A DNA stretch of 53,691 nucleotides. Source: an uncultured Candidatus Saccharibacteria bacterium. GTDB lineage: Bacteria; Patescibacteriota; Minisyncoccia; Phycocordibacterales; PALSA-1337. Both the position numbers and the translations under genes were made by a program. Positions 1 through 53,691 of the stretch are shown piece after piece (within the stretch, counting starts at the first letter, position 1; each line of letters opens with the position of its first letter). The notes under the pieces are model-generated. The model saw only the letters and a list, made by a program, of their open reading frames with translations. It was not told the DNA's origin and did not search any database. The DNA lies in the NCBI GenBank assembly GCA_964367745.1, contig CAYIYK010000005.1, positions 1 to 53,691 on the forward strand. Direction: 5' to 3'.

Positions 1-71
1 GCGGGGCTAGTTTAATGGTAGAATAGAAGTTTTCCAAACTTTTGGTGGGAGTTCGATTCTCCCGCCCCGCA
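1..71 (+). tRNA. tRNA-Gly (anticodon UCC)
   Basis: Hand-folded cloverleaf: acceptor GCGGGGC/GCCCCGC, D arm GTTT-AATGGTA-GAAT, anticodon stem GAAGT/ACTTT with loop TT-TCC-AA, T arm GGGAG-TTCGATT-CTCCC, discriminator A. CCA is not encoded. Confidence 0.9.
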
Positions 72-84
72 CAGAATAGGTAGG

Positions 85-164
85 TATAGATGTGAGCAGG
101 ACGTAACTTTATAAAGTTCTTGGTTTTTGACTAACTTTATAAAGTTTGCCTATACGCATCTATA
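85..164. repeat. Imperfect ~80-bp dyad with two copies of a self-complementary 14-mer; function unknown
   Basis: AACTTTATAAAGTT occurs at 105-118 and 133-146 and is its own reverse complement. It is flanked by TATAGATG (85-92) and CATCTATA (157-164). Confidence 0.6.
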
Positions 165-295
165 TAAAGCGCAGACTAAGGAGGATTATATTCCACTAGA
201 GCATTTTGTTTATGAAGGAATTGTAGATGGATTTAGGGTTTTGGAGAGGAAGGGGATGGGTAGGTAGAAAATGAGACGCACAGACGTTTTTAAGT

Positions 296-1030
296 TTACT
301 TAATAGATTTCTCTACAAGATCAAAAATTTGTTTTATTGAGTCAGAAATTCTTCGATTCTCAATAATGACCGCTTTCAATTCATGTCCGTCTACTATTCT
401 GACAAAATCATCACAAGCTTCAATTGAAATTTCTGAAGAATAGTCTTGTTCAGAAATAAATTTCATATTTCCGTAAATCTTAGGAAACTGTTTAAAATAT
501 TCCACTGAAGTTTCATCTTTGGGAGTTATTACCTTGATATCTATATCCAGTTTTTCATATTTTTTATTCCACCCTTTGTAGATATCAAGAGTTGTTGCTG
601 GCAGTGTTTTATTTCTTGCCCAAAAAGCTACAAGTTTTTTCCCTTTTAATTTATTTATTTTATATGCAATTGCTTCTTTCATACCCTCCATTCCTTCATA
701 ATAAAAAGTCTTCGTAGTCTTCGACGGTTGATTTATTGAGAGGAGTTTGGGTAAAGCACGCTCGAAGCTATTTATATTACTCACAGCTTGTTCATAGAGT
801 TCATCTGGTCTTTTTGCTTGGAATATAGTCTTCTTTGCATGAGGAATTTTTAGTACAAGTCCCTTTTTACGAAGCTCATCAAGGATGATATATGTGGTTG
901 GACGCTTAATCTCAGCTTTGTCGGCTATATCTGATACTGAAGCAGAGCCAAGACTCAATAGGGAAAGATATATTTTTGATTCCTTTTTCGAAAGGCCTAT
1001 TTTTTGAAGGGATTCTAGTAAATTATCCAT
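296..1030 (-). CDS. TrmB-family transcriptional regulator
   Basis: 244-aa ORF with ATG start. The N-terminal winged HTH (LQKIGLSKKESKIYLSLLSLGSASVSDIADKAEIKRPTTYIILDELRKKGLV) matches the TrmB pattern. Confidence 0.75.
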   Translation of the reverse strand: MDNLLESLQKIGLSKKESKIYLSLLSLGSASVSDIADKAEIKRPTTYIILDELRKKGLVLKIPHAKKTIFQAKRPDELYEQAVSNINSFERALPKLLSINQPSKTTKTFYYEGMEGMKEAIAYKINKLKGKKLVAFWARNKTLPATTLDIYKGWNKKYEKLDIDIKVITPKDETSVEYFKQFPKIYGNMKFISEQDYSSEISIEACDDFVRIVDGHELKAVIIENRRISDSIKQIFDLVEKSIK

Positions 1031-1053
1031 TTTTATATGCTATCAAAAGACAT

Positions 1054-1082
1054 AATAGTTGTCAATATTTCTGACAACTATT
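1054..1082. promoter_or_regulatory. Candidate operator: perfect 11-bp inverted repeat with 7-bp spacer
   Basis: AATAGTTGTCA (1054-1064) - ATATTTC - TGACAACTATT (1072-1082). It lies 24 bp upstream of the TrmB start codon, inside the divergent intergenic region. Confidence 0.45.
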
Positions 1083-1152
1083 AATTTATATTAAAATAAT
1101 GGCTTAAATTAGCCATATTTGTACTATATTTTATCAATTATCTTGATGATTT

Positions 1153-1181
1153 TTGACTAGAATTGAATTAATACATATAGT
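1153..1181 (+). promoter_or_regulatory. Sigma70-like promoter for the 1243-3200 cassette
   Basis: TTGACT (1153-1158), 17-nt spacer, TATAGT (1176-1181). About 60 nt upstream of the ATG at 1243. Confidence 0.5.
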
Positions 1182-1242
1182 ATTGCCAGACAAAAGCAGA
1201 CCTTGAAAACAACATAAGAGCAAGATCACTACCGAAACTACC

Positions 1243-1623
1243 ATGAATAAAACCACTGAAGTAGACGTCACTATGACCGAAGCAACTGAAAAGTTACTTG
1301 TTGGACCAAACTCAAATATTCGAGGATATGTCCTAGTCGACAATTGGGAAAATCGCAGGAGGATAGTAATTCTGCCAAACCGGGTCACACTTGAGGTCTA
1401 CAGAAAATCTTGTGCCTGCAGTAAATGTTTAAGTCGAGCAAAATATATTACTAGTGCTTTAGCATCCACGTCTAACTCGAAGATGGATCCAGGATGGATT
1501 GATACTGAGGGAAGCATCTGGATAACTTTCAATAAGAGTTCAGATGTTGACGGTTTAAAGTACACGAAAGACAAGCTAAAGTTCTCAAGTTTGGAGTTTG
1601 TTGAATCTGAACTTACAAGCTGA
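1243..1623 (+). CDS. Hypothetical protein (126 aa), first gene of the ribozyme-punctuated cassette
   Basis: ORF with ATG start and TGA stop. No motif recognised and the RBS is weak. The stop is followed by a GC hairpin and a hammerhead. Confidence 0.5.
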   Translation: MNKTTEVDVTMTEATEKLLVGPNSNIRGYVLVDNWENRRRIVILPNRVTLEVYRKSCACSKCLSRAKYITSALASTSNSKMDPGWIDTEGSIWITFNKSSDVDGLKYTKDKLKFSSLEFVESELTS

Positions 1624-1652
1624 GAAGTTTTAACAAAGGGGCCTAAAAACCC

Positions 1653-1707
1653 CTCCTGTAGCGAGATGCGTATCTCGCCTGATGAGTCCGAAAGGATGAA
1701 ACAGAGC
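1653..1707 (+). ncRNA. Hammerhead ribozyme, type III topology (copy 1)
   Basis: Stem III 5' strand is CTC(C)TG, then U16.1 and A17, with predicted cleavage after A1660. Stem I is GCGAGAT-GCGT-ATCTCGC (1661-1678). CTGATGA is at 1679-1685. Stem II is GTCC-GAAA-GGAT (1686-1697). GAAA is at 1698-1701, and the stem III 3' strand is CAGAG. Confidence 0.8.
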
Positions 1708-1737
1708 TCTTCACAACAAAAAAGTTAAAGGAAACAC

Positions 1738-2271
1738 ATGACGACAATCGATGCGGGCACCTTGGCTGGAATTATTAGTTCAGTATTCAAAGCCCATCAC
1801 GCTTACGCGAAAAAGGGATCGAAAAGGTTTAGAAAATGGGATGGTAAGACACCATATGGAATACACCCTACTTGGAGTGCTTTAACCCTTTTGACCGAAA
1901 CAACCCTTGATGAATGGACTCGGACTGTAGGTGTGTGGACTTTACTGAACCACGACCTACTCGAGGATACTTCCGCAAGTCTCATTTTGCCAAAAGACGA
2001 AAGGTTGAGGGCTAAGATCACTACCAACGTAAAGGATATGTCCAAAAAACCTGGCGAAAGTAAGGATGAAGAGTTTTGGAGATTAATAAATAGTAATAAT
2101 GAAATAATACTCTTCACACTTTACGATAAGGTGTCGAACCTGCTCGATGGGGCATGGATGGATGATGTTACGAAAACCATGTACACCAGTTATGTTCGCG
2201 TACTTGCTGACAACGCATTCAAGATCTACGGAGACTTGAACATAGTCAAGATTGCGAGGTCAATCATTTGA
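1738..2271 (+). CDS. Small alarmone hydrolase-like HD protein (Mesh1/SpoT hydrolase family)
   Basis: 177 aa with RBS AAAGGAAA upstream. Motifs: GKTPYGIHP (H43), LLNHDLLEDT (H72-D73, E76-D77) and LYDKVSNLLD (D130, N134). These parallel Mesh1 TPYINHP / ALLHDTVEDT / LADKLYNLRD. Confidence 0.7.
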   Translation: MTTIDAGTLAGIISSVFKAHHAYAKKGSKRFRKWDGKTPYGIHPTWSALTLLTETTLDEWTRTVGVWTLLNHDLLEDTSASLILPKDERLRAKITTNVKDMSKKPGESKDEEFWRLINSNNEIILFTLYDKVSNLLDGAWMDDVTKTMYTSYVRVLADNAFKIYGDLNIVKIARSII

Positions 2272-2291
2272 ATCATGGGGTCAAGTGACCC

Positions 2292-2344
2292 CTCTGTAGC
2301 GAGATGTGTATCTCGCCTGATGAGTCCAAAACGACGAAACAGAG
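2292..2344 (+). ncRNA. Hammerhead ribozyme, type III topology (copy 2)
   Basis: Stem III is CTCTGT/ACAGAG, 6 bp including A15.1-U16.1, with predicted cleavage after A2298. Stem I is GCGAGAT-GTGT-ATCTCGC (2299-2316). CTGATGA is at 2317-2323. Stem II is GTC-CAAAAC-GAC (2324-2335). GAAA is at 2336-2339. Confidence 0.8.
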
Positions 2345-2369
2345 TAGTACATTGAAAATCAAATAAAAT

Positions 2370-3200
2370 ATGAGCAACCACATCGCATCACTCTATTTAA
2401 CAGATGAAAAAATTGTCGAAACGACTACTATGTTGGAACAACTTCAACAACAAAGACAAAAGATACTCACAACTATGGATATTTCAGATGCAGTCTTCTT
2501 GTTAAATGAAGGTAGAAAACCAGAAGATTGCTTACAAACTGAGAATGTTCAAGTTAGAGATGAGTATAAAATACGTCAAGCTGTACTTGTCTACACACCA
2601 GGAGAGTACAAGGTTGGATTTCTACTCAGACCATCCCCAGTCCCTTCTCTTGTATCGGAGGGTATATTTCAAGGCGAAATTCGTGGACTCTATTTTATTA
2701 ACAATAAAACACAGACACTCGGATATGGGCTTGAGACACCAAGCTACAACAAATATGAAACTAATCGAGAATTAGAAACGGTGTGTATAAGATTAAGCAT
2801 CAATCTAATTGTTGGGTATGAGGTGTGTATCACACACTCCAAAAATCCTACATTGGAAGTTATCTCAACGAACGAGAAAGAATCAACTGAGGAATTATTT
2901 AGTAGAATCAATATACACCTCCGGCACAATCTTTCTGGTAGAAGGATTGAAAGCTTCCTCGCAGGCATCTCACTCTTTGGTTCAAAGAATGAACCAAAAT
3001 CTCCTGGAGATCATAATAGGCTTTTACGCAAATGCATCTCTATTTCGTTGCTTGACGGTAAGATATACGAACTGGAAGGTGTGCTTAATAGAAAAGAATT
3101 ATTTCCTGATTCAACTCATGAACCTACAACATGGTATGAGAGGGCAGAAGATCGCTATGACGCAAGAAAAAATTTTGATCATAGTGATGGCGACGGTTAA
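2370..3200 (+). CDS. Hypothetical protein (276 aa), third gene of the cassette
   Basis: Longest ORF in the region, starting 26 nt after hammerhead copy 2. No recognisable motif. A terminator follows. Confidence 0.55.
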   Translation: MSNHIASLYLTDEKIVETTTMLEQLQQQRQKILTTMDISDAVFLLNEGRKPEDCLQTENVQVRDEYKIRQAVLVYTPGEYKVGFLLRPSPVPSLVSEGIFQGEIRGLYFINNKTQTLGYGLETPSYNKYETNRELETVCIRLSINLIVGYEVCITHSKNPTLEVISTNEKESTEELFSRINIHLRHNLSGRRIESFLAGISLFGSKNEPKSPGDHNRLLRKCISISLLDGKIYELEGVLNRKELFPDSTHEPTTWYERAEDRYDARKNFDHSDGDG

Positions 3201-3236
3201 ACTGAGCTTGATTCAAAATCTTGAGATTTCAACAAC

Positions 3237-3276
3237 GGGCACACGGCCTTCTATGGTACGGTGCCCTATCTTTTTT
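3237..3276 (+). terminator. Rho-independent terminator of the cassette
   Basis: GGGCAC(A)CG ... CGGTGCCC hairpin followed by TATCTTTTTT. Confidence 0.6.
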
Positions 3277-3285
3277 ATAAAACAA

Positions 3286-3310
3286 AAAACCACATAATGA
3301 TTGTGGTTTT
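3286..3310. terminator. Bidirectional hairpin terminator (serves hup on the minus strand)
   Basis: AAAACCACA-TAATGAT-TGTGGTTTT, with A-run and T-run flanks. Confidence 0.6.
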
Positions 3311-3355
3311 CTGTTTAAGAGCTCGATCGAGCCTTTATATATAACTAACTTAATC

Positions 3356-3628
3356 CTATTTTACTGCATCCTTTAGACCCTTTGCTGCTCTAAACTTAGG
3401 AACCTTCATAGCTGGAACCTTGATAGCTTCTCCAGTTCGAGGATTTCTAGCTTCTCGAGCTGCTCTCTGTTTTACAGAGAATATACCTAGACCTGCTATT
3501 GAAACTTCCTCACCTTTCTTTAGAGAATCGATGATAGAGTTTATCATCATGTCTACAGCTTGTTCAGCTTGGACTTTAGTTCCTCCTAGTACACCGTGCA
3601 CTGCATCTACGATTGATGCTTTATTCAT
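3356..3628 (-). CDS. hup: DNA-binding protein HU
   Basis: 90 aa. MNKASIVDAV...GLGIFSVKQRAAREARNPRTGEAIKVPAMKVPKFRAAKGLKDAV is the typical HU/IHF fold signature. Confidence 0.92.
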   Translation of the reverse strand: MNKASIVDAVHGVLGGTKVQAEQAVDMMINSIIDSLKKGEEVSIAGLGIFSVKQRAAREARNPRTGEAIKVPAMKVPKFRAAKGLKDAVK

Positions 3629-3724
3629 ATTTTTTAGTAAGCATTAATTAATAATGTTTTCTAACCTCCATATAATTATATAATATGAAGCTTTTTAAGC
3701 AATAGAGCTAAAACTAGACACTTA

Positions 3725-5254
3725 TTATCTTGCGAAGTCAACTACACGTGTTTCTCGTATGATTGTAACCTTTATTTCACCTGGGTACTTTAGGTCCTTT
3801 TCTATCTTTAAAGCTATATCCCTAGCCATATTTTTCGCTTCGAGATCCGTGATTTTCTCTGGAGTAACGAAAATTCTGATTTCCCTACCTGCTTGTAGGG
3901 CATATGACTTTTCCACACCTGTGAAGTTATTTGCTATTGCTTCGAGGTCTCCAAGTCGTTTCAAATAGTTTTCGATACTGTCATGTCTTGCACCTGGACG
4001 TGCTCCAGAAATAGCGTCAGCAGTCTGAACTATACGTGACTCAACAGTTTCATAAGGGTATTCTTCATGATGAGCTTGCATTGCTTTTACTATTTCTTCA
4101 TTTGCACCAAACTTTTGAAGAATTCTTCTTCCTATCTCTACATGTGAACCTGAAACTTCATGATCTAGGGCTTTGCCTAGGTCGTGGAGAAGGGCACCAG
4201 CCTTTGCAACAGCGACATTTGCTCCTATTTCTTCAGCAATCATACCTGCTATATGTGCCATTTCTATTGAATGTTGAAGAACATTCTGTCCATAACTAGT
4301 TCTAAAGTGTAATCTTCCTAGTATTAGGATGATTCTTGGATCAAGGCCAACTACACCGCATTCATATGCAGCTTGTTCTCCTTTTTCCTTTATTGTCTTA
4401 TTTATACCTGCTTGAGCTTCTTGAACCATCTTTTCGATCTTTGCAGGTTGTATTCTTCCATCCTTTATCAATTCTTCTAGAGCAACCCTTGCTACATGTC
4501 TTCGTACTGGATCAAAAGAAGAGATGGTGATAGTTCCTGGTGTATCGTCTATAATTACTTCAACACCTGTCATTCTCTCGAATGTCTTTATATTTCTACC
4601 TTCTTTACCTATTATCTTTCCTTTTATCTCATCATTTGGAATAGTTACTGATGTAGACATTACATCTGAAGCAACAGAATTTGCTAGTCTTTGTATTGAT
4701 GTCGCAAGAATATCCTGAGCTTTTTTCTCAAGTACTTCTTCACCGTTTTGCTCAAGCTTTTTGATTCTAATCAATAAGTCTTCTTCACTATTCTTCTCTA
4801 TAGTATTTATTAGAAGCTGTTTGGCCTCCTCAGTAGTCATCTTGGCTACTTTTTGAAGGGTTTCTGCTTTCTCTTTTTCTATATTTTCAGCTTTTTCTTT
4901 TATAAGCCTAATCTCAGCCACTTTTTCTTTTATGGCTTCGATTTCTTTGTCTATATCTGTCTGCCTCTTGTCTAGCAAATCCTCCTTCTTGATCAATCTA
5001 GACTCAGTTTGCTGTATCTTGTCTTCCTTTTCTTTTATCTCTACTCTCGCTTCTTCTAATATTTTCTTTGATTTTGTATCTGCTTCTGTGGTAATTTTCT
5101 TCGCTTCTTCCTTTGCAGTTAGAAGCATTTCCTTTATTTCAAGCTCCATTGACCCCTTTTTACCCAAAGAGATAATGAGTCTCAAGTAGTAACCGATTGC
5201 TACACCGGCAATACCTGCAATGCTCAAAAGTAAAGCTACTAATTTTAATGACAT
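3725..5254 (-). CDS. rny: Ribonuclease Y
   Basis: 509 aa with an N-terminal TM helix, a Lys/Glu coiled coil, a KH domain (GKIIGKEGRNIKTFE) and an HD domain (LLHDLGKA). Confidence 0.92.
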   Translation of the reverse strand: MSLKLVALLLSIAGIAGVAIGYYLRLIISLGKKGSMELEIKEMLLTAKEEAKKITTEADTKSKKILEEARVEIKEKEDKIQQTESRLIKKEDLLDKRQTDIDKEIEAIKEKVAEIRLIKEKAENIEKEKAETLQKVAKMTTEEAKQLLINTIEKNSEEDLLIRIKKLEQNGEEVLEKKAQDILATSIQRLANSVASDVMSTSVTIPNDEIKGKIIGKEGRNIKTFERMTGVEVIIDDTPGTITISSFDPVRRHVARVALEELIKDGRIQPAKIEKMVQEAQAGINKTIKEKGEQAAYECGVVGLDPRIILILGRLHFRTSYGQNVLQHSIEMAHIAGMIAEEIGANVAVAKAGALLHDLGKALDHEVSGSHVEIGRRILQKFGANEEIVKAMQAHHEEYPYETVESRIVQTADAISGARPGARHDSIENYLKRLGDLEAIANNFTGVEKSYALQAGREIRIFVTPEKITDLEAKNMARDIALKIEKDLKYPGEIKVTIIRETRVVDFAR

Positions 5255-5399
5255 ATGCGAATATCGATTCGCCTTTCAGAACTTAACTTTGTGTATTCAG
5301 TAAACTTCTTTCGTTATTTGGAATGATCATGACACGTCGTTTCAGCCTCTTTTGAGGAATCGAAAAATTAAATTTGATAACGGCCTCACTGTATCACGA

Positions 5400-5969
5400 T
5401 TAAAGAATCTTGTCGATGATACCGTATTTTCGAGCTTCTTCTGAATCCATAAAGAAGTTTCTGTCTACATCTTTTTCAATCTTAGTTATTGGTTGACCAG
5501 TATTTTTTGAAAGCATTTTATTTAGACCTTCTCGAGTTTTCAATATATGCTTAGCACTGATTTCAATATCTGATGCTTGTCCTTCAGCTCCACCAAGTGG
5601 TTGATGAATCATCACTTCAGAATTTGGTAAAGCAAATCTCTTTCCTTTTTTTCCAGATGAAAGGATAAGCGCACCCATTGATGCAGCTACACCAACACAG
5701 ACTGTTGATACATCATTTTTAATATTGTTCATTGTATCTATGATTGCTAGTCCTGCTGTAACAACACCTCCAGGTGAGTTTACATAAAGTGTAATATCTT
5801 TCTTTGGATCTTCCGCCTGTAAGAATAGAAGTTGAGCAATGATGATGTTTGCTACATGGTCATCTATCGGTCCAGCAAGGAAAATAATGTTTTCTTTTAA
5901 TAATCTTGAATATATATCATAAGCCCTTTCGCCCATGCTTGTTTTCTCTATTACGGTTGGTATTAACAT
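5400..5969 (-). CDS. clpP: ATP-dependent Clp protease proteolytic subunit
   Basis: 189 aa. [21 protein letters not shown], catalytic GVAASMGA and MIHQPLGG. Confidence 0.95.
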
Positions 5970-6127
5970 GTTTTTTATAGAGGTTTTACCCTCAAATTAA
6001 TTGTAAGATTTCATGATACCTTATGTCTAGTTTTTCGCAACTAAAATGTTATTTGACGAAAATAAAACATATTTTGACTTGCTAATCTATATTTGTTAAC
6101 TTTACTCTAGAAACGAAAGGAAACCAT

Positions 6128-6739
6128 ATGAATTATCGTGCAGTGGGACAAAGGTGTGCAGTTGATATCGATTCATTAGATCTAGAAATTACGAGTGATG
6201 AAGCAGTACTGATACTGCTTAATAACGGTTTTAAAATTGTTCATGTTGATATTGTTGAATTGGCTCGCGAATGTATTGGCGCATCAAAGTATCGACGAGG
6301 TGCTAGACCAGATGAAGCTCCAGAAGTCTTTGATTGCTCATCTTTTATCAAGTGGCTTTATGGACAGTGTGGTATTTGGTTGCCACGTCGCTCTATCCAA
6401 CAGATGAGTCTTGGAGAAAAGATTGAAATGGATTCAATATGTGCTGGAGATGTTGTCTTTGTTTCTGGAGTGATTGATTATTACCACGATGATCCTACTA
6501 AGGGTGTCGGTCATGTGGGTATCGCTAGTTCCTCCAATACAGTTATTCACGCAGCAAATGGAAAAATTGGAGTGGCCGAAATTCCTCTAGATAAATTTAT
6601 CGGCGAAGACAAATTTCGTGGTGTAAGGAGATACGTTCCTGATAATCGTAGAATTTTAACATTCAAGACACCGGCGGATAGACATGTTGAAATTGAAGAT
6701 GATTTTAGATGGATTATACTCCAATCTCTTCCGAAATAG
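6128..6739 (+). CDS. NlpC/P60 (C40) family cysteine peptidase-like protein, no signal peptide
   Basis: FDCSSFIKWLY (catalytic Cys), GHVGI (His), VIHAAN. No N-terminal hydrophobic segment. Confidence 0.7.
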   Translation: MNYRAVGQRCAVDIDSLDLEITSDEAVLILLNNGFKIVHVDIVELARECIGASKYRRGARPDEAPEVFDCSSFIKWLYGQCGIWLPRRSIQQMSLGEKIEMDSICAGDVVFVSGVIDYYHDDPTKGVGHVGIASSSNTVIHAANGKIGVAEIPLDKFIGEDKFRGVRRYVPDNRRILTFKTPADRHVEIEDDFRWIILQSLPK

Positions 6740-6749
6740 TAAATAACAA

Positions 6750-6792
6750 AAGAACTCTCGCTTCAAACCATGATGCAAGAGTTCTTTCTTTT
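6750..6792 (+). terminator. Rho-independent terminator
   Basis: AAGAACTCT (6750-6758) pairs with AGAGTTCTT (6778-6786), followed by TCTTTT. Confidence 0.5.
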
Positions 6793-6818
6793 AATATAAG
6801 AAGATATATAATAGTTTC

Positions 6819-7511
6819 ATGAAACTACACAGATTTTTTTGTGATGAAAAGCTGACAGATAGGAAGTCAGTGGTTATTACCCATGCACCCTTGGTCAATC
6901 AATTGAAAAATGTTTTTCGGTTGGTTAAGGGTGATAAGATAATACTTTTTGATAATTCTGGCTTTGATTATGGAGTTAGTATAGAAGGCTTCGAAAAAGA
7001 ATCTGTTTCATTTTTGGTGGACAGCGTAACTCCAAACAAAGTGTTTCCCATACGAGAAACATATCTCTTCGCATCAATAGTTAAAAAAGATAATTTTGAA
7101 TGGATTACACAGAAGGCAACCGAGCTTGGAGTTTCACATATAATTCCAATCATTTCTGATCGCACAGAAAAGAAGGATTTAAATAAAGAAAGAATTCAGA
7201 AAATTATTGTAGAAGCTAGTGAGCAGTCGGGTAGGGGGACATTACCTGTTTTGTCTGAAGTGATGCATCTAGAAACTGCATTACAAAAATTTGGACATGT
7301 GAAATCTATAGCTTGGCATACTCAAGCAGAGAAGTTTGTTTCACAAGATCTCGGTGATACTTTAGGTGCGTATATTGGACCTGAAGGTGGTTGGTCAGAT
7401 TCTGAAATTGAGTTATTCAAAAAGCATGGTATTAGAATACGATCTCTCGGTCCACAAGTTTTAAGATCAGAAACAGCCGTGATATCAGTCATCACTCTTT
7501 CTGTTTTTTAA
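6819..7511 (+). CDS. rsmE: 16S rRNA (uracil1498-N3)-methyltransferase RsmE
   Basis: 230 aa. MKLHRFF start, PUA-like N-terminus, and a C-terminal SPOUT knot (GPEGGWSDSEI, LGPQVLRSETA). Confidence 0.85.
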   Translation: MKLHRFFCDEKLTDRKSVVITHAPLVNQLKNVFRLVKGDKIILFDNSGFDYGVSIEGFEKESVSFLVDSVTPNKVFPIRETYLFASIVKKDNFEWITQKATELGVSHIIPIISDRTEKKDLNKERIQKIIVEASEQSGRGTLPVLSEVMHLETALQKFGHVKSIAWHTQAEKFVSQDLGDTLGAYIGPEGGWSDSEIELFKKHGIRIRSLGPQVLRSETAVISVITLSVF

Positions 7512-7546
7512 TATTTACTATTTCTATTTATTCTATATAGAATAAA

Positions 7547-8545
7547 TTATTTTACTCCTTCCAAGAATTGATATACTTTCTCGTTTGTTAGTACAGTCTC
7601 AGCATAAGCAAAAGCTCTCTCTCGATCTGCATCTTTGTAGTGAGCTAGAATATGTTTCACCTCCTCCTCAATCTCTTTTACATCGACTTCAATTTTCTCT
7701 AGTTTCACAATCTCATTTAGTATCAGTTGAAGCTTTGCCTTTTTCTCAGCATGAGGTCTCCATTCAGATCTTATCTCCTCAATTGTTTTCTTTGCATGTT
7801 TCAAATAGTCCTCGATCTTAACACCCATACGATTTATATCATCGTTGAATTGTGCTTCAGTTCTTTTTGTTTCACTGTCGATAAGTATTTCTGGAACATC
7901 TATTTTTGATGAAGATATAAGCGCATCAGAAATTGCAATTCTTCTTTTTTCAACTGCTTGAATCTTTTTATTTTCCAAAAGATATTTCTTCACCTCTTCT
8001 TTTGATTCTGGAGAGTCGTGATCGTGACCCGCGTGATCAGCATGTGACTCTTTTATTTTCTTTATTGCATCTTCAACTTCTTTATCTGTTACTTCAAATT
8101 TTTCTTCAGGTTTACTATTTATTTCTCTTGAAAGGTTTTTATAATCCCCTAGTTTAACTTCTGGAATAACTGTAGTTACGATTTTAAATTCCAAAGGATT
8201 ATCCATTGCTAGTTTTGTAACACTTATCTCTGGTCTACCGATCGCATCGATTTTTTCTGATATTACGATTTCTGGATATGCTCTTCCCAAAGCTAGTTCA
8301 GCCATCTCTTCCAATATAGTCATATCACCAACTTTACTTACGATTATATTTTCTGGAACTTTTCCTTTTCTAAAACCATCAATAGTGATTTCATTGTTGA
8401 TATTTTCCAATGCTTGCTTTCTAAAAGATGAGAAATATTCCAAATCAATAGAACCTACAATCTCGATTTTTGAGCCATCGATTTTCTTCAATTCATATTT
8501 ATATGGATTAGCACCTTCCTTTGTTTTTACTGTTTGTTTTTTCAT
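7547..8545 (-). CDS. tig: Trigger factor lacking the PPIase domain
   Basis: The N-terminal ribosome-binding domain has FRKGKVP, and the C-terminal arm domain is present. The ATG at 8545 is preferred over the TTG at 8554. See the finding for this gene. Confidence 0.8.
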   Translation of the reverse strand: MKKQTVKTKEGANPYKYELKKIDGSKIEIVGSIDLEYFSSFRKQALENINNEITIDGFRKGKVPENIIVSKVGDMTILEEMAELALGRAYPEIVISEKIDAIGRPEISVTKLAMDNPLEFKIVTTVIPEVKLGDYKNLSREINSKPEEKFEVTDKEVEDAIKKIKESHADHAGHDHDSPESKEEVKKYLLENKKIQAVEKRRIAISDALISSSKIDVPEILIDSETKRTEAQFNDDINRMGVKIEDYLKHAKKTIEEIRSEWRPHAEKKAKLQLILNEIVKLEKIEVDVKEIEEEVKHILAHYKDADRERAFAYAETVLTNEKVYQFLEGVK

Positions 8546-8570
8546 GGTTTTCAAAGTCTACAATATAAAC

Positions 8571-8598
8571 AAAAAATCCGCCAGTTTGCGGATTTTTT
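8571..8598 (-). terminator. Hairpin terminator after the 8618-8923 gene
   Basis: AAAAAATCCGC-CAGTTT-GCGGATTTTTT. Confidence 0.6.
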
Positions 8599-8617
8599 GT
8601 AACACCATTTATTTTTC

Positions 8618-8923
8618 CTAGAAACTGTAATCTATATCCTTTAGTTGCACATCTAGATCAGCATTTATCGCTGCTGAACTATCCTCTACACCTTGTGATT
8701 CTGTACCTGTTTGACTTGTCACATCAGTTGATGCGTCAGTAGTAGTCTGTTCTGTATTTGTTGAAGAATTTGTATTCAACTTTTTACCGAAGAATATTAA
8801 AGAAGCGATTATGATTATAAGTACGATAGCTAATGCGCCTAGTATAGGTCCGATTTTCTTATTTTCTTTTGGTACTTGAGGAAGTCCGTTCATCATTCCA
8901 CTTGAATTTGTATTTGGTTCCAT
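8618..8923 (-). CDS. Small single-pass membrane protein, Ser/Thr-rich ectodomain
   Basis: 101 aa with TM helix IGPILGALAIVLIIIIASLIFFG. No known motif. Confidence 0.55.
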   Translation of the reverse strand: MEPNTNSSGMMNGLPQVPKENKKIGPILGALAIVLIIIIASLIFFGKKLNTNSSTNTEQTTTDASTDVTSQTGTESQGVEDSSAAINADLDVQLKDIDYSF

Positions 8924-8945
8924 TTATTTATTTAATTATAAATTA

Positions 8946-9797
8946 TTAATTTGTTGCTGGAGTACTTGATGCTGGCTTATCACCCAATCCCATACTTTTT
9001 GCAATTATATCGATAACTTTCTTGTATGCATCTCGAGCCTCTTTTACCGCTTTGATTGCTGAATCACCAACTTGTCTTGGCTTTGCTAGATCAACCTCTG
9101 TACTTGAAGCTGTACCAGAACTTGGAACTGGAGCTGGTAGGGCTGATAGAGCTTCTACAGCAGTCTTTGCTTTTGCTAGCTTTTCATCTGCTATAGCAAG
9201 TGCTGATTTTGCATCAGTTGTATTCTTGCCTTCCAATTCAAGCTTTAGGATCCTATCATTTATTCTTGCTTTTATTGCAGTTAGATTTTCAAGACTAATG
9301 TTTAGTTGTCCGAGTAATGCCTTCTTTCTTACTTCGAAATCATCTTTTTTCATCTTCTTTATCAAATCCTTTCCTTCATTGTTCATTCTCTTGAACATCT
9401 CTGTACTTGATGCTCTTTGAAGTCTTATAGGCATTTTTAAATTACCCATATTTTCTTTCATTTCATTTCTCATTTCCTTTCTCTCCTCACCAAACTCTTT
9501 TCGAGCATCTTTCATATCTGCTCTTATACCTTTAACTTCTATAGTAGTAGAAGCACGCATTTCTCTTATTTCTTTACGCATTTCACCTCTTTCACCCATG
9601 ATTTCATTTCTTGTTTCAACTCGAACTTCCTTCCTGTCATCCATATTCTTCTGTCTCACCTCCAAACGAGTTTTGATTGGTGGTTGACCTTGTTGTTCTT
9701 GAGCTAGTTGTATTGATAGAGCAAAAGCTTTATCAGATGAAATAGCAAAAACGACGAGCGATAACAAAATTGCTGTATTAATCTTTTTTAATATCAT
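8946..9797 (-). CDS. Secreted coiled-coil protein rich in Arg/Lys/Glu/Met
   Basis: 283 aa with a signal-peptide-like N-terminus (ILLSLVVFAISSDKAFA) and degenerate RKE(V/M)R / EMR repeats. Confidence 0.6.
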   Translation of the reverse strand: MILKKINTAILLSLVVFAISSDKAFALSIQLAQEQQGQPPIKTRLEVRQKNMDDRKEVRVETRNEIMGERGEMRKEIREMRASTTIEVKGIRADMKDARKEFGEERKEMRNEMKENMGNLKMPIRLQRASSTEMFKRMNNEGKDLIKKMKKDDFEVRKKALLGQLNISLENLTAIKARINDRILKLELEGKNTTDAKSALAIADEKLAKAKTAVEALSALPAPVPSSGTASSTEVDLAKPRQVGDSAIKAVKEARDAYKKVIDIIAKSMGLGDKPASSTPATN

Positions 9798-9840
9798 TTT
9801 TATATAATTAACGAATAAAAGGCGTTTAACCTTACGTTAA

Positions 9841-10974
9841 TTATACACTAGCACTTTGTGAAGTGGTACCTGTGGATTGTATATCTATTTTCCAACCTGT
9901 TAGCTTTGCCGCAAGACGAACGTTCTGTCCTCCTTTTCCTATGGCTAGAGATTGTTGATCGTCGGCTACATGTACTACAGCTCTCTTTTCCTCTTTATTT
10001 AGATCAATTTTAAGTATTTTGGCTGGAGATAGTGATTCTTGGATGAAAATAGCAGGATCTTCATTCCATTGAATGATATCTATCTTTTCTCCTGACAATT
10101 CGCTCATAACTGTAGAAACTCTCACTCCTCTTTGTCCTACAAGTGAACCTATAGGGTCAATGTGACTATCTTTTGAATATACAGCAATCTTTGATCTAGC
10201 ACCTGCTTCTCTAGATATAGCTTTTACCTCAACAACACCCTGCGCGATCTCCGGAGCTTCGATCTCGAACAATTTTGATAGGAATTTTGGATGAGAACGT
10301 GATAATTTCAACATAATTCCCTTAGGAGACTCTTCTACAGCATATAGATATGCTCGTATTCTCTCGCCTTGCTTATAGTGTTCACTTGGGATCTGGTCTT
10401 CATACGATATTATACCCATAGCACGTCCCATATCTATGAAAATAGAGCCTCTTTCCATTCTTTGTACTGTTCCAGACACTATTTCACCTTCTTTTTTACC
10501 ATATTCAGCCAAAACTGATGTTTTTTCAGCTTCTCTTATTTTCTGAATGATGACTTGTTTAGCTGTTTGAGCTGCAATTCTTCCATAATCACCCTTTTCT
10601 TCAAGAGGGAATACGATTTCATCATCGACTTTAGCGTCTTTTTTGATCTTTTTAGCATCTGCAAGGAGAATATGATGCTCTGGGTTGAATCGGACACGGA
10701 TATTCTCTTCGGCAGTATTCTTTATATCCTGTTCATCCTCTTCATCTTCCATGATGACCTTAGACTCGTCTACAACAATTTTAACTTGATAAAACTCAAC
10801 TTTCCCTGAGTTATTATCGAAAACAGCCCTAACAATCTGGCCTTTTTTGCCATATTCCTTCTTATAGGCTGTAGCAAGAGCTAGTTCTATAGCCTCAAGC
10901 ATTTTATCTTTTGGAATTCCTCTTTCGTCTTCCAATTGTTGTAAAACTGAGTGTATTACTTTTAGATCAAACAT
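9841..10974 (-). CDS. nusA: Transcription termination/antitermination factor NusA (no C-terminal AR domains)
   Basis: MFDLKVIHSVLQQLEDERGIPKD is the NusA N-terminus. An S1 domain and two KH domains follow (GQRGVRV, GKGGQNVRLAAKLTGWKIDI). The start is set at the internal ATG (10972-10974) rather than at the ORF-track start. Confidence 0.9.
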   Translation of the reverse strand: MFDLKVIHSVLQQLEDERGIPKDKMLEAIELALATAYKKEYGKKGQIVRAVFDNNSGKVEFYQVKIVVDESKVIMEDEEDEQDIKNTAEENIRVRFNPEHHILLADAKKIKKDAKVDDEIVFPLEEKGDYGRIAAQTAKQVIIQKIREAEKTSVLAEYGKKEGEIVSGTVQRMERGSIFIDMGRAMGIISYEDQIPSEHYKQGERIRAYLYAVEESPKGIMLKLSRSHPKFLSKLFEIEAPEIAQGVVEVKAISREAGARSKIAVYSKDSHIDPIGSLVGQRGVRVSTVMSELSGEKIDIIQWNEDPAIFIQESLSPAKILKIDLNKEEKRAVVHVADDQQSLAIGKGGQNVRLAAKLTGWKIDIQSTGTTSQSASV

Positions 10975-11131
10975 GTTTTTAATTTTATTTATAAAAAGAG
11001 CTCGCGGACGCGAACTACTTGCTACTAATATATCACACAATATAGTTATCCACAAGTTAAATAATAAATGTATAAGTTATTAGAATGCTATAATGAAACG
11101 GTAATTAATAGTTCTAAAATACAATATACAT

Positions 11132-11491
11132 ATGGATTTTTTAAATAAACCAAAGGATGATAATCACAAGAAGGCTCTATGGTTGCTCGTAGTAATCATT
11201 CTGTTGATAGCTGTATCGGTCCTATGGCAATACTCAAGTGATCGATTTAAGAATTTCGTTCCGGCAAGGAAAGTGGATATTGTAATAGATAGAAGTGGAA
11301 ATCTAGTGATAAAAGGGGAGGAAGATGTATCTACAAAGAAGGATATTCTATTTACGAGACTAGCAAATACTGATTCTAAACCTCTAACTGAACAAGAGAA
11401 GAAGATTGTAGTGGCAAATTTCTCTGATGGGAATGCAATGCAACTTACTTCAGAAGAGAAGAAAATGATATTAAAGGCATTAAATAATTAA
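11132..11491 (+). CDS. Small membrane-anchored hypothetical protein
   Basis: 119 aa with one TM helix (ALWLLVVIILLIAVSVLW). It sits immediately upstream of the giant gene. Confidence 0.55.
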   Translation: MDFLNKPKDDNHKKALWLLVVIILLIAVSVLWQYSSDRFKNFVPARKVDIVIDRSGNLVIKGEEDVSTKKDILFTRLANTDSKPLTEQEKKIVVANFSDGNAMQLTSEEKKMILKALNN

Positions 11492-11497
11492 ATTAAT

Positions 11498-14400
11498 ATG
11501 AAAAATAATTTTAAAAAAATACAAAATCTGACAGTATTCCTAATCGCTATAGCATTCTTTGTATTTGGTAATGCTCAAATATCATCAGCTCAAACAACGT
11601 CTAATTTTGGAGCTATTACAGATTATTCAAACAAGCAAGTGATTGAGAATCCAGCAAATGTTGTCGGAGATCCAAGTCAAATATCATCATCTAGTTGTCC
11701 TGATGGTTCTGTTTTGGTTGGATTTAATTTGTACAATCAAGGAAGTAATTACAGTAGATTGGGGAGTTTGTATTGTAGATCAGTGGAGGTGAATCTAGGA
11801 GGTGCATCTGTTTATACAAAAATGTTAATAGAGAACCCTCGTACAGGTGGAGCAAATTCTACTCAGATAAATAGTTCAAGTTGTCCAAATGGTTTCGCTG
11901 CTATAGGTTTTAACGTCTTGAATGCAGGTTCAAACGCTTCTAGTGAAGGTATACTATATTGTAAACAAGTCTTATCTGCAAAGGTGAGTTCAACAGGGCA
12001 GACTCAGTCTGTTTCAATTGGCTCTCAAAACACAATTAGAAAAACAGTTATAGAGAACCCTTTCGGGAGCGGTGGAAATTCAACTCAAATTGCAGCTTCT
12101 TCGTGTCCAGATGATTATGTAATTACGGGCTTCAATCTTATAGATATGGGAGAAAATTACAGTAGGTCAAATGACTTATATTGTAGTAAGCTAACTTTTA
12201 CACCAAATCCACTAGAATTCGATTTTTCAATATCAGGTGATGGGCATCGCTATATCTATCCCGGTGATACTGTTTCAAATGCTCTGTTCATAAACTCTGT
12301 TGTTTCAAATGTTTCAGGAGATGTTAAATTAACTATAGATTCAATAAAAAATAGCAATGGTGTAAGTGTTATGAATGCTACAAATGGATTTACTGTAAGT
12401 GCAAATCCTTTTAGTCCAAAAACAAATACAGCCACACTTTCCCCAACTATCAAACAAGTAACCACACCTCTATCTTTTATAGCAAATAATTCTGTATTGC
12501 CTGATACATATACTGTGAATGTTTCCGGTGTCTATACAAAAACAGTTGCTGGAACATCTGGTAGTGTTACAAATTATTATTGTAGCTTAGTATGGGAGGG
12601 TAGAGATTATTACTTTGGTTGCGGACCTGATTCAAATTTTAACCCAAAAGATGATTATCAAAATGGTCAATCTTCATCTGTGAAATGTATAGAAGGAGAC
12701 ACATTCGGTCCTGAACCAAGTTGTGCGTCTGCACAAAAAGTACTGACTTTTTTTGCTAAAGAACAGATCAGAGATTTCAGACAATCATACGGTCGTTCAA
12801 TTTGCCCAGGTACTGTAAATGTGGTTGGTGATGCGGATAATCCAAATACAGATTTCACTTGTGTTGTCACGGCTGTTGCTCCAGTAACACAAACAATAAA
12901 TAAATCGACGACTTTTGATGTTATCGTGCAACCACCCGTGGCGAATATTGATTATGCTCTGTCAGCAACTCCTTCACCTGATGGATGTCCAGCTTCATCA
13001 TTGTTTATAACAGCAAACTGGAAAGCAGTTCCTAATGCTAGTTCATACAATCTATATAGATTCGAAGGAAATAATAATCAAACACCGACAGCGACTATCT
13101 CAGTAACCAGCTTACCAGTGAATGGATATGTAGAATATGTAGATAGAGCATTTAGTAATTACAATGTCCTTGTTCAATATAATGTCGCTGCTGTAGTCAA
13201 CGGGGTAGAGGTAAAAAAATCTGATTTTGTTTCGGTATATACACCAAAATTAACCACAAATTGTATACCTCCAGTTACTCCTGTTGTTAAATTGTTTACA
13301 AAAAAGACTAATGATACCGTAACGAATCTAAGCGCAATGGATGCAAACACGGCTATCACAACTGCAAATACCGAGATATCAATATCAAAAAATGAAGCCT
13401 TTGATCTAAAATGGGTAAGTAACCTGGGTCCAAACTATACATGTACACAAGTCACTGTTCTACCAAATGGAACAACAAATAATACACGAATCGTATATGG
13501 TAATTCTACGAATGGTACGAGTATTGGTATAGCTGGATCAAATCTAGATACAGGAACGAATCTTCTAAAGGTATCTTGTTCAAACGGTGTTGCTGTATTG
13601 AGTAATGTGGTAAGAATTACGGTTCTATTTGAGCCTATATACAACTTCAGTGTTATACCTTCAGGCGACCAATGTCTAGCTTCAGATGTGTGGATAAAAC
13701 AAACTTGGACAGCAGTACCAGGAGCAAGTTCATATAAGATTGCAAGAACAGGTGGATCAGGACCAGTTAACTATACTATCGCATCTCCAAATCTTATAAA
13801 TAACGAAGACCACAATGCTTTCAATAGCACTACAGCAACAGCATATACTTATGTTGTAACTGCAGTAATAGGAGGAGTTGATCAAACACCTTCAGCGCCT
13901 ATAACAATCACATCCCCTAGATCAGGAGTGAATTGTCCACCAGCACCCGTCTTGAAACTCTTTACTAAGAAAAATTCAGATACTTCTATAAACTTAAGTA
14001 ATTACGATACATCTACTGCAATAAATACCGCAAATACAGAAATTTCTCTAAATAGAAATGAAAGTTTTGATCTAAAGTGGGTAAGTAATCTAGACGCTAG
14101 TTATACATGTACACAAGATACTCAGGTTCCAGGGGGAAGTACAAACAACACTATTTGGCCATATGGAAATAGTAGAAGTGGAGCTGCCGTAGATCTACGA
14201 GCAACGGGGCAAGCGGTAGGTTTGTATAATCTAAAGGTATCCTGTACAAATGGTACATCTCAGATAAGTAATATTGTGAAGATCACAATCCTACCTGATC
14301 CAATAGTATATAATCTAAGTGTTATATCATCAGGCGACCAATGTTTGAGTTCTAATGTTTCTATAATGCAGTCTTGGTCAGCAGTATCTGGTGCAACTTC

Positions 14401-17149
14401 ATATAAAATCACAAGAACTGGAGGAACTGGACCTGTCACTTATACTATCGCATCACCAACTCTAACAAACACTGAACCATACGCTGCTTTTAGTAGCACA
14501 CCTACATCATACACATACACAGTTTCTGCTGTCGTTGGCGGAGTAGAGCAACAAGCTTCAGAACCTATAACTATTCTTTCACCAAGAGTTGTTTGTCCGG
14601 TCGGAACCCCAGCAATAAAGATTTTTATTAGAAAGTCTAATGATACTTCAGTAAATATTACTTCATTCAATGTTCTATCGGCTTTAAATTCCTCAAATAC
14701 GAATGCGTCAGTTAAAATGGGTCAAGATTCATTTGATTTAAAATGGGCAAGTAATCTAGGTACTGGTTATACATGTAGTCAGGTTACAACTAGACCTGGA
14801 GGAAGCTCAGGAAATGGACTGTGGAGTTACGGATCATATATAAATGGTGCAGCTTATGGTCTTGGTACATCAGGATATCTTCCTGGAGCATATACATTCT
14901 CAGTATCATGTACAAACGGGGCCTCAACTGTTGTAAGTAATGTAGTGGATTTAACTATAATTGATCCATTAAATTACAAATTGAACGTGATTACATCAGG
15001 AGATCAGTGTTTAACATCAGATATCTGGATTAAGCAATCTTGGTCAATAATATCTAATGCAACTTCATATAAGATAACAAGAACTGGTGGAGCTGGAACC
15101 GTAGTATACAATGTACCGTCTATCCCTACATTGAATACTGAACTATTTGGTTCATTCAGTAGTACACCTACAGCTTATACATATACAATCTCTGCAATAG
15201 TTGGTGGTGTAGAACAACTAGCTTCTGCTCCGATAACTATAACCTCACCTAAGGTATATTGTCCTGTCACACCAGTTATCAAGCTTTTTACTAGAAAATC
15301 TACGGATTCAACAGTTAACTTCTCAGCATATACAACCGCAACAGCATTAATTCCACAAAATAGTGATATTGTGGTTACAAAAGGTCAAGAATATTTTGAT
15401 TTGAAATGGATGAGTAGTCTTGATAATAGTTATGTCTGTACTCAAGTAACAACAACGCCAACTGGTACTACAAACAATGCGCTGTGGAGTTATGGAACAT
15501 ACCCGAATGGAACAGTATACTGGCAAGGAACAGGTTCTGTAGCTACGGGAGTATATGGTTTTAAGGTCTCATGTACAAAAGGAGCATCAACTGTAGAAAG
15601 TAATACTGTAAATGTAAATATAGTTAATCCTATAAGTTACAACTTCATCGTCGCTCCCTCAGCAAATCAATGTGATATAAATAACTTACAAATCCGCCTA
15701 ACATGGAGTCTAATACCAGGTGCCACAAGTTATAGAATAACTAGAACACAAGTTAGTACAGGGCAAACAAGCAACTATGCAGTCTCAAGCGGAATATTTA
15801 CACAAAGTCTTGCAAACGGAACCGCGGCTTTTGTTCAGGGTGTAGATTATACCTATAAGGTTGTAGCGGTGGCTAACGGTGTTGCTATTGCACCATCATC
15901 ACCAACAATTGTTGTTAGATCTCCATCACAAGATACAACTCTGTGTTCTACACTATCTCTTAAACTTGAAGTAAAGAAGTCAACAGAATCAAATACTCTT
16001 TATCGTTCGGCGATTACTATCAATAAAGGTGAAAATTTCGATATAAGATGGACTATAGTGAATCCAAACGGTAGTGTCTATATGAATTCAAATAGTGTTA
16101 TTGGTCCTCAAGGAATAAATGGTAATGGTCTATGGACTTGGGGAACAGGAAGTAGTGGAAGTAGAACAGGTTTGAGTTCGACACCTCAAGCTGTGGTTGC
16201 TGGAGATTATATATTTAAGATTGATATGCTAGATACATCAACAGGGAATTATGTATTAGCTTTGAGTAGTAATTCTGCTAAGGTGACTATTATAAACACA
16301 ACAACAGATGTTTGTCCGAATCTTCCTGGTATTCAGACTGTGGTTCCGGATGCGATGGTTAAGGATAGTGGTGGTAATTGCATAATGACTAATGGTGGTG
16401 GAGGGGGATCTGATCCAAATATTAAGTTGTTTATCGGTGATACTTCTGTTAAGACATATGATCTATCTAGTCCAATACCAACTACTCCATACCAAAGAAA
16501 TAGAGGCGAAAGCTTTACTTTGAAGTGGGTAAGTAATCTTCCGTCTGGATTCGAATGTAGTTCACAGACTCATAATTCAAATAACAACCCCGTTAACACA
16601 TGGTTATGGAATCAATCAAATCAAACTGTGGGATTTAATGATTTGCAAACAAATTCAGCAAACCCCGATACCTATAGTTTCGATATTTACTGTGTTGATT
16701 CAAATAATCCATCGTTGACTCCACGAGTAGGTAATACGGCAAAAATGGCTCTATCTGATATAGCTATAGATCCAAATTCTATAAAACTATTTATCGGTGG
16801 AGCAAATATACTATCAAACAATTTGGCTACACCTATAAATCCAAATGCTACATATAAAGTTAAAAAGGGTAGTAGATTCAATCTATTGTGGGATAGTAAT
16901 CTAAACAATAGTTATGAATGTACAGCAAATACAAAAAAGAGTGATGGTATAGAATTCACTACATGGGATTGGAATACAAATAAAAGTAAGGGTGATAAAA
17001 CAACAAACCTTACAACTGGAAACGTTGAAAAGGGTATATATAGCTTCCAGTTATTCTGTACTGATCCAGCACAAGATCCTGGAAATCCTGATAAACAAAG
17101 TAACATAGTGAAGCTACAGGTAGTAGAATCAACAATCATAGAACAGTAG
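11498..17149 (+). CDS. Giant secreted repeat protein (1883 aa), Fn3-like/Ig-like modules
   Basis: Uninterrupted ORF with signal peptide (VFLIAIAFFVFGNAQISSAQ). It has three N-terminal Cys-containing repeats, then alternating A (..W.AVPGASSYKI.RTGG..) and B (..KLFTKK....FDLKWVSNL...YTC.Q..) modules. Confidence 0.9.
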   Translation: MKNNFKKIQNLTVFLIAIAFFVFGNAQISSAQTTSNFGAITDYSNKQVIENPANVVGDPSQISSSSCPDGSVLVGFNLYNQGSNYSRLGSLYCRSVEVNLGGASVYTKMLIENPRTGGANSTQINSSSCPNGFAAIGFNVLNAGSNASSEGILYCKQVLSAKVSSTGQTQSVSIGSQNTIRKTVIENPFGSGGNSTQIAASSCPDDYVITGFNLIDMGENYSRSNDLYCSKLTFTPNPLEFDFSISGDGHRYIYPGDTVSNALFINSVVSNVSGDVKLTIDSIKNSNGVSVMNATNGFTVSANPFSPKTNTATLSPTIKQVTTPLSFIANNSVLPDTYTVNVSGVYTKTVAGTSGSVTNYYCSLVWEGRDYYFGCGPDSNFNPKDDYQNGQSSSVKCIEGDTFGPEPSCASAQKVLTFFAKEQIRDFRQSYGRSICPGTVNVVGDADNPNTDFTCVVTAVAPVTQTINKSTTFDVIVQPPVANIDYALSATPSPDGCPASSLFITANWKAVPNASSYNLYRFEGNNNQTPTATISVTSLPVNGYVEYVDRAFSNYNVLVQYNVAAVVNGVEVKKSDFVSVYTPKLTTNCIPPVTPVVKLFTKKTNDTVTNLSAMDANTAITTANTEISISKNEAFDLKWVSNLGPNYTCTQVTVLPNGTTNNTRIVYGNSTNGTSIGIAGSNLDTGTNLLKVSCSNGVAVLSNVVRITVLFEPIYNFSVIPSGDQCLASDVWIKQTWTAVPGASSYKIARTGGSGPVNYTIASPNLINNEDHNAFNSTTATAYTYVVTAVIGGVDQTPSAPITITSPRSGVNCPPAPVLKLFTKKNSDTSINLSNYDTSTAINTANTEISLNRNESFDLKWVSNLDASYTCTQDTQVPGGSTNNTIWPYGNSRSGAAVDLRATGQAVGLYNLKVSCTNGTSQISNIVKITILPDPIVYNLSVISSGDQCLSSNVSIMQSWSAVSGATSYKITRTGGTGPVTYTIASPTLTNTEPYAAFSSTPTSYTYTVSAVVGGVEQQASEPITILSPRVVCPVGTPAIKIFIRKSNDTSVNITSFNVLSALNSSNTNASVKMGQDSFDLKWASNLGTGYTCSQVTTRPGGSSGNGLWSYGSYINGAAYGLGTSGYLPGAYTFSVSCTNGASTVVSNVVDLTIIDPLNYKLNVITSGDQCLTSDIWIKQSWSIISNATSYKITRTGGAGTVVYNVPSIPTLNTELFGSFSSTPTAYTYTISAIVGGVEQLASAPITITSPKVYCPVTPVIKLFTRKSTDSTVNFSAYTTATALIPQNSDIVVTKGQEYFDLKWMSSLDNSYVCTQVTTTPTGTTNNALWSYGTYPNGTVYWQGTGSVATGVYGFKVSCTKGASTVESNTVNVNIVNPISYNFIVAPSANQCDINNLQIRLTWSLIPGATSYRITRTQVSTGQTSNYAVSSGIFTQSLANGTAAFVQGVDYTYKVVAVANGVAIAPSSPTIVVRSPSQDTTLCSTLSLKLEVKKSTESNTLYRSAITINKGENFDIRWTIVNPNGSVYMNSNSVIGPQGINGNGLWTWGTGSSGSRTGLSSTPQAVVAGDYIFKIDMLDTSTGNYVLALSSNSAKVTIINTTTDVCPNLPGIQTVVPDAMVKDSGGNCIMTNGGGGGSDPNIKLFIGDTSVKTYDLSSPIPTTPYQRNRGESFTLKWVSNLPSGFECSSQTHNSNNNPVNTWLWNQSNQTVGFNDLQTNSANPDTYSFDIYCVDSNNPSLTPRVGNTAKMALSDIAIDPNSIKLFIGGANILSNNLATPINPNATYKVKKGSRFNLLWDSNLNNSYECTANTKKSDGIEFTTWDWNTNKSKGDKTTNLTTGNVEKGIYSFQLFCTDPAQDPGNPDKQSNIVKLQVVESTIIEQ
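12953..16300 (+). repeat. Five tandem ~666-nt (about 222-aa) A+B supermodules inside the giant gene
   Basis: The conserved Tyr codon that opens each A module is at 12953, 13640, 14309, 14975 and 15638. The last four are spaced 663-669 nt apart. Confidence 0.8.
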
Positions 17150-17170
17150 ACATAGGTAATTAGCAATAAG

Positions 17171-17201
17171 AAAAGGCCTCGCACAAAGCGGGGCCTTTTT
17201 T
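17171..17201. terminator. Bidirectional terminator between convergent genes
   Basis: AAAAGGCCTCGC-ACAAA-GCGGGGCCTTTTTT. Confidence 0.7.
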
Positions 17202-17212
17202 GTTGTGCAAAG

Positions 17213-18220
17213 TCACAGGGACTTTGCTCTAAAGAATCTTTTCGATGAAATCACCGAACCAGATCCTGGGTAGAACGGAATCCAAACAGAGTTAGTTTCG
17301 ATATCCTCCGGAATGGTCATTATCTCGGACCAGTCCTTAAGGTTCGTAGAAGCCTCAACAATTGTCTTCCTACCTTGAGTGAACTCCACGTTCACTCCGA
17401 AACTACTCAGAGTCAGTACGGGTGGAACGATCAGCGAACCCTGCTCGCTGTAAACTCTAGATTCACCACCTGCAGTAATCTTGAGTCGTGTCTTGTAAGC
17501 ACCAGTAGAGTACCAGCCTTGTAGGGCGATGTACCCACTTGCGGTCATTTCCTTTGGGATTTTAAACGAGCCGATGCTCGTCATGTTCTGACTTGTAGAT
17601 CGTGGTGTCCACACGTACTTGTATGGGACACCAGATCCTACATCGACCTCAACCTCAAATCTTTCCAGGTTAGTAATCGGGATCACAACTTGTCTTGAAA
17701 CAACGTTGAGCCCTAAAAACGTTTCCTGGTTAATATCTGAAGCCAAACCGAGTGACTTGGACAAGAATATCCCAACTGCTGGAGCTCCAAGTCTGGCGTC
17801 GTTATACATATGATATGTATACATTGATAGAGGCTTAGAATGATCAATTTTCGTGTCATTCTTAATCTTATCAATAAGTACCATACCGTATTTACTGACT
17901 TCAGACTCGAAGTCTGAGTAGGAACTGAACTTACCTGGTAAATCAGTACTCCACACCCCTTCAATACCGTTTGTGCCGAGATATTTAACCCCGATTGGAG
18001 TAAAGGTTCCAAGTATCTTACCGTTCAGTAGTTTTTCAGAAACGATCCAGTCCGACGCCACCTGCTCATTCCCGATTGGGAGCGAATCAGGCAGTGGGGA
18101 AGGATTGACCACCGTTTGAGTCGAAACCCCGCTATTCGCGGGTTGTCCCATTGCGGTAAGCGCAATGGAGCTGACTGCGATCAAAATGATCGCGAATACC
18201 GACTTTAGCCATGTATTCAC
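17213..18220 (-). CDS. Secreted hypothetical protein, GC-rich relative to its neighbours
   Basis: 335 aa with GTG start and signal peptide. The C-terminus reads ...ASTNLKDWSEI...FFRAKSL. 86 of 180 nt are G+C at 17281-17460, against 32-40% in hand counts of the flanking genes. Confidence 0.7.
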   Translation of the reverse strand: MNTWLKSVFAIILIAVSSIALTAMGQPANSGVSTQTVVNPSPLPDSLPIGNEQVASDWIVSEKLLNGKILGTFTPIGVKYLGTNGIEGVWSTDLPGKFSSYSDFESEVSKYGMVLIDKIKNDTKIDHSKPLSMYTYHMYNDARLGAPAVGIFLSKSLGLASDINQETFLGLNVVSRQVVIPITNLERFEVEVDVGSGVPYKYVWTPRSTSQNMTSIGSFKIPKEMTASGYIALQGWYSTGAYKTRLKITAGGESRVYSEQGSLIVPPVLTLSSFGVNVEFTQGRKTIVEASTNLKDWSEIMTIPEDIETNSVWIPFYPGSGSVISSKRFFRAKSL

Positions 18221-18369
18221 ATCTTTCTCTTTGTTGCGCTTTCGCTGAGACGAAAGCTTGTTTTGTCTATTTCTCTCAAAGATTCAAAAATCAATGAGCT
18301 GACATCTATAAATATCATACCACGTTTGGTTTTAAAAGTAAAGCAAGTAAAACTGTGGATAAAATATGG

Positions 18370-20112
18370 CTAAATATCTAGGTTATTTAAGAAGTCGTAG
18401 GGTAAATAAACCGTCACTTTTGCACCTCTATTTTGGCCTAGAGAGGTGATATCTATTTTGCCGTGATGAGACTCTATTATTGATTTTGAAATGTATAATC
18501 CTATACCCATACCCGTTGGATTTATTTCCTGAACCCTTTTACTTCTATAGAATGATTTTGAAAGGACATTCTCTCTTTCTTCATTCGTCATCCCGACACC
18601 TGCATTTGAAATTTCAATTTCAAGCCCCATCGGTCTTTTATTAGTAGATATATTTATATTACCGTTAGTTATATTATATTTTATTGCATTCTCAATTATT
18701 ACTATGAATACATCCTTGATCTTTCCATAATCACCTCTAATTTCTGACCAGTCATTCTTGTCGGTGGGGTAGGACAGGGCGATAGACATATTTTTTATAT
18801 CAAGCTTGAGATCATTTATTACTTCATTTATTAGTTTGTGTGTATCGACGGCTGAAATGTTTAGGATTTGAGAGCCTAGTTTCATCTTGGTAATGTCTTT
18901 GAAATCATCGGCAATATGCTTCAGATTGTCGCTTGATCTTATTGTGTCCTCGATTGCATTCCTCGCTTCGCTATTTATCTGGCCGTATCTGCCGGTGAGA
19001 ATATCTTTTAGATTGTTTGAAATATTACTGATTGGTACTCGAAGATTGTGTTGGGCTAGAGTGATGAATTGGTCCTTGGTATCGGTGAGCTTTTTAAGTT
19101 CACGGTGAGCTTTCATCTCGAGGTCGTAGGAAGATTGGATGGTGAGGGTTTGTTCTTCAACTTTTTCGGTTAGCTTATAGTTTAATATATTCAGGTCGTC
19201 AGCGAGGTTAGATATAGTGATCATCTGTCGAGCTTCTTTTTTATGCGACATGATTATAACCATACCGAATATTATAGATATAATGAAGGTAATCAATACC
19301 GTAATTAAATTGGTGTCAGTATTTCTGTTTATTACTAGTGAAGCTATTAATATCCACATACTAATGACTAGAGAATTTTTACCCAACATCTTTAATTCAC
19401 TAATATCAAATTCAATCGCGTAGTATATTAGTAGTGATAAGAATACCGGCATTCCAAATAGGCCAAATTGTGCAATATTCCAATTCTCAGTAAAACTACC
19501 AGTAATAGCACCCCAAGTAAACAAAGATAACATCATGATGATATTCATTAAAAGAAAAATATCTTTTTTCTTATCTTCAGATTTCAATTGCTTCTTGTAT
19601 TTTTTAAGAAAAATGTAAAAACAAGAGAATATTGACAAAATTTCAATAACATATGAATAATAAGAAAAGAGTGATTCCTGACTTAAACATTTTTCAATAT
19701 CAAAAGAAGTTAAGGTTAATTTTGTTGGGGCAAGTATAATTAATGGGATATAAATAACAAAAGTAATGACTTTAAATTTGAAAGGTACATCTTTTTTATA
19801 TATAAGCAAATACAATAAATAGGTACTACTTATGTGTATTATTGGTTCAATAAGTATTTGAGTTGACCAAACAAACATTATTATGTCACTTTTGTTGCTC
19901 GCCCAAAAAATTAGATCAAGTATTACCCACAGTGAAAAGAATAATGTAATTATAAAGAATACAATATTTACTAATCTTTTGTTATTTTTAAGATAGAAAT
20001 ATATTCCTATATATAAAGTAATTATAAAGATAGGTATATGAGAATAATATACTAGAGAAGGGACGTTCTCAGAAAATATCAGATAAATTGGATTACTCGA
20101 GTGACAAAACAT
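18370..20112 (-). CDS. Sensor histidine kinase with N-terminal multi-TM domain
   Basis: 580 aa with about 7 TM helices, an H-box (LAQHNLRVPIS) and a C-terminal HATPase_c domain (NAIKYN, GMGIGLYISKSIIESHHGKI). Confidence 0.8.
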   Translation of the reverse strand: MFCHSSNPIYLIFSENVPSLVYYSHIPIFIITLYIGIYFYLKNNKRLVNIVFFIITLFFSLWVILDLIFWASNKSDIIMFVWSTQILIEPIIHISSTYLLYLLIYKKDVPFKFKVITFVIYIPLIILAPTKLTLTSFDIEKCLSQESLFSYYSYVIEILSIFSCFYIFLKKYKKQLKSEDKKKDIFLLMNIIMMLSLFTWGAITGSFTENWNIAQFGLFGMPVFLSLLIYYAIEFDISELKMLGKNSLVISMWILIASLVINRNTDTNLITVLITFIISIIFGMVIIMSHKKEARQMITISNLADDLNILNYKLTEKVEEQTLTIQSSYDLEMKAHRELKKLTDTKDQFITLAQHNLRVPISNISNNLKDILTGRYGQINSEARNAIEDTIRSSDNLKHIADDFKDITKMKLGSQILNISAVDTHKLINEVINDLKLDIKNMSIALSYPTDKNDWSEIRGDYGKIKDVFIVIIENAIKYNITNGNINISTNKRPMGLEIEISNAGVGMTNEERENVLSKSFYRSKRVQEINPTGMGIGLYISKSIIESHHGKIDITSLGQNRGAKVTVYLPYDFLNNLDI

Positions 20113-20276
20113 GATTGAGAAGTATAATACATTAAATTATGCTATTTTAGTATAATTAATTTATATGAATGAAATTGACGAGAAGGGTAAGCGCTTACTG
20201 TTATTATTTTTTATTTCTATTACGGTCTCGACTATTGTTATTTATCTCAGGTATGTTATTTTTAATGACTATTTAA

Positions 20277-21575
20277 TTATTTAAGGTAACCCCACCTCTT
20301 TAGTTTAAAAATACCATCATTCGAAAATTTCAATCCTATATCGTTTCTGTAAAACATCTTGGGGATATGAATTTTGTTTATTAGATCATAGGTACTTTTT
20401 CTAGCGAATTCAATTTTCTTACCTGTCCCCGTTATGTAGATCAAATATCCTCTGTCATCTGATACATAATATTTTTTTCTTTTTTTATCAAAAGAAATTT
20501 CTTCAAAATGAATTCTCTTGAATTCTTTATCTGAAATCGCTTTATTGAAATGGAGGCATGTACCGATTTGTGATTGTTCATCTATCTTCTTTGCAAAAGG
20601 GAATGGAGGTATTGCTACCAATACAACAACACCAAATTTTTTTTTATATTTCAAATCAAAATCTATACCTCTAGCTGTATAATTTAATATTTCAAACCAG
20701 GATGAATTATTAAGTTCAGTTTGAAGGTGTACAATAGGTGACCCAAACCTAGAAGTAGCTTCAAGAGGATAGCATCCATTTTTATTTACGATACAGTTAA
20801 TATCAAAAACACCCCTGTAATTAATTTTTTGAAGGTATGGTCTGATTCTATTTAATGTTAATTTAGTGAATTTACTATCCTTAGACTCGTACCAACCTAG
20901 AGTGCCCATTTCACTTGTGGTGGGACCCAAGTCACCTGGAAATAATTTTTTGTGTTCAATGTTTATCAAGGCTGGACCAATCCAATTTTTACCATTGAAA
21001 TATCTTGTCGCAGCAATCTCGACGCCGACAATTCGTTCCTGAAGTGTTATTACATCTGCCTTTGTGGCATTATTTTTACTGTATGATCTAAGTACATCGA
21101 TGGTATCACTACCATCCTTAAAGTTTCCTACAAAATTTATACTTTTACTTGATGTACCATTCTGTTTAATTACCCAAGCTTTGGGGTTTTTATTAATAAA
21201 ATGTATAGCCTTTTTAACACTACTAAAATTATAACTTGGGATCGATTTTAGACCATACTCCTCAAATATATTTTGCGCTAGAACCCTGTCTTGCTCAAGC
21301 AAGTCTCCATATAATGAACCACCGAAGACATTATATCCATCTTTTCTTAATCTATCCTGATCGTGTCCGTAGCCAATATCATCGAATATTATTAGACCAT
21401 CTTTACCAACCCAATTAAGTTCTATTCTCCAGTCTGAAGTTTTGTTTAAAATTTCCTTAAAGTTGCGTCTCCTATCTTTTTCTTCAATAAAAATTTTAAC
21501 GTCGTGCCCGTCATTTCTAAGTATTCTTGCAACATTTCCAGCAATTAGATCGTTTGAGATAAACAGTATTCGCAT
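20277..21575 (-). CDS. PurD-like ATP-grasp protein (phosphoribosylamine-glycine ligase family, divergent)
   Basis: Colinear with PurD: LEQDRVLAQNIFEEYGLK vs LEGSKAFTKDFLARHKIP; EHKKLFPGDLGPTTSEMG vs DHKRVGDKDTGPNTGGMG; EATSRFGSP vs EFNCRFGDP; YRNDIG vs CRKDIG. The start is set at MRILFIS. Confidence 0.7.
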   Translation of the reverse strand: MRILFISNDLIAGNVARILRNDGHDVKIFIEEKDRRRNFKEILNKTSDWRIELNWVGKDGLIIFDDIGYGHDQDRLRKDGYNVFGGSLYGDLLEQDRVLAQNIFEEYGLKSIPSYNFSSVKKAIHFINKNPKAWVIKQNGTSSKSINFVGNFKDGSDTIDVLRSYSKNNATKADVITLQERIVGVEIAATRYFNGKNWIGPALINIEHKKLFPGDLGPTTSEMGTLGWYESKDSKFTKLTLNRIRPYLQKINYRGVFDINCIVNKNGCYPLEATSRFGSPIVHLQTELNNSSWFEILNYTARGIDFDLKYKKKFGVVVLVAIPPFPFAKKIDEQSQIGTCLHFNKAISDKEFKRIHFEEISFDKKRKKYYVSDDRGYLIYITGTGKKIEFARKSTYDLINKIHIPKMFYRNDIGLKFSNDGIFKLKRWGYLK

Positions 21576-21749
21576 GGTATAATTATTACAAAGAAAATAT
21601 ATCATTTTATGGGACTTAACACAAAATATATTCCAAGAATTCTAATTGCAGTAATAGTTTTTAGTTTACTGATTACGTTTGATAAGACCATGGTTGAGAG
21701 GAAGTTTGATGTTACTAATTACAATGAGGAGATGTAAAATAAATATGGT

Positions 21750-22664
21750 ATGAATTGGTTTTACTTATCATTAATACCACCATTCCTTTTTTCAATCGCA
21801 AATCATATTGATAAATACCTTTTGTCAAAATATATAAAAGGTGGCGGTGTCGGATCACTAATAATTTTTTCGTGCTTATTTTCTATCTTTATTCTGCCTA
21901 TCTATTTTTATTTCAGACCAGATGTTATTGAAGTTAGTGGCATTGATATACTATTACTGATAATTGTGGGTATAATTAATACACTCGGAGTACTATTTTA
22001 CCTTACTGCACTTTCTAAAGAAGATGCTTCAATTGTGGTACCGTTGGTACAATTGACACCTGTATCCGGTTACGTATTTTCCTTTTTATTTTTTAACGAA
22101 ACAATAACAAATGCTCAATTTTTTGCTGCTCTATTTATATTAGCTGGTTCGGTTATGTTATGTTTCAGTCTTTCTGGAGGAGAGCTGGTGTTTAAGTGGA
22201 GAACTGCAATATATATGCTAATCTCGACTGTACTTTTTGGATTACACGGCTCTTTATTTAAATTTGTTACTATTAGTGAAAATTTTATAAAATCATTTTT
22301 TTGGGAATATGTCGGTTTGTTTATATCAGGAATATGTCTCTTTGTTCTTTATAAAAGTTTTAGAGTAGAATTTGTAAGTCTAATTAAAAGCAATAAATTT
22401 GGAGTCTTTGTTATAAACTCGGTAAATGAAACGATTGTGTTTTCTGCAAATATAATTGTTGCATTATGCTTTACTTTAGCACCCGTGTCGCTAGTTCTGG
22501 CAATTGGTGGTTTACAATCATTATTTGTTTTTGTTATAGGTTTATTGATTTATATTTTTTTCCCGAAGATTAGTAAGGAGGAAATGAAGTTTGGATATCT
22601 AAGTTATAAAATATTGGCTATAGTTATAATTATATACGGTGGATATCTAATGAGTATAGCTTGA
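21750..22664 (+). CDS. EamA/DMT-family transporter
   Basis: 304 aa with about 10 TM helices and the duplicated EamA architecture. Confidence 0.75.
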   Translation: MNWFYLSLIPPFLFSIANHIDKYLLSKYIKGGGVGSLIIFSCLFSIFILPIYFYFRPDVIEVSGIDILLLIIVGIINTLGVLFYLTALSKEDASIVVPLVQLTPVSGYVFSFLFFNETITNAQFFAALFILAGSVMLCFSLSGGELVFKWRTAIYMLISTVLFGLHGSLFKFVTISENFIKSFFWEYVGLFISGICLFVLYKSFRVEFVSLIKSNKFGVFVINSVNETIVFSANIIVALCFTLAPVSLVLAIGGLQSLFVFVIGLLIYIFFPKISKEEMKFGYLSYKILAIVIIIYGGYLMSIA

Positions 22665-22687
22665 TTATTCAAGGTATAATTGTAAAG

Positions 22688-24373
22688 ATGAATTTTAATA
22701 TTTTTCCAAATCAAGTTTGTGGAAACGAGTTACCAGGATTTTTGGGTTTAGATTTTTCTACAGCACCACAATTATTGTTTTATTCATATATTCCTATAAT
22801 TTTAATATCGTTATTCATAGGTTTTTGGGTATACTTTAAAGAGAAAAGATCTCTGCAAGGAAAGTTATTTTTTGGTTTAACTATTTTCTTTGTATTGTGG
22901 GTCATTAATATAATTTTTCAATGGATCTCTTCTTATCATGTTGTACTTATGTTTGCCTGGCAACTTACTGCGTTTTTTGAATTAGGTATGTATATTTGTG
23001 CAGGATATTTTTCATACGTTTTTTTGTTTAAAAAAGATATAAGTTATTTTGGCAAAATATTATTACTTACTATTTTTGCGTTGGTGTCAGTATTCTTACC
23101 AACAAAATTCAATATAATGAGTTATGATATTTTAAATTGTGAAGGTGTTATTGGTAATATATGGAAAATTATCTACATAATTGAATCGAGTCTTATTGTT
23201 TGGATTTCTTATATCGGTTATCTAAATTTTAAAGCATCAAAAGATATAAATGATAAAAAAAAGTTTACATTATTTACTTTGGGTATGGTATTTTTCTTAC
23301 TTATTTTTTTCTTATCAAATTTTTATGCTGAAGTAACAAAGGTCTATGAGTTTAACCTTTGGGGTCCACTTGGTATGTTAATTTTTCTAAGCTGTCTATC
23401 ATACCTAATGGTAAAATTTAAAATCTTCAACCTCAAACTCATCGGTTCTAATGTACTCGTTCTGTCTCTGTGGATACTTACCGCATCGCTACTTACTATC
23501 CAAGACATCAACATCAGTCACGCTGTCACCGGCATCACACTTATCATCTCAATCATATTTGGACTTATCCTTATTCAGTCTGTGCGAAACGAAGTTAGTC
23601 AAAGAGAAAAAAATGAAAGGCTTGCTTTTGATCTTACATCTGCCAACAACAGACTTCTTGAAATTGATAAACAAAAATCTGAATTCGTTTCATTTGCCAC
23701 TCATCAGCTTCGAGCTCCACTTACTGCGATGAAAGGGTACACCTCACTTATCCTCGAGGGAGAAATGGGTAAAGTAAACGCTGATGTTAAACAAGCTGTC
23801 AAAAGAATTTTTGATTCTTCTAGTACTTTGGAAAATATTGTTGATGATTACCTTAATATATCAAGAATCGAACTTGGTACTCTCCAGTATAACTTCGATA
23901 TGGTAAATCTAAAGGATGTGCTTGATAGTGTGGTGGGGGAATTGAAACCAAATATTGAAAAGAAAGGTCTTGAGTTTAATGTAATGGTAAATTCAACCGG
24001 TATAAATACTAGATTTATGGTGCGAGCTGATAAAGATAAAATAAAACAGGTAATATCGAATCTAATTGATAATTCAGTAAAATATACACCATCAGGTTCT
24101 ATTAACGTAAGTCTGGATAAAGATACGAGCAGAAGAAAGATTTTAATCTCTATAAAGGACACTGGGGTGGGTATATCTCCTGATGTTATGCCTAAATTGT
24201 TTTCAAAGTTTGTACGAGCTGATAATGCGAATAAACAAAATATCTTTGGAACAGGACTTGGACTCTATATAGCTAGCCAAATAGCCCTAGCGCATCACGG
24301 TCGCATCTGGGCAGAATCAAGAGGTGAGGGAAAAGGGTCAGAATTCTATTTTGAACTTGATATGGAACTTTAA
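22688..24373 (+). CDS. Sensor histidine kinase, paralog of 18370-20112
   Basis: Multi-TM N-terminus similar to the other kinase (LLFYSYIPIILISLFIGFWVYFKEK vs LVYYSHIPIFIITLYIGIYFYLKNN). H-box FATHQLRAPLT, plus N, G1 and G2 boxes. The ATG at 22688 is preferred over the TTG at 22661. Confidence 0.85.
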   Translation: MNFNIFPNQVCGNELPGFLGLDFSTAPQLLFYSYIPIILISLFIGFWVYFKEKRSLQGKLFFGLTIFFVLWVINIIFQWISSYHVVLMFAWQLTAFFELGMYICAGYFSYVFLFKKDISYFGKILLLTIFALVSVFLPTKFNIMSYDILNCEGVIGNIWKIIYIIESSLIVWISYIGYLNFKASKDINDKKKFTLFTLGMVFFLLIFFLSNFYAEVTKVYEFNLWGPLGMLIFLSCLSYLMVKFKIFNLKLIGSNVLVLSLWILTASLLTIQDINISHAVTGITLIISIIFGLILIQSVRNEVSQREKNERLAFDLTSANNRLLEIDKQKSEFVSFATHQLRAPLTAMKGYTSLILEGEMGKVNADVKQAVKRIFDSSSTLENIVDDYLNISRIELGTLQYNFDMVNLKDVLDSVVGELKPNIEKKGLEFNVMVNSTGINTRFMVRADKDKIKQVISNLIDNSVKYTPSGSINVSLDKDTSRRKILISIKDTGVGISPDVMPKLFSKFVRADNANKQNIFGTGLGLYIASQIALAHHGRIWAESRGEGKGSEFYFELDMEL

Positions 24374-24394
24374 CTATATGGTATAATTTATTCA

Positions 24395-26143
24395 ATGTTC
24401 ATCGAAGATTCACAGTTGAATAAATTTATTCTTGATTCCAACTTGGTGTCTAAACCTGATTTGGAAAATGCACAAAAAGAAGCAGAAAAAAAGGGAGTAA
24501 GAATAGGTGAGATCTTGGTTAAAAATGGCAATATCACTGAAGATAACCTTCGAAGAATGCAGGCATATGTTCTAGGTATCCCATTCGTTGATTTGAAAAA
24601 TAAGAAAATTCCTTTTGATACTCTATCACTCATTCCTGAACCTGTAGCTAGAACTCACAATATAGTAGCCTTTAAAAAAGACGATTCTACACTAGAAGTA
24701 GCAATGCTTGATGTGGACGATTTGTCTGCTATTGATTTTATTAAAAAGAAAGTAAATCTTAAAATTCTTCCGAGATTGACTGATGTTGAGTCAATGAAGA
24801 ATTCTATTGTTCAATATCAAAAGAGTTTGAAAGCTGAATTCGGGGATATTATTCAAAAAGAATCTGCGACACTTAAGACTATTGCTGAAGAATCTGGAGA
24901 ACCTGCTTCAGAAGAGGATTTGAAGAAAATCGCTGAAGATTTGCCAGTTATCCGTATCGTAGACACTCTATTGAAGCACGCTATCATACAAGACGCTTCC
25001 GATATCCATATTGAACCGATGGACGATCAACTTCTTGTTCGATATAGAATCGACGGACTTTTGCATGATGCCATGGTACTACCAAAAAATGCTGAAGCTT
25101 CTATAACTGCACGTATAAAAGTTCTTTCGAATCTTAAACTGGACGAAAAGCGTTTGCCTCAAGATGGAAGATTTAAGATTGAAATGAATAGTGAAAAAGT
25201 ATCTTTCCGAGTATCTATACTCCCAACATATTATGGTGAAAAGACCGTTATGCGTCTTTTGAGAGAGAGTGTTTCTGGTTTTACTTTGGAATATTTGAGT
25301 TTCCACGGTGAAGGGCTAGAGAGAATACATGCTGCGACAAAGCTTACAACAGGAATGATTCTTACTACTGGTCCTACAGGATCTGGAAAGACTACAACTC
25401 TATATACAATCCTTGATATTTTGAATCAACCTGATGTAAACATTTCTACAATCGAAGATCCGGTTGAGTATCAAATGAAGAGAATAAATCAGTCTCAAGT
25501 AAAACCTGAAATCGGTTTTACATTCTCATCTGGACTTAGAACACTTGTTAGACAAGACCCAGACGTGATCATGGTGGGGGAGATCCGAGACAATGAGACA
25601 GCTGCCCTTGCGGTAAACGCCGCGCTGACTGGGCACTTGGTGCTCTCGACACTGCACACGAACAGCGCGGCGGGTGCAATACCTAGATTTTTGGATATGA
25701 AAATTGAGCCATTTTTGCTTGTCTCAACTCTAAATATAATTATTGCCCAGAGACTAGTACGAAGATTGTCAGATAAAAAAGAGAAATATAAATTATCGAA
25801 AGACGAGCTTGCTGTATTGAAGAAAACCGTAGATCTAGATCGCGTATTAAAAGCTTTGAGGGATGAGAAGATAGTTAAAGCAAATGAAGATTGGGAAGAT
25901 ATTTCGTTCTGGAAACCTGTTGCATCGAAAGATGATGATGGATATAAGAGTCGAGTTGGAATTCATGAAGTTTTGAAAGTTTCAAATAGTATAAAGGATT
26001 TGATTATTAAAGGTGCAACAAGTGCAGAAATCGAAGCGCAAGCTAAAAAAGAGGGGATGCTCACAATGCTTGAAGATGGTATATTTAATGCAGTACAAGG
26101 CAATACTACCATCGAGGAAGTACTAAGAGTTATTTCAGAATAA
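24395..26143 (+). CDS. pilB: Type IV pilus assembly ATPase PilB (GspE family)
   Basis: 582 aa with N-terminal T2SE_N-like repeats, Walker A GPTGSGKTT, Walker B/Asp box DPDVIMVGEIRD and His box LVLSTLHTN. Confidence 0.92.
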   Translation: MFIEDSQLNKFILDSNLVSKPDLENAQKEAEKKGVRIGEILVKNGNITEDNLRRMQAYVLGIPFVDLKNKKIPFDTLSLIPEPVARTHNIVAFKKDDSTLEVAMLDVDDLSAIDFIKKKVNLKILPRLTDVESMKNSIVQYQKSLKAEFGDIIQKESATLKTIAEESGEPASEEDLKKIAEDLPVIRIVDTLLKHAIIQDASDIHIEPMDDQLLVRYRIDGLLHDAMVLPKNAEASITARIKVLSNLKLDEKRLPQDGRFKIEMNSEKVSFRVSILPTYYGEKTVMRLLRESVSGFTLEYLSFHGEGLERIHAATKLTTGMILTTGPTGSGKTTTLYTILDILNQPDVNISTIEDPVEYQMKRINQSQVKPEIGFTFSSGLRTLVRQDPDVIMVGEIRDNETAALAVNAALTGHLVLSTLHTNSAAGAIPRFLDMKIEPFLLVSTLNIIIAQRLVRRLSDKKEKYKLSKDELAVLKKTVDLDRVLKALRDEKIVKANEDWEDISFWKPVASKDDDGYKSRVGIHEVLKVSNSIKDLIIKGATSAEIEAQAKKEGMLTMLEDGIFNAVQGNTTIEEVLRVISE

Positions 26144-26148
26144 TCTAT

Positions 26149-27372
26149 ATGTCACATTTTATTTTTAAAGCAAAAAAGCCTTCTGGCGAAATATATAAAG
26201 GTGAAAAGGATGCCGACGATCGATATCAGCTATATAAAATACTAAAAGAATCTGGTGATGAAGTTGTTGAGGTCGACGAAAGATCTGGAAAAGGATTTTC
26301 TCTGAAAGGATTTTCTATCAATCTTCCATTTTTAAATTCGGTTAAACCTCAAGAGAAAATAAATTTTGCTAGAAACCTAGGATCCATGATCACTGCGGGT
26401 TTGTCTATGTCTAGAGCGTTGAATGTTATGGAAAGACAAGCAAAGGGAAAAGAGATGAAAAGAGTTCTTGCTGCATTACAAAGTGATATAAGTGGAGGAA
26501 AAACTTTGAGTCAGGCTATGGGAGCTTTTAAAAATGTATTTTCTCCACTATTCGTGTCTATGGTTGCTGCTGGGGAGCAAAGTGGAACGCTCGCCGAATC
26601 TTTAAGAATTATCGGTTTACAAATGGATAAATCATTCGCACTACAGAGAAGAGTAAAAGGTGCGATGATGTATCCAGGAATAATCATGGGGGCAATGCTA
26701 ATAGTAGCGGTTCTCATGCTTACTTTTATTGTTCCAACTCTTATGAAGACTTTTACAGAATTAAAGTTGGATTTGCCAGCGACAACAAGATTCGTATTGT
26801 TTGTAAGTAATACTCTTAGAGATCATGGGCTTATAACATTTTTAGGACTTATCGTTGTTGTTTCGGGTTTAATTGTTTGGTCAAAAAAGATGAGTGGAAA
26901 AAAATTCTTCCATTATATAGTTTTACAAATACCAGTAGTTGGTAATCTTTTAAAAGAGATGAATTCTGCTAGAACAGCTAGAACATTATCATCACTTCTT
27001 AATTCTGGGGTAGATGTTGTTGAGTCGGTAAAAATAACTACTGAAGTTATCCAAAATATTTATTATAAACAGATACTAGAAAAAGCGGGGCAGGCTATAG
27101 AAAAAGGAGAACCAATTTCAAAGATCTTTACTCAAAGTGAGAAGTTCTATCCAATTTTCTTGGGAGAAATGATGAGTGTGGGAGAGGAGACTGGTAAAAT
27201 CGGAGAAATGCTCCTAGGTGTCGCTACTTTTTACGAAGACGATGTAGATCAAAAGACAAAAGATATGTCTACAATCATCGAACCATTCCTTATGGTATTT
27301 ATTGGAGCCGCAGTGGGATTTTTTGCTCTAGCTATGATTTCACCTATGTATTCACTCGTAAATGTTGTTTAA
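26149..27372 (+). CDS. pilC: Type IV pilus platform protein PilC (GspF family)
   Basis: 407 aa with two GspF repeats, 3 TM helices and the EPFLMVFIGAAVG motif. Confidence 0.9.
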   Translation: MSHFIFKAKKPSGEIYKGEKDADDRYQLYKILKESGDEVVEVDERSGKGFSLKGFSINLPFLNSVKPQEKINFARNLGSMITAGLSMSRALNVMERQAKGKEMKRVLAALQSDISGGKTLSQAMGAFKNVFSPLFVSMVAAGEQSGTLAESLRIIGLQMDKSFALQRRVKGAMMYPGIIMGAMLIVAVLMLTFIVPTLMKTFTELKLDLPATTRFVLFVSNTLRDHGLITFLGLIVVVSGLIVWSKKMSGKKFFHYIVLQIPVVGNLLKEMNSARTARTLSSLLNSGVDVVESVKITTEVIQNIYYKQILEKAGQAIEKGEPISKIFTQSEKFYPIFLGEMMSVGEETGKIGEMLLGVATFYEDDVDQKTKDMSTIIEPFLMVFIGAAVGFFALAMISPMYSLVNVV

Positions 27373-29167
27373 CAAAATAAAAAAAATTCAAAGTCGAGGA
27401 TTCACTCTAGTAGAGACAATTGTCGGAGTTGCTGTTTTTGTTATGGTAGCAAGTGCGGCTTATCAAGCTTATATAAGTTTATTTAAAATTATAAATCAAA
27501 ACCAATACAAAATTGCAGCTTTAAACCTGGCAAATGAGCAATTTGAAATTATTAGAAATTTACCATATTCAGATGTCGGTGTGCCGGGAAGTATTCCAAA
27601 TGGAAAAATACCCCATACCCAAACACTCGTTAGAAGTAATATTAGTTTTACAGTTACTACAACAATAAGAAATATCGATCAGCCTTTTGATGGGCAGATT
27701 GGAAGTACAACAAATGATCTTTCACCAGCAGATAATAAAGTGGTAGAGGTAGAGGTGGCTTGCTCGACTTGTGGAAGCTTTACCTCAGTAACACTTACAA
27801 CGAACGTCGCACCTAAGAATCTCGAGACAGCATCAACAAACGGGGCACTGGTAATAAAAGTTTTTGATTCAAACGGTGTTCCTGTATCTGATGCTTCGGT
27901 ACATGTTGTAAATGCTCTAGTAAATCCAAATATTGTCATAGACGACGTTACAAATGTTGATGGAGTATTACAAATAGTGGATGCTCCACCAGGAGTCGAT
28001 GCGTACCAGATAACAGTTACCAAATCAGGATATTCAACTGATATGACCTATACTCCAGGAGCGGTTGGTAACCCAACCCCAACAAAACCTCATGCAACTG
28101 TAATACTTCAACAATTAACTCAAGTAAGTTTTGCTATTGATAGGCTATCAACGCTTTCTTTTTCTAGTGTAAAACTAGACTGTACTCCTGTCGCGAATAT
28201 TAACTTCAATTTAAAAGGTGGAAAGACTCTCGGTCCGAACGTGTATAAATACTCTCAAAGTTTAGTAACAGATGCTTCTGGAAATTACTCGAATTCATCA
28301 ATGGAATGGGATACTTATACCGTGACGGGTACTGATGGATCATACGATATTATCGGTATCAATCCTTTAAATCCAATAAATCTTATTGCAAACTCGACAC
28401 AAAGTGTTCAGTTGGTTGTTAGCGCTATAGATGAAAAAAGTCTATTGATAACAGTAAAAGACAATGCTACACAATTACCGGTAACAGATGCAGTCGTGAG
28501 AGTTACAAGAAATTCATACGACGTTAGTAAAACAACTGGACGTGGCTCTATAAATCAAACTGATTGGTCAAACGGAGGATCGCAAGATCTTTATGTAGAC
28601 TCAAGAATGTATTTCTCTGATGATGGAAGTATAGAGGTGGGGAGTCCGGACGGTGAAATCAAACTTAGAAATGTTTTTGGAAACTATAATCCTAGTGGGA
28701 TATTGGAATCTTCTACTTTCGATACTGGATCACCAAGTAATTTTTATAATCTTAGTTGGACTCCAACGGATCAGCCTATAACAGCTGGTTCAGATAGTGT
28801 GAGGTTTCAATTTGCTACTAATCTAAATATAAGCACAACCACAATTTGGGACTATAAGGGTCCAGATGGTACTTCTGGAACTTATTATACAAATCCAAAC
28901 TCAACACTCTCAACTGTTCATAATGGAGATAGATACGCCAGATACAAAGTTTACCTAGCTTCTATAAGCTCAACCACTACACCTAATGTTTCAGATATCT
29001 CATTTACTGAGACCACCCAATGCACACCACCAGGGCAAGTAGTCTTCACTGGATTATCTGAAGGTACATATCATATTGATATAAGTAAGTCAGGATATAC
29101 CACTTCGGTTGCAGATGTAGATGTTGATTCAGCTTTTGTTGAACAAGAAGTATTATTATCACCATAA
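27362..29167 (+). CDS. Very large prepilin-type protein (601 aa) with carboxypeptidase-regulatory-like domains
   Basis: Class III signal: KKIQSRG|FTLVETIVG (G-1, F+1, E+5). The body has beta-sandwich-like segments such as VIKVFDSNGVPVSDASVHV...TKSGYST. Confidence 0.8.
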   Translation: MLFNKIKKIQSRGFTLVETIVGVAVFVMVASAAYQAYISLFKIINQNQYKIAALNLANEQFEIIRNLPYSDVGVPGSIPNGKIPHTQTLVRSNISFTVTTTIRNIDQPFDGQIGSTTNDLSPADNKVVEVEVACSTCGSFTSVTLTTNVAPKNLETASTNGALVIKVFDSNGVPVSDASVHVVNALVNPNIVIDDVTNVDGVLQIVDAPPGVDAYQITVTKSGYSTDMTYTPGAVGNPTPTKPHATVILQQLTQVSFAIDRLSTLSFSSVKLDCTPVANINFNLKGGKTLGPNVYKYSQSLVTDASGNYSNSSMEWDTYTVTGTDGSYDIIGINPLNPINLIANSTQSVQLVVSAIDEKSLLITVKDNATQLPVTDAVVRVTRNSYDVSKTTGRGSINQTDWSNGGSQDLYVDSRMYFSDDGSIEVGSPDGEIKLRNVFGNYNPSGILESSTFDTGSPSNFYNLSWTPTDQPITAGSDSVRFQFATNLNISTTTIWDYKGPDGTSGTYYTNPNSTLSTVHNGDRYARYKVYLASISSTTTPNVSDISFTETTQCTPPGQVVFTGLSEGTYHIDISKSGYTTSVADVDVDSAFVEQEVLLSP

Positions 29168-29169
29168 AT

Positions 29170-29778
29170 ATGTATAAAAATAATAAAGGATTTAGTTTGG
29201 CGGAAATCGTTATCGTTGTCGGAATACTCGGCATGATAATGGTGGTTATAGGTGCGTTCCAGAGAGATATCTTTGTAAATACAAAATTTGCTCAAGATTC
29301 ATTGTCTACAACTCAGGATTCTAGAAATATATTGAGAATGATGGTGCGTGAACTACGTACTTCATCTTCTGGGAATGATGGTTCATACCCCTTAATCTCA
29401 GCATCTACTAGCACCTTGTCTTTTTATAGTGATGTTGATGCTGATGGTTTGAAAGATAAAGTAAGATACTACGTAGCTACAACGACTCTTACGAAAGGTT
29501 TGATAAAACCTACAGGTAGTCCACTTACATACGTTGCTGCAAATGAAGTTTTCAGTATTTTAGCGTATAATTTAAAGAACTCTTCCAGCACTCCACTTTT
29601 TGAATATTATGATAATGCTTATGCGGGAACGAGTAGTCCACTAACTCAACCTGTTGTTATATCAAATGTTAGATTGGTTAAAATTAACTTGATGGTTGAT
29701 GTTGATCCAAATAAGTCACCGAACGTTAGAACTTATACTTCCCAGGTAAATTTGAGAAATTTGAAAGATAATTTATGA
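29170..29778 (+). CDS. Minor pilin / pseudopilin (PulJ-like)
   Basis: MYKNNKG|FSLAEIVIVVGIL prepilin motif with E+5. 202 aa. Confidence 0.75.
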   Translation: MYKNNKGFSLAEIVIVVGILGMIMVVIGAFQRDIFVNTKFAQDSLSTTQDSRNILRMMVRELRTSSSGNDGSYPLISASTSTLSFYSDVDADGLKDKVRYYVATTTLTKGLIKPTGSPLTYVAANEVFSILAYNLKNSSSTPLFEYYDNAYAGTSSPLTQPVVISNVRLVKINLMVDVDPNKSPNVRTYTSQVNLRNLKDNL

Positions 29779-31235
29779 TTAATTTTAAAAATAAAAATAG
29801 TGGCCTAATACTTGTTAATGTTTTAGTTTTCGGTGTTATTGCTATTGTTGTTACAACATCACTTGTAAACTGGGCGGCGGTAATGTTGAAAAATACTAAA
29901 CAGTTGGGTGCTCGAGAGCAAGCTATACAGATAGCTGAAGCTGGAATTGATTATTATCGATGGCATTTGGCTCATGCACCTAATGATTATAAAGATGGGA
30001 CAGCGACTACTACGAATGGTCCATTTGTCCATGATTTTGAAGATAAGGACGGTAATGTTATTGGACAATTCTCTCTTAATATAACACCACCTCCTACTGG
30101 TTCAACTTTGATTAAAATAAAATCAACCGGAACCGTATTGTCTGATCCTGGTTTGAGTAGAAGCATACAAGTTTCACTCGCTATTCCTTCTCTAGCAAGA
30201 TTCGCTATGGTTACAAACAGTGTTGTTTATTACGGAGCCGGAGAAGAAGTTTTTGGTCCAATACATTCAAATAATGGAGTAGGGTTTTTGAGTGGAAATC
30301 CAGCACCAAAAGTACACAATCTCGTTACAAGCGCACTTTCGACTTTTATTTCCGGAAGTACTCGAAAACTCGGTGTATTTACGTCGGTACCCACATCAGA
30401 TCCAAACCCTACTACAACAGTTGCACAAGTTATACCGAATAGACCTGATGTGTTTATGGGGGGAAGACAATTCCCAGTAGCGGTTGTTGATTTTACAAGT
30501 ATAACTAGTGATCTATCAGGATTAAAGACACTCGCGCAATCAGCAGGGTTCTACAGAGCTTCATCTGGAGGTAATGGTTATAGAGTAGTACTAAGAACAG
30601 ATGATACTTTTGATTTATATAAGATAAATTCTCTACGTCCAGCTCCTGGAGGTTGTACGAATTCTCAGAGTCAGACAGGGTGGGGCACTTGGAGTATAAA
30701 TACGACCGGTGGAGCTACAACTCTTCTCGGTAATTATGCATTTCCATCAAATGGAATCATGTTCTTCGAAGATCATATATGGGTTGAAGGCCAAATAAAT
30801 ACAGCAAGATTAACTATTGCTGCGGGGGTTTTTCCAGTAAATTCTAGTACCTACAAGCATATTATTGTAAATGATAATCTGACCTATACAAATTTCGATG
30901 GATCAGACGCTATTGGTCTTATTGCACAAGGTGATTTCCTGGTCGGACTTTCAAGTGCAAATAATCTTAGTATCCACGGAGCCTTAATCGCGCAAAATGG
31001 TTCAACAAGACGATTTTATTACAATTCATCATGTGGTACTGGGGTTAGAAATACTCTAACTACATACGGAATGTTTGGTTCGAACGGTCAGGGGTATTTC
31101 TCATACGGTACCAATGTTAGTGGTTATAACAATCAGCCTGCAACATACGATGCAAACTTCCTATATGCTCCACCACCAAACTTTCCTCTAACATCTAGTC
31201 AGTACTCGATTCTTTCTTGGGAAGAGGTAAAGTAA
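29775..31235 (+). CDS. Pilus-associated protein with N-terminal pilin-like helix (PilX-like; no E+5)
   Basis: 486 aa with N-terminus KNKNSGLILVNVLVFGVIAIVV. Translationally coupled (ATGA overlap) to the preceding pseudopilin. Confidence 0.6.
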   Translation: MINFKNKNSGLILVNVLVFGVIAIVVTTSLVNWAAVMLKNTKQLGAREQAIQIAEAGIDYYRWHLAHAPNDYKDGTATTTNGPFVHDFEDKDGNVIGQFSLNITPPPTGSTLIKIKSTGTVLSDPGLSRSIQVSLAIPSLARFAMVTNSVVYYGAGEEVFGPIHSNNGVGFLSGNPAPKVHNLVTSALSTFISGSTRKLGVFTSVPTSDPNPTTTVAQVIPNRPDVFMGGRQFPVAVVDFTSITSDLSGLKTLAQSAGFYRASSGGNGYRVVLRTDDTFDLYKINSLRPAPGGCTNSQSQTGWGTWSINTTGGATTLLGNYAFPSNGIMFFEDHIWVEGQINTARLTIAAGVFPVNSSTYKHIIVNDNLTYTNFDGSDAIGLIAQGDFLVGLSSANNLSIHGALIAQNGSTRRFYYNSSCGTGVRNTLTTYGMFGSNGQGYFSYGTNVSGYNNQPATYDANFLYAPPPNFPLTSSQYSILSWEEVK

Positions 31236-31251
31236 ATGATATAATATCTGA

Positions 31252-32007
31252 ATGAAAAAGAAGATAATTATCGGCAATTGGAAGATGAATCCTGTTACTA
31301 TTGAGGATGCAAAAAGTATATTTAAAGCAACAAAGAGTGCAGCTGAAAAATCAAAATCATTAGATGTCATAGTTTGCCCACCGTTTGTCTATTTATCAAC
31401 GGTTTTAAAAACTGAATCAGAATCTGTGTCTATAGGTTCACAAGATTCTTTCTTTGAATCACAAGGATCTTTTACTGGAGAAATAAGTCCACTCATGTTG
31501 AAGAATATGGGAGTAAAGTATTCTATCGTTGGACATTCAGAGAAAAGAGCAAAAGGGGATACTGATGAAAATATATCAAAAAAGGTCGCATTGCTTCTTG
31601 ATCTCGGTATAAAGACTATTTTATGTCTTGGAGAAAAGGAAAGAAGTGAAGATGGGGCGCATTTGGATTTTTTGAAAAATCAGATTAAAAACTCTCTAAA
31701 CAAAGTTTCAAGAAAAAATATAAACAATCTCATTATCGCTTATGAACCTGTATGGGCAATAGGTGCAAAAGAATCAATGCAACCTGCAGATATTTACGAA
31801 ATGTCTATTTTTATCCGAAAAATCTTGTCAGATCTTTATGGGCAAGATACCGCAGTTGCTACACCAGTTCTTTATGGCGGTTCAGTAAATTTTAGGAATG
31901 CAGCAGAGATTTTCACCAAAGGTCAAATCGATGGATTGCTTGTTGGTAGAGAAAGTGTGAATATTTCAGGGTTTAAAGAATTATTAAAGACTGTAGATTC
32001 AATATAA
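31252..32007 (+). CDS. tpiA: Triosephosphate isomerase
   Basis: GNWKMN, VGHSEKR, AYEPVWAIG and YGGSV motifs. Confidence 0.93.
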   Translation: MKKKIIIGNWKMNPVTIEDAKSIFKATKSAAEKSKSLDVIVCPPFVYLSTVLKTESESVSIGSQDSFFESQGSFTGEISPLMLKNMGVKYSIVGHSEKRAKGDTDENISKKVALLLDLGIKTILCLGEKERSEDGAHLDFLKNQIKNSLNKVSRKNINNLIIAYEPVWAIGAKESMQPADIYEMSIFIRKILSDLYGQDTAVATPVLYGGSVNFRNAAEIFTKGQIDGLLVGRESVNISGFKELLKTVDSI

Positions 32008-32008
32008 T

Positions 32009-33079
32009 ATGAAAACTATAAAAAACGTTGAGAATTTGAAAGATGTGAAAGTATTAGTAAGACTAGACCTCAATGTACCTATAGAGAATGGTCATATTGT
32101 AGATGATTTTAGAATAAGAAAATCTCTGCCTCTTATAAATTTCTTGGATTCAAAAGGTGCTCATCTTATCCTTATTAGTCATATAGAAACAAAAGAAAAT
32201 CCTACACTAAAGCCCGTTGCTGAATATTTAAATAAACTAGGTATAAAATGCGTTTTTGAGAAAAACTATAAAAAAGCACTTAATAATAAAAATAAAATTA
32301 TTTTACTTGAGAATCTTCGTGAGCATGAAGGGGAGAAGAAAAATGATAAGACTTTTGCAAAAGAACTCGCTTCATTGGCAGATATTTATGTAAATGAAGC
32401 ATTCTCAGTATCACATCGAGAGCATGCTTCTGTTTGTGCTATTACAGAATTTATTCCAAGTTATATGGGACTTCAGTTTGAAGAAGAGGTAAAAAACTTA
32501 AGTCTTGCTTTCAAACCCGATCATCCTTTTCTTTTTATTCTTGGAGGAGCAAAGTTTGAGACGAAACTTCCTTTGGTTGAAAAGTTTATATCAATCGCCG
32601 ATTCAGTATTTATCGGTGGAGCTCTGGCAAACGATTTCTTTAAAGCTCAAGGCAAAGATATTGGAAGTTCTTTGGTTTCGTCTACAGATTTGGATTTAAA
32701 TAAGTTTATGAATAATAAAAAACTTTCTTTACCAATAGATAATATTTTAAAGGATACTGCGATAATGGACGTCGGTATGAATACTATTGAACAATTGAGA
32801 AAAGAAATTGATAAAGCAAAATTTATTTTATGGAATGGTCCTTTGGGTGCTTATGAGACAGGGTACAAATCAGGAACATTACAACTTTCAGAAATCCTCG
32901 CTGAAGCAACAGGAAAGGGTGCAAAAACTATAGTTGGTGGTGGAGATACACTTGCAACTATCGCTGAATTAAAATTGGAAGATTCTTTTACATTCGTATC
33001 AACTGGAGGGGGTGCAATGCTAGATTTCCTTGCTAAAGGGACATTACCGGGGATAGAGGCACTTAAAGATTCTCAATAA
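32009..33079 (+). CDS. pgk: Phosphoglycerate kinase (short, 356 aa)
   Basis: VRLDLNVP, NLREHEGE, VNEAFSVSHREHAS, WNGPLGAYE and GGGDT motifs. Confidence 0.9.
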   Translation: MKTIKNVENLKDVKVLVRLDLNVPIENGHIVDDFRIRKSLPLINFLDSKGAHLILISHIETKENPTLKPVAEYLNKLGIKCVFEKNYKKALNNKNKIILLENLREHEGEKKNDKTFAKELASLADIYVNEAFSVSHREHASVCAITEFIPSYMGLQFEEEVKNLSLAFKPDHPFLFILGGAKFETKLPLVEKFISIADSVFIGGALANDFFKAQGKDIGSSLVSSTDLDLNKFMNNKKLSLPIDNILKDTAIMDVGMNTIEQLRKEIDKAKFILWNGPLGAYETGYKSGTLQLSEILAEATGKGAKTIVGGGDTLATIAELKLEDSFTFVSTGGGAMLDFLAKGTLPGIEALKDSQ

Positions 33080-33437
33080 TCTTGTTTTGATTCTCTTCAA
33101 AATTCTTCGGACTACCTTCCACATCTCTATTTGGAAATACCCATATGTGTGCATGGTGAACTTCATCGCCAACAATTCTACTCAAAATAAAATCAGTGTT
33201 AAAGGCCTTTCTTTGTGCGAGAGCAATCTTTTTTGCTATTTCAAAATACTCTGAAGAATTCGGAACATCCCATACCCAACGATAATGATCTTTTGGAATT
33301 ACTTGAACATGTCCTGGAGATTGAGGATTTATATCTAAAAAGGCAAGGAAGTTCTCATTTTCATAAACAACATATGAAGGGATCTCTTTTTTAACTATTT
33401 TACAGAATATACAATTTGTTTCGTGAGTCATAATCAT
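33063..33437 (-). CDS. HIT-family (histidine triad) protein
   Basis: CIFCKIV, FLDINPQSPGHVQVIPK and the triad HHAHIWVFP. The start is trimmed to MIMTHE (33437), which removes the overlap with recJ. Confidence 0.8.
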   Translation of the reverse strand: MIMTHETNCIFCKIVKKEIPSYVVYENENFLAFLDINPQSPGHVQVIPKDHYRWVWDVPNSSEYFEIAKKIALAQRKAFNTDFILSRIVGDEVHHAHIWVFPNRDVEGSPKNFEENQNKIIENL

Positions 33438-33463
33438 ATTATACCAGATGATATACTTGTTGC

Positions 33464-35158
33464 ATGAAGAAATATTCTGTACGGGAGAGAGTGAATGGAA
33501 GTATGCTAGACAATCTTCTTTTTTATAGAAATATAAAAACTCCACAAGAAAAAGAGGATTTTTTAAATCCAAATTATGAAAAACACATTCATGATCCTTT
33601 TCTTTTAAAAGATGCAAAGAAAGCTGCGGAGAGAATCATAAAAGCAATTGAAGAAAATGAAAGTATTGTGATCTATAGTGATTATGATGCTGACGGTATT
33701 CCTGCAGGAGTTCTTTTTCATGATTTTTTTAAAAAAATAAATTTTAAGAATTTTATTAACTATATTCCTCATAGACATGATGAAGGTTTTGGTTTGAATG
33801 TTGAAGCTGTGAACCAGTTTATAAAAGATAAAGTGAATTTGCTGATTACTTTGGATTGTGGGATTTCTGATATTGAAGCGGTTAAAGTTGCGAAAGGTAA
33901 TGGTATCGATGTGATCATTACAGATCACCACGAACCTCATGAAGAGCTTCCACAAGCATTTGCAATTGTAGATCATAAACAAAAAGATTGTGACTATCCT
34001 GAAAAGATATTGTGTGGATCCGGAGTTGGTTTTAAATTGATTCAAGCAATTCTTAAAATAAAGAGATTTGATATGAAGGACGGTCATGAAAAATGGTTTC
34101 TTGATATGGTGGGAATGGCTACACTTTCTGATATGGTTCCGCTTGTTGGTGAGAATAGGGCACTGGCACATTTTGGTTTAAGGGTTTTGAAGATAAGTCC
34201 TCGTAAAGGTCTTATGAGACTTTTGAATCATTTAAAAATAAATCAAAAATATCTAACTGAAGATGATATAGGTTTTATGATAACCCCTCGAATAAATGCC
34301 GCTTCTAGAATGGGTGTTCCCATGGATGCTTTTAGACTGCTTGCAACTGACGATGACGATGAAGCGCACAAATATGTATTACATTTAGATGAAATAAATA
34401 ATGAAAGAAAAGGGAAAGTTGCTTCAATAGTAAAAGAAGTTAAAAAGATTATTTCAGAAAGATACAATAACAATCCAAGAAATGTAATCGTTGCAGGTAA
34501 TCCACAATGGCGACCCTCGCTTCTTGGTCTTGTTGCGAACTCTTGTGCAGAAGAATTCGGTAGACCAGCATTCCTTTGGGGAAGAGATGGTGATGGTGTA
34601 ATAAAAGGTTCATGTCGTTCAGGTGGAACTGTAAGTGTTGTGGATATTATGAATAAAGTAAAACAGGGAGTAATGATTCAATATGGTGGACATAGCGCTT
34701 CTGGAGGGTTCGCCGTATCAGATGAAAATATTCATTTTTTTGATGATCATTTGAATTCTGCTTTTGATTTACTTTTAAAAGAAGAAAAAAATATCGAACC
34801 TGATTATGTCGATATGGAAATATCCTTGGATGAAATAGATTGGAATATGTATAAAGAGATAGAGAAGCTGGCTCCTTTTGGTATTGGAAATAAAAAACCA
34901 TTTTTTCTTTTAAGAGATATAAATATATTTGGAATAAAGGAATTCGGAAAAGAAAAGAATCATTTGGAATTAAGTTTCAAGAAGGGCAATGGTAGTTTGA
35001 TAAATGCGATGGGATTTTTTATGGATAGTAAAACATTTAAAAATAAAGATGGAGAAAATATAAAGATTGGGGATAAAATAGATCTCATTGCAACTCTTGA
35101 AAAATCTATGTTTAGAGGAAGGGCAGAGCTGAGGATGAGGATTGAGGATGTGGTCTAA
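33464..35158 (+). CDS. recJ: Single-stranded-DNA-specific exonuclease RecJ
   Basis: DHH motifs (YSDYDADG, LITLDCG, VIITDHH) and DHHA1 (GGHSASGG). Confidence 0.88.
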   Translation: MKKYSVRERVNGSMLDNLLFYRNIKTPQEKEDFLNPNYEKHIHDPFLLKDAKKAAERIIKAIEENESIVIYSDYDADGIPAGVLFHDFFKKINFKNFINYIPHRHDEGFGLNVEAVNQFIKDKVNLLITLDCGISDIEAVKVAKGNGIDVIITDHHEPHEELPQAFAIVDHKQKDCDYPEKILCGSGVGFKLIQAILKIKRFDMKDGHEKWFLDMVGMATLSDMVPLVGENRALAHFGLRVLKISPRKGLMRLLNHLKINQKYLTEDDIGFMITPRINAASRMGVPMDAFRLLATDDDDEAHKYVLHLDEINNERKGKVASIVKEVKKIISERYNNNPRNVIVAGNPQWRPSLLGLVANSCAEEFGRPAFLWGRDGDGVIKGSCRSGGTVSVVDIMNKVKQGVMIQYGGHSASGGFAVSDENIHFFDDHLNSAFDLLLKEEKNIEPDYVDMEISLDEIDWNMYKEIEKLAPFGIGNKKPFFLLRDINIFGIKEFGKEKNHLELSFKKGNGSLINAMGFFMDSKTFKNKDGENIKIGDKIDLIATLEKSMFRGRAELRMRIEDVV

Positions 35159-35177
35159 AATCCTATAATTAGTTATT

Positions 35178-35891
35178 ATGATACCAATGAATACAACAAT
35201 ATTTACAGATGGAGCGTCTAGAGGCAACCCTGGCAAGGGTGGCTGGGGTTGTGTAGTTGTTGAAAAAGATAAAGTAGTAGAACTTGGTGGTAGAGAAGAT
35301 GATACAACAAACAATCGCATGGAACTTGAAGCAGTAATATCTGCTCTATCTATCGTAAAAGAAAAAGATAATATCACTGTTAATTCAGATTCATCTTATG
35401 TAATAAATGGAATAACAAAATGGGTGAATGGATGGAAAAGAAATGGTTGGATAACAAAAACAAAAGATGAAGTATTGAATCGCGATCTTTGGGAGAGACT
35501 GGTGGAAGCAAAAGGGGGTAAAGAAATAAATTGGAATTATGTAGGAGGTCACTCAGGAATAGTAGGGAATGAGAGATGTGATGTTATAGCTACGTCATTT
35601 GCAGACAATGATCCTATAGATTTGTTTAATGGAAATATCTCAAACTATTCGATAAAAAATATTTTAGATCTATCTCATGTTGAAGAATTAAAAAAAGATA
35701 AAAGTGAAAAGAGGAATCATTCAAAAGCAAAAGCGTATTCTTATGTTAGTAAACTTGATGGAAAAATATTAACACATAAGACTTGGGCAGAATGCGAAGC
35801 TCGCGTAAAAGGTAAAAGCGGAACTAGATATAGAAAAGCAATATCACAAGAACAAGAACAGCAAATTATAGAAGAATTTAATAAATTTTAA
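35178..35891 (+). CDS. rnhA: Ribonuclease HI with a C-terminal hybrid-binding-like domain
   Basis: RNase H core: FTDGASRGNPG, NNRMELEAVISAL, SDSSYV, GHSGIVGNERCD. The C-terminal 50 aa (AYSYVSKLDGKILTHKTWAECEARVKGKSGTRYRKA) resemble the RNase H1 HBD. Confidence 0.85.
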   Translation: MIPMNTTIFTDGASRGNPGKGGWGCVVVEKDKVVELGGREDDTTNNRMELEAVISALSIVKEKDNITVNSDSSYVINGITKWVNGWKRNGWITKTKDEVLNRDLWERLVEAKGGKEINWNYVGGHSGIVGNERCDVIATSFADNDPIDLFNGNISNYSIKNILDLSHVEELKKDKSEKRNHSKAKAYSYVSKLDGKILTHKTWAECEARVKGKSGTRYRKAISQEQEQQIIEEFNKF

Positions 35892-35969
35892 TAAAATAAT
35901 AATAAAAATTTTATTTAGATTTCATTTTCTTTTTATATAGATTTTATTTAGGGCTGGTAATATTTTTAT

Positions 35970-37334
35970 GTGAGCAAAAATAAGAATATTATAAATCTAG
36001 TTGTTATTGGTGCTTTAATAATTATTTTTATAATTAGATTTATTTCTGTAAGTCACAATGGTCGCGAAGACTTGATTGAAAAGTATAAAGGTAAAGTAGT
36101 TGATGTTAAAGGGTATATTAGTAGCGAACCTCTGACAAAAGATTTTACAAAAACTTTTATTTTAAAGGTTGAAGAAATCGATGAAGAGAAATCAGATATA
36201 TCAATTAAAGTCAGTACAGAAAGATATATAGAATATAAATATGGTCAGGTATTGAATCTAAAAGGTAAACTTTCTGTACCATTTAACTTTAAAAGTAATG
36301 GCGGTAGAACTTTTAATTATGTAGATTTTCTCTTGAAAGATGGGATATATTTTGAGATGAAAAAACCTACAATCGATATTGTAAGTAATGATGGTGGGAA
36401 TTTTATTTCAAAAAAACTTTTCGAGCTCAAGCAGGGCTTTCTTTCTAATTTGAAAAAAGTTTTAGGAGAACCACATTCCGCTTTGGCTGGAGGTTTGGTC
36501 GTAGGGGAGAAGAGTGCTCTGGGGAAAGAACTAATCGATGATTTTAGAAAATCAGGATTGATACATATTGTAGTTTTGTCTGGATACAATATTACAATCG
36601 TTGCGGATTCGATAAGAAGGATACTATCTTTTTTACCTAGAAATATCGGTATAGTTTTGGGAGGTCTTGGTATTGTAGCTTTTGGAATTCTGGTTGGTGG
36701 AGGTGCAACAGTTATTCGTTCTTGTATTATGGCTGTCATTGCACTCATCGGTTCACTGTTAAGGAAAGATTACAATGTTGGTAAAGCATTGTTTGTTGCT
36801 GGAGTGATAATGTTAATACAAAATCCTTTGATACTCCTGTATGATCCTTCATTCCAATTATCCTTCCTTGCAACATTAGGTCTTATACTTCTATCTCCAC
36901 CAATTGAAAAGCGTATAGGCTTTATAACTGAAAAGTTTGGTATAAGAGGTTTGGTAGCTTCTACTCTGGCGACTCAGATTTTTGTTTCACCATATATTTT
37001 GTATATGATGGGACAATTATCAATAATAGGGATTATTGTAAATATTATTGTATTACCAATTATTCCTATGACAATGTTATTCGTAACTCTAGCTGGTATA
37101 TTTGGCTTCGTATCAATTTTTGTTTCTCAGATATTTGGATGGCTTTCGCATTTCTTATTGAACTATGAATTGTTGGTTGTTACGAATTTTTCTAGTTTGC
37201 CTTTCGCGTCCATAGAATTACCCAAGTTCTCTTTTGTTATTGTCGTGGCTTTTTATTTGAGTTACTTTGTTGCACTTATAAAATTGCCTTCAACTTTATT
37301 CCAATTTAAATTCACAAAAAAATCTTCAACATAA
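35970..37334 (+). CDS. comEC: ComEC/Rec2 competence channel (OB + competence domains only)
   Basis: GTG start. An N-terminal TM helix and OB-like segment are followed by the competence domain (AGGLVVGEKS..., SGLIHIVVLSGYNITIV) and a polytopic C-terminus. Confidence 0.8.
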   Translation: MSKNKNIINLVVIGALIIIFIIRFISVSHNGREDLIEKYKGKVVDVKGYISSEPLTKDFTKTFILKVEEIDEEKSDISIKVSTERYIEYKYGQVLNLKGKLSVPFNFKSNGGRTFNYVDFLLKDGIYFEMKKPTIDIVSNDGGNFISKKLFELKQGFLSNLKKVLGEPHSALAGGLVVGEKSALGKELIDDFRKSGLIHIVVLSGYNITIVADSIRRILSFLPRNIGIVLGGLGIVAFGILVGGGATVIRSCIMAVIALIGSLLRKDYNVGKALFVAGVIMLIQNPLILLYDPSFQLSFLATLGLILLSPPIEKRIGFITEKFGIRGLVASTLATQIFVSPYILYMMGQLSIIGIIVNIIVLPIIPMTMLFVTLAGIFGFVSIFVSQIFGWLSHFLLNYELLVVTNFSSLPFASIELPKFSFVIVVAFYLSYFVALIKLPSTLFQFKFTKKSST

Positions 37335-37819
37335 TTTTTCTTTCCTGAAGGTTGATAATCTGCAACGTAAGAATGCTCCCACATATCAAGAGCTAGTATG
37401 GGAGTACAATCTTGGAGTTGATTCATATGTTGTTCTTCAATCCAATTTGTTATGAGACATTTATCTTTTCTATCATAAAAAAGAATTACCCAACCGATTC
37501 CTCTTGTTAATGCAACAGACTTAAAATTGTTTATCCATGTTTCAAATGATCCAAAATCAGTGATGATTTGTTTCATCAATTCTCCATCATTGTTTATCGC
37601 CGTACTTCCATCTTCAAGACTCGAAAAATATATTTCATGGTTTCTCATTCCATTATATTCAAAACCAAGTCTCCTAATATCTTGTTTTCCTTCCAATGTT
37701 TCATTTAGATTCTTTACATATCCTGCATATAGCTTTAGATGCTCTTCAATTGTTTTCGCTGAAATTCCTTTTAGACTTGGTATATTAAATTTTAATTCAT
37801 TAAATTTTTTCATAATCAT
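37262..37819 (-). CDS. Fe/Mn-family superoxide dismutase
   Basis: HLKLYAGYV, RNHEIYF and LDMWEHSYVADYQ motifs. Its 3' end overlaps the comEC 3' end by 73 nt. Confidence 0.85.
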   Translation of the reverse strand: MIMKKFNELKFNIPSLKGISAKTIEEHLKLYAGYVKNLNETLEGKQDIRRLGFEYNGMRNHEIYFSSLEDGSTAINNDGELMKQIITDFGSFETWINNFKSVALTRGIGWVILFYDRKDKCLITNWIEEQHMNQLQDCTPILALDMWEHSYVADYQPSGKKNYVEDFFVNLNWNKVEGNFISATK

Positions 37820-37827
37820 ATAATATC

Positions 37828-38595
37828 ATGAAAAATAAGAGAAAAATTTTAATACTATCTTCAACTGGTCTTTTGGTATTTTTAATATTTATCTCACTTT
37901 ATATTTATAAATGGGAATTTAGAAAACAAGTATTAGAAATTAATTTCTTTAGTTTAAATCGTGGCAGATCAATATTCCTTAGAACTCCAAATAATAAAAC
38001 AGTACTAGTCGGTGGGGGACAGAATACTGATACTATTCGCGAGCTGACAAAAGTTATGCCATTTTATTCTAGAACTATAAATTATATTTTTATCCCTAGT
38101 GCTACTCCAGCACAGATCGGAGGTTTAATAGAGATAGTAGATAGATACAAAGTTGATGAAATATTTTTAACTAAAAATATGTCGACCAGTACAGTCCTAA
38201 AAAATCTTAAAGATAAAATAAAGAAAAATAATATTCATATAAAAGAAATTGAATTGAATGATCAAATAGAAATTGATGGAATATTTTTTAATGTAATTTT
38301 CCCTAATCCTGATTTTAAATTTAATAAAACTAGCTTACCAGAATTGGCGCTAGATATTTCTTATAACAATACCTCGCTATACCTAATGGGTAATTTATCC
38401 AAGACAATTCAAAAAAGTATTTCAAAAAATATAAAAGCAAATAAAGAAAATATAATCGAGTTTTATCATAGTGGTACCGACACGAAAGTAAACAACGATT
38501 TGATAGAAAAGATAAAACCTAAATACATTTTTAATACAAAAGAAAAAACCACCCGATGGATATCAGATGGTCTTTTCTTCAAAAGGGAAATATAG
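37828..38595 (+). CDS. ComEC C-terminal metallo-beta-lactamase-like module as a separate ORF, metal motifs degenerate
   Basis: A TM anchor is followed by INFFSLNRGRSIFLRTPNNKTVLVGGG (vs canonical DVGQGD...) and IFIPSATPAQIGG (vs SHPHADHIGG). Confidence 0.55.
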   Translation: MKNKRKILILSSTGLLVFLIFISLYIYKWEFRKQVLEINFFSLNRGRSIFLRTPNNKTVLVGGGQNTDTIRELTKVMPFYSRTINYIFIPSATPAQIGGLIEIVDRYKVDEIFLTKNMSTSTVLKNLKDKIKKNNIHIKEIELNDQIEIDGIFFNVIFPNPDFKFNKTSLPELALDISYNNTSLYLMGNLSKTIQKSISKNIKANKENIIEFYHSGTDTKVNNDLIEKIKPKYIFNTKEKTTRWISDGLFFKREI

Positions 38596-38598
38596 ATA

Positions 38599-38841
38599 TT
38601 ATATAATCCCAGCTTTCTTTAGTGTAGCAAAAGCTCCTCTCTTCTGGATTGTCTTAAGCGCACGAGTTGATATTGTTAAATTGAATGATTTCTTTAGTTC
38701 AGGTACATAAACCTTCTTCTTTTGAAGATTTGGATACTTTCGAACTATTCCTGTAGGGTTGAATTGAGTAGCACGAGTAGCGTTTGAATAGCCACCAGCT
38801 CTCATTGAACCCTTTTTTGTTATTTCACAAACTTTTGCCAT
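38599..38841 (-). CDS. rpmB: 50S ribosomal protein L28
   Basis: MAKVCEITKKGSMRAGGYSNATRAT...; 80 aa. Confidence 0.88.
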   Translation of the reverse strand: MAKVCEITKKGSMRAGGYSNATRATQFNPTGIVRKYPNLQKKKVYVPELKKSFNLTISTRALKTIQKRGAFATLKKAGII

Positions 38842-38882
38842 AGTGTTAGTATGCTATCATAATAAAAACATTAAGCAAGTAT

Positions 38883-39494
38883 ATGAACGATTCTATATTC
38901 ATTTTTCAAATAATCATACTAATAATGTCAGTTGTAATACATGAGATTTCTCATGGTTATACTGCAGAGCTTTTGGGTGATCCGACACCGCGTTTGCAAG
39001 GAAGATTGACCTTAAATCCACTAAAGCATCTAGAATTATTCGGTTCTTTTCTTGTTCCAGTTCTGACTTCGTTAACTGGTTTTACTTTTGGTTGGGCGAA
39101 ACCTATTGAATGGAATCCTTATAATATAAAGAATAAAAGGGTAGGTGAAATACTTATATCTATAGCTGGTCCTGCTTCAAATCTACTCATAGCTATTGTT
39201 TTTGGTCTTATTGTTAGAATATTTGGAAACGAATTGCCTGCATCTTTTATTCAAATTTCTGTTTATGTAATCCTTATAAATATAGTTTTGGCAGTCTTCA
39301 ATATGATTCCACTTCCACCACTTGATGGATCAAAAGTACTGTTCTCTCTATTACCACCAAGTATGAACAATGTCAGAGTGACACTTGAGAGATATTCTAT
39401 TTTCTTTTTCCTGATTCTAATATTCGTCCTTTGGAGATTTGTTGAGCCGATAATACCTTATATATTCAAAGTTATTACGGGGGTGACTATATAG
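38883..39494 (+). CDS. Site-2 protease family (M50) zinc metalloprotease
   Basis: HEISHG zinc motif inside TM1, 5-6 TM helices, and NMIPLPPLDGSKV (the LDG motif). Confidence 0.8.
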   Translation: MNDSIFIFQIIILIMSVVIHEISHGYTAELLGDPTPRLQGRLTLNPLKHLELFGSFLVPVLTSLTGFTFGWAKPIEWNPYNIKNKRVGEILISIAGPASNLLIAIVFGLIVRIFGNELPASFIQISVYVILINIVLAVFNMIPLPPLDGSKVLFSLLPPSMNNVRVTLERYSIFFFLILIFVLWRFVEPIIPYIFKVITGVTI

Positions 39495-39650
39495 TTGCCT
39501 TTTCTTACTTTTATGATAGAGTAACCCCACGTCCAAAAATGCAAAGGGGTGAGTAACCGCTAGGTGAAAACAATCAACCCTAAGCAATTCAATAGAATTT
39601 AGAGTTTTTGGAATATTATTAATTAAGGTCATTTGACCAAACATTTACGA

Positions 39651-40070
39651 ATGCCAACAATAAATCAGCTTGTTCGAAAGAATAGAAAGAAGTTTATCAG
39701 AAAGCCAAAGTCAGTAGCTTTGACACGAAGTTTCAATACTATTGAAAACCGCCCAAGTTTCTTACCATCTCCATTCAAGAGAGGAGTATGTATTAAAGTT
39801 ACTACAAAGACTCCAAAGAAGCCTAACTCAGCTATTCGAAAGATTGCACGAGTTCGTCTATCAAACGGTCTTGAAGTTACAGCTTATATTCCTGGAGAAG
39901 GACACAATCTACAAGAACACTCAGTGGTTCTTCTAAGAGGAGGTCGAGTAAAGGACGTAGGTCTAAGATATACAGTTGTTCGAGGTGTACTTGATGCAGC
40001 TGGAGTAGAGAAGAGACGAAAGGGTCGAAGTCAATACGGAAATAAGAGACCAAAGGCAGCTAAGGTTTAA
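39651..40070 (+). CDS. rpsL: 30S ribosomal protein S12
   Basis: [18 protein letters not shown] and [21 protein letters not shown]. The ATG at 39651 is preferred over the TTG at 39633. Confidence 0.95.
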
Positions 40071-40105
40071 TATATTATTTCTAAATTAAATAAATATAAA
40101 AATAT

Positions 40106-40576
40106 ATGAGAAGAAGAATAAAGAATAAGCACATATTAAAGCCAGAGCCAGTTTTTGAGTCTGTAAAAGTTTCAAAGCTTATAAACTATGTGATGGACTC
40201 AGGAAAGAAAGCAACAGCAAGAAAAGTTATATACGATTGTTTCGATATAATAAAAGAAAAGACAAAGTCAGAATCTCCAATTGAAGTTTTTGAACTTGCT
40301 CTTAAGAATACTATGCCAGCAATGGAAGTTAGATCAAGACGAGTTGGAGGTGCGAACTACCAGGTTCCACGAGAAGTAAGACCAGATAGACAAAGAACTC
40401 TTTCATTGAAATGGATTGTGCTTGCAGCTAGATCAAAGAAGGGTAAGCCAATGGCAGAGAAGCTTGCAGATGAAATAATCGCTGCATCAAAGAATGAAGG
40501 TGAAGCAGTTAAGAAGCGAGAAAATACACATAAGATGGCAGAAGCAAACAAAGCATTCGCACACTTCGCTTGGTAA
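40106..40576 (+). CDS. rpsG: 30S ribosomal protein S7
   Basis: 156 aa. VRSRRVGGANYQVPREV and the C-terminus HKMAEANKAFAHFAW. Confidence 0.95.
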   Translation: MRRRIKNKHILKPEPVFESVKVSKLINYVMDSGKKATARKVIYDCFDIIKEKTKSESPIEVFELALKNTMPAMEVRSRRVGGANYQVPREVRPDRQRTLSLKWIVLAARSKKGKPMAEKLADEIIAASKNEGEAVKKRENTHKMAEANKAFAHFAW

Positions 40577-40603
40577 TATAAGGATAGATATAAAATACAA
40601 AAT

Positions 40604-40631
40604 AAAACCGCCGAAAGGTGGTTTTATTTTT
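40604..40631 (+). terminator. Rho-independent terminator directly after rpsG
   Basis: AAAACCGCC-GAAA-GGTGGTTTT followed by ATTTTTAT. Confidence 0.65.
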
Positions 40632-40863
40632 ATATACTTCTTATATAATAGTAGTAATGGCAACGTTTTTACTATTTTCTATTATCGTTCATTCTATCCT
40701 AGACTTTACTCTAGGTGTGCAATTATCTGCAGTTTTATTGGGTTTAGTTTTATATTTTAGATATAAAGATATTCTATCTCTTTCGCATGAGAATATGATA
40801 GTAGCTTTCATTTTTATTACTTGCATAATGATATTCTTTTCGATCAACGGTGATAAAAAATAA
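40618..40863 (+). CDS. Possible small 2-3 TM membrane protein
   Basis: 81-aa hydrophobic ORF. Its start overlaps the terminator stem, so the true start may be the internal MATFLLF. No homology recognised. Confidence 0.3.
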   Translation: MVLFLYTSYIIVVMATFLLFSIIVHSILDFTLGVQLSAVLLGLVLYFRYKDILSLSHENMIVAFIFITCIMIFFSINGDKK

Positions 40864-40970
40864 TTTATCCACAGAGTTATGAAATCTTGATAAAATTTTT
40901 ATAAATTTTAGCATTGTATTATGGAAAATATATTTTAAACTTATACTATTATTAAATAACTGATAACTAT

Positions 40971-41501
40971 ATGAATGATCAAGAACCAAAATACTTTACG
41001 AAATTTAAGGAAGAGTTACTAGGTAAGTTTGATGGTGTAGATAATAAGTTTAATCAAATAGATACAAGGTTCGATAATATGGATTCAAGGTTCGATAAGA
41101 TAGATACAAGGTTCGGCAATATGGATTCAAGACTCGATAATATGGATTCAAGACTCGATAATATGGATTCAAGACTTGATAATATGGATTCAAGGTTCGA
41201 TAAGATAGATACAAGGTTCGGCAATATGGATTCAAGGTTCGATAAGATAGATAAAAGATTTGACGCTAGCGAAGAACAAATAGCAAAGGTCTCTGAAAGT
41301 ATTACTATTTTAGAAATAGGTTTTAATGATGTTAATAGAAAACTTGATGCTCATGCGGAACAAATCGCTAAAGTTTCTGTGCAGGTTACCACACTAGGTG
41401 TTGATATTAAAAGGGTTGAGACTAAGATTAATAATAATATATTCAAAACTATTGATACTGAACAAAGAACTGAAAAATTAGAAAAGGTGGTTTTTGCTTA
41501 G
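40971..41501 (+). CDS. Heptad-repeat (x-D-S/T-R-F/L-D/G-N/K) protein, 176 aa
   Basis: ORF with ATG start. Ten consecutive 7-aa repeats (IDTRFDN, MDSRFDK, IDTRFGN, MDSRLDN x3 ...) are followed by a coiled-coil-like tail (AEQIAKVS twice). Confidence 0.7.
   Translation: MNDQEPKYFTKFKEELLGKFDGVDNKFNQIDTRFDNMDSRFDKIDTRFGNMDSRLDNMDSRLDNMDSRLDNMDSRFDKIDTRFGNMDSRFDKIDKRFDASEEQIAKVSESITILEIGFNDVNRKLDAHAEQIAKVSVQVTTLGVDIKRVETKINNNIFKTIDTEQRTEKLEKVVFA
41058..41267 (+). repeat. 10 x 21-bp in-frame tandem repeat
   Basis: Units such as ATGGATTCAAGACTCGATAAT are repeated near-identically. A 63-bp block (MDSRFDK-IDTRFGN-MDS...) recurs. Confidence 0.9.
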
Positions 41502-41593
41502 GTAAATATTTTGCATTTCCGAGACTTTTGAGGTAAGCTAGAGCCTACTTCGTATTATTCAATATTCGAATTTATTATTAATTAATTTTATTT

Positions 41594-43738
41594 ATGCAAC
41601 GCGACTATCCATTAGAAAAAGTACGTAATTTCGGTATTATTGCCCACATTGATGCAGGTAAGACAACTACCTCAGAAAGAATCCTTTACTATACAGGTAT
41701 GATTCATAAGATAGGTGAGGTGCACGATGGTGCAACAGTTACTGACTGGATGGAACAAGAGCGAGAAAGAGGTATTACTATTACCGCTGCCGCTATTACT
41801 TGTTTCTGGAATCCTTCATATATGCCAAAGACTGACACTTCAAAGAAGGTCCGTTTTAACGTTATTGATACTCCAGGACACATCGACTTCACAGTAGAAG
41901 TGAAGCGTTCTCTCAGAGTACTAGACGGTGCTGTTGTGGTTTTTGACGGTGTTGCTGGAGTAGAGCCTCAATCAGAAACGAACTGGAGATATGCCGATGA
42001 AAGTAATGTGCCTCGACTTTGCTTCATAAATAAAATGGATAGAACAGGTGCTTCTTTTGAGAAGTCATATGCTTCTATTCTAGAAAGATTGAATAAAAGA
42101 GCAGTACGATTCCAAATTCCAATTGGTACAGAAGGGGATCATGAAGGAGTTGTGGACCTATTGAAAATGAAAGCCTATTTCTTTGATGGAGAAAAGGGTA
42201 TTAATGTTATTGAAAAAGAAATTCCAGAGAATATGTTGGCTGATGCAAAGAAATATCATGCTGAACTAGTAGAAAAGGCTGTTGAACATAACGATGCTCT
42301 GATGCAACAGTATCTAGATGGAAAAGAAATTCCAGTAGATGTCCTAAAGACTGAAATCAGAAAGCTAGTTATTGAAAATAAAATGTTCCCAGTGTTCACT
42401 GGTTCTGCTCTAAAGAACGTTGGAGTTCAACTAGTTCTAGATGCAGTAGTAGACTATCTACCTGCTCCAACAGATATCAAGGCTGTTAAAGGTATTGATC
42501 CAAATACGGGAGAGGAAATCTTCCGAGGCCCTTCAGATGAAGAACCTTTTGCTGCTCTTGCTTTCAAACTACAAAACGATCCATTCGTAGGACAACTTAC
42601 ATTCTTTAGAGTGTATTCAGGTACTATCGAATCAGGAACATACATTTACAACTCAACAACAGGTAAAAAGGAGAGACTAGGACGTATCGTTCGACTACAA
42701 GCTGATAAACGAGAAGAAGTAAAGAAAGTGTATGCGGGTGAAATCGCAGCCGCTGTAGGTCTAAAGGATGCTTTAACATCTCATACTTTCTGTGATGAAG
42801 AAAAGCCTATAATACTTGAAGCTATTAAGTTCCTTGAACCTGTGGTTTCTCTAAGAGTAGAACCAAAGACTAAAGCTGATCAAGAAAAAATGGGTATGGC
42901 ACTTAAGAAGCTTGCAAACGAAGACCCAACATTCAAGATTACTTCAAATAGTGAAACAGGAGAGACAATCATATCAGGTATGGGTGAGCTACACCTTGAT
43001 ATTATGGTTGATCGTATGAAAAGAGAGTTCAGTGTTGAGACAAATGTCGGTAAGCCTCAAGTGGCATACAGAGAGACAATTCTTGGTACTGCAGAAGCTG
43101 AACACAAATACATCAAGCAATCAGGAGGTAAGGGTCAATATGGTCACGTAAAGATCAATATCAAGCCTATGGAAAAGCTTGTTGAGGGTGAAAAGATTCC
43201 AAAGAATGTTAGTCGATATGATGATTTCGAATTCATAGACTCAATCAAGGGAGGTGTTATTCCAAACGAATTCATCCCAGCGGTTGAGAAGGGAGTACAC
43301 GAAGCTATGGATAGAGGAGTTGTTGCTGGATTTAGAATGGTGAACGTAAGTTGTGAACTAACATTCGGTTCATACCACGACGTTGACTCATCTGAAATTG
43401 CTTACAAGATCGCAGGATCACAAGCATTCCAAGAGGCTGCGAAGAGAGCAAAGCCAGTTATCCTTGAACCTATAATGAAGCTTGAAGTTCTTTTCCCTGA
43501 GAAGTTCATGGGAGATGTTACTGGAAGTATTTCTTCAAAGAGAGGAACAATTGAAGAAATGACAGAAAGAGGACAATCAAAAGTACTACACGCTATGGTT
43601 CCTCTATCAGAAATGTTCGGATATACAACACAACTAAGATCAATGACTTCAGGACAAGGAAGTGCAACTATGGAATTTGATCACTATGATGTGGTGCCAA
43701 AGAACGTAGAAGCTGCTATTGTTGCAGAGAGGAAGTAG
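41594..43738 (+). CDS. fusA: Elongation factor G
   Basis: 714 aa. NFGIIAHIDAGKTT, DTPGHIDF and NKMDR G-motifs, plus domain IV/V signatures. Confidence 0.96.
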   Translation: MQRDYPLEKVRNFGIIAHIDAGKTTTSERILYYTGMIHKIGEVHDGATVTDWMEQERERGITITAAAITCFWNPSYMPKTDTSKKVRFNVIDTPGHIDFTVEVKRSLRVLDGAVVVFDGVAGVEPQSETNWRYADESNVPRLCFINKMDRTGASFEKSYASILERLNKRAVRFQIPIGTEGDHEGVVDLLKMKAYFFDGEKGINVIEKEIPENMLADAKKYHAELVEKAVEHNDALMQQYLDGKEIPVDVLKTEIRKLVIENKMFPVFTGSALKNVGVQLVLDAVVDYLPAPTDIKAVKGIDPNTGEEIFRGPSDEEPFAALAFKLQNDPFVGQLTFFRVYSGTIESGTYIYNSTTGKKERLGRIVRLQADKREEVKKVYAGEIAAAVGLKDALTSHTFCDEEKPIILEAIKFLEPVVSLRVEPKTKADQEKMGMALKKLANEDPTFKITSNSETGETIISGMGELHLDIMVDRMKREFSVETNVGKPQVAYRETILGTAEAEHKYIKQSGGKGQYGHVKINIKPMEKLVEGEKIPKNVSRYDDFEFIDSIKGGVIPNEFIPAVEKGVHEAMDRGVVAGFRMVNVSCELTFGSYHDVDSSEIAYKIAGSQAFQEAAKRAKPVILEPIMKLEVLFPEKFMGDVTGSISSKRGTIEEMTERGQSKVLHAMVPLSEMFGYTTQLRSMTSGQGSATMEFDHYDVVPKNVEAAIVAERK

Positions 43739-43739
43739 T

Positions 43740-43852
43740 TGTTAATAACTATTATTGAATAGATAAAAAGAACTGGTACAATATATACTAGTTCTTTTTG
43801 TTTTATTTATTTATTATTATATTTATTTTTCTATGAAAAAATTATTAAAGGT
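43740..43852 (+). repeat. Dispersed repeat copy A (terminator, promoter region and signal-peptide start)
   Basis: Shares TGTTAATAACTATTA, GAACTGGTACAATATAT, TTTTTGTTT.ATTTATTATTATATTTATTTT and ATGAA.AAATTATTAAA with 51681-51780. Confidence 0.75.
43765..43800 (+). terminator. fusA terminator
   Basis: AAAAAGAACTGGTA-CAATATA-TACTAGTTCTTTTT. Confidence 0.7.
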
Positions 43853-46160
43853 TTCCGGTCTGTTACTGTTTTTGTTTGTATCATCGTTCTCTATTAATGT
43901 GTATAGTACTAATGCGCAAAATATACCAGCCCCATCTGAAGGGTATATAATAGTAGATAGAGATATTATAAATTCAGGTGAAAAGGTATATTACAGATGG
44001 GCAACACCATCAATAAATAATTCTGCAAAAATATCTTTTTCATGTAGAAAAGGTTTTAATGTTATTTCTACAGATAAGAATTATACTGCTTTAAATAATT
44101 ACCCGAATTTGTGTAACATAGGTTGGCTAAATGTACCAGCAAATTCTTCTAGTTTTGAAACAACAATTACTATAAGTACTTCAACATCAAATGCTAGTCT
44201 AGCAGATGTGAATGCATCACTACAGTACCTTTTAAGTAATGGAACTACAGCAACAAGTACAGCTCCAGGTATAACAATTATTCCCGCAACAACAACTGTG
44301 AGTATTATAAATTCATCAGTAAGAGGGAGGCCGGATATAGTAGTCGGTAAACCAGATCAAATTATCGCTGAATTTAGACTAAGTACACCAAATCCAATAA
44401 GAATTACAAAATTATGGTTTTATCAACCAAGTATAGAACGACCTAATATTGCAAATATAGGTATTTTTGATGGTCAGGGCCTTGTAGCACCGCTTGAACC
44501 ATATCTTCATTATCATATTTTGAATAAACCATTTGATGTGAAAAATGGAGTTAGTATCTTTTTTCTAAAAGGATTAGTTGATAGTGCACCGTATAATGGC
44601 ATCAAATTAACATTAGGAATGACTAATTTCGAATATATAGATTTGGTTACAGGAAAGACGGGTAATATGAATAATGCTTCCGTATCGACTATAGGAGGAA
44701 GAACTGTATTATTTGCAACCTCAACAACTAATTTTGGGGCTCCAGAATATACTTTAATCTCAAAATATATAGCCGCCCAAGGTAGTCCACAGATAAACGC
44801 ATCTAATAGTTTAAGTACCTCAACACTACAGGCAATTTTTAGATTTAAAATAAAAGCGGTTGGTAGTGATGTGGTGATTCCTTATAATTTGAATACTTTA
44901 TCTTCTACCACACCAACAGGCTTTGTAAATTTCAATTTATTCAGAAATGGCGTAAATATACCAATAACAAGTGATAACTCGTACTCAGTTTCATATATTA
45001 CGCCTTACGGATCGGCTATTACAAGTGAGGTTATAAAAAAGGGTCAAGAGAAAGAAATGATAGCAATGATTACTTTCTTAGGAAGAAATAAAAAAGGAAA
45101 ACCTCTCTCAGAAGGAATTTGTAGTTTTAGATTAAGTTCAATAAGATTACTTGATTCAAGTGGAAATTTTGCTAGTACAACTTTTGTTTCCGCAGCAGAT
45201 CCTAAGAAATGGGAAACAGATAGTGTACCTTTCGAATGCGGTCCAGCTTACAACGCTACCACATCATCAGTAACTGTAGTTAATCCAAATGGAGGAGAAA
45301 AGCTATTAACAGGTCAAACATACAGGATAAACTGGGTGGGTGGAAGCAAGAGGATTAATATTTGGATACTAGATAGTCCAACAAAAGTTGGTCAGAAATT
45401 ATTTTCAACCATTGATAACAGTGGTTTCAAAGATTGGACCGTTAAGAAGTTGGGTGATACTTTCTACAATCCAAATACTGGAAAGATAGAAAAATATTCT
45501 GGAAATTATTTAATTAGAATAGATTGTATTGAATTAGATTGTTACGATCTAAGTAATTCTCCATTTTCAATTTCTTCTTCAACACCGCCGGTAGCTTCTA
45601 CTACTCCAACTCTTACACCGTATCCTATCAATATTATTAGACCAAATGGCGATAAGTATAATGCAGGATCAAATGTAAATATTAACTGGAGGACAGAAGG
45701 AGTTGTTCCAACAGTATCTATAGAAATACTTAATTCAAAAGGTTCTGAGGTTATCTTCTTACGTTCAGCTGTAAATAATACCGGTTCTTACGTTTATTCA
45801 ATACCAGCAAACACTGCAAGTGGTAACTATATTGTAAAGATAAAAGGAAGTAATGGTGCAATTGCTACTTCATACTTCACGGTTTACGCAGTTGAAAGCA
45901 CCAACGCTTACCCAATTGTAACCCCAGCTGCTACACCAGTTTACACTCCAACTCCAACAGCTACTCCAACATACTCTCCTTCACCTTCACCAAGTTATTC
46001 ACCAACACCTACTCCAACATACTCTCCTTCACCTAGTTATTCTCCAAGTCCATCTACATCAGCGTCACCATCACCGAGTTCTTCATCTGGAGCGTATATG
46101 GATAAGGGTATATATAGGGCATCAATTTGGAGTGCGATAAAGTCTCTACTCGGTTTTTAG
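43833..46160 (+). CDS. Secreted surface protein (775 aa) with Ig/KNH-like domains, YSPSPS/PT-rich linker and conserved C-terminal tail
   Basis: Signal peptide. Domains of the form V.NPNGGE....G.TY.I.W (two copies). The linker [36 protein letters not shown] precedes the tail [27 protein letters not shown]. Confidence 0.85.
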   Translation: MKKLLKVSGLLLFLFVSSFSINVYSTNAQNIPAPSEGYIIVDRDIINSGEKVYYRWATPSINNSAKISFSCRKGFNVISTDKNYTALNNYPNLCNIGWLNVPANSSSFETTITISTSTSNASLADVNASLQYLLSNGTTATSTAPGITIIPATTTVSIINSSVRGRPDIVVGKPDQIIAEFRLSTPNPIRITKLWFYQPSIERPNIANIGIFDGQGLVAPLEPYLHYHILNKPFDVKNGVSIFFLKGLVDSAPYNGIKLTLGMTNFEYIDLVTGKTGNMNNASVSTIGGRTVLFATSTTNFGAPEYTLISKYIAAQGSPQINASNSLSTSTLQAIFRFKIKAVGSDVVIPYNLNTLSSTTPTGFVNFNLFRNGVNIPITSDNSYSVSYITPYGSAITSEVIKKGQEKEMIAMITFLGRNKKGKPLSEGICSFRLSSIRLLDSSGNFASTTFVSAADPKKWETDSVPFECGPAYNATTSSVTVVNPNGGEKLLTGQTYRINWVGGSKRINIWILDSPTKVGQKLFSTIDNSGFKDWTVKKLGDTFYNPNTGKIEKYSGNYLIRIDCIELDCYDLSNSPFSISSSTPPVASTTPTLTPYPINIIRPNGDKYNAGSNVNINWRTEGVVPTVSIEILNSKGSEVIFLRSAVNNTGSYVYSIPANTASGNYIVKIKGSNGAIATSYFTVYAVESTNAYPIVTPAATPVYTPTPTATPTYSPSPSPSYSPTPTPTYSPSPSYSPSPSTSASPSPSSSSGAYMDKGIYRASIWSAIKSLLGF

Positions 46161-46949
46161 AATTAAAGGGAATTCCTCAGTCAATTCACTAGAATTATAA
46201 AAGCTTAAAGCAAAACCACCGAAACTGTAGGTGGTTTTGTTTATTTCGATTTCTGCACCACCTGATAGAGGATTATTGTTCGGTTTGGAATTATTAAAAC
46301 CAATATTAAAAAGAGTCGATATTATTTCAGGTCTATCATAAATAGGGAATCCAGCTTTACTCCACTGATTTTCTATTTGTTTTATATATAAAGCGGCATA
46401 CAAATATGAATAGTATCTACTATGTTCATCTGTAAGTCTCTCGAATCTCTCACTATCATGGTTATCTGTCTTGAAATCAAGTATATCTTCAAAATCTTTA
46501 GATAAATACCATGGCGAGCTGGTATCTTTTAGATTATTCTCTATTTGTTCTGCTGTATCTTGTTTGATACCCATAACTCCCCAAGAGAATTGACTTTGAT
46601 TGCCAAGAATCTTTAATGGAGCAAAAATCTGTTTATAAATCTCTCTTTCAGAAAAGAAGAGTCGCATCTGTTCTACTACTAGCGGGGTAATTATTACCCT
46701 AGGTGGTATACCTGTTTCTTCGCTTACTTTATCTATTATTTCTTTATCTTTTAAAATAGCTAGCTTGAGAGTTTGCCACTCATCAGTATTTTTCCAATCA
46801 TCATTCGTTATTTGCTTTTGAAAGTAATCATGTTGATTGTCGACAACTCCACCAGTCTTCGTCCAACCGAATCTCATTGCAATATATCCAGAGACCATAA
46901 CAAAACCAATTAGTGCAAATATGTATATAACAATTCTTATATATTTCAT
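46146..46949 (-). CDS. Membrane-anchored hypothetical protein, possibly lysozyme-like/transglycosylase fold
   Basis: 267 aa with an N-terminal TM helix. Weak SLT-like pattern: VVEQMR (Glu), SWGVMGIKQDTA, LFNIGFNN. The functional call is tentative. Confidence 0.5.
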   Translation of the reverse strand: MKYIRIVIYIFALIGFVMVSGYIAMRFGWTKTGGVVDNQHDYFQKQITNDDWKNTDEWQTLKLAILKDKEIIDKVSEETGIPPRVIITPLVVEQMRLFFSEREIYKQIFAPLKILGNQSQFSWGVMGIKQDTAEQIENNLKDTSSPWYLSKDFEDILDFKTDNHDSERFERLTDEHSRYYSYLYAALYIKQIENQWSKAGFPIYDRPEIISTLFNIGFNNSKPNNNPLSGGAEIEINKTTYSFGGFALSFYNSSELTEEFPLILKTE

Positions 46950-47018
46950 GTGGTAATACTATAACATGGGGATAAAACTGCTATAGATATATCGGTATAG
47001 GGGTATAATTATTCTAAT

Positions 47019-49805
47019 ATGATAAAAACATTTAAACTTTGTTCGATTGCAGTTATTATTTTAACTCTATTCTTTTCTATAAAATACGTAAACGGAAGTA
47101 ATGGCAACATTTATCAAGATCAATTTTCATTTTTAAATTTCTTTTCGGGTATACCTCAGTTGGCTCAAGTATTACCTACACAAGATGATAAAATAAAGAT
47201 GAGGGATTTCACTATTGATACGCAAGGTAAGTCACTGTTTAATTCTAATGTAGACATTGAGAATGATGGTAAATTGATTGAATATGCTAATGGTAAGAAG
47301 ATTAAGGATTGGAAAATCAAATATGAGAAAAAGGGTCATAGCAGAGGGATATGTGAACCACCAGTTATAAACTTAAGTTTCGATAAGTTTGATAGTAAAG
47401 GTAATGCCAAAGAACTTTTTACAGGACTAAGTACATACAAAGATAATAAGACACTACAATATCAAAAGATAAGATTGATTCCTGAATGTGATGTTTGGAA
47501 TGATTATTTTGATGGAGGAAATATTGGTTTCGACGGGCAACTAAATGTCAATTTGAGGGAGTATATGATACATAAGATCTTCAGATTTTTTAATGTCCCT
47601 ACTGCCGATGTATTAGGTTTTGCAAATATTACTATAGCTAGTAATGATGTTAGTTATAGTGGGAAAATATTCAGGTATATGATCATTCAGAGACCACAGG
47701 AGCTTGATGATCAGATTCCTTTTACCACACAGTTTAATTTTAAACCCGAAATATATTCATCAGGAGAGGGGTCAGGGTGGTATCATAGATATGATAATTC
47801 TTTGCTTGTATTTAGTAAAAAAATCACTAACTCTAAGACTAACGAAGAGAGGGTAGTTAACTTTGACATAGAGACAAAAATAAGATTCGATATACTAACC
47901 GATTTCCTAGACTTAAGTGATATGGCTTTTTTACATAATGAGGATGGCGGTATCGATATAAAAACTGGTTTAGTAAAATCCATACCACATGGGTTTGATG
48001 CCTCATTTGATTGCTATGCTGACGATGGACGATTGTTGTTCGATAGATTCTACCCTATGTATTCAAAGGATCAAAAACATAAAGACATCTTCTATTCTGT
48101 CTCAAGAGAAATATTTTTAAATTCAAAAAATTTAGACAAAATGCTGTCATTCGTAGATAGTTTCCCATACAAGGATGTCGATGGGGAATTACTGAAGAAT
48201 TTCTTGAAGATTAGATTTTATCAAAATTCTACCTTCGTTAATTCAAGTGAATTTGCAAAAAGTCTGAATAAAATTCACTCACCTGTAGTAATAAATCTAC
48301 CTTTTAAAGACAACCAAGAATACGGCAATGCTCTAATCGACTTTGGTAATAAATGTTATTTACCTAAAATTGATTTAAAAGGAGTCACTGTTTCAGATAT
48401 AAAGGACTTCTCATTGTCATCTAGTACAGATAATTCAAGTTATAATATTAGTTTTACTGTCGATGTTAAGACGGGTGACAAAGCACTCCAATTGTATAGA
48501 AAGAATCCATTTTTTGTAATGAGTGTCTTAAATAGTAAAGATGAAAAAAAGGTAAGGGAAATATATCTAGTCACTAGTTCAATAAAAGGAATTGATGAAA
48601 ATGTTGTAGGCCCTTATTATGAAATAACACCAAATACAACTGTAAGTATTAATTTGAGGTCTACAATCGCCGCGGATTTCATATTCAAAGGTGATTATAA
48701 ATTCGTATTAGAAAGTTTTACTCCAAATAATAATTTTAATCCATTTAAAATTAATTATAAAACAAAGATTTTTTCACTAGGCAGGTTTGAACCTATTGTG
48801 TTAAGAACACCTAAACAAGATGAAAATATTGATTCTGGAGCAACTTCTACTTATACAATAACTTGGTCTGGAGAAAAAGATAAAAGCATTACAATTTTTC
48901 TAGTTGATGCTTCTGGATATAGATATTATTTAACAAACCCAAATCTGGTAAGTATTCTCAATAACAAATTTGTTTGGGATTATAATAAGGTTTATAAGTA
49001 TCAATTAAATAATTATGTATCAACTAGTCTAGCCGAAGGTAGATACACAATTTTTGTTCAGTACGGTGATTCAGATTTGATGTCAGACGGGGTTCAGTTT
49101 AATTACTTACATACAGATAATAAAAAGTCCTCAATTTCTGTATCAAGTATAAAGGCTAAACTAAACTATAATTTAGACTATTCTGAGTCATCGATAGTCG
49201 TAAATTCAGAAATCAATATTGATGTGCCTGCAAGTACGACGATGATTGTACCTAAAAGATACGCATTCAGTGTTAATGGTCGATCTGGAAATGGTTATTA
49301 TGTAGGAGGAGATACACTTTATACTACTAATGATGCAAAAATTAATGGTGAGAACTACGAACTTGCGGGTGGTAAGAAGTATAAATTTAGTCTGGTAACA
49401 AATACCGTAGATGCTATCAAGTTTTTTCCAGGAGTGTACATTTTTAGTGTCTCTGGTGTGTCTTATGGATCTAATTATAATACATATTTAGCAATACCAA
49501 CTAAATCTCCAAACATCTCAAACAAATTAGCTGTCATTGGCGAAAAGGCACCTTATATAAACAGCATTGATAGTCCGGTTTATTTTGATAAACCAGTAAT
49601 CATAAGAGGTGTGCGTTTTGGAAAAGAACCCGTAAGAATTTTGGTCGGTAAGGATGAGAGAGTAGATACTACACCAACAAATAGCTATATTGAAGATACT
49701 GTTAGCTTTATTCCTAAATACCTAGGATTTGAAAAAGGTTTTATTCCGATACAAATTGTAAATAAATATGGTGCAAGTAATTATTATTATATTGAACTAA
49801 AATGA
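47019..49805 (+). CDS. Secreted 928-aa protein with N-terminal CotH-like (atypical kinase) region and C-terminal Ig/IPT-like domains
   Basis: [26 protein letters not shown] resembles the CotH segment LMRNKLSLDFFSELG... [11 protein letters not shown] resembles CotH IPWDYDATWG. The C-terminus has [24 protein letters not shown] (IPT/TIG-like). Confidence 0.6.
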
Positions 49806-50410
49806 AAAAAATAACCTATATTACAATTTTATCTCTAATAATGTTTATCCCGAGTTTAACCAATGCCAGTACTAGTTCTTGTTTGCAGTTTAAGTACTCA
49901 CCTAGTTTTGGTTCTGATAATTCGAATACAAACGGTGAAGTATCCATGATTCAACAATTCTTGAAGGATAGAAGTTACTTTTTCGGTAATGTTGATGGAT
50001 TATTTAATATAGATACCGCTATTGCGTTAGTTAAATTCCAGAAGGCATACAGTATACCATTAGACGTCAACCCGGTTATTTCTGCAGTTGTTGGTCCAAA
50101 GACAAAAGCTAAGATTATTGAAATTACTTGCCCTGTAAGAATAAAAGCTATTATACCAACACAGACACCAACTCCATCTCCGAGTTATTCACCCGCACCG
50201 ACATATTCTCCAACCCCAACCGCTACACCAACATACTCTCCTTCACCAAGTTACTCACCAACCCCAACCCCTTCTAGTTCACCAACACCAAGTTACTCTC
50301 CGTCACCATCATATTCACCATCACCAAGCTCTTCATCTGGGGCGTACATGAATACAAGCCTCTTCAGAGCATCGGTATGGCAGGTATTTAAAATACTAGT
50401 TGGTATATAA
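49802..50410 (+). CDS. Secreted peptidoglycan-binding-domain protein with YSPSPS/PT-rich linker and conserved C-terminal tail
   Basis: Signal peptide. PG_binding_1-like segment ([42 protein letters not shown]...VGPKTKAKI). The linker is followed by the tail [27 protein letters not shown]. Confidence 0.8.
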
Positions 50411-50432
50411 AACTAGGCTGTATAATGTATAG

Positions 50433-51674
50433 ATGAAATTACCACTAGCTATAATATTTGCAGTAAGTCTTCTTACTCATTTATTATTTTTCGGACAACC
50501 AAAACAAGTTGTATTTGATGAAGTATATACAGCAAGGTTTATAAGCTCATATTCAAAAGGGGAGTATTATTTTGATCTACATCCACCACTCGCAAAACTA
50601 ATGGGTTATGGTGTCGGCGAAATTTTGGGAATTGATTATAAAAGTATCGACTTTGGATCGATAGGGAATGCTCTATCAGAGCAGGTTGCGTATTTACGCC
50701 TCCTACCACTCATCGCAGGGATTCTACTACCAATAGTTATATATCTAATATGTATAAAATTAAATATTTCAAAGACTAGTTCATTTTCGGCTAGTATACT
50801 TGTTTGTATTGAAAACTCTCTTATTGTCCAAAGTCGTTTCATACTATTTGATGTAATGATGTTACTCCTCGGTTTTCTTTCGGTATTCTTATATCTTAAA
50901 TACAAGAAAGAAGAGACGAAAAAATACCTTTTAGTATTATCTGCACTATCCGCATCTCTGGCTTTTAGTATAAAATGGACTGCTTTAGCATTCGTCTTGT
51001 TTATTATTCTAATTGAAATACAGAATAAAGTTGGATTAAAGAGACTCTTCAAATTCGCATCTGTTTATCTTGCAGTTGGCACTCTTGTATATCTATTAGT
51101 TTTTTATTTACATTTCCTATTTTTCCCAGATTTGCCTGGTACTTTTTTCCATGACTTTACTGTATTAAATATAGAAATGTTGAGATCAAGTACAACGATG
51201 ACCGCAACACACTCATACTCCAGCTCGTGGTTTACTTGGCCGATAATGCTCCGACCCATATTTTATTGGCAAAATATAGAACAAACTAGATTTATATATC
51301 TACTAGGGAATCCTTTTATATATTTATTTGGTATTTTATCTATCTCATATATTTCACTACTTATTCTATTAAGAAAAATTAAAGATAGTGCCTCGGCATT
51401 TATAGTTACGGGATTTATATGTAATTTTTTACCATTTATAATCATCGGTAGGGTAATGTTTCTATATCACTATGAAGCGGCTTTGATATTTGCGATTATG
51501 GCAATCGCATTTCTTTTAGACTCTATTAAGAGTGAAAAAAATAGAAAAATGACTACTCTGGCTATCGTTTTGATTTGTATTATTTCTTTTATATATTTCA
51601 GCCCTTTAACTTATGGCTTGGAATTAAATAGCGAACAGTTAAATAGTAGAATGTGGCTCTCAAGTTGGAGGTGA
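50433..51674 (+). CDS. PMT-family (GT39) protein O-mannosyltransferase
   Basis: VVFDEVYTARFISSYSKGEYYFDLHPPLAKLMGYGV matches the eukaryotic/actinobacterial PMT signature VVFDEVHFG.F...Y....YF.DVHPPL.K almost exactly. Polytopic, 413 aa, no MIR domain. Confidence 0.85.
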   Translation: MKLPLAIIFAVSLLTHLLFFGQPKQVVFDEVYTARFISSYSKGEYYFDLHPPLAKLMGYGVGEILGIDYKSIDFGSIGNALSEQVAYLRLLPLIAGILLPIVIYLICIKLNISKTSSFSASILVCIENSLIVQSRFILFDVMMLLLGFLSVFLYLKYKKEETKKYLLVLSALSASLAFSIKWTALAFVLFIILIEIQNKVGLKRLFKFASVYLAVGTLVYLLVFYLHFLFFPDLPGTFFHDFTVLNIEMLRSSTTMTATHSYSSSWFTWPIMLRPIFYWQNIEQTRFIYLLGNPFIYLFGILSISYISLLILLRKIKDSASAFIVTGFICNFLPFIIIGRVMFLYHYEAALIFAIMAIAFLLDSIKSEKNRKMTTLAIVLICIISFIYFSPLTYGLELNSEQLNSRMWLSSWR

Positions 51675-51680
51675 TACATG

Positions 51681-51780
51681 TGTTAATAACTATTAAGAGA
51701 TAGTTATGGAGAACTGGTACAATATATGTAGTTATTTTTGTTTATTTATTATTATATTTATTTTATGAAGAAATTATTAA
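51681..51780 (+). repeat. Dispersed repeat copy B (see 43740-43852)
   Basis: Roughly 80% identity to copy A by eye. The hairpin arms are degenerate here. Confidence 0.75.
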
Positions 51781-53691
51781 AATTCTCGAGTATTTTATTG
51801 TTATTATTGCTTGTTCTAGCTGTAAATTCAAATACAGCTAAAGCAGCAGAAGTCATGTGTCCTGTTGGATATACCTGTGTACTTATTAACCAACCCACAC
51901 AGACTCCACCTCCAATCGTAGATACATCAGTTTCTTCTTGTATTAAACTTTATGTAAATCTTTCGGTCGGATCAACAAATAGTAATGATATTAAGAAGTT
52001 ACAGAATTTTTTGATTTCAAATAAATATTTGAGTGGAATTGCGAGTGGGGTATTCGACCAAGATACAAAGAGTGCTGTTATTAAATATCAAGACAGAATG
52101 GGTATTCCCGCAACAGGATTTGTAGGTCCATTAACAAGAGGCGAAATAAACGAATCTTGTACGAAGGTAGGAGACAACCCATACATAAGTATATTTTATC
52201 CAAACGGCACAGAAAATTATAAATTTGGCAAAGACTACTTAGTTACATGGTATTCAAGTTTTGAATCAAAGAATATTAAGGTTTATTTGGATTACTATGG
52301 AACAACAAACAGTCCAGTAAATAAGTTCATTTCACCAACTGTATCTTCTAAAGTTGGTTTGAACTCATATACAATACCAGCAAATGCAACGGATGTTTCT
52401 GGTCAATACAAAGTAAGGGTATGTAGTGAAGGTTCAGCTGTACTAGCACCATGCGATGTCAGTAATTCTACATTTACTATTGAGCCATTCAATTCAACTG
52501 AAGTAGCTGGTGATATACAATTGAAAGTAAATACAGTAGGTTTTGCTAAGAATTCAGAATCATATCAAATAAATCTTAGTTTTACAGGTTCATCAGCAAA
52601 TAAACAAGTTAAAAAGTGGAAGATAAATCTACCTTGTAAATCAGACAAACTCAGTATCATCTCTATTCCTGGTAATTCTTGCGGTATAACTGAAATGAGT
52701 AATAACTCTGGTTACGGAAATATTGAAAATAAAGAATATCATTTCATCAATAAGTCAGGTGTTAATCAGACAGTAGAAGCAACTTTGATAGCTTATGATA
52801 GTAATAATGTTCTATTAGGTAAATCAATAATTCCTCTAGTAATTCCTCCAACAAATGTGAACCCAGTTCCTACACAATCACCATCGCCAGTACCCACTAT
52901 TGTTAGATTAGGAACAAATAATGCTTTACCTGGAGAAAGAGTAGCTCTCTATATTTCTAACTTCCCAAAAAACTCTTCTTATAAGTATTATGTGTCTTTT
53001 AATAATGCGTCTACTGATTCAAGTGTTGATGCTACATTATCAAATGACAGCACTTATTTAAGCTTTGTTGTTCCAAATTTTAATCCAGGAAAATATACAA
53101 TCAGGGCAGGAGCTTATTCTGCTTTTAGTTCAGAAAATTATATACCTTTCACTATTGGTGTTACTAGTTTAAATTCAACAGAAAGTAAGAAGCCAGTTAT
53201 CAGCTCAGTAAAATCTTTAGCTGGTGAAGAAATGGTTGTGTATGCGGGCGAAAGATTCTCAATACAGGGTAAAAATCTTTTGACTTATGCAAGTGGAAAT
53301 ACAAATATCTATTTGGGTGGACAAAAGGTCTATGCATCACAAATAAGTAATGATCTTGCTTGGGTTGTTGCTCCAAATCTTTCTGCTGGAGCATATTATC
53401 TATATGTTTCAAATGAAAACGGATCAAGTGACTATGTAAAGGTGAATCTAAAATCAAAGGTATCTCCAAGTGCATCGGTTGCTTCTGAAGGATTTAAAAG
53501 TGTATATCCTCTAGCAGGGTATCCAGGAATAAAGGTTACGCTGCAGCTAAATAACCCAAAAAGCTTAAGTCTAAAACAGGATGATTTCTCTTTCGGTCAA
53601 TATGGATTTACTAATTTTACAAACTCAAATAATGAAGTTGTTACATTCACTGTGCCTTGGGATGCGCAACCTGGGTCATATGATATTGTCT
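51765..53691 (+). CDS. Secreted surface protein, 3'-truncated by the window end (PG-binding, KNH/Ig-like and IPT/TIG-like domains)
   Basis: Hand translation from the ATG at 51765 stays open to 53691 (over 640 aa); this ORF is absent from the ORF track. Signal peptide MKKLLKFSSILLLLLLVLAVNSNTAKA. PG_binding_1-like segment (IKKLQNFLISNKYLSGIASGVFDQDTKSAVIKYQDRMGIPATGFVGPLT). IPT-like segment (PVISSVKSLAGEEMVVYAGERFSIQGKNL). Confidence 0.8.
   Translation, partial: MKKLLKFSSILLLLLLVLAVNSNTAKAAEVMCPVGYTCVLINQPTQTPPPIVDTSVSSCIKLYVNLSVGSTNSNDIKKLQNFLISNKYLSGIASGVFDQDTKSAVIKYQDRMGIPATGFVGPLTRGEINESCTKVGDNPYISIFYPNGTENYKFGKDYLVTWYSSFESKNIKVYLDYYGTTNSPVNKFISPTVSSKVGLNSYTIPANATDVSGQYKVRVCSEGSAVLAPCDVSNSTFTIEPFNSTEVAGDIQLKVNTVGFAKNSESYQINLSFTGSSANKQVKKWKINLPCKSDKLSIISIPGNSCGITEMSNNSGYGNIENKEYHFINKSGVNQTVEATLIAYDSNNVLLGKSIIPLVIPPTNVNPVPTQSPSPVPTIVRLGTNNALPGERVALYISNFPKNSSYKYYVSFNNASTDSSVDATLSNDSTYLSFVVPNFNPGKYTIRAGAYSAFSSENYIPFTIGVTSLNSTESKKPVISSVKSLAGEEMVVYAGERFSIQGKNLLTYASGNTNIYLGGQKVYASQISNDLAWVVAPNLSAGAYYLYVSNENGSSDYVKVNLKSKVSPSASVASEGFKSVYPLAGYPGIKVTLQLNNPKSLSLKQDDFSFGQYGFTNFTNSNNEVVTFTVPWDAQPGSYDIV

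Follow-up and report, generated by a model that had tools for sequence, protein, structure and literature searches.

What would two predicted self-cleaving ribozymes do between the genes of a bacterial operon? The question is raised by the window, the 53,691-nt stretch of DNA from an uncultured Candidatus Saccharibacteria bacterium analyzed herein, in which three co-directional ORFs are separated by two gaps and each gap holds a hammerhead-like element (Table 1).

Table 1. Positions of the ribozymes, genes and putative signals at the ribozyme locus.
Feature	Position	Strand	Remarks
TrmB-like winged-helix regulator gene	296..1030	-	Pfam TrmB E 1e-15; divergent from the ribozyme operon
Palindrome	1053..1083	.	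13-bp inverted repeat between the divergent genes; core TGTCA-N7-TGACA at 1060-1076
Promoter-like site	1153..1181	+	TTGACT-17-TATAGT; 10/12 consensus matches; consensus match only
ORF1, rare fast-evolving small protein	1243..1623	+	126 aa; NWxNRR and CxxC motifs
Accessory hairpin 1	1638..1653	+	GGGG-N8-CCCC; abuts stem III of ribozyme 1
Hammerhead ribozyme 1 (type III)	1653-1707	+	Rfam RF00008 33.9 bits; model R1 68.2 bits, E 8.9e-17
ORF2, MESH1/small-alarmone-hydrolase-like HD protein	1738..2271	+	177 aa; family profile A5 vs PDB
Accessory hairpin 2	2277..2292	+	GGGGUC-AAGU-GACCCC; abuts stem III of ribozyme 2; conserved in L002 and L003
Hammerhead ribozyme 2 (type III)	2291-2345	+	Rfam RF00008 37.0 bits; model R1 69.2 bits, E 4.6e-17
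Downstream motif	2347..2355	+	GUACAUUGA; after ribozyme 2
ORF3, orphan protein	2370..3200	+	276 aa; 1 homologue, 92% identity
Terminator-like hairpin and U-tract	3237..3276	+	GGGCAC...GUGCCC then UAUCUUUUUU; direct reading, missed by the automated scan
Second hairpin	3280-3316	.	probably the terminator of the convergent HU gene

Both elements have the topology of a type III hammerhead, in which stems I and II are loop-closed and stem III (6 bp) is open. In ribozyme 1, the stem III strands are 1654-1659 and 1701-1706, which pair via a bulged C (4 bp, bulge, 2 bp). Between them lie A17 (A1660), the stem I hairpin (1661-1678, 7 bp, loop GCGU), CUGAUGA (1679-1685), stem II (1686-1697, GUCC-GAAA-GGAU with a G10.1-U11.1 pair) and GAA (1698-1700). 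The corresponding parts of ribozyme 2 are the stem III strands 2292-2297 and ACAGAG (2339-2344), A17 (A2298), stem I (2299-2316, 7 bp, loop GUGU), CUGAUGA (2317-2323), stem II (2324-2335, 3 bp and a C.C mismatch) and GAA (2336-2338). The catalytic core, consisting of CUGAUGA, GAA, the A15.1-U16.1 pair and a non-G position 17 (A17), is complete in both ribozymes, and cleavage is predicted between A1660 and G1661 and between A2298 and G2299. The preliminary description of this locus had proposed full type III hammerheads with this core, these helices and these cleavage sites, and the covariance-model searches described below bear it out. The two ribozymes form a 56-nt direct repeat with a spacing of 638 nt, which is the sole long repeat within positions 1-3800; their identity is 89%, not about 85% as first given. 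The differences between the copies had been placed in loops or in positions where pairing is preserved, but one of them, the G to C change at 2332, breaks a pair of stem II. The minimum-free-energy fold of ribozyme 2 is the hammerhead fold, and the hammerhead fold of ribozyme 1 lies 2.7 kcal/mol above the predicted minimum-free-energy fold. Both ribozymes depart slightly from the family consensus in having a GUA triplet instead of GUC. Given this triplet, the G.U 10.1-11.1 pair and bulged stem III of copy 1, and the 3-bp stem II of copy 2, the cleavage rates may be modest. Judged from their sequence, the window elements are active-type type III hammerheads, which would be expected to cleave.

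The Rfam model RF00008 (Hammerhead_3) aligned with the ribozymes over its full length (model positions 1-54) with every core position matched. Its whole-window E-values were 2e-4 for ribozyme 2 (37.0 bits) and 1.5e-3 for ribozyme 1 (33.9 bits), and none of the other hammerhead types in Rfam outscored it on the window. In the Rfam scan of the window both ribozymes scored under the RF00008 gathering score of 48.5 bits, which is a curation cut-off and no biological criterion; at that threshold the scan returned a tRNA alone, and the hammerheads surfaced in E-value mode only. The covariance model R1, built from 59 hammerheads of other genomes with the window left out, picked both ribozymes at 68-69 bits (E about 1e-16), and the next-best match in the window scored 14 bits. 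The simple pattern CTGATGA-N(6-30)-GAAAC occurred 3 times in the window versus 0.22 expected.

Both ribozymes are kept in the related loci L002 and L003 (about 90% identity), with a compensatory change in stem III and an expansion of stem II; the variant of ribozyme 2 in these two loci has a GUC triplet and a longer stem II. Ribozyme 1 is conserved in L001 and L002. L004, whose ORF2 homologue is 51% identical, has no hammerhead; L004-L008 are all without ribozymes.

With a core-only pattern, at least 119 stretches of the same family were collected from one-genome-per-species contigs, nearly all of them from Patescibacteria (CPR) MAGs; the family, arrays included, was also found in viral contigs. 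Complete hammerheads made up 115 of the 128 core-pattern matches, versus 0.07 expected with shuffled upstream sequence. The base at the cleavage site (position 17) was C in 82 members, A in 20, U in 16 and G in 0. Pairs changed on both sides amounted to 6 of 7 in stem I of the 59-sequence set and to 15 of 18 in an independent set of 56 distinct sequences. In the latter, 88% of the cells were paired, versus 68% in shuffles and at most 53% with slid partners, and 0 of 500 shuffles matched the observed covariation on any measure. Both loops show sequence conservation, loop 1 being about GUGU (closed by U-A or U-G) and loop 2 AAAA or GAAA, a pattern that would fit a tertiary contact between them. 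Only 1 of about 20 family members checked reached the RF00008 threshold, and standard annotation therefore misses the family. Between co-directional ORFs we found 77 of 118 members, the downstream start codon typically being 20-40 nt away. Most members are single copies or flank several genes, and many same-strand arrays of 3-5 hammerheads lie amid small, highly diverse genes. Almost every one of the 184 hammerhead-flanking proteins is a singleton; matches to Pfam, PHROG or PADLOC are few, and those to PHROG are rare among the 99 downstream proteins.

Of the window's own three genes, ORF1 had no family matches beyond a weak sub-threshold Pfam match to RepA_N. An exhaustive search of 1.84 billion representative proteins returned only 7 relatives, and remote homologues adjoin hammerheads in L014 and L049. 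ORF2 searched singly had no Pfam, NCBIfam or PDB match. Its family comprises 94 homologues, mostly from CPR, and the family profile A5 matched PDB 3nr1, 5vxa and 3nqw with E-values of 1e-11 to 2e-10 (1e-11 for 3nr1 and 1e-10 for 5vxa) and Rel hydrolase domains more weakly; Pfam HD_4 was matched by 4 of 45 family members. H43 and D73, putative metal ligands of the HD fold, are invariant in the family, and H72 is nearly so. By fold and by these residues ORF2 would belong to the small alarmone hydrolase/MESH1 family, in agreement with its first reading as alarmone-hydrolase-like. A further proposal, that the arrangement is tied to an alarmone hydrolase, was rejected on the grounds that L004-L008 carry no ribozymes and that the hammerhead family flanks about 180 unrelated proteins. 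ORF3 had no family matches, and its single-sequence AlphaFold model was unusable (pLDDT 33).

ORF1, ORF2 and ORF3 run in one direction with a ribozyme in each of the two gaps. Promoter-like and terminator-like sites are absent from both gaps; there is one promoter-like site, and terminators occur only after ORF3. This is the three-gene unit originally described, and the three ORFs are probably co-transcribed as one transcription unit. L002 and L024 keep the stretch 3' of the -10 hexamer (TTGCCAGA). On the other side of the promoter-like site, the TrmB-like gene is the single such gene across the window. The core of the palindrome next to it recurs at the equivalent site in L024 and L064, beside their TrmB-like genes, and in part in L037, and the palindrome is probably an operator to which a protein would bind. 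Of 119 CPR loci centred on a hammerhead, 43 had a TrmB-like homologue, whose gene was absent from all viral loci; in 24 of the 43 it lies upstream and runs divergently from the nearest hammerhead, at a typical distance of 500-860 nt.

The small variable island that holds these genes lies between tRNA-Gly and the HU/RNase Y/ClpP gene block, with trigger factor (TF) also a neighbour. Three other origins or functions were considered and rejected. Against integration at the tRNA, the 3' end of tRNA-Gly is not directly repeated within positions 1-3800, and an integrase is missing nearby (none in positions 1-8554). Against a prophage or viral origin, the window was absent from the viral contig collection, the neighbours are housekeeping genes, no phage proteins lie near the cassette, and the window holds no phage structural genes. 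Against a defence system, PADLOC returned nothing for ORF1-3 and only scattered matches in the array loci.

Two further elements accompany the ribozymes. The first is the accessory hairpin, which abuts stem III on its 5' side and was absent from the preliminary description. A hairpin of at least 5 bp ending 0-3 nt from stem III was found in 79% of the genome copies and 81% of the viral copies, and equally stable folding occurred in only 29% of shuffled sequences. The second is the motif downstream of the ribozyme; behind ribozyme 1 it takes a degenerate form (GCUCUUC, 1706-1712). The pattern G[UA][UA]C[UAC]UU occurs within 24 nt 3' of 54% of the CPR hammerheads, versus 1.4% of background windows, and in 0 of 51 viral hammerhead copies. 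We considered whether the motif pairs with loop 2 together with the 3' strand of stem II (AAAGGAC with GUUCUUU), or else with the stem III strand that cleavage frees. Both ideas were rejected: no covariation was seen with loop 2, position 11.1 or position 17, the motif persists alongside long stem II inserts, and the window copies misfit the pairing. The downstream motif is left unexplained by a model in which the ribozymes cut cistrons apart.

The explanation we regard as probable as a whole is that the operon is cut into separate mRNAs with protected ends and its cistrons are thereby insulated; such cutting would be the most likely function of the elements. Transcription from near 1153-1181 to the terminator near 3237-3276 would yield a single RNA. 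Each ribozyme would fold as its spacer is transcribed and cut, after A1660 and after A2298, and the cuts would leave three monocistronic mRNAs. The upstream products would end in a stable hairpin, a tail of about 7 nt and a 2',3'-cyclic phosphate, and the downstream products would open with a 5'-OH and then the compact hairpins of stems I and II. Both types of end should hinder exonucleases and 5'-end-dependent RNases, so that no cistron would depend on its neighbours for stability or translation, which is what a synthetic ribozyme insulator achieves. The TrmB-like protein would regulate the operon. The benefit of separating cistrons is still a hypothesis, even for the gene-flanking hammerheads reported in 2011 (PMC6765202).

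The comparison of loci bears on a different view, namely that the hairpin-ribozyme module is primarily a boundary at which cassettes are gained, lost or shuffled, by recombination or through an RNA intermediate, with cleavage secondary or serving mobility. Between the window and L002, the ORF1 proteins are 46% identical and those of ORF2 and ORF3 90-92%; at the nucleotide level only ORF1 has diverged (50-65% versus 88-98% elsewhere), and the diverged segment stops at the hairpin and ribozyme 1. Cassettes with or without a TrmB-like gene are found at differing junctions of the TF-RsmE-ClpP-RNase Y-HU block in 12 genomes; L122 is arranged like the window but carries other cargo, and L065 has about 400 bp at the spot where the window holds 3.3 kb. 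ORF1-like genes sit at differing positions relative to the hammerheads in L014 and L049. Hammerheads that flank a single gene usually share stem I, though stem I varies freely among loci. Together with the singleton cargo and the same-strand arrays of 3-5 modules, these observations would suit a cassette boundary. Yet we consider this view unlikely. Genes for an integrase, reverse transcriptase or transposase do not recur beside the modules (1 Phage_integrase match among 123 ORFs of 15 array loci), the window island has no att-like tRNA repeat, and identical flanking ribozymes could reflect local duplication or gene conversion; moreover, the catalytic nucleotides are strictly conserved and position 17 is never G, which speaks for selection acting on RNA catalysis and not on a DNA site. 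In a metagenome scan the window's own stem I occurred in 6 contigs of unrelated contexts, and no further copies of the window cassette were found.

The direct repeat also allows the 638-nt middle RNA (1661-2298) to be imagined as closed into a circular hydrolase mRNA, either through reversal of the hammerhead reaction or with the help of an RtcB-type ligase. Its 3' end (...CUCUGUA>p) can pair over 6 bp with ACAGAG of its own 5' half and so rebuild a full hammerhead, both hairpins form in the fold of the joined sequence, and 5 of 6 closely spaced hammerhead pairs share an identical or nearly identical stem I, all of them sharing stem III. We nevertheless hold this outcome to be very unlikely: the CUGU/ACAG stem III common to the family makes such pairing of the ends automatic, our analysis turned up no ligase, most family members do not bracket one gene in this way, and circular or spliced products were sought for clustered bacterial hammerheads with none detected (PMC3088659).

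It is likewise hard to credit, with a probability we put at very small indeed, that the ribozymes mainly down-tune or gate expression, with cleavage that triggers decay or is conditional. Cleavage would strip the 5' triphosphate, ribozymes placed in UTRs can alter reporter expression (review PMC6765202), a protein or an RNase might act at the CPR-specific downstream motif, and an RNase Y gene is often near the cassettes. Against this, about 80% of copies have a stable hairpin exactly at the 3' end that cleavage would create, which, like the compact 5' hairpins, resembles end protection. Neither a ligand-binding domain nor an alternative helix came to light, and the downstream motif does not covary with the ribozyme. 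That the elements are inactive chance or decayed sequences, to which their scores under the Rfam gathering threshold and the small consensus deviations of both copies might point, is effectively refuted by the E-values of the independent family model, the intact catalytic nucleotides, the compensatory changes in conserved orthologous copies and the excess of complete hammerheads among the pattern matches.

Cutting of polycistronic RNA by clustered hammerheads has a precedent. Contrary to the preliminary description, ribozyme-delimited cistrons are not a new arrangement: Perreault et al. reported in 2011 multiple hammerheads flanking single genes or short gene blocks, with polycistronic RNAs of about 2 kb cleaved in vitro and one arrangement cleaved in vivo (PMC3088659). 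These authors proposed processing into single-gene mRNAs and also raised the idea of circular or spliced products (PMC3088659). As in those clusters, the hammerheads studied here lie on the same strand between co-directional, non-constant, mostly hypothetical genes, and the window has what defines a cluster, at least two coding-strand hammerheads flanking genes of one transcription unit. The window differs in lacking the prophage/integrase context, its neighbours being tRNA-Gly, HU, RNase Y, ClpP and trigger factor. The present loci further differ in their Patescibacteria host, for which no report was found in the literature; in the divergent TrmB-like gene and CPR-specific downstream motif of the arrays; and in being all type III, whereas the 2011 examples are of types I, II and III. 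Our literature search returned no relevant report of hammerheads in CPR, Patescibacteria or Saccharibacteria, nor of hammerheads with TrmB. Gene-flanking hammerheads have been known since 2011, and it is the CPR population that seems unreported; CPR-wide, ribozyme-punctuated variable gene arrays with a TrmB-like regulator appear to be undescribed.

In the synthetic field, the core and stem II string CUGAUGAGUCC-N4-GGACGAAACAG matches engineered self-cleaving constructs. The standard engineered hammerhead is likewise of type III, has the near-identical string CUGUC...CUGAUGAGUCC-N4-GGACGAAACAG and contains UGUG in loop 1. The string derives from the tobacco ringspot virus satellite ribozyme, which is used in RiboJ. 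RiboJ joins a hammerhead to an extra hairpin and decouples a cistron from its upstream context. Differences are that loop 2 is AAAA or GAAA in the present family and GUGA in the engineered hammerhead, that the extra hairpin is 5' of the ribozyme on the upstream product here and 3' in RiboJ, and that the satellite ribozyme processes multimers of a rolling-circle RNA replicon, whereas the present copies are DNA-encoded within bacterial operons.

Two further systems share part of the architecture. As in integron cassette arrays, and by analogy only, small, diverse and mostly unknown genes on one strand are split by a structured repeat of 60-100 nt, with variable cargo at a given chromosomal spot. 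Unlike integrons, the arrays have neither an integron integrase nor the attC-type R''/R' core, and the repeat is a ribozyme conserved by ribozyme rules. As in retrozymes and viroid-like circular RNAs, two near-identical direct type III hammerheads flank a segment (638 nt) whose ends could be religated; unlike in retrozymes, that segment is a protein-coding bacterial gene in an operon, with no retroelement genes nearby.

The role of self-cleaving ribozymes in bacteria is still an open question (review PMC6765202). To it the present analysis adds a large, coherent and seemingly unreported CPR population, mostly invisible at the Rfam threshold, with a repeatable architecture: a TrmB-like gene with a conserved putative operator, a small first gene, and a recurring unit in which hairpin, hammerhead and downstream motif are joined to a gene. 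Given this repeatability, the functional question is testable in metatranscriptomes and in cultivable Saccharibacteria. A bolder version, a dedicated Patescibacteria-wide system of variable orphan-gene arrays, often beside a divergent TrmB-like gene, in which the hairpin-hammerhead-motif module both cuts cistrons and serves as the unit of cassette exchange, possibly through circular RNA intermediates, is one to which we give little credence at present. If true, the module would be a ribozyme-based functional analogue of integron arrays, and bacterial hammerheads would have a defined role. The family also offers natural insulator parts. Finally, the arrays mark variable islands of orphan genes, which may matter for the episymbiotic lifestyle of the CPR hosts.

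Both gaps between the three co-directional ORFs (window 1243-3200, + strand) were found, by direct reading of the sequence, to hold the same hammerhead ribozyme. As a direct repeat of 56 nt, the copies share 89% identity and lie 638 nt apart; copy 2 carries GUGU as loop 1 and a stem II of 3 bp. On re-reading, the preliminary description proved correct in its coordinates, in its cleavage sites and in the 638-nt length of the fragment.

Features of the ribozyme-containing unit and its upstream region (copy 1 elements by sequence reading)
Feature	Position	Strand	Detail
Palindrome	1060-1076, within 1053-1083		TGTCA-N7-TGACA; between TrmB-like gene and ribozyme operon
Promoter-like site	1153-1181	+	start of three-gene unit
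ORF1	1243-1623	+	
Copy 1 accessory hairpin	1638-1653	+	GGGG-N8-CCCC
Copy 1 stem III 5' strand		+	CCUGU, one C bulged
Copy 1 cleavage-site base (predicted)	1660	+	A1660
Copy 1 stem I hairpin	1661-1678	+	7 bp
Copy 1 core	1679-1685	+	CUGAUGA
Copy 1 stem II	1686-1697	+	GUCC-GAAA-GGAU
Copy 1 core	1698-1700	+	GAA
Copy 1 stem III 3' strand	1701-1706	+	ACAGAG
Copy 1 downstream motif	1706-1712	+	GCUCUUC, degenerate relative to family motif
ORF2	1738-2271	+	
Copy 2 with hairpin	2277-2345	+	layout as copy 1; predicted cleavage-site base A2298
Copy 2 downstream motif	2347-2355	+	GUACAUUGA; match to family motif
ORF3	2370-3200	+	
Terminator hairpin	3237-3276	+	end of three-gene unit

The Rfam type III hammerhead model aligned over its full length to both copies (37.0 and 33.9 bits; whole-window E-values, 2e-4 and 1.5e-3), below its curated threshold of 48.5 bits, and no other Rfam hammerhead type outscored it at either site. 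Covariance model R1, trained on 59 hammerheads from other genomes with the window left out, scored 69.2 and 68.2 bits at the two sites (E about 1e-16 in the 53.7-kb window), and its next best match in the 53.7 kb reached 14 bits. Two related contigs, L002 and L003 (about 90% identity to the window), have retained a hammerhead in each equivalent gap; one of these hammerheads shows a compensatory stem III change (CUUCUGU/ACAGAAG), and the other combines a GUC triplet with an enlarged stem II. The hammerheads of the window are real.

ORF1 encodes a rare, fast-evolving small protein and ORF3 is an orphan. ORF2 belongs to a family rich in Patescibacteria (CPR), whose profile hits the hydrolase domains of Rel as well as MESH1/HDDC3, so that 'alarmone-hydrolase-like' is a fair description of it. 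Homologues of ORF2 occur elsewhere without ribozymes; the closest of these (L004-L008, 51% identity) lie beside a CYTH-domain gene, downstream of a tRNA. Between the window and L002, strong divergence is confined to ORF1 (46% protein identity; 50-65% nucleotide identity vs 88-98% elsewhere), and the divergent stretch (window 1300-1640 vs L002:190-510) stops at the hairpin and ribozyme 1, a pattern that points to replacement of the allele or to its rapid diversification.

Neither inter-ORF gap showed a promoter-like or terminator-like signal. The best-supported reading is that one promoter-to-terminator RNA would self-cleave co-transcriptionally into three mRNAs. Each cut would leave the upstream product with a hairpin and then a 2',3'-cyclic phosphate at its end, and the downstream product with a 5'-OH ahead of two tight hairpins. 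Given that the conserved hairpin is placed exactly at the new 3' end, the arrangement suggests end protection and insulation of the products. In the 638-nt fragment, CUCUGUA at the 3' end could base-pair with the fragment's own ACAGAG. Perreault et al. [quoted passage not shown] The structure and probable processing given in the preliminary description stand. With this precedent, the novelty it saw in ribozyme-delimited cistrons does not, and circularisation is an old possibility that is structurally feasible here. The purpose of such hammerheads was still listed as unresolved in a 2019 review (PMC6765202).

The wider family was scanned in one genome per species with a pattern in which the fixed parts were limited to the core, stem II and the stem III 3' strand. 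At least 119 stretches were found, nearly all in Patescibacteria; hosts among the matches listed include Saccharibacteria, Paceibacteria, Taylor-, Kaiser-, Nomura-, Berkel- and Doudnabacteria. Complete hammerheads (perfect stem I, 4 bp or more in stem III, non-G at position 17) made up 115 of the 128 pattern matches listed, vs 0.07 expected with the upstream sequence shuffled. Among the matches listed, position 17 was never G (82 had C, 20 A and 16 U), and positions 10.1-11.1 were G-C in 101, U.U in 14 and G.U in 3. Stem I covaried freely; as the sequences behind this result had been chosen for perfect stem I, a second, independent set was also used, aligned by CM and drawn largely from viral contigs, in which 15 of 18 pairs showed both-side changes and 88% of cells were paired, vs 68% in shuffles and at most 53% in slid controls. 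Both loops are conserved, loop 1 as about GUGU and loop 2 as AAAA or GAAA. Of about 20 family members tested, a single one reached the Rfam threshold. The family string CUGAUGAGUCC-N4-GGACGAAACAG is that of engineered hammerheads and originates in the tobacco ringspot virus satellite ribozyme.

Positions 10.1 and 11.1 change jointly from G-C to U.U in 14 of the 118 copies listed (e.g. L015, L034, L037, L054, L089 and L002:514-568), with A enriched at the cleavage site of this variant; U-C is essentially absent among complete hammerheads, and 19 of 52 in the independent set were 'other'. Where a single small gene lies between two hammerheads (470-700 nt spacing; L014, L017, L084, L104, L059 and the window), stem I is usually identical or near-identical, and it otherwise varies freely from locus to locus; in L014 and L084 the repeat reaches 60-117 nt further upstream.

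In 79% of the genomic copies listed and 81% of viral copies, a hairpin with 5 bp or more ends 0-3 nt before stem III; equal folding stability was seen in only 29% of shuffles. The motif G[UA][UA]C[UAC]UU occurs within 24 nt downstream of 54% of the genomic copies listed, vs 1.4% of background windows and 0/51 viral copies. This CPR-specific motif, found 1-10 nt past stem III, most commonly reads GUUCUUU, frequently with GA after it, and no covariation with the ribozyme was detected.

Model R1 identified 159 hammerheads in 100 loci, many of them same-strand arrays of 3-5 hammerheads at 350-1000 nt intervals, and 77 of the 118 family members listed lie between co-directional ORFs. Small proteins of great diversity are encoded beside the hammerheads: the matches listed give 184 unique sequences, almost all singletons, with few Pfam, PHROG or PADLOC matches. 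Viral contigs L136, L137, L142, L131 and L154 carry arrays of 3-5 type III hammerheads of the same family with GC-rich upstream hairpins, without the TrmB-like gene or the downstream motif; on viral contig L130, a hammerhead is followed, about 500 nt downstream, by an Rfam DUF805b RNA motif (3733-3765; 42.7 bits, above its own threshold).

TrmB-like winged-helix genes occur at 43 of the 119 genomic hammerhead loci listed (47 matches in 833 kb) and are absent from 436 kb of viral hammerhead loci; the window has exactly one, adjoining the ribozymes. In 24 of the 43 cases the gene lies upstream of its nearest hammerhead in divergent orientation; the typical distance of 500-860 nt leaves space for one small gene, as in the window. 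The palindrome TGTCAATATTTNTGACA is conserved beside the closest TrmB homologues (intergenic regions of L024 and L064, and in part that of L037) and, given this conservation in the space separating the TrmB-like gene from the ribozyme operon, is a probable operator. TTGCCAGA is conserved after the -10 hexamer.

In different CPR species, 12 of the 119 loci listed (L011, L026, L031, L041, L045, L049, L052, L065, L082, L085, L119, L122) lie within a few kb of the TF-RsmE-ClpP-RNase Y-HU core block. The cassettes occupy different junctions of this block, often immediately beside the RNase Y gene, so that it looks like a hot spot. L122 is arranged as the window with different cargo, and tRNA-Gly and HU are only about 400 bp apart in L065 vs 3.3 kb in the window. 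Just downstream of tRNA-Gly, the window holds two exact copies of a palindromic 15-mer, TAACTTTATAAAGTT (104-118 and 132-146); it also holds a very large + strand ORF of 1883 aa (11498-17149).

The open-access literature searched yielded no description of hammerheads from CPR bacteria, or of hammerheads tied to TrmB-like regulators. Beyond the known gene-flanking hammerheads, these ribozymes constitute a CPR-wide family, mostly missed by Rfam, that occurs in arrays. The array pattern, in which a hairpin lies 5' of the ribozyme and a lineage-specific motif 3' of it, a divergent regulator gene recurs, and highly variable cargo sits at shifting chromosomal positions, is worth follow-up.

Follow-up and report, generated by a model that had tools for sequence, protein, structure and literature searches.

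A Mesh1/SpoT-type HD hydrolase gene in an operon with predicted hammerhead ribozymes at its gene boundaries in a Candidatus Saccharibacteria genome

Mesh1/HDDC3, Pseudomonas SAH and Corynebacterium RelH are composed of one single all-helical HD domain of ~170–190 residues and carry no synthetase domain. It is proven that small alarmone hydrolases act as universal antitoxins to toxic small alarmone synthetases, and phage-encoded small alarmone hydrolases also neutralise toxic synthetases (Jimmy et al., bioRxiv 10.1101/575399). According to the titles of PDB entries, metazoan MESH1 acts on NADPH as well and binds PAPS. Hammerhead ribozymes that occur in clusters and flank single genes have been known since 2011; polycistronic RNA was cut at the gene boundaries in vitro, and the prophage arrays flank variable genes, including the anti-restriction gene ardA (Perreault et al., PLoS Comput Biol, PMC3088659).

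The locus analysed here resembles both kinds of system. It is located in a window of 53,691 nucleotides, the whole stretch of DNA that was analysed (contig CAYIYK010000005.1, from an uncultured Candidatus Saccharibacteria bacterium). Like Mesh1, SAH and RelH, the protein encoded by the middle gene, ORF2, is one HD domain. The features of the locus are as follows.

296 to 1030, minus strand: TrmB-like winged-helix regulator of 244 aa, divergent from the operon (Pfam TrmB, PF01978, 1e-15)
1053 to 1083, no strand: perfect 31-nt palindrome in the divergent promoter region, TAATAGTTGTCAATATTTCTGACAACTATTA, a candidate operator
1153 to 1181, plus strand: promoter-like site of the three-gene unit, TTGACT-17-TATAGT, agreeing with the consensus at 10 of 12 positions
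1243 to 1623, plus strand: ORF1, 126 aa, lineage-restricted, with a conserved CxCxxC motif
1638 to 1653, plus strand: GGGG...CCCC hairpin just 5' of hammerhead 1 (MFE fold), conserved in the related strain L081
1653 to 1707, plus strand: hammerhead 1, type III, predicted to cleave after A1660 (GUA, followed by G); Rfam RF00008 score 33.9 bits, E = 7e-5, below the gathering score of 48.5
1738 to 2271, plus strand: ORF2, ATG start, 177 aa, predicted stand-alone Mesh1/SpoT-type HD hydrolase with a small alarmone hydrolase fold
2277 to 2292, plus strand: GGGG...CCCC hairpin just 5' of hammerhead 2 (MFE fold), identical in L081
2291 to 2345, plus strand: hammerhead 2, type III, predicted to cleave after A2298; RF00008 score 37 bits, E = 9e-6, likewise below the gathering score
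2370 to 3200, plus strand: ORF3, 276 aa, from a very small family with a member at the end of another hammerhead array
3237 to 3276, plus strand: intrinsic terminator, a GC-rich hairpin followed by the U-run CUAUCUUUUUU

The initial annotation had assigned to ORF2 the catalytic set H43, H72-D73, E76-D77, D130 and N134, and had noted that the protein has no synthetase domain. Both statements were verified. Indexing of the translation located all of these residues, together with R32, K33 and Y40; an alignment of 49 homologues shows no variation at H43, D73, E76, D130 and N134 and a conservation of 90% or more at H72 and D77. ORF2 possesses the metal-binding H...HD...D set (H43, H72, D73 and D130), the catalytic ED pair (E76 and D77) three residues past the HD motif and the downstream N134, all of them conserved in the clade. 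It is one domain of 177 aa, and the EVQIRT-type synthetase motif is absent in every frame of the window. By our own mapping of the numbering, in which the first stretch was aligned residue by residue, R32, K33, Y40, H43, H72-D73, E76-D77, D130 and N134 correspond to the active-site motifs of Mesh1; the R-K, PYxxHP, HD, ED and D...N motifs are common to the two proteins. In the printed profile alignment, H43, H72 and D73 coincide with Mesh1 motifs, and D130 sits within the aligned KLYDK/KLADK motif. Compared to a 90%-identical orthologue, the dN/dS of ORF2 is 0.16, indicating purifying selection.

The single ORF2 sequence matched neither HD_4 nor any other model of Pfam or NCBIfam, even at E ≤ 1 to 10, and phmmer found no match for it in the PDB; its sole profile match is phrog_990, 'metal-dependent phosphohydrolase' (E = 0.0067). 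In all, 94 homologues of ORF2 were found. The HMMER check against HD_4 that had been proposed gave a split result: it failed for ORF2 alone and succeeded for 11 of the 49 clade members (best 7e-6), so that HD_4/RSH membership holds at the family level, through the clade profile. Because ORF2 alone falls below the Pfam and NCBIfam thresholds, its assignment needs the family profile and the fold. The profile of 49 homologues retrieved human MESH1 (1e-11), Drosophila Mesh1 (2e-10) and also Rel hydrolase domains; against the PDB, the matches at E ≤ 0.001 are Mesh1/HDDC3, Rel and SpoT, and the characterised bacterial small alarmone hydrolases match weakly (E 0.01–0.2).

The structural check that had been suggested gave a clear answer for ORF2. 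The AF2 model of ORF2 has a pLDDT of 95.1 and a pTM of 0.91, and in the Foldseek search of the PDB the chains at ranks 1–35 all belong to the RSH superfamily; they are small alarmone hydrolases, Mesh1, (p)ppApp hydrolase, catalytic or hydrolase regions of Rel/SpoT, and Listeria lmo0812, which is an uncharacterised protein. The TM scores are 0.59–0.70 for the small alarmone hydrolases and Mesh1 (ranks 1–20) and lower for the longer Rel/SpoT chains. Judged by sequence and model, ORF2 is a stand-alone RSH-type HD hydrolase with the full catalytic set, and its activity is predicted.

ORF2 and its relatives form a clade of proteins of ~170 aa, encoded by CPR bacteria, DPANN archaea, Chloroflexi and Gammaproteobacteria. 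Compared to the solved structures of Mesh1 and small alarmone hydrolases, ORF2 shows only 16–22% identity, at TM 0.6–0.7. Features that set the clade apart from Mesh1 and the known small alarmone hydrolases are additional invariant tryptophans, a KLYDKVSNLLD motif and a concentration in the CPR and DPANN lineages; W34, D35, W46, E54, W114, S133 and W140 are invariant in the clade and absent from Mesh1. ORF2 is the most divergent member, as it lacks the MTF motif of the clade and carries an insertion after the ED motif. The clade is assigned at the level of the superfamily, closest to Mesh1; the published hydrolase subfamilies number 11. The kind of enzyme is itself known, and ORF2 is a new member of it from a widespread, conserved, previously unstudied and essentially unannotated clade.

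As the initial annotation had proposed, the three genes share a single promoter-like site (1153–1181) and a single terminator (3237–3276), with ribozymes between the cistrons. Both promoter hexamers are kept in L081, and no plus-strand promoter-like site was found in either of the two intergenic regions. The terminator hairpin folds at −17.8 kcal/mol (z = −3.9) and is kept in L110. The hammerheads at 1653–1707 and 2291–2345 bracket ORF2 on the same strand; each contains the full CUGAUGA...GAAA core, a GUA cleavage site and three helices with stem III open, and a purpose-built hammerhead model, R1, scored them at 76 and 80.6 bits, respectively. In the alignment of 10 hammerhead sequences, 95% of the cells are paired, and compensatory changes, seen in stems I and II, occur in 10 of 17 pairs, versus 4.2 expected from shuffles. 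The MFE fold of hammerhead 2 is a three-way junction; its orthologue in L081 has GUC at the cleavage site and a stem II that is extended yet paired. In hammerhead 1 the 10.1-11.1 pair is G-U (U-U in L081) and stem III has four clean pairs; owing to this G-U and the weak stem III, its activity is less certain and it may cleave poorly. At the sequence level, the three genes form one promoter-to-terminator unit split by two type III hammerheads with covariation support, at which cleavage is predicted. On the other side of the divergent promoter region, the N-terminus of the regulator resembles TrmBL2. The palindrome TAATAGTTGTCAATATTTCTGACAACTATTA gives a stem of 12–13 bp on both strands and overlaps a minus-strand promoter-like site at 1065–1037.

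The operon is a known type of ribozyme-punctuated arrangement. Like the arrays of 2011, it has same-strand hammerheads at the cistron boundaries of one transcript, its cargo is of a kind that varies from array to array, and single-gene mRNAs are expected, here by prediction. Different from those cases, which are mostly prophage, this locus lies among housekeeping genes on the chromosome of a CPR-like genome, beside a TrmB-like regulator; in addition, a conserved hairpin precedes each ribozyme and an alarmone-type hydrolase is among the cargo. Flanking genes in the window encode RNase Y, ClpP, trigger factor, NusA and RsmE, and one tRNA-Gly gene abuts the locus. A prophage or integrase context, which is typical yet not obligatory for clustered hammerheads, is absent from this locus: the genes scanned at 3.3–11 kb are housekeeping genes, and the nearer ORFs gave no integrase match.

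ORF1 has one single homologue among 5.8 billion proteins, 98% identical to it; its orthologue in L081 is 47% identical (dN/dS 0.14, dS saturated), and the gene is mosaic and hypervariable between strains. For ORF3, the word-indexed search returned a 92%-identical orthologue alone, whereas the exhaustive search added two further relatives with 30% and 25% identity, one of which is encoded at the end of L083, an array of five hammerheads. The dN/dS of ORF3 is 0.37 over 276 codons. The claim that these 126-aa and 276-aa proteins contain no synthetase motif or other domain was confirmed: ORF1 gave no domain in Pfam (E ≤ 1), NCBIfam, PHROGs, PADLOC or a profile search of the PDB, and the same resources gave no domain for ORF3, whose family profile also matched nothing in the PDB. 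The AlphaFold single-sequence model of ORF3 (pLDDT 33) is unusable. One RepA_N match of ORF1 (18.7 bits, E = 0.0017) is below the cut-off of 30 and was not reproduced by the 47%-identical orthologue; we attribute it to chance. Relatedness of ORF3 to one 263-aa protein of L009, which is encoded between the regulator and hydrolase genes and ends in a 'SDGDG' tail as ORF3 does, is unsupported (hhalign probability 1.9%). Similarly, the N-terminal 'TERTLTTK' peptide common to the L009 and L021 ORFs does not reflect protein homology; the true start codon lies further downstream, and the peptide corresponds to a conserved 5' leader.

We surveyed 80 fetched genome loci encoding its relatives in CPR, DPANN, Chloroflexi and Gammaproteobacteria. 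Homologues of the TrmB-like regulator are located within 3.5 kb of the hydrolase gene in 19 of them, mostly upstream and divergent. Genes recurring in the neighbourhood encode an OMP-decarboxylase-like protein, dihydroorotate dehydrogenase, a thymidylate-kinase-like protein, AAA_28, GTP cyclohydrolase II, a uridine kinase-CYTH fusion and a UMP-kinase-like protein. Since no neighbour is common to more than a quarter of the loci, the metabolic role of ORF2 is a loose association. Hammerheads were detected at three of the 80 loci, all three from Saccharibacteria, and they were rejected as a general companion of the clade; in most genomes the regulator-hydrolase pair is kept without them.

The initial annotation had proposed a toxin-antitoxin or anti-defence module. 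The corresponding type IV model, in which ORF1 or ORF3 would be a toxin that synthesises a toxic nucleotide or pyrophosphorylates its target, with ORF2 clearing the product in the way ATfaRel does for toxic small alarmone synthetases, draws on the proven antitoxin role of small alarmone hydrolases (Jimmy et al., bioRxiv 10.1101/575399), on three small, tightly linked and co-transcribed genes, and on the failure of ORF1 and ORF3 to match any known function. The locus resembles FaRel-ATfaRel in that a stand-alone hydrolase of that superfamily shares its transcript with small neighbours; here, however, there is no toxic synthetase, synteny is not kept, and members of the hydrolase clade mostly occur with metabolic genes. 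Neither ORF1 nor ORF3 gave a RelA_SpoT synthetase (PF04607) or nucleotidyltransferase signal in any of the searches listed above, and the window holds no synthetase motif. The neighbourhood check also went against the proposal: ORF1 and ORF3 are syntenic with ORF2 homologues at none of the 80 other loci, where tblastn with both proteins gave nothing better than E = 0.6, and no hydrolase gene adjoins the ORF3 homologues of L083 and L084. Because dS differs ~30-fold across ORF1, ORF2 and ORF3 between two strains, the three genes are not evolving as one unit. PADLOC matched none of the three, and the regulator was matched through its HTH only. As for a phage or anti-defence link, the ORF2 family adjoins TrmB-like regulators and nucleotide-metabolism genes in cellular genomes, and a viral origin was rejected, as IMG/VR and GenBank phages yielded neither relatives of ORF2 or ORF3 nor the hammerhead pattern. 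Nothing at the locus supports a toxin-antitoxin pair, which we consider highly improbable, and no new toxin-antitoxin or anti-defence system is revealed.

Two further readings keep the enzyme and change its role. ORF2 might have the same fold and another job, acting on NADPH, PAPS/pAp or a 3'-pyrophosphorylated tRNA end, or serving only as a nucleotide-binding regulator. Human MESH1 with NADPH and PAPS (5vxa, 9chy) is among the closest folds, the clade has the invariant residues of its own listed above, many host lineages are symbionts with reduced genomes, and the neighbours include nucleoside/nucleotide kinases and pyrimidine synthesis. However, every metal-binding and catalytic residue of the (p)ppGpp hydrolases is kept in ORF2, the significant PDB sequence matches are confined to Mesh1/HDDC3, Rel and SpoT, and nothing positive points to a different substrate; we regard this reading as unlikely. 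Alternatively, the locus may be an accessory or counter-defence island, at which mobile hammerhead-bounded genes insert beside the regulator and the hydrolase, and the hydrolase helps to degrade signalling or alarmone-type nucleotides of competitors, of the host or of defence systems. The ardA-containing prophage arrays (PMC3088659) and the neutralisation of toxic synthetases by phage hydrolases (bioRxiv 10.1101/575399) are in line with it, as are the mosaic ORF1, the abutting tRNA-Gly gene and the same hammerhead subfamily in arrays of 2–5 copies, on contigs of 32–58% GC, with unrelated and mostly unknown cargo. The ORF3-like and C23-like families recur together between hammerheads in one other array, L083, and C23-like genes directly adjoin the hydrolase gene at the Saccharibacteria loci L021 and L039, which carry the same hammerhead; because this is a second such link in Saccharibacteria, the association of hydrolase and hammerhead array may not be accidental. 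Yet viral relatives and an integrase are absent as described, PADLOC finds nothing, the pair mostly occurs without hammerheads, and there are just three or four independent examples of a hydrolase with array genes, so the island seems rather unlikely. It is quite improbable, in our estimate, that the hammerhead-bounded genes (including the ORF3-like and C23-like ones) are exchangeable ribozyme-delimited cassettes that settle repeatedly at the CPR regulator-hydrolase locus and act with the hydrolase. If true, such a cassette pool would be an unrecognised accessory system, for example for counter-defence or host interaction, with ribozyme processing controlling how much of each part is made.

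We favour, with some reserve, the reading that ORF2 is a small alarmone hydrolase in a ribozyme-split operon, with a role in nucleotide-pool housekeeping and probably not as the antitoxin to a neighbouring toxin. Most likely, the enzyme would act on (p)ppGpp, (p)ppApp or a similar nucleotide and strip off its 3'-pyrophosphate or 3'-phosphate, possibly under control of the divergently encoded TrmB-like regulator. The tricistronic transcript, running from the promoter at 1153–1181 to the terminator at 3237–3276, should be cut by the two hammerheads into three mRNAs. Every upstream cleavage piece would end in a protective hairpin, the one at 1638–1653 forming the 3' end of the ORF1 RNA, and every downstream piece would carry a 5'-OH and begin with what is left of the folded ribozyme. 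With cleavage in vivo, the stability and expression of each of the three genes would become independent of the others. ORF1 and ORF3 may be fast-turnover accessory genes joined to the regulator-hydrolase locus.

The locus shows, in clean and compact natural form, a ribozyme-punctuated operon that is chromosomal and non-phage, and its conserved hairpins suggest how the cleavage products are stabilised. In addition, ~100 or more 'hypothetical' proteins of one clade now have an assigned fold and a probable chemistry. The CPR bacteria and DPANN archaea that encode them are little understood with regard to nucleotide economy and stress signalling, and the presence of an alarmone-type hydrolase in such symbionts raises the question of whether it is their own alarmones that are handled, or those of their hosts.

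Low in GC (~35-38%), the window reads as part of the chromosome of a CPR/Patescibacteria-like bacterium. ORF1, ORF2 and ORF3 are located between a TrmB-family regulator and HU; the stretch from 3.3 kb to 11 kb begins with HU and continues with RNase Y, ClpP, an NlpC/P60 protein, RsmE, trigger factor and NusA. Further downstream, one very large plus-strand ORF (1883 aa) occupies positions 11498-17149.

Features of the three-gene locus
1-72, tRNA-Gly
296-1030, minus strand, TrmB-family regulator (Pfam)
1153-1181, plus strand, sigma-70-like site TTGACT-17-TATAGT, 5' of ORF1; kept in L081, a contig of a related strain
1243-1623, plus strand, ORF1, 126 aa
1653-1707, plus strand, hammerhead 1, type III (Rfam RF00008, 33.9 bits)
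1738-2271, plus strand, ORF2, 177 aa
2291-2345, plus strand, hammerhead 2, type III (Rfam RF00008, 37 bits)
2370-3200, plus strand, ORF3, 276 aa
3237-3276, plus strand, strong hairpin and U-run, 3' of ORF3

The initial annotation assigned ORF2 to the Mesh1/SpoT-type HD hydrolases on the basis of H43, H72-D73, E76-D77, D130 and N134; indexing of the translation verified all of these residues, and R32, K33 and Y40 are also present. As a single sequence, ORF2 gave zero matches to Pfam at E<=1 or to NCBIfam at E<=10, and phmmer found no meaningful match in the PDB; the sole signal was PHROG 990 'metal-dependent phosphohydrolase' (E=0.0067). By itself, ORF2 is too divergent for curated profiles. 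We collected 94 homologues of 160-215 aa; in the 49 that were aligned, every catalytic residue is invariant or close to it. The profile built from this alignment matched human MESH1/HDDC3 (1e-11), Drosophila Mesh1 (2e-10) and the hydrolase domains of Rel and SpoT, with the R-K, PYxxHP, HD-x2-ED and KLxDKxxN motifs in register. The expected match to Pfam HD_4 holds at the family level, where 11 of the 49 members reach it individually, but not for ORF2 alone.

The AlphaFold model of ORF2, built on the homologue alignment, has a pLDDT of 95.1. Its best 35 PDB structure matches all belong to this superfamily or its close relatives (TM up to 0.70), including P. aeruginosa SAH (small alarmone hydrolase), C. 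glutamicum RelH, human and fly Mesh1, Leptospira SAH, Bacteroides (p)ppApp hydrolase, Listeria lmo0812, Rel and SpoT. Among viral proteins, the top matches come from phages, are of HD or (p)ppGpp hydrolase-like type and are equally distant. The dN/dS of ORF2 against a 90%-identical orthologue is 0.16. Residues, family profile, predicted structure and dN/dS agree, and as judged from sequence and model, ORF2 is indeed a stand-alone hydrolase of the small alarmone type, from a broad, uncharacterised clade; this part of the initial annotation is confirmed.

The initial annotation also proposed that ORF2 and its two flanking genes form a toxin-antitoxin module. No RelA/SpoT synthetase motif was found across the whole 53.7 kb window, and neither ORF1 nor ORF3 had a match in Pfam, NCBIfam, PHROG or PADLOC, or in profile searches of the PDB. 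Both are real genes, restricted to this lineage. Among 5.8 billion proteins, a word-indexed search returned one single homologue of ORF3 (92% identical), and ORF1 likewise has one (98% identical); when 1.84 billion representatives were searched exhaustively with HMMER, only two more relatives of ORF3 came up, a 282-aa protein (30% identity) and a 275-aa one (25% identity). The whole arrangement is retained in the related strain (contigs L081 and L110), and its divergence from the window is strikingly unequal among the three genes.

Divergence between the window and the related strain
ORF1: 47% amino-acid identity, dS saturated, dN/dS 0.14
ORF2: 90% amino-acid identity, dS 0.29, dN/dS 0.16
ORF3: 92% amino-acid identity, dS 0.10, dN/dS 0.37

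Therefore, the three genes have no single common history. Between ORF1 (1243-1623) and its L081 counterpart (129-488), a CxCxxC motif is conserved, and near-identity is seen in the 5' leader, in the first 8 codons and in the hammerhead downstream. Such a mosaic of a divergent body and near-identical flanks suggests that ORF1 is an allele replaced via recombination, with exchange points in the conserved 5' leader and at hammerhead 1.

With one genome scanned per species, 80 loci with an ORF2 homologue were obtained. Going by record titles, they belong to CPR bacteria (about 24), Gammaproteobacteria or other Pseudomonadota (23), DPANN or other archaea (17), Chloroflexi (11), Obscuribacterales (3) and other groups (2); three come from cultured strains (Leptolinea, Pseudoalteromonas and Cellvibrio). 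The clade is mainly one of CPR, DPANN, Chloroflexi and Gammaproteobacteria. In none of the 80 loci did tblastn find a homologue of ORF1 or ORF3 (best E=0.6). Neighbours were defined by clustering adjacent ORFs, followed by a Pfam scan of cluster representatives. A TrmB-like regulator of ~240 aa is near the hydrolase in 19 of the 80 loci, mostly divergent and upstream, as in the window. In Saccharibacteria loci, the operon comprises the hydrolase, a thymidylate-kinase-like protein, an AAA_28 NTPase, GTP cyclohydrolase II and a uridine kinase-CYTH fusion; elsewhere, UMP-kinase-like proteins and APH-type phosphotransferases recur. An OMP-decarboxylase-family protein and a ~340-aa protein without Pfam match occur together in about 12 loci (among them L008, L026, L049, L066, L053, L060, L064 and L073, around position 5000), sometimes joined by dihydroorotate dehydrogenase, itself a recurrent neighbour; this neighbourhood may represent a nucleotide pathway of DPANN and CPR organisms that is still uncharacterised. 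The hydrolase has no universal partner, and the common theme is nucleotide metabolism. No ORF2 relatives were found in IMG/VR or GenBank phages. Given the metabolic neighbours, the lack of ORF1/ORF3 synteny and the lack of viral relatives, ORF2 bears the marks of a cellular stand-alone enzyme rather than of a toxin-tied antitoxin. The toxin-antitoxin proposal is not supported: a toxin domain, conserved synteny and a shared evolutionary history are all missing, and the clade usually keeps company with a TrmB-like regulator and nucleotide-metabolism genes.

The proposed transcript layout, one promoter and one terminator for three genes with ribozymes in between, was borne out by the site at 1153-1181, the hairpin and U-run at 3237-3276 and the two hammerheads; neither intergenic region contains a sigma-70-like site. 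In each of them, a GGGG...CCCC hairpin precedes a type III hammerhead, whose RF00008 score is below the gathering score yet significant for the region searched. Ten hammerheads from the window, L081, L083 (a contig described below) and two Saccharibacteria loci were aligned, with 95% of cells paired. Compensatory changes occur in 10 of 17 pairs against 4.2 expected; shuffles and slid registers all fell far short. Cleavage is predicted after A1660 and after A2298. Hammerhead 1 is the weaker of the two: its stem III is short, and the 10.1-11.1 pair is G-U (U-U in L081). In L081, hammerhead 2 has GUC, not GUA, at the cleavage site, and its stem II is longer, still paired. The region that separates the divergent TrmB-like gene from the promoter of the operon holds a perfect 31-nt palindrome (1053-1083) and a second, 18-nt palindrome (1099-1116), both candidate operators for the regulator.

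Such architecture has a precedent: in prophages, Perreault et al. 2011 reported multiple hammerheads that flank single, variable genes, ardA among them, and demonstrated in vitro that the polycistronic RNAs are cleaved (PMC3088659). L083 (1-3617, 3.6 kb, 43% GC), the contig with the 30%-identical relative of ORF3, has five type III hammerheads of the window subfamily on one strand, each followed by one gene (perhaps 158, then 104, 176, 147 and 282 aa). A/C-rich leaders after all four complete hammerheads resemble those of the window, and two of these hammerheads share an extended stem II. The last cistron is ORF3-like; the third (176 aa) is homologous to the neighbour-gene family C23 (phmmer 3e-10 and 6e-8, 33-35% identity, full length). 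C23 directly adjoins the hydrolase gene, divergently, in Saccharibacteria loci L021 and L039. There, one hammerhead of the window subfamily (L021 3379-3443, L039 3399-3463, both minus strand) is located 5' of the TrmB-like gene, where a minus-strand operon (C23, C42) ends; this operon and that of the hydrolase, kinase and GTP cyclohydrolase II are divergent. L021 (2064-2025, minus strand) also shares with locus L009 (1141-1180) a nearly identical 5' leader, GAACGMACACTAACAACCAAA...ATG, before unrelated genes; ORF callers misread it as a common N-terminal peptide, and its role in these CPR genomes may be that of a conserved element for translation or stability.

Metagenomes scanned for the hammerhead pattern gave 25 loci, including arrays of 2-5 copies (L106 1035-4940, L094 11934-13485 and L093 6750-7134, on contigs of 43 kb, 187 kb and 680 kb). 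Array-bearing contigs reach 680 kb and range from 32% to 58% GC. Apart from L094 and L100, which carry the same array, cargo is unrelated between arrays and mostly of no known function; it includes a DinG/XPD-like helicase and a BtpA-family protein. Long contigs with unrelated cargo show this to be a chromosomal architecture with a broad taxonomic spread; the pattern was absent from IMG/VR. An anti-defence role, also raised in the initial annotation, could draw only on the published ardA in a hammerhead array (PMC3088659) and on the recurring ORF3-like and C23-like genes; viral and mobile hallmarks are absent, and we consider this reading weak. Two array gene families, ORF3-like and C23-like, adjoin the hydrolase, in two distinct layouts. 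This pairing is too rare for a claim, and an accessory system stays alive as a low-probability reading.

Taken together, a three-part mechanism is most likely. ORF2 would remove 3'-(pyro)phosphate from (p)ppGpp- or (p)ppApp-like nucleotides in a Mn2+-dependent manner, a substrate range that we infer, and would be expressed from a transcript presumably under TrmB control. The hammerheads would cut this transcript in vivo into separately stabilised mRNAs; upstream RNAs would end in the hairpin, and downstream RNAs would begin with a 5'-OH and a structured remnant of the ribozyme. The reaction of ORF2 would serve nucleotide-pool control.
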